Below the pieces are notes generated by a model. That model saw nothing but the letters and a program-made list of their open reading frames with translations, did no database searches and was not told the DNA's origin. A stretch of 62,838 bases of DNA, counting the filler, from Collodictyon triciliatum (Eukaryota): NCBI GenBank assembly GCA_043381765.1. It is 8 parts of 8 records of this genome, joined end to end, with 100 filler letters (N's around TTAATTAATTAA, not from the genome) between each part and the next. Parts side by side here need not be neighbours in the genome. Positions count along the whole stretch, not along the records: positions 8,359 to 16,612 come from JBHJMP010003506.1; 7 more parts are not named here. One strand, given 5' to 3'. Shown piece after piece: positions 1-62,838 of this stretch. The translations under genes and the position numbers were made by a program. Within the stretch, counting starts at the first letter, position 1. Every line of letters starts with the position of its first letter.

Positions 1-11855: not shown

Positions 11856-14800
11856 TCATTCCGGATGGATGCCGTCACTGCTGGCCATACAATCACGCTT
11901 GTGATGGGGCTCTGATTCGCAAACTTTAAAAAGAACAAGAGTAAATAGGGAGGGAAATATGCAATTATCACATGTAAGTATGGTGAGGATGACTCTTGTA
12001 TAATAATCACATCACTTTTACAATAAGGAAACAGTACGAGGCACATGAAATAGTATTCACCATCACTGGACGGGTCCCTTTGGTAGGCAGTATCTGCTTC
12101 AAGGGCTCTCTTCCTTTCGTTCATTTCGCTCTTTGATGTGACTGTAAACTGAGATGAGAGTTCATCTTCGTAATATTGCTCAGTATCATGTGTTGGTATT
12201 GGTGCTGTCACAGTGGTCGCTGGAGATTCGATCCTTGTCGGCGCGTATGTAGACTGATGACAGCTATAGCGATTCGAGACTGCAAGCCTCATGGCTTTTA
12301 GCTCTTGCGCAAAAGAAAGAAAAAGAAGAGGAGATAATTAATTATATATATATATTATCATTTCAAGTAAAATAAATTGACAATATGAAAACATGATAGA
12401 TAAAAGCAGTCTTTCTTGGTATCATTTTGGAGGAAGAGGTTGGCACGGTCTTTTTTTGTAAGAGCAAAAAAAAAAAAAAAAATTGTTAGTTCGGCTGTAA
12501 GTAAATATTTAGTCGGCTTACTTTTCCTTTCTAACACTTTCTTGTGTGAGTACGTGTAGAATGAATGGGTATACTGCGAACTAATAACTGTGATTGGTTC
12601 GCTCTGTTGGCATAGCGTAAGTTTGATACAAAATTCTCTTTGCCTGTGCCTTGCTGATGCTTCTGAAATGGTCAAGCCAGAGAAGACAGCCGACCCGTTC
12701 TTCTCTACAGGGACTGTTGTTACGCCGCCAAGAATTTCACAGGAAAGAGGTAGCTGTATTGGTGCACAGTTCTTGTTTTGCTCTGAGGCATACATCAGCT
12801 CAGCTTTCATTATGTATTTTCCTTCAGGAAGCCCATCTGCTACCGGCTGGACTGAAGCTATGAAGCTGAAGTTTCTATTTAAAATGTGAGAAGTACGGTC
12901 ATTTCTTTGAATGTAATTTTCAATACATGTAATAGTAAGTCCTGTGAAGAAAAAAAATATATTTATCATGTATCTGGATGGAGGAATAGCTTTAGCTGCG
13001 ATTCATTAATCAATGAACCACCTTATTTCCTTCGGTGTCCGTGTTCTTATTTCGCTGGGTGGTTGCATGTCTATTGATATCTCTAATTGCTCACCAACCC
13101 TTTTTTTGGGATTATCTGTGTCTCTTGTGCTGGGAGAAGGTAGGTCATATTGTCGCGGACTGATTTTTTGTGATGCACTTAACAAGGAGGCCACGTCCAT
13201 CTCCTCCCTGCTGAGAACCCGTTTATCCCCGGTTTGGGACTCTATACTATTCCTACCGAGGCTTAACATTCTTGATGACGGCGATATAGATTGTGGTGGT
13301 GAATTTTGATGCTCCTCCATTTGATTAGGCGATGGCAGACGAAAACCATCTGTTGGGGGTTGTAAAAAAATATTTTGTAGTGGCTGACTGGCGTTGCCCT
13401 GGTGAGAGAAGAATTCAGGTATGTTTGATGTTTTTTTGAATGGAATGGATTGTTGTCCGGGAGCTTGCTCATTTATAGCTGTTTTCATATCTTGCCCATT
13501 GGTAGCTGTCTGGTTTATTAACTGTGTAAAGGATATATGAGAACTCTGGGAGAGGTGGTAGTTGTGACCCATAATTTGAGGCTCATATCCTTGTTGGGAT
13601 GGTTGAGCAGTATTATCAGTAGCTTTTGTCATCATTCCACAACTCATAAATCTTGATGTTTGTGTTGGGATATATCGTGCTGTGACTGGGTGAAGAAGTT
13701 TGACTGCAAAGAAGGTTTCTAAATCGACCAACAATTCCTGTCGGCACACAGGGCAGTAACACAGGTTTGGACTTTTACTTCTCAAGCAGTCCCAGCACAG
13801 GGTGTGAAGACAATTATGGATACCTATAGGGTTATTCGCTCTGGAGGTGCAGAGTTGGCAGTACATGTGTGGATCTGGTGTGAATGCCTCTCCAATTACT
13901 CTAGACACATCACCAACAAGGTTTTCAGCCTAAAATGTTTCAGGGTCATTGAGGACTCAAATAATCCTTATTTTACTATTACTAGGTTTAAAGTGTAAAA
14001 TTACATGAATATATTAATCGATGGGATAAAAAGTTCATTAATCTTAAGAGGAGAGAATTTCCCTTGTCATTTGTTGTAGAGGAGAAATTTCTACTATAAT
14101 ATTATATCATACCTCAACAACTAACTTAGGCAAGAGCCGGGACTGGCAAAATGTGCTTTGCTTTAAAACCTCTTGAATAGTCAAGGGTGGAATCCCTTTC
14201 GTGCGTTTGTTTCTCTTGTGTATAATTTTAGAGACTGCTATGTAATTGAACAAAACATACTTACGAAGGTGGTCTATGGTTTCGCTTAAATTGACCAACA
14301 TCGTTGTCATTTCCATCGTGCGAGAGGGATTGTGCACTGCCACCAGAGGAGGTTGGACAATCATATTTAATTTATCAGTCTGCTGTACGATTCCAAATGG
14401 ACGTGCGGACGATTTGTTTACGATGTCTTCGAAGTAGTTGCGTATAATGTTATATTGTTCCACACATTCCTTCTCTACCACGGCATAAAACTGATCTATC
14501 CGAACAAGCTCTGTATTGAGTTGATGCAAGAAAATATTGTGAATAGAATTTGCAGTTCCAATGTGGATCTGCTCAAAAGAGTTGTGAGGACCAGCATTTG
14601 GCGCAAATAGTCTTTTTGGGGATTGAGTGTGGGTATTGGAGGGTCCTAACCCACTTGCGGATATGCTTGTGCCTTTTTAATATATATTCAATAGTGAGTT
14701 TTTTATGATGAGAAATGTACATTTAGTTGGTTTTTTTTATTAAAAAAAAAACCTGATATCAAAGTTGGAGACATCATCGTTTGGGTTGGTGCAATGAGGC

Positions 14801-14954
14801 TAAGAGGAACAGGCTCTGATACAAATTTATGTGTTCCTGTGGGGGAAATCACACTTGGATTGCAGTCGATGGCCTTCTTGAGGGTCTTATAGTCGAGATA
14901 GAAAGCATCCCAGCCCGAGCGAGCAGCCTGCTTTAGACGCTTGCCAAATTTCAT
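11856..14954 (-). CDS. SPX domain - C3HC4 RING finger - disordered linker - CudA/CBP60-like DNA-binding domain protein
   Basis: SPX: MKFGKRLK...YLDYKTLKKAI, FLHQLNTELVRIDQFY, LRKYVLFNYIAVSKIIHKRNK. RING: CQLC...CLHTLCWDC...CPVC. Exons 14954-14753, 14672-14113, 13929-13095, 12941-12522, ~12302-12061, ~11923-11856; phase-compatible GT-AG junctions, 3' exons less certain. Confidence 0.85.
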
Positions 14955-16612
14955 CTTCACGGCAAACCCTATTTGCATATGGTGAAATCACTTCTAGCTT
15001 GTTGTCTCTAAACTTCTTTTTTAGGCGACTATATCTTCACAAAAAATGGGTGAGCATCATGTTAATTGTATACAAGACTGCTACGAGATTGGTTTATGTT
15101 ATTTTCTTATATTTTAATGAGAGAGGGGGAACATGAGGATATAATTCAACTTTTTTTAAGGTGGTTGATCTCGAACGTCCTTTACTTTTTAACAAAAAAA
15201 AAAAATGGGAGTGAAAGGATTGAATGAGAGTGGTTTTATACTGAAGCACAAGACCCCAGAATAATCCAAAGTTTGATCCCAATTTAAAAAAAAAAACACT
15301 CTTCATTTGCAGAATATGATAAGACCAGATATTTAGAGGCTTGCCTCGACTCGCATAACAAGGTCGATTCCCCACCACGAACTCAGGAACCTACCATAGA
15401 AAAGAATCACACGAATCCATTCTTGCACTTTTGTTCGAGAACAAATCAACAGCAACAAAGAAAAAAAATGGCGAGAAAGAAAGGCACCATGGTCGGGTGG
15501 TTGATCGGATTCAACACTGGCCCTTTTCTTTGCTGGACGTAAATGACCGGCTGGACTATATGACTACGATAAATCCTCCTTGTGGTTATCTTTCATCGAA
15601 CGGCGAAGGGAATTAATTTGAAATATCTTCTTTTCAATTGATATAGTTGATATCATTGTCATTTATTTTTTTCTTGCCCCTCATATTTTGATTTCGATAA
15701 TAAGAAGAAAAAAAAAACACCTTGTAAAAAGGAGTGAAATAAAGAACGGGAGTGGCCAACCAGCCTTCCCAAGACTCAATACCACTGGGAAACAAACATG
15801 GACCAAATTTTCCTTGACCGAGCAAAGAGCACCGGGAATATCTGCTTCAATCGGTTACGTCCTTCGGTGCATTACATTCCACGAATCACTATTAATATTA
15901 TCCTGCCCTCGTTCCCAAATCTAATCCCATAACGCACTCGATAATTCTGTGAATATTTAATTTTTGTGTATTATACAATTACTATAATTACATATAATTT
16001 CACTATAAAAAATATTTATTAAGTGCTATTAATTAGTTAATTTAATATTATGTTATATATTCCGCATATAAATTTTTCAACGATGAGGTTTCATTTGGCT
16101 TCTACTTGTGGATTTTTTGTAGTCCAACAACGCGGAGGATGGGTGTGGTTGGGATGCGCTTGTGGAGTGAAATATCGATGCATTTTTTTGGTGGTGTGAA
16201 GCTCCCATCCTTTTGGAACATGATTAGTTGCGGGAAAAAGAAGCCGATTCCTTCTCTCGACTTGGTGATACAGAAGCCTTTTGCTCTATCCCAGCAAAGT
16301 TGGCCCGTAACAGCCTGTAGTTGATTAGAGTCACACATTTCACAGATTGCTCACAGATTCTTCCACAGCGCTAGTATCGGCTTGGGAGTGTTTGGCGAGG
16401 GTGGTGGTATTTTATTCTCAGAGTTGTGCCTTGAAGTTCGGGCATAAACGGTGGGTAAGGCGCTGAATATGCAAAATGTGGTGAAAGCTCCTTTCCTCTT
16501 CTTTCTTATGTATTTCTTTCTTTGGGCGATTGTGCGTGGTTTCTTTGGGATTAATTGTCTGGTAAGTCATGTACGTTGTCCAGTATCATGTTTCAAGACA
16601 GAAGAAAAAAAC

Positions 16613-16712
16613 NNNNNNNNNNNNNNNNNNNNNNNNNNNNNNNNNNNNNNNNNNNNTTAATTAATTAANNNNNNNNNNNNNNNNNNNNNNNNNNNNNNNN
16701 NNNNNNNNNNNN
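16613..16712. other. Artificial scaffold linker
   Basis: N44-TTAATTAATTAA-N44. Confidence 0.97.

Positions 16713-16807
<95 letters not shown>
16713..16807. repeat. (AAT)n microsatellite at scaffold start
   Basis: Read directly. Confidence 0.95.
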
Positions 16808-16810
<3 letters not shown>

Positions 16811-16824
16811 AGAGAGAGAGAAAA

Positions 16825-17085
16825 AAAGCGACATTCCAAAAGTCAAGAGGCAAAATGAGTCGCCTGAAGAAAGGGAAGCTAGACTAGCAACGATGCGCAT
16901 TTATGATAGACAAAGAAAGCAAAGGGAGATACTCCAGCAAAGAGAAGAAATGCTTCACGACCAAGCGATCCGCGAAAGGAATCGAAGAGAACAAGAAACA
17001 ACTGGAGAAAGGGTTTTAATAGGCTTCAAGCTCAAGCCATCGACTCACGGGTAGCAAGAGAATCTATTCAATATAGTGCTCAGTA
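16825..17085 (+). pseudogene. Frameshifted STPR-type (23-aa) repeat fragment, possibly a Helitron-derived relic
   Basis: Three 23-aa units: ESPEEREARLATMRIYDRQRKQR (16857), EILQQREEMLHDQAIRERNRREQ (16926) and ETTGER[x]NRLQAQAIDSRVARES (16995). The third needs a frameshift at the GTTTT run 17013-17017. No introns; stop codon follows shortly. Confidence 0.55.
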
Positions 17086-17437
17086 GTAATTCCTCTGCTT
17101 AGCTATCCGTTTCTATGTTTTCTTTTTCTTTTATCTCTTTTCCCATCGCGTTGCTAAGCACCAATACTACAACTAGTATGAAGTAAACAAGCACAAACAC
17201 TTCAAAAGATCTTCAGTCTGTTTAGGACCGCAAAAATGAGATTAATATATATAAAGAACTTGGCCAAAAAAGAAAAAATCGCTCAAAATCAGTTGAGAAA
17301 CTCTGCCACCAGAGCTGCCGATGGAACTTCCAATCACTTTTCAGCTGTGTGCTCCCAGTCATGTTTTCAACTCAAGGATCGTGTGCCACGAGACTTATTC
17401 TTCACTACTTTTTTTCCCCTCTTCTCCAGTCGTAGTG

Positions 17438-24807
<7,370 letters not shown>

Positions 24808-24926
24808 GTATGGATGAGCTGCTTTTCCTTTTTTTTCCCCCTCATCGATATTTTTAAAATGGTCTCATTGATAAAATTACACAGTCCATATTATGATATG
24901 CAAAAAAAAAAAAAAAAAAAAAAAAA

Positions 24927-24957
<31 letters not shown>

Positions 24958-24968
24958 GTCAAACCGCA

Positions 24969-25068
24969 NNNNNNNNNNNNNNNNNNNNNNNNNNNNNNNN
25001 NNNNNNNNNNNNTTAATTAATTAANNNNNNNNNNNNNNNNNNNNNNNNNNNNNNNNNNNNNNNNNNNN
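24969..25068. other. Artificial scaffold linker
   Basis: N44-TTAATTAATTAA-N44. Confidence 0.97.
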
Positions 25069-25149
<81 letters not shown>

Positions 25150-25525
25150 CTCCGGCGATTTGGAATATTTTGCAATTATACCAACGACGCAACAATTTTG
25201 TATATTTGTGACTATTTTTGCCCCATCTCTAAAAGAATATCTTATCATGTCTTTAGGGGGAGGGGTCCAGTCGGGATGCCTCTGCAAATCAATCCGTAAA
25301 TCTATTTTATGTGTACAACATTTACAGGGGCTATCATAATAGACACTTTGCCTGGTTTGATTATCTGTCCTGAAATTGTCCTCACATTTTTCTTTTAATT
25401 TGTATGAAGATACATATAAAGAAGAAAAAACTATAGACATAATTACCACGCTGATAACATATCTGCTTCTGTGTTACAATCGATGTACGACCACCCCTTC
25501 CTAATTCGTTTCCAAATAAAAAAAG

Positions 25526-27337
25526 ATGGAGACAATACGAAATATGCAGAATGAGAAGCTCTCGCTAGTTTCCGAAATAGAAACTCTGAAGCAAGGCCGT
25601 GAAAACCAGAAAAGGATGATAGAGTCACTAGATTTTCAGTACCAGAATGAAAAAGACAAAGTAAAATCTCTCTCATCGAAGGTATGTTTTATATATATAT
25701 CGGGGAAAACTCATGCAAATATGATTTTCTTCCTTTTGCTAGAGGGGGTTATTATATTCACTCTGATAAGCCAATATTTCATAAAGCATAATTTTCTCCG
25801 CTTTAATAATGTTCAACGACTGATTATTATTTTTTTACTATCATAAATGATCCTTAATCTTACTCATCTTGTATATACTATAATCTAGAATGAGTTTTTA
25901 GAAAAACGAATCAATCATCTCGAAGAAGAGTTGAAATCTTATGGAACAATCGCAAATAGACAAGAAATGGAGTTGGTACATTCTTGTTCAGATAATATCA
26001 AATTATGTAAAAAAAATAATTTATACATCAGTATTTTACTATATATTGCATCATCAATCCAAAAAAATTACAGGAGATAGGAAACTTAATGGAGAAAGTA
26101 AAGGATTTAGAAAATGATAAGAAACGCCTTAGTATCAGTATTCACAATGTCGAACGTGAGAATTTTTTTTTTAATTGTCTAACATTTGTCTATGAGATAT
26201 TTACATTCGAGCGAGAAAAATACAACATCGCAATATAACAATCCACAATTATAATTTTTGATTGGAGTAAAAAGTGTGTCAAACTAACATTCTTCAAAAG
26301 TAATTTGTGAATTTTCTTACTTGAATATCCATACATAGATGAGTTGATAAAAATGCAAGACTTCACAGATGCAATAAACCAAACTGTTATGGTAACGGAA
26401 AACCATACAAAACAAAACACAAGACTGTTTTGTTATATACTCGATATTTTATCATGTTGTTTCCTTTTCATTTTGACTTCCTGAATCATATAAATTCCAA
26501 TGATGATTATCTAATCGATTTAAAATATGTATTCTCAAACAATTGATAGGATTTTCGAGAGACCATATGCGCATTCTTTGAGAATTTTGAAATATTTAAG
26601 GATTTAACATGGAAATGTACCTACAATTAAATTTACATCTTGGATGCTAGTATCATACTCTGACTTTTTTCTTTTATTTTTCGACACCCCATTCGCCCTT
26701 TCCCAATCAAATATTGGTCAATTAAATTTTGCTGATTAAATAATTTTTTACAAACCATTGTTTGTTTGTTTGTTTATTTGTTTGTTTGTTTATTTGTTTG
26801 TTTATTTATTTGTTTATTTATTTGTTTATTTATTTATTTGTTTGTTTATTTGTTTGTTTTTTTGTTTATTTGTTTTTTTGTTTATTTGTTTTTTTGTTTA
26901 TTTGTTTGTTTGTTTGTTTGTTTGTTTGTTTGTTTGTTTGTTTGTTTGTTTGTTTGTTTGTTTGTTTGTTTGTTTGTTTGTTTGTTTGTTTGTTTGCTTT
27001 TTCTTTTTTTTAAAAAAAAAGGGGATGATGGATCGATAATGAATAGTATTCAAAACTTCTGCCCGGAGGGTCGCCAGAAGCACATTCATAACTTGGCAAT
27101 CGAATTGCATGCCCTTTTGACATGTGTGGGTGGATATATCCATCAAATATCGAAAGAAAATGAATCAAAACGACGGCCATGCGATGAAAAAGGGATCCAA
27201 TCATACAATTCTGATGACATGATGGTAAAACGAATTCACTATACCTTCTTTCATCATTTTAGTATCACATAAAATGGCACATATGGTTTATAAAATGAAA
27301 TACAAACCAATAAATGTTTTCACTTTTATTTTATTCC

Positions 27338-27427
<90 letters not shown>

Positions 27428-30400
27428 TATTGAAAAGTGTATATCCAAAGAGCAACTACAATCCTTAAGGCTTGCAAAAACGCAAGGAGATACAGAGGTC
27501 ACCAAAGTTCGCGATGTACAATTTTACTTTTTATTTGTTACAGCAATTTTTCGTTCTCTTTTCGTTGTCTTTTTATCCTATATTTCAAGATTCATTATTA
27601 CAAACCCTTCTCCTCATTCTTNNNNNNNNNNNNNNNNNNNNNNNNNNNNNNNNNNNNNNNNNNNNNNNNNNNNNNNNNNNNNNNNNNNNNNNNNNNNNNN
27701 NNNNNNNNNNNNNNNNNNNNTTTTTTTATTTTTTTCCTTGTCAGTTTGTTAATCACTAACGTCTCTTCAACCAGAACTCTGTCTTTGTTGCTCGCTCGGG
27801 TCAGCAGGACTTGCTTGAGATTCCATATCCAGACGAATTCGTCTCTATCCTTTATTCTGTAAGGACATGTTTATTTAATGCAGTTGAACGAGAGAAAGAA
27901 TAAAAAGAAGAGTACTTTTTCACAGTAACCACAAAACTACTCATCGTTCAGCTCCGAATTATGAATATTACAATTACGCCTTGAAAATATGAGAACCCAT
28001 TATTTATTTTGACTCTTTGTAGAACATGGTTGGAGTCATATACGATCAAGAATCCAAAACCCTCAACTCAGCCACTTCTCAGCTGCTTGATAAATTTGAA
28101 CGCATGAGAAGCGTGGCTGGTATTTCAGACGCGACTCATTCTGCCTGGTTTGCCTTCTATTATACTCTATATACATAAATGCGTACAGTACAACAACATA
28201 TAAGGATACGTTATTTAAACCGTTTACTCTCGTTGGTATAGTGTTTTGAAAACTTTGATTGAAGTTCTACTTCAAACTGGAGAATTTAATGAAGACTTTG
28301 AAGAAATTTTAAAGGAGCAGACTTCAAAGCTCTTATCGGCCGTCCAATCAAGCTTGTTTTTTTTTTTTTTTTGATTATTTCATTTATCCTTATGTTTTTT
28401 ATTTAAGGGATAAATGGATACCACTCAGGCTAACTATACAAAGTGGTAGACTTGAACCACATTTTGGGTCAATTGAAAAGCACTCCATAAATTTTTATTT
28501 TAAAAGATAATTAACAATCAGATATATCAAATTTTAACACCTATTTTGCAACAGAAGAGAGTGGGTCCGGGTTCCTTACAATTGCTCAAAAACTCGTATG
28601 CTTTTTTGTCTTTGAAATTTTTTATATCTATCAGTTAAAATATATGATAAAGGATTATTGAGAATTTAAACAGACGCACATATGTTCCATTTTTTTTACT
28701 TTTATTTGTAATCTTACTTTTGTCTTTTTTTTTTTTTGTAATTGCCTTTATTATTACGTTTTATGTCTGGGTTTTGTGTTTTTCTTGCACTTCCTTCAAA
28801 TTTGCGCAATATAGGGAGCCATATGTCTTATTTATATCCTAATTTGAAGGAGGCTTCACTTGGAGAGACTGTTTTCGATTTCTTTCAAACGATGTTGCAC
28901 ACACCAAAGCTACTCTCGTGGTACTTCCCTGTCTTGGTTGGTCTTCGCTGTAGCTGGTCAAGGTGAAATTCTTTGAGATATCATACTTCTGTAAATACTG
29001 TTGAGAATGAGCAAAACTGATGTATATTTTCAACGACATTAATCAAGCATATCGAAGATTATGTACCGTTTGTTAAATTTAAGTTTATCTAAAATATATA
29101 AATCATGCACACATAAAAACATACCTGAAATGAAAAACAGGACAAGTCCTGAGTCTGAAAGCGCCCATATTATTTACCAAGCCGTTCGGTAAGCAATATC
29201 TACAAACATATCGGGAAGAAAAAAGGAATTGGAAGGATAAATTGCTGATTTTTTTTATTTCATCAGCACGCATTACGACCGACTAAAGGAAAGTGCTCTC
29301 AACGAAGAGGGAGACATGTCTGTGTTTTCAAGGCTGGGAAAATCTATATTAGAAGAGTGTGACTATGCCCTGGAGGTAATTTTTTTCGTCTAAAATTAAG
29401 ATAAAAGAAAACCATGAAAGAAAGCAAGAAAAATTGTAAAGAGTCAATAGATAGCACACCATTCTAGATTTGTGGAAGGTATGTAGTGTCCTGAACCTGG
29501 AAAATTAAATAGTTTAATGTCGATTGATTTTTTTCATCCAATCCTAGACATATACACCACAGTTTGAAAATCTCTTTGAAAAAGTGGACCATTGTCTAAT
29601 TATGTCATTTGCTATCATATACTTTGATGATTTTGCGTCAAGCTATGATGCTGCGAAAATAAATCAAGTGCGTGAATGTTACTTTAATTTTATATCTCAA
29701 ATTCTTTTTTTCCTTGGTATTCTTTAATTTAGTATTTTGTGACATTGAGCATATACCCACACATTATAGAAAACTGCCATATTTTTCGGAGATATTAAAC
29801 GCTTCTCTGATTATGTTGCGGAGAGGATTACAAGCGTAATTATTGTATCTCAATGTTCATTAACTGATTTCGTCTTAAGATCAGTACTTTGGTTAAAAGA
29901 CTTATTACCTTTTTTGTTTATTTAGTTCCAGCCTCTTTCTTTGGACGAACTATTCAACTCGTGGTTCCAAAGGTGGACAAAGGAGCAGGAGTCTATGTTT
30001 TCAGACTATTCTACGCGAATTATGAAGGCCGAAAATTGGAAACCTATTGGAAGGGATTGGTTTGCTCTCTGCTGAAAGAATTGATACCATTCTTTTTCCT
30101 CATTTCTTCTTATGTTTTTTATGACTATATTTACACAAGAATTTTGTCTCTGTTTTTACTTAATCAACAAATAACAGCAATGTTTCGGCTGTTATCGACA
30201 TATCATCGCTCCTGTCTCAGTATCTTGAAGTCTACAAAATGCTAACCATATTTTCGACTACTCCGCTCGTTGAGTTCTCTAAAATGGTTCAAATATCTGT
30301 GGACAATTTCCTCGGTCATGTATCAGCTTGTCTTATTCCTCGTGTTAGTCTCTAATGCATCTCAACACACTTATATTCATACTGAGGAGTTTGTTGCCTA

Positions 30401-32764
30401 ACTTTACGAATATTGTCTTCATACATGTTCTTTCTATAGTCAGACCTTGTTGCAGAAAAAGTCAAGCTGCTACCTTTCTTTTCTCAGTCGCAAAGGTTTC
30501 GATACTTGATCGTCTCTTCTTCTTCTTTTTTTTTTTTCCTCCTTTCTTTTTCTTTATTACATAGGTAAATATGAACGCGAGAGTGATGTCCTAACCATGT
30601 ATATAATATTGAATATCGCCTCAAGTAGCAAGGTCACTATTATCAAGAGAACTGGTTATTCGAAACTGGCTGATTCAGTCACCTCCAAACTTAGAGCTTC
30701 AGATCTCAACACTGTATTGTTATCTACAATAATTCACACAAAAATTTAGCTTACTTAAGAAAGGAATAAAACGTGTCACTTTCTGTCTGCTAACAAATCT
30801 TGGAAATAAAATAAAAAACACCAAAGCTTTCTGTTCGCTGTCAAAGCATCACACATATGACAGCGGAGGTCCAAAAAATAATGTTAGAATTAGAAAGTGC
30901 CATTCGCTCTACCGGCCAAGAGAGGGATATGAATTCATGTATTCACGATATAAAAAGGTCAGAGAAGAATGATATAATATCCGCATAATTGAATTCATGT
31001 TTACTTATTTTTTGAATCGAATAAAGGAAAAAAAATGTTTACTTATTTTTCCCTCAGAAAACAAGTAATCCTGACTTATAATTAGGCGCTATGAAGAATT
31101 GAACAATAAACTAAATAGTGTCCACGGCTCTATGATTGCTTTCATAGGTAATATTTGCTATAATTTAAATGTGTAATCCATCCAAGGGGTGGGTTGTATC
31201 TTCCTTTTAAAGAAATCGAATCTTATTTTTACGGTATCTGTTAAAATTATTTGGATTCTTTGTAAAGTTGTTTTTATATGACGTAGCGACACGAATCATC
31301 TTCTTTGATTTGAGAGACAAATTTTTGCATGGGCTTTATGTCCCTATTCCAAACGAAGTGCAGATGAGTTCTATTATAGATGCCACCCACGAAATTGTGG
31401 AAGATATTGGAAAACTAGGTTTTTATCTTTACATAATTCATGATAACATAAATAATTACAAAACATGTCGTCAATCCATATAATCGGTGGAAAGGAAAAG
31501 GAATTGATGATACCCATTTGCTTCTACTTTCATGGAATATCTTGATTTATCCAAAAAAGAGAGAGAAGCTTGCTTAATGTTACAGCATGACTATTGTACC
31601 CATTATCAGAATTACCAGCAACGTTCATGGAAACTTTGACTGCGTCGATAAAAAAGGAGTTCTTTATATGCCTAGACCTTGTATTACTACTATCTCTGAA
31701 TCTATCTCATTAATTTATACTTCAGACCCAAATCTTCCATATCTATGTGACTAATTCATTATACCTTTAGATTATTTTATTTTTTAAAAAAAAAATTCAT
31801 CATCTCAGGTTATTTTTGATTTGGACCCACAACGAAAATACTTCCCTGAAATCGAAAAAACAAAGAGCTCACCAATATCACCAAGAAAGCCTATCGAGGA
31901 GATATTCGACGAGAATATTGCTGTAATCTTTATAAGAAAATCACCTTAAAAAGCTTTACTCAATGTTTCCTTTTTCCCCCTTATTTAAAATGATTTATGA
32001 ACCTTCATGACATTACAGGAAGCTATCACGTACTTTTATGGCGAACCAGGTAGATTCCGTCACAATGTACCATAAGATGATACTGTTTACATCCTCTATT
32101 TCAAGATACTATAAATATTTTCCCCTTAATTCGATTCAAGGGAAAGATACTTTAATTAAAATATTCTGATCGATTCGCCTTTTCTTAAAATTCTTTTCGT
32201 GACGCATAGATTTTCTACTTCAAGGACAGTGGAGTGCGAAGACATCTCTATTTGCGAACAGTCCTAAAGAGTTGATTGAAGTACAGTTCAAAATCAGTAT
32301 CTTTGGAATCAAATTATTTCTTCTTGAAAGAAAACATCCATAATTCGTGAAGTTAGTTAAAGCCATTTAAGTATTCTTAAATGCATACCATTTTACAGCT
32401 TTTCAATAGTGCGAAAGGTGATGGTGATAAGGACCTCATGGAAGATTTGGCTCATCTGATTGTTACCTGTGATGGACAGGTTTTTGTTTCATTTTATTTC
32501 TTTATTAAACTCCCATCTCTAGGGGTACGGTTTTGTCAATAATGTCGGATCAGCGTGCTATATGAAGAAAAAAAAGCACTATTTAAAATCTTTTATATAT
32601 ATACTTGACTATTCTTTTGAATTCGCTTGAAGGGAAGGCTTAGCCTATTATTTGCCATGTTATTTTGCATGACATGTATTTTTAATCCCCATCTTCACCA
32701 CCTGAATCTTTCATGTCATTAGGAGACCAGAAACTTCCTCAAAAGCCTGAAACTCGCAATCTAA
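25526..32764 (+). CDS. Munc13/unc-13-like MUN-domain protein of the plant PATROL1 (DUF810) type with N-terminal coiled coil; 5' end uncertain
   Basis: Exon peptides resemble PATROL1-family segments as I recall them: YPDEFVSILYSNMVGVIYD, LLDKFERMRSVAGISDATHSA, MHD1-like ENWKPIG...SAVIDI, MHD2-like TRIIFFDLRDKFLHGLYVP, and C-terminal LAHLIVTCDGQ|ETRNFLKSLKLAI*. Coiled-coil exons lie at 25526-26390. Confidence 0.7.
26758..26996. repeat. (TTTG)/(TTTA)n compound microsatellite, intronic
   Basis: Read directly. Confidence 0.95.

Positions 32765-62838: not shown

What the first reader, a model, noticed from the sequence alone, without database searches (positions are those of the whole stretch)
11856..14954. 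SPX-RING protein carrying a CudA/CBP60-like DNA-binding domain: possible one-component phosphate-sensing transcription regulator
Seen: SPX and C3HC4 RING, then a ~200-aa Q/S/P-rich linker ending in a basic PKKR. A strong phase-1 donor (G|GTGAGC at 13095/13094) splices in frame to the acceptor at 12942/12941. The next ~140 aa read ...EILGGVTTVPVEKNGSAVFSGLTISEASARHRQREFCIKLTL...YTHSFYTYSHKKVLERK. By eye this follows the pattern L-G-x-V-x-G-x-L-x-S-x-R-x-F-x-T-x-F-x-H-x-L-x-K that I recall from plant CBP60/SARD1 and amoebozoan CudA-type Ig-fold DNA-binding domains. Established: SPX domains bind inositol pyrophosphates. Known SPX-RING proteins (plant NLA/BAH1, fission yeast Pqr1/Spx1) are E3 ligases without a DNA-binding domain, and plant SPX proteins regulate PHR transcription factors in trans. 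Inference: sensor, E3 and transcription factor are joined in one chain, which would be a different wiring of the phosphate-starvation response.
Basis: partly seen in the sequence, partly recalled or inferred. Interest (0 to 1): 0.8.

Follow-up and report, generated by a model that had tools for sequence, protein, structure and literature searches.

The report
SPX-RING ligase fused to DNA-binding domain
A protist gene joins a phosphate-signal sensor (SPX), a ubiquitin-ligase RING finger and a Rel/CudA-type transcription-factor DNA-binding domain in one protein, a combination not seen in any relative found here, which could link phosphate status directly to gene control.

Summary
The gene is real and lies on the minus strand. 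My model has six exons and encodes 777 aa. It reads SPX (Pfam, above cut-off), a complete C3HC4 RING, a roughly 205-aa S/Q/P/T-rich linker ending in PKKR, a roughly 140-aa beta-sandwich domain and a 100-aa tail. Spliced contigs of close relatives join 13022 to 12874, also in frame. That junction restores the motif QPPSEIRTRTPKEIRNF, which all relatives share.

The C-terminal domain belongs to a protist family (Amoebozoa, CRuMs, Colponema). Some members carry Pfam PF28397 (DG1062_N), also found on the plant SH2 proteins that I recall being linked to CudA. A high-confidence model of a family member matches the two-domain Rel homology region (NF-kB p52 Z 13.7, NFAT1 E 4.7e-12). Its N-domain matches velvet and p65. 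Weak sub-threshold hits point to plant CBP60.

The window's protein lacks the family's usual IPT/TIG domain. No relative found carries SPX or RING, so the architecture looks new. The phosphate-sensing role is inferred only. One relative's contig has a 2-base deletion in the linker that would break the fusion there.

The parts
14753..14954 (-). Exon 1. ATG at 14954-14952. Encodes the SPX N-terminal helix, with Y22 and K26 in YLDYKTLKK.
   Evidence: Pfam SPX profile positions 1-29, E 1.5e-7. Residue positions. An X2 contig covers 14860-14902.
14673..14752 (-). Intron 1, 80 nt, GT..AG, phase 1. Predicted only.
   Evidence: It is the only GT..AG combination I found by hand that links the two SPX frames across the stop at 14705-14703; boundaries. 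Not confirmed: the relatives' contigs have 316 unaligned letters where the window has 348. That is 48 more than expected after splicing.
14113..14672 (-). Exon 2: the rest of SPX, including helix SKIIHKRNKRT (residues 215-225).
   Evidence: Pfam SPX E 1.1e-8. Weak alignment to rice SPX1/SPX2 chains 7e40 and 7d3y over this helix, E 0.22-0.26.
13930..14112 (-). Intron 2, 183 nt, GT..AG, phase 0.
   Evidence: Skipped in one X1 contig and one X2 contig. Boundaries.
13022..13929 (-). Exon 3, one open frame of 302 codons. Holds the RING (13860-13744), the S/Q/P/T-rich linker, PKKR (13110-13099) and the start of the DNA-binding domain (13089-13022, LEISIDMQPPSEIRTRTPKEI).
   Evidence: ORF 13006..13929. 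RING pattern and residue map. The exon tail matches just upstream of the domain match in 20 of 20 metagenome loci and aligns to the family motif.
13431..13441 (-). A-run in the linker. The X1 contig lacks 2 bases here (13439-13440) and has a substitution at 13438.
   Evidence: tables 3, 4 and 8. The shifted frame stops after 7 more codons. The X3 contig (99% or more alike) has the window's version.
12875..13021 (-). Intron 3, 147 nt, GT..AG, phase 2. This is the true junction between exon 3 and the domain exon. It contains the stop at 13008-13006.
   Evidence: An X1 contig of 488 nt joins 13022 to 12874 with 231 or more letters on each side; depth inside is zero. The junction codon AG|A gives the conserved R of the motif ExRxF.
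12522..12874 (-). Exon 4: the main body of the DNA-binding domain (residues 557-675).
   Evidence: phmmer found 50 proteins at E<=1e-3, best 3.9e-15. The AF2 model has pLDDT 83.8. Fold matches: velvet Z 8.9, p53/CEP-1 7.9, NF-kB p52 7.9.
12304..12521 (-). Intron 4, 218 nt, GT..AG, phase 1.
   Evidence: Joint 12303/12522 in X1, shorter side 28 letters. Another X1 contig (12274-12449) retains part of the intron.
12061..12303 (-). Exon 5: S/T/E-rich tail with no family match.
   Evidence: No Pfam hit at E<=1. In frame.
11924..12060 (-). Intron 5, 137 nt, GT..AG, phase 1.
   Evidence: Skipped in one X1 and one X2 contig, with 100 or more letters on each side.
11856..11923 (-). Exon 6, coding part. 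TGA stop at 11858-11856. The 3' UTR runs on beyond 11700.
   Evidence: X1 record 1 has 124 letters beyond 11700.

Best explanation
Shown: one minus-strand gene encodes a 777-aa protein. From the N-terminus it has:
- an SPX domain (about residues 1-250);
- a C3HC4 RING (278-316);
- a low-complexity linker of about 205 aa, with a basic PKKR patch;
- a Rel/velvet-type beta-sandwich DNA-binding domain (about 535-675);
- a tail of about 100 aa.

The DNA-binding domain belongs to the protist family marked QPPxEVRTRTPxExRxF ... SEASTKHxEREF ... FYAYSHKKVLxRR. Some members of this family carry Pfam DG1062_N. In the window's protein the domain lacks the IPT/TIG domain that normally follows it.

Inferred mechanism: the N-terminal 320 aa work like an NLA/Pqr1-type SPX-RING ubiquitin ligase whose SPX domain reads inositol pyrophosphate, and so phosphate status. 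The appended domain takes this ligase into the nucleus and onto specific DNA sites. I think the most likely logic is as follows. When phosphate is ample, ligand-bound SPX switches on RING-driven ubiquitination of the protein itself or of neighbouring chromatin-bound factors, or masks the DNA-binding domain. When phosphate is scarce the protein is stable and DNA-bound, and it changes transcription of phosphate-response genes. The architecture is well supported. Ligand binding, E3 activity, DNA binding and any link to phosphate are untested.
For: Gene model. Four of the five introns are skipped exactly, with GT..AG ends, in contigs of runs X1/X2. All junctions are in frame and give a 2334-nt CDS. 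RING, linker and the first 22 residues of the DNA-binding domain share one 302-codon exon.

SPX. Two Pfam hits lie above the cut-off. Y22 and K26 are present, and the helix KIIHKRNK aligns to KILKKYDK of rice SPX1/2.

RING. All eight Cys/His positions are present. None of the 5 non-synonymous X1 differences listed within residues 279-306 of the RING touches a Cys or His.

DNA-binding domain.
- 50 hits at E<=1e-3 among 1.84 billion representatives and 82 hits with the family profile.
- The model of family member P0003 has pLDDT 91.6.
- By Foldseek, all 33 rows listed up to rank 38 are entries that contain NFAT, NF-kB/Rel or TonEBP (in one, 3qrf, the title names only FOXP3). The best is 1p7h at E 4.7e-12.
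- By VIA-align, p52 scores Z 13.7 over 216 residues. For the N-domain alone, velvet VosA scores Z 12.2 and p65 Z 11.4.
- The window's own exon 4 model gives velvet Z 8.9 and p52 Z 7.9. The top 12 rows are all transcription-factor DNA-binding domains.
- Between the window and X1, the domain shows 7 synonymous against 3 non-synonymous differences. One of the three (Q635E) moves towards the family consensus.
Against: No functional data of any kind exist.

The X1 contig lacks 2 bases at 13439-13440. If that is real, the frame stops 7 codons later, so in that relative RING and DNA-binding domain would not share one frame. Only the window and two 151-nt X3 contigs at depth 2 support the intact linker.

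The linker differences are mostly non-synonymous, 9 of 11. That fits a disordered linker, but it also fits weak constraint.

X1 depth steps from 8.9 (5' part) to 20.7 (3' part) at a contig break near 13279. Contigs cannot show transcript starts.

Intron 1 is predicted only. X1, X2 and X4 are labelled RNA by guess only.

The IPT/TIG domain is missing here; by recall it is the part that dimerises Rel proteins on DNA. DNA binding by this lone domain is therefore uncertain.

The RING Pfam hits are all below cut-off. The SPX lysine cluster has His at one of four positions.
Confidence: 0.45

Rival explanations
1. It is an ordinary NLA/Pqr1-like SPX-RING ligase. The appended beta-sandwich is not used to bind DNA. 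Instead it acts as a substrate- or partner-recognition module, for example to capture full-length transcription factors of the same family for ubiquitination.
For: The domain lacks the IPT/TIG partner seen in most relatives. Known SPX-RING ligases act on other proteins: Pqr1 on Pho84/Pho842 and NLA on a phosphate transporter (passages of PMC10704438). Ig-like sandwiches often mediate protein contacts.
Against: The basic loop RTRTPKEIR and the SHKKVLERK segment are kept as in the family. Both are candidates for DNA contact. The domain is under purifying selection, 7 synonymous against 3 non-synonymous differences. In Rel proteins the C-terminal domain, not the N-domain, makes the dimer (recalled). 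A PKKR patch sits just upstream.
Confidence: 0.2
2. The locus makes two products. One is an SPX-RING ligase that ends in the linker. The other is a separate DNA-binding protein made from an internal start or a shorter transcript. On this view the long fused frame is not the main product.
For: The X1 contig has a net 2-base deletion in the linker that stops the frame. X1 contig depth is 8.9 upstream and 20.7 downstream of a break at 13279. In-frame Met codons lie in the linker downstream of 13279. The linker differences are mostly non-synonymous.
Against: In the window a 302-codon frame runs without a stop from the RING into the DNA-binding domain. By my rough estimate, about 205 linker codons staying open by chance in 37% G+C DNA has odds of about 1 in a million. 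X3 contigs, at 99% or more identity, carry the window's version at the A-run. The depth of contigs is not a measure of isoforms.
Confidence: 0.12
3. It is a decaying fusion. A recent gene fusion lost its IPT/TIG domain and is drifting towards a pseudogene, so it has no integrated function.
For: The TIG domain is absent. The tail has 4 of 4 non-synonymous differences and the linker 9 of 11. One relative shows a frameshift. No other lineage shows the architecture.
Against: The window's whole 777-codon frame is intact across five introns. Transcripts are spliced. The DNA-binding domain and the RING Cys/His positions are conserved between the window and X1. TIG-less forms also occur elsewhere: Diphylleia P0008.
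Confidence: 0.08

Closest known systems
SPX-RING ubiquitin ligases (Arabidopsis NLA/BAH1, fission yeast Pqr1/Spx1)
   Same: An N-terminal SPX is followed within about 30 residues by a C3HC4 RING. Pqr1 and NLA are described as SPX-RING ligases that down-regulate phosphate transporters (passages of PMC10704438).
   Different: The window's protein continues for about 460 more residues, with a linker, a transcription-factor-type DNA-binding domain and a tail. No such extension is described for NLA or Pqr1 in the passages read.
The protist family of the domain (QPPxEVRTRTP...SHKKVLxRR; some members carry Pfam PF28397 DG1062_N)
   Same: The window's residues 535-675 align over the whole domain and keep the motifs. 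Members come from dictyostelids, Planoprotostelium, Cochliopodium, Clydonella, Pellita, Stereomyxa, Diphylleia, Rigifila and Colponema.
   Different: Relatives are typically 250-720 aa, with a disordered N-terminus, the domain and then an IPT/TIG domain. None of the 35 scanned, the 82 listed or the 20 loci has SPX or RING. The window's protein has no IPT/TIG.
Rel homology region (NF-kB, NFAT, TonEBP) and fungal velvet domains
   Same: The two-domain model of family member P0003 aligns over both domains to p52 (Z 13.7), RelA (Z 13.5) and TonEBP (Z 12.8). Its N-domain aligns to VosA velvet (Z 12.2) and p65 (Z 11.4). Foldseek E-values are 5e-12 to 5e-9. The spacing QP-4 residues-RxRxxxE resembles the Rel/NFAT recognition loop; that motif is recalled and was not aligned here.
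   Different: No member reaches Pfam RHD_DNA_bind at E<=1 (0 of 74). RHD_dimer hits are sub-threshold, 11 of 74 with best E 5.2e-5. Sequence identity is 15-21%.
CudA-like factors of Amoebozoa, plant SH2 (SHA/SHB) proteins and plant CBP60/SARD1
   Same: PF28397 DG1062_N is carried by all members of the Arabidopsis 'SH2 domain protein B' cluster, which is a structural neighbour of the domain at TM 0.66. I recall that Yamada et al. 2008 linked the CudA core to those plant SH2 proteins. CBP60 clusters are neighbours at TM 0.66. PF07887 gives weak hits in one register in 5 of 74 members.
   Different: The Heterostelium member found here (PPL_05494) is not among the five Cud genes listed for that species (PMC6873476 supplement). 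No hit bears a cudA name. The CBP60 hits are all far below the 25.5-bit cut-off. No CudA sequence was available to compare.
Other SPX fusions to nuclear or chromatin domains (EIN3-SPX, SPX-RING-BET in algae and basal plants)
   Same: Domain scans have reported SPX joined to a DNA-binding domain (EIN3), and SPX-RING joined to a BET domain (passage of PMC8717665). So SPX joined to a nuclear module has precedent.
   Different: The partner domain and the lineage differ. Those cases are listed there from domain scans, and the passage says their roles are not completely known.

Membership tests
SPX-RING E3 ligases (NLA/Pqr1 type) | N-terminal SPX domain | tested here: met
   PF03105 scores 32.2 and 36 bits on the two exon ORFs, against a cut-off of 27.8.
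SPX-RING E3 ligases (NLA/Pqr1 type) | C3HC4 RING finger downstream of SPX | tested here: met
   The pattern C-x2-C-x12-C-x-H-x2-C-x2-C-x10-C-x2-C lies at residues 278-316. Pfam RING models all score below cut-off, best 22.5 against 25.2 bits.
SPX-RING E3 ligases (NLA/Pqr1 type) | Basic inositol-phosphate binding surface of SPX (Tyr/Lys of helix 1, Lys cluster of helix 4; the residue roles are recalled) | tested here: inconclusive
   Y22 and K26 are present. KIIHKRNK aligns to KILKKYDK of rice SPX1/2, so 3 of 4 Lys are kept and one is His. The alignment is weak, E 0.22-0.26.
SPX-RING E3 ligases (NLA/Pqr1 type) | Ubiquitin-ligase activity and a role in phosphate homeostasis | not testable with these tools
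   This needs biochemistry or genetics.
Protist DG1062_N-type family (QPP-RTRTP motif) | Significant sequence similarity over the whole domain, with the conserved motifs | tested here: met
   The best phmmer E is 3.9e-15, with 12 hits at E<=1e-10. The motifs align, including the junction codon R. The tail of exon 3 matches in 20 of 20 loci.
Protist DG1062_N-type family (QPP-RTRTP motif) | A match of the window's own domain to Pfam PF28397 | not testable with these tools
   PF28397 is not in the local Pfam copy. 5 of 82 relatives carry it as a precomputed hit. Its name comes from the Atlas.
Protist DG1062_N-type family (QPP-RTRTP motif) | An IPT/TIG-like domain directly after the DNA-binding domain | tested here: not met
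   The window's sequence after SHKKVLERK has no TIG. tblastn of 11 relatives finds only 13110-12478 in the window. A TIG-less form also exists in Diphylleia, P0008.
Rel homology domain (Pfam RHD_DNA_bind / RHD_dimer) | Sequence match to PF00554 | tested here: not met
   0 of 74 family members match at E<=1, and the window's exon 4 gives no family.
Rel homology domain (Pfam RHD_DNA_bind / RHD_dimer) | Fold of the N-terminal specificity domain plus the C-terminal IPT domain | tested here: met
   This holds for family member P0003: p52 Z 13.7 over 216 residues, p65 N-domain Z 11.4 at rmsd 2.6, Foldseek E 4.7e-12. For the window's partial domain the match is p52 Z 7.9, which is middling.
Plant CBP60/SARD1 (Pfam Calmodulin_bind PF07887) | Sequence match to PF07887 above cut-off | tested here: not met
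   5 of 74 members hit at E 0.057-0.14 (13-14 bits against 25.5), all on profile positions 80-143. The window's exon gives none.
Plant CBP60/SARD1 (Pfam Calmodulin_bind PF07887) | Shared fold of the DNA-binding domain | tested here: inconclusive
   Atlas structure rows 7 and 8 are CBP60 clusters at TM 0.66 by query, under the bar for naming a family. No CBP60 entry appears in the PDB lists.
CudA-like transcription factors (Amoebozoa) | Similarity to the CudA/ECudA core region and its two DNA-binding motifs | not testable with these tools
   No CudA sequence could be obtained. Yamada 2008 is not held. The alignment figure of the SpaA paper is a PDF that cannot be read. Indirect evidence for: the PF28397 link to the plant SH2 proteins. 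Indirect evidence against: PPL_05494 is not in the published Cud list.

The most novel reading that the evidence does not exclude
A one-component phosphate-signalling transcription regulator. Inositol pyrophosphate binding to the SPX domain would directly gate the stability, through the built-in RING, or the DNA binding of a Rel/CudA-type DNA-binding domain in the same chain. On this reading, sensing, ubiquitination and promoter recognition, which are split between separate proteins in plants (SPX1-PHR1, NLA) and yeasts (Pho81-Pho80/85-Pho4, Pqr1), are merged in one polypeptide.
Probability: 0.3. Interest if true: 0.8.

Novelty: new variant of a known kind. Interest (0 to 1): 0.62.

Why it matters
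SPX domains are the common eukaryotic readers of phosphate status. In every studied case they act on transporters, polyphosphate synthases or, in trans, on transcription factors. A natural protein that ties SPX and a RING ligase to a DNA-binding domain would be a compact system for asking how inositol pyrophosphate binding is turned into a nuclear output. Every step could be assayed on one recombinant protein.

The finding also draws attention to the partner domain. It belongs to a little-studied family with a Rel-homology-like two-domain build, found in Amoebozoa, CRuMs and Colponema. That bears on how old the Rel/velvet/CudA/CBP60 group of DNA-binding folds is.

Tried and rejected
- The profile search for 'longer' proteins looked only at 1267-3615 aa and found nothing. 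It was uninformative for a 777-aa architecture.
- The Atlas does not hold the window's sequence. No genome is held for the window. There are no earlier notes.
- The family profile against PDB sequences gave only three weak NFAT hits, all in the TIG part, E 0.03-0.27. The N-domain shows no sequence-level PDB match.
- Foldseek with the window's partial domain alone gave nothing at E<=0.001. The best was velvet 4n6q at E 0.029.
- SPX and RING exons against the 20 metagenome loci: best E 0.66, so none. Only 6 of the 20 loci have 2.6 kb or more upstream of the match.
- CudA link: Yamada 2008 is not held. The supplements of PMC8808424 hold none of the motifs. There are 3 papers with 'CudA' plus 'Rel homology', none relevant by title. 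There are 4 papers with 'CBP60' plus 'Dictyostelium', none relevant by title. The 'DG1062' search returned only DOI strings.
- PF28397 is not in the local Pfam copy.
- Run X4 laid no contig, and X2 does not cover 12384-13637. Neither absence says anything.
- The stretch around 60170-60940 that is open in all six frames is a run of N, not a repeat.
- The identity of the source organism was not pursued and remains unknown.
Full report
**What is in the sequence.** The finding lies on the minus strand of an AT-rich (about 29-39% G+C), intron-bearing and gene-sparse eukaryotic window.
- SPX: Pfam finds it in the first two ORFs, at E 1.5e-7 (32.2 bits) and E 1.1e-8 (36 bits). Both are above the 27.8-bit cut-off.
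- RING: eight RING-type families match the third ORF, all below their cut-offs. The best is zf-RING_UBOX at 22.5 against 25.2 bits.
- The last two ORFs give nothing at E<=1.
- The Cys/His pattern of a C3HC4 RING is complete at residues 278-316 of my model.

**Gene model.** No genome is held for the window. I therefore looked for public runs and laid four of them.
- X1 and X2 contigs are 95-99% alike to the window. They are labelled RNA only by guess.
- These contigs skip four stretches exactly, each with GT..AG ends on the minus strand: 14112-13930, 13021-12875, 12521-12304 and 12060-11924.
- One further X1 contig retains part of the 12521-12304 intron. This pattern is what spliced transcripts of close relatives would give.
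- Adding one predicted 80-nt intron (14752-14673) gives six exons, a 2334-nt CDS and a 777-aa protein. All five introns are GT..AG.
- Intron 1 is not confirmed. The relatives' contigs carry 316 unaligned letters where the window has 348. That is 48 more than a spliced form would have, which could be an in-frame length difference in the variable SPX loop.

The donor at 13095/13094 and the acceptor at 12942/12941 exist and are in frame. The X1 contig instead joins 13022 to 12874, with 231 or more letters on each side and no depth inside the intron.

Homology agrees with the X1 junction.
- The last 21 residues of exon 3, LEISIDMQPPSEIRTRTPKEI, match just upstream of the domain match in 20 of 20 metagenome loci.
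- In the alignment, the tail of exon 3, the junction codon (AG|A, which gives R) and exon 4 together rebuild the family motif QPPxEVRTRTPxExRxF.

The start of the DNA-binding domain therefore lies in the same 302-codon exon as the RING and the linker. The fusion does not depend on any one splice.

**What the C-terminal domain is.** An exhaustive phmmer search of 1.84 billion representatives found 50 proteins at E<=1e-3, 12 of them at E<=1e-10 and the best at 3.9e-15. I left five of these out of the alignments. Four carry unrelated bacterial or composite Pfam matches (P0030, P0036, P0048, P0051). The fifth (P0047) was not Pfam-scanned; I left it out for its fragmentary two-piece match. A profile search listed 82 proteins.
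- Named members come from dictyostelids (Polysphondylium, Acytostelium, Tieghemostelium, D. purpureum, Heterostelium), Planoprotostelium, Stereomyxa, Cochliopodium, Clydonella and Pellita, the CRuMs Diphylleia and Rigifila, and Colponema.
- The usual build is a disordered N-terminus, this domain, then an IPT/TIG-like domain.
- An AlphaFold model of member P0003 has pLDDT 91.6.
- By Foldseek, all 33 rows listed up to rank 38 are entries that contain NFAT, NF-kB/Rel or TonEBP (in one, 3qrf, the title names only FOXP3), with E 4.7e-12 to 5.5e-9. EBF1 comes next.
- By VIA-align, NF-kB p52 scores Z 13.7 (216 aligned), RelA Z 13.5 and TonEBP Z 12.8 over both domains. For the N-domain alone, VosA velvet scores Z 12.2, p65 Z 11.4, VeA Z 10.8, p50 Z 9.9, CEP-1 Z 9.7, Dictyostelium STAT Z 9.6, and Runt and p53 about Z 8.9.
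- The window's own exon 4 was modelled alone and lacks the first strand (pLDDT 83.8). Its matches are weaker but of the same kind: velvet Z 8.9, CEP-1 and p52 Z 7.9, with the top 12 rows all transcription-factor DNA-binding domains. Foldseek finds nothing at E<=0.001.

**Relation to CudA and CBP60.**
- Five of the 82 relatives carry a precomputed Pfam hit PF28397, which is not in the local Pfam copy.
- The Atlas names it DG1062_N. It reports the family on all members of the nearest structural clusters of the Polysphondylium domain (TM 0.66). Among these is the Arabidopsis 'SH2 domain protein B' cluster. Velvet (TM 0.67) and two CBP60 clusters (TM 0.66) follow.
- I recall, from the abstract of Yamada et al. 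2008, that the CudA core was reported to resemble a domain of exactly those plant SH2 proteins. That paper is not held.
- Scanning 74 family members against Pfam at E<=1 gave RHD_dimer in 11 (best E 5.2e-5), TIG in 10, the CBP60 family Calmodulin_bind in 5 (best E 0.057, all on profile positions 80-143) and RHD_DNA_bind in none.
- Against simple identity with the published Cud family: the Heterostelium member found here, PPL_05494, is not one of the five Cud genes listed for that species (supplement of PMC6873476). No hit bears a cudA name.

The domain is a Rel/velvet-type fold that Pfam now files as DG1062_N, with faint sequence echoes of CBP60. Direct CudA membership stays untested.

**How the window's protein differs from its relatives.**
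- None of the 35 hits scanned has SPX or RING. Nor does any of the 82 listed with precomputed Pfam, or any of the 20 metagenome loci; the best tblastn E there is 0.66, and 6 loci have 2.6 kb or more upstream.
- Conversely, the window's protein has no IPT/TIG. After SHKKVLERK comes an S/T/E-rich tail without family matches. Eleven relatives hit only 13110-12478 in the whole 62.8-kb window.
- No held paper contains both 'SPX domain' and 'Rel homology'.
- SPX joined to other nuclear modules has been listed from domain scans in algae and basal plants: EIN3-SPX and SPX-RING-BET (passage of PMC8717665).

**Constraint, and a caveat.** Between the window and X1 the listed differences split as follows.

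| Region | Residues | Synonymous | Non-synonymous |
|---|---|---|---|
| DNA-binding domain | 535-675 | 7 | 3 (L642I, E537Q, Q635E) |
| Linker | 326-533 | 2 | 9 |
| RING (listed differences at 279-306) | 278-316 | 2 | 5 (none at a Cys or His) |
| Tail | 676-777 | 0 | 4 |

Q635E moves towards the family consensus.

Fourteen further differences were not shown by the tool. The X1 contig also lacks two bases at 13439-13440 in an A-run. Read as printed, that shifts the frame and stops it seven codons later. X3, an RNA-Seq metatranscriptome with contigs 99% or more alike, has the window's version there, but only at depth 2. Whether the deletion is an assembly error, a real difference in that relative or slippage on the A-run cannot be told from contigs. 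X1 depth is 8.9 upstream and 20.7 downstream of a contig break at 13279, and contigs cannot show transcript starts. These points keep a two-product rival alive.

**Mechanism.**
- Shown: the domain order, the intact frame in the window, the splicing, and conservation of the RING ligands and the domain motifs.
- From established knowledge: SPX-RING proteins such as Pqr1 and NLA are ubiquitin ligases that restrict phosphate uptake (passages of PMC10704438). SPX domains bind inositol polyphosphates and then bind partners such as PHR (background passage of PMC8717665).
- In the window, Y22 and K26 are present, and three of four lysines of the helix that aligns to rice SPX1/2 are kept.
- Inferred: the protein is a nuclear, DNA-tethered SPX-RING ligase or transcription factor whose stability or DNA binding follows inositol pyrophosphate levels.

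I put about 0.85 on the single fused protein in the window's organism. I put about 0.45 on the integrated sensor-ligase-DNA mechanism as stated.

**Verdict.** This is a real and well-formed gene with a domain combination that I could not find in any relative or held paper. It is built from two known kinds of module, so I class it as a new variant of a known kind. It is of clear interest, but no functional evidence exists yet.

Noticed in passing
related proteins P0002-P0120; loci L001-L020: The partner domain defines a widespread protist family with a Rel-homology-like two-domain build: an N-domain like RHD-N or velvet, followed by IPT/TIG. Members occur in Amoebozoa, CRuMs (Diphylleia, Rigifila) and Colponema. 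A survey of dictyostelid transcription factors lists RHR/RHD as 'not in Dictyostelia' (PMC6873476), so this family may be overlooked there. It may bear on how old the Rel/velvet/CudA/CBP60 folds are.
   Followed up: partly
P0103 (Heterostelium album PPL_05494): This gene model joins alpha-galactosidase domains (PF16499, PF17801, PF02065) to the DNA-binding family domain. It is probably two neighbouring genes merged by annotation.
   Followed up: no
window 13431-13441: An A-run in the linker. One relative's contig (X1) reads it two bases shorter overall and as a longer A-run, which breaks the frame. The cause could be an assembly error, a real variant or transcriptional slippage; it is unresolved.
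   Followed up: partly
window 12274-12449: One X1 contig retains part of intron 4. That read-through would replace the tail with another short C-terminus. It may be unspliced precursor RNA or a minor isoform.
   Followed up: no
window 10545-11210 (+): The convergent downstream neighbour is a leucine-rich-repeat gene (LRR_8, E 1.5e-8). An F/S/L-rich or K/E-rich low-complexity stretch lies at about 10846-11018.
   Followed up: no
window 46925-47323 (-) and 61704-62198 (-): Exon-sized ORFs match Ebp2 (rRNA processing, E 3.5e-17) and Radical_SAM (E 4.7e-18). Of the 18 long ORFs scanned, 15 have no Pfam match.
   Followed up: no
window about 60170-60940: A run of N, either an assembly gap or a masked stretch. 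It shows up as ORFs open in all six frames.
   Followed up: yes
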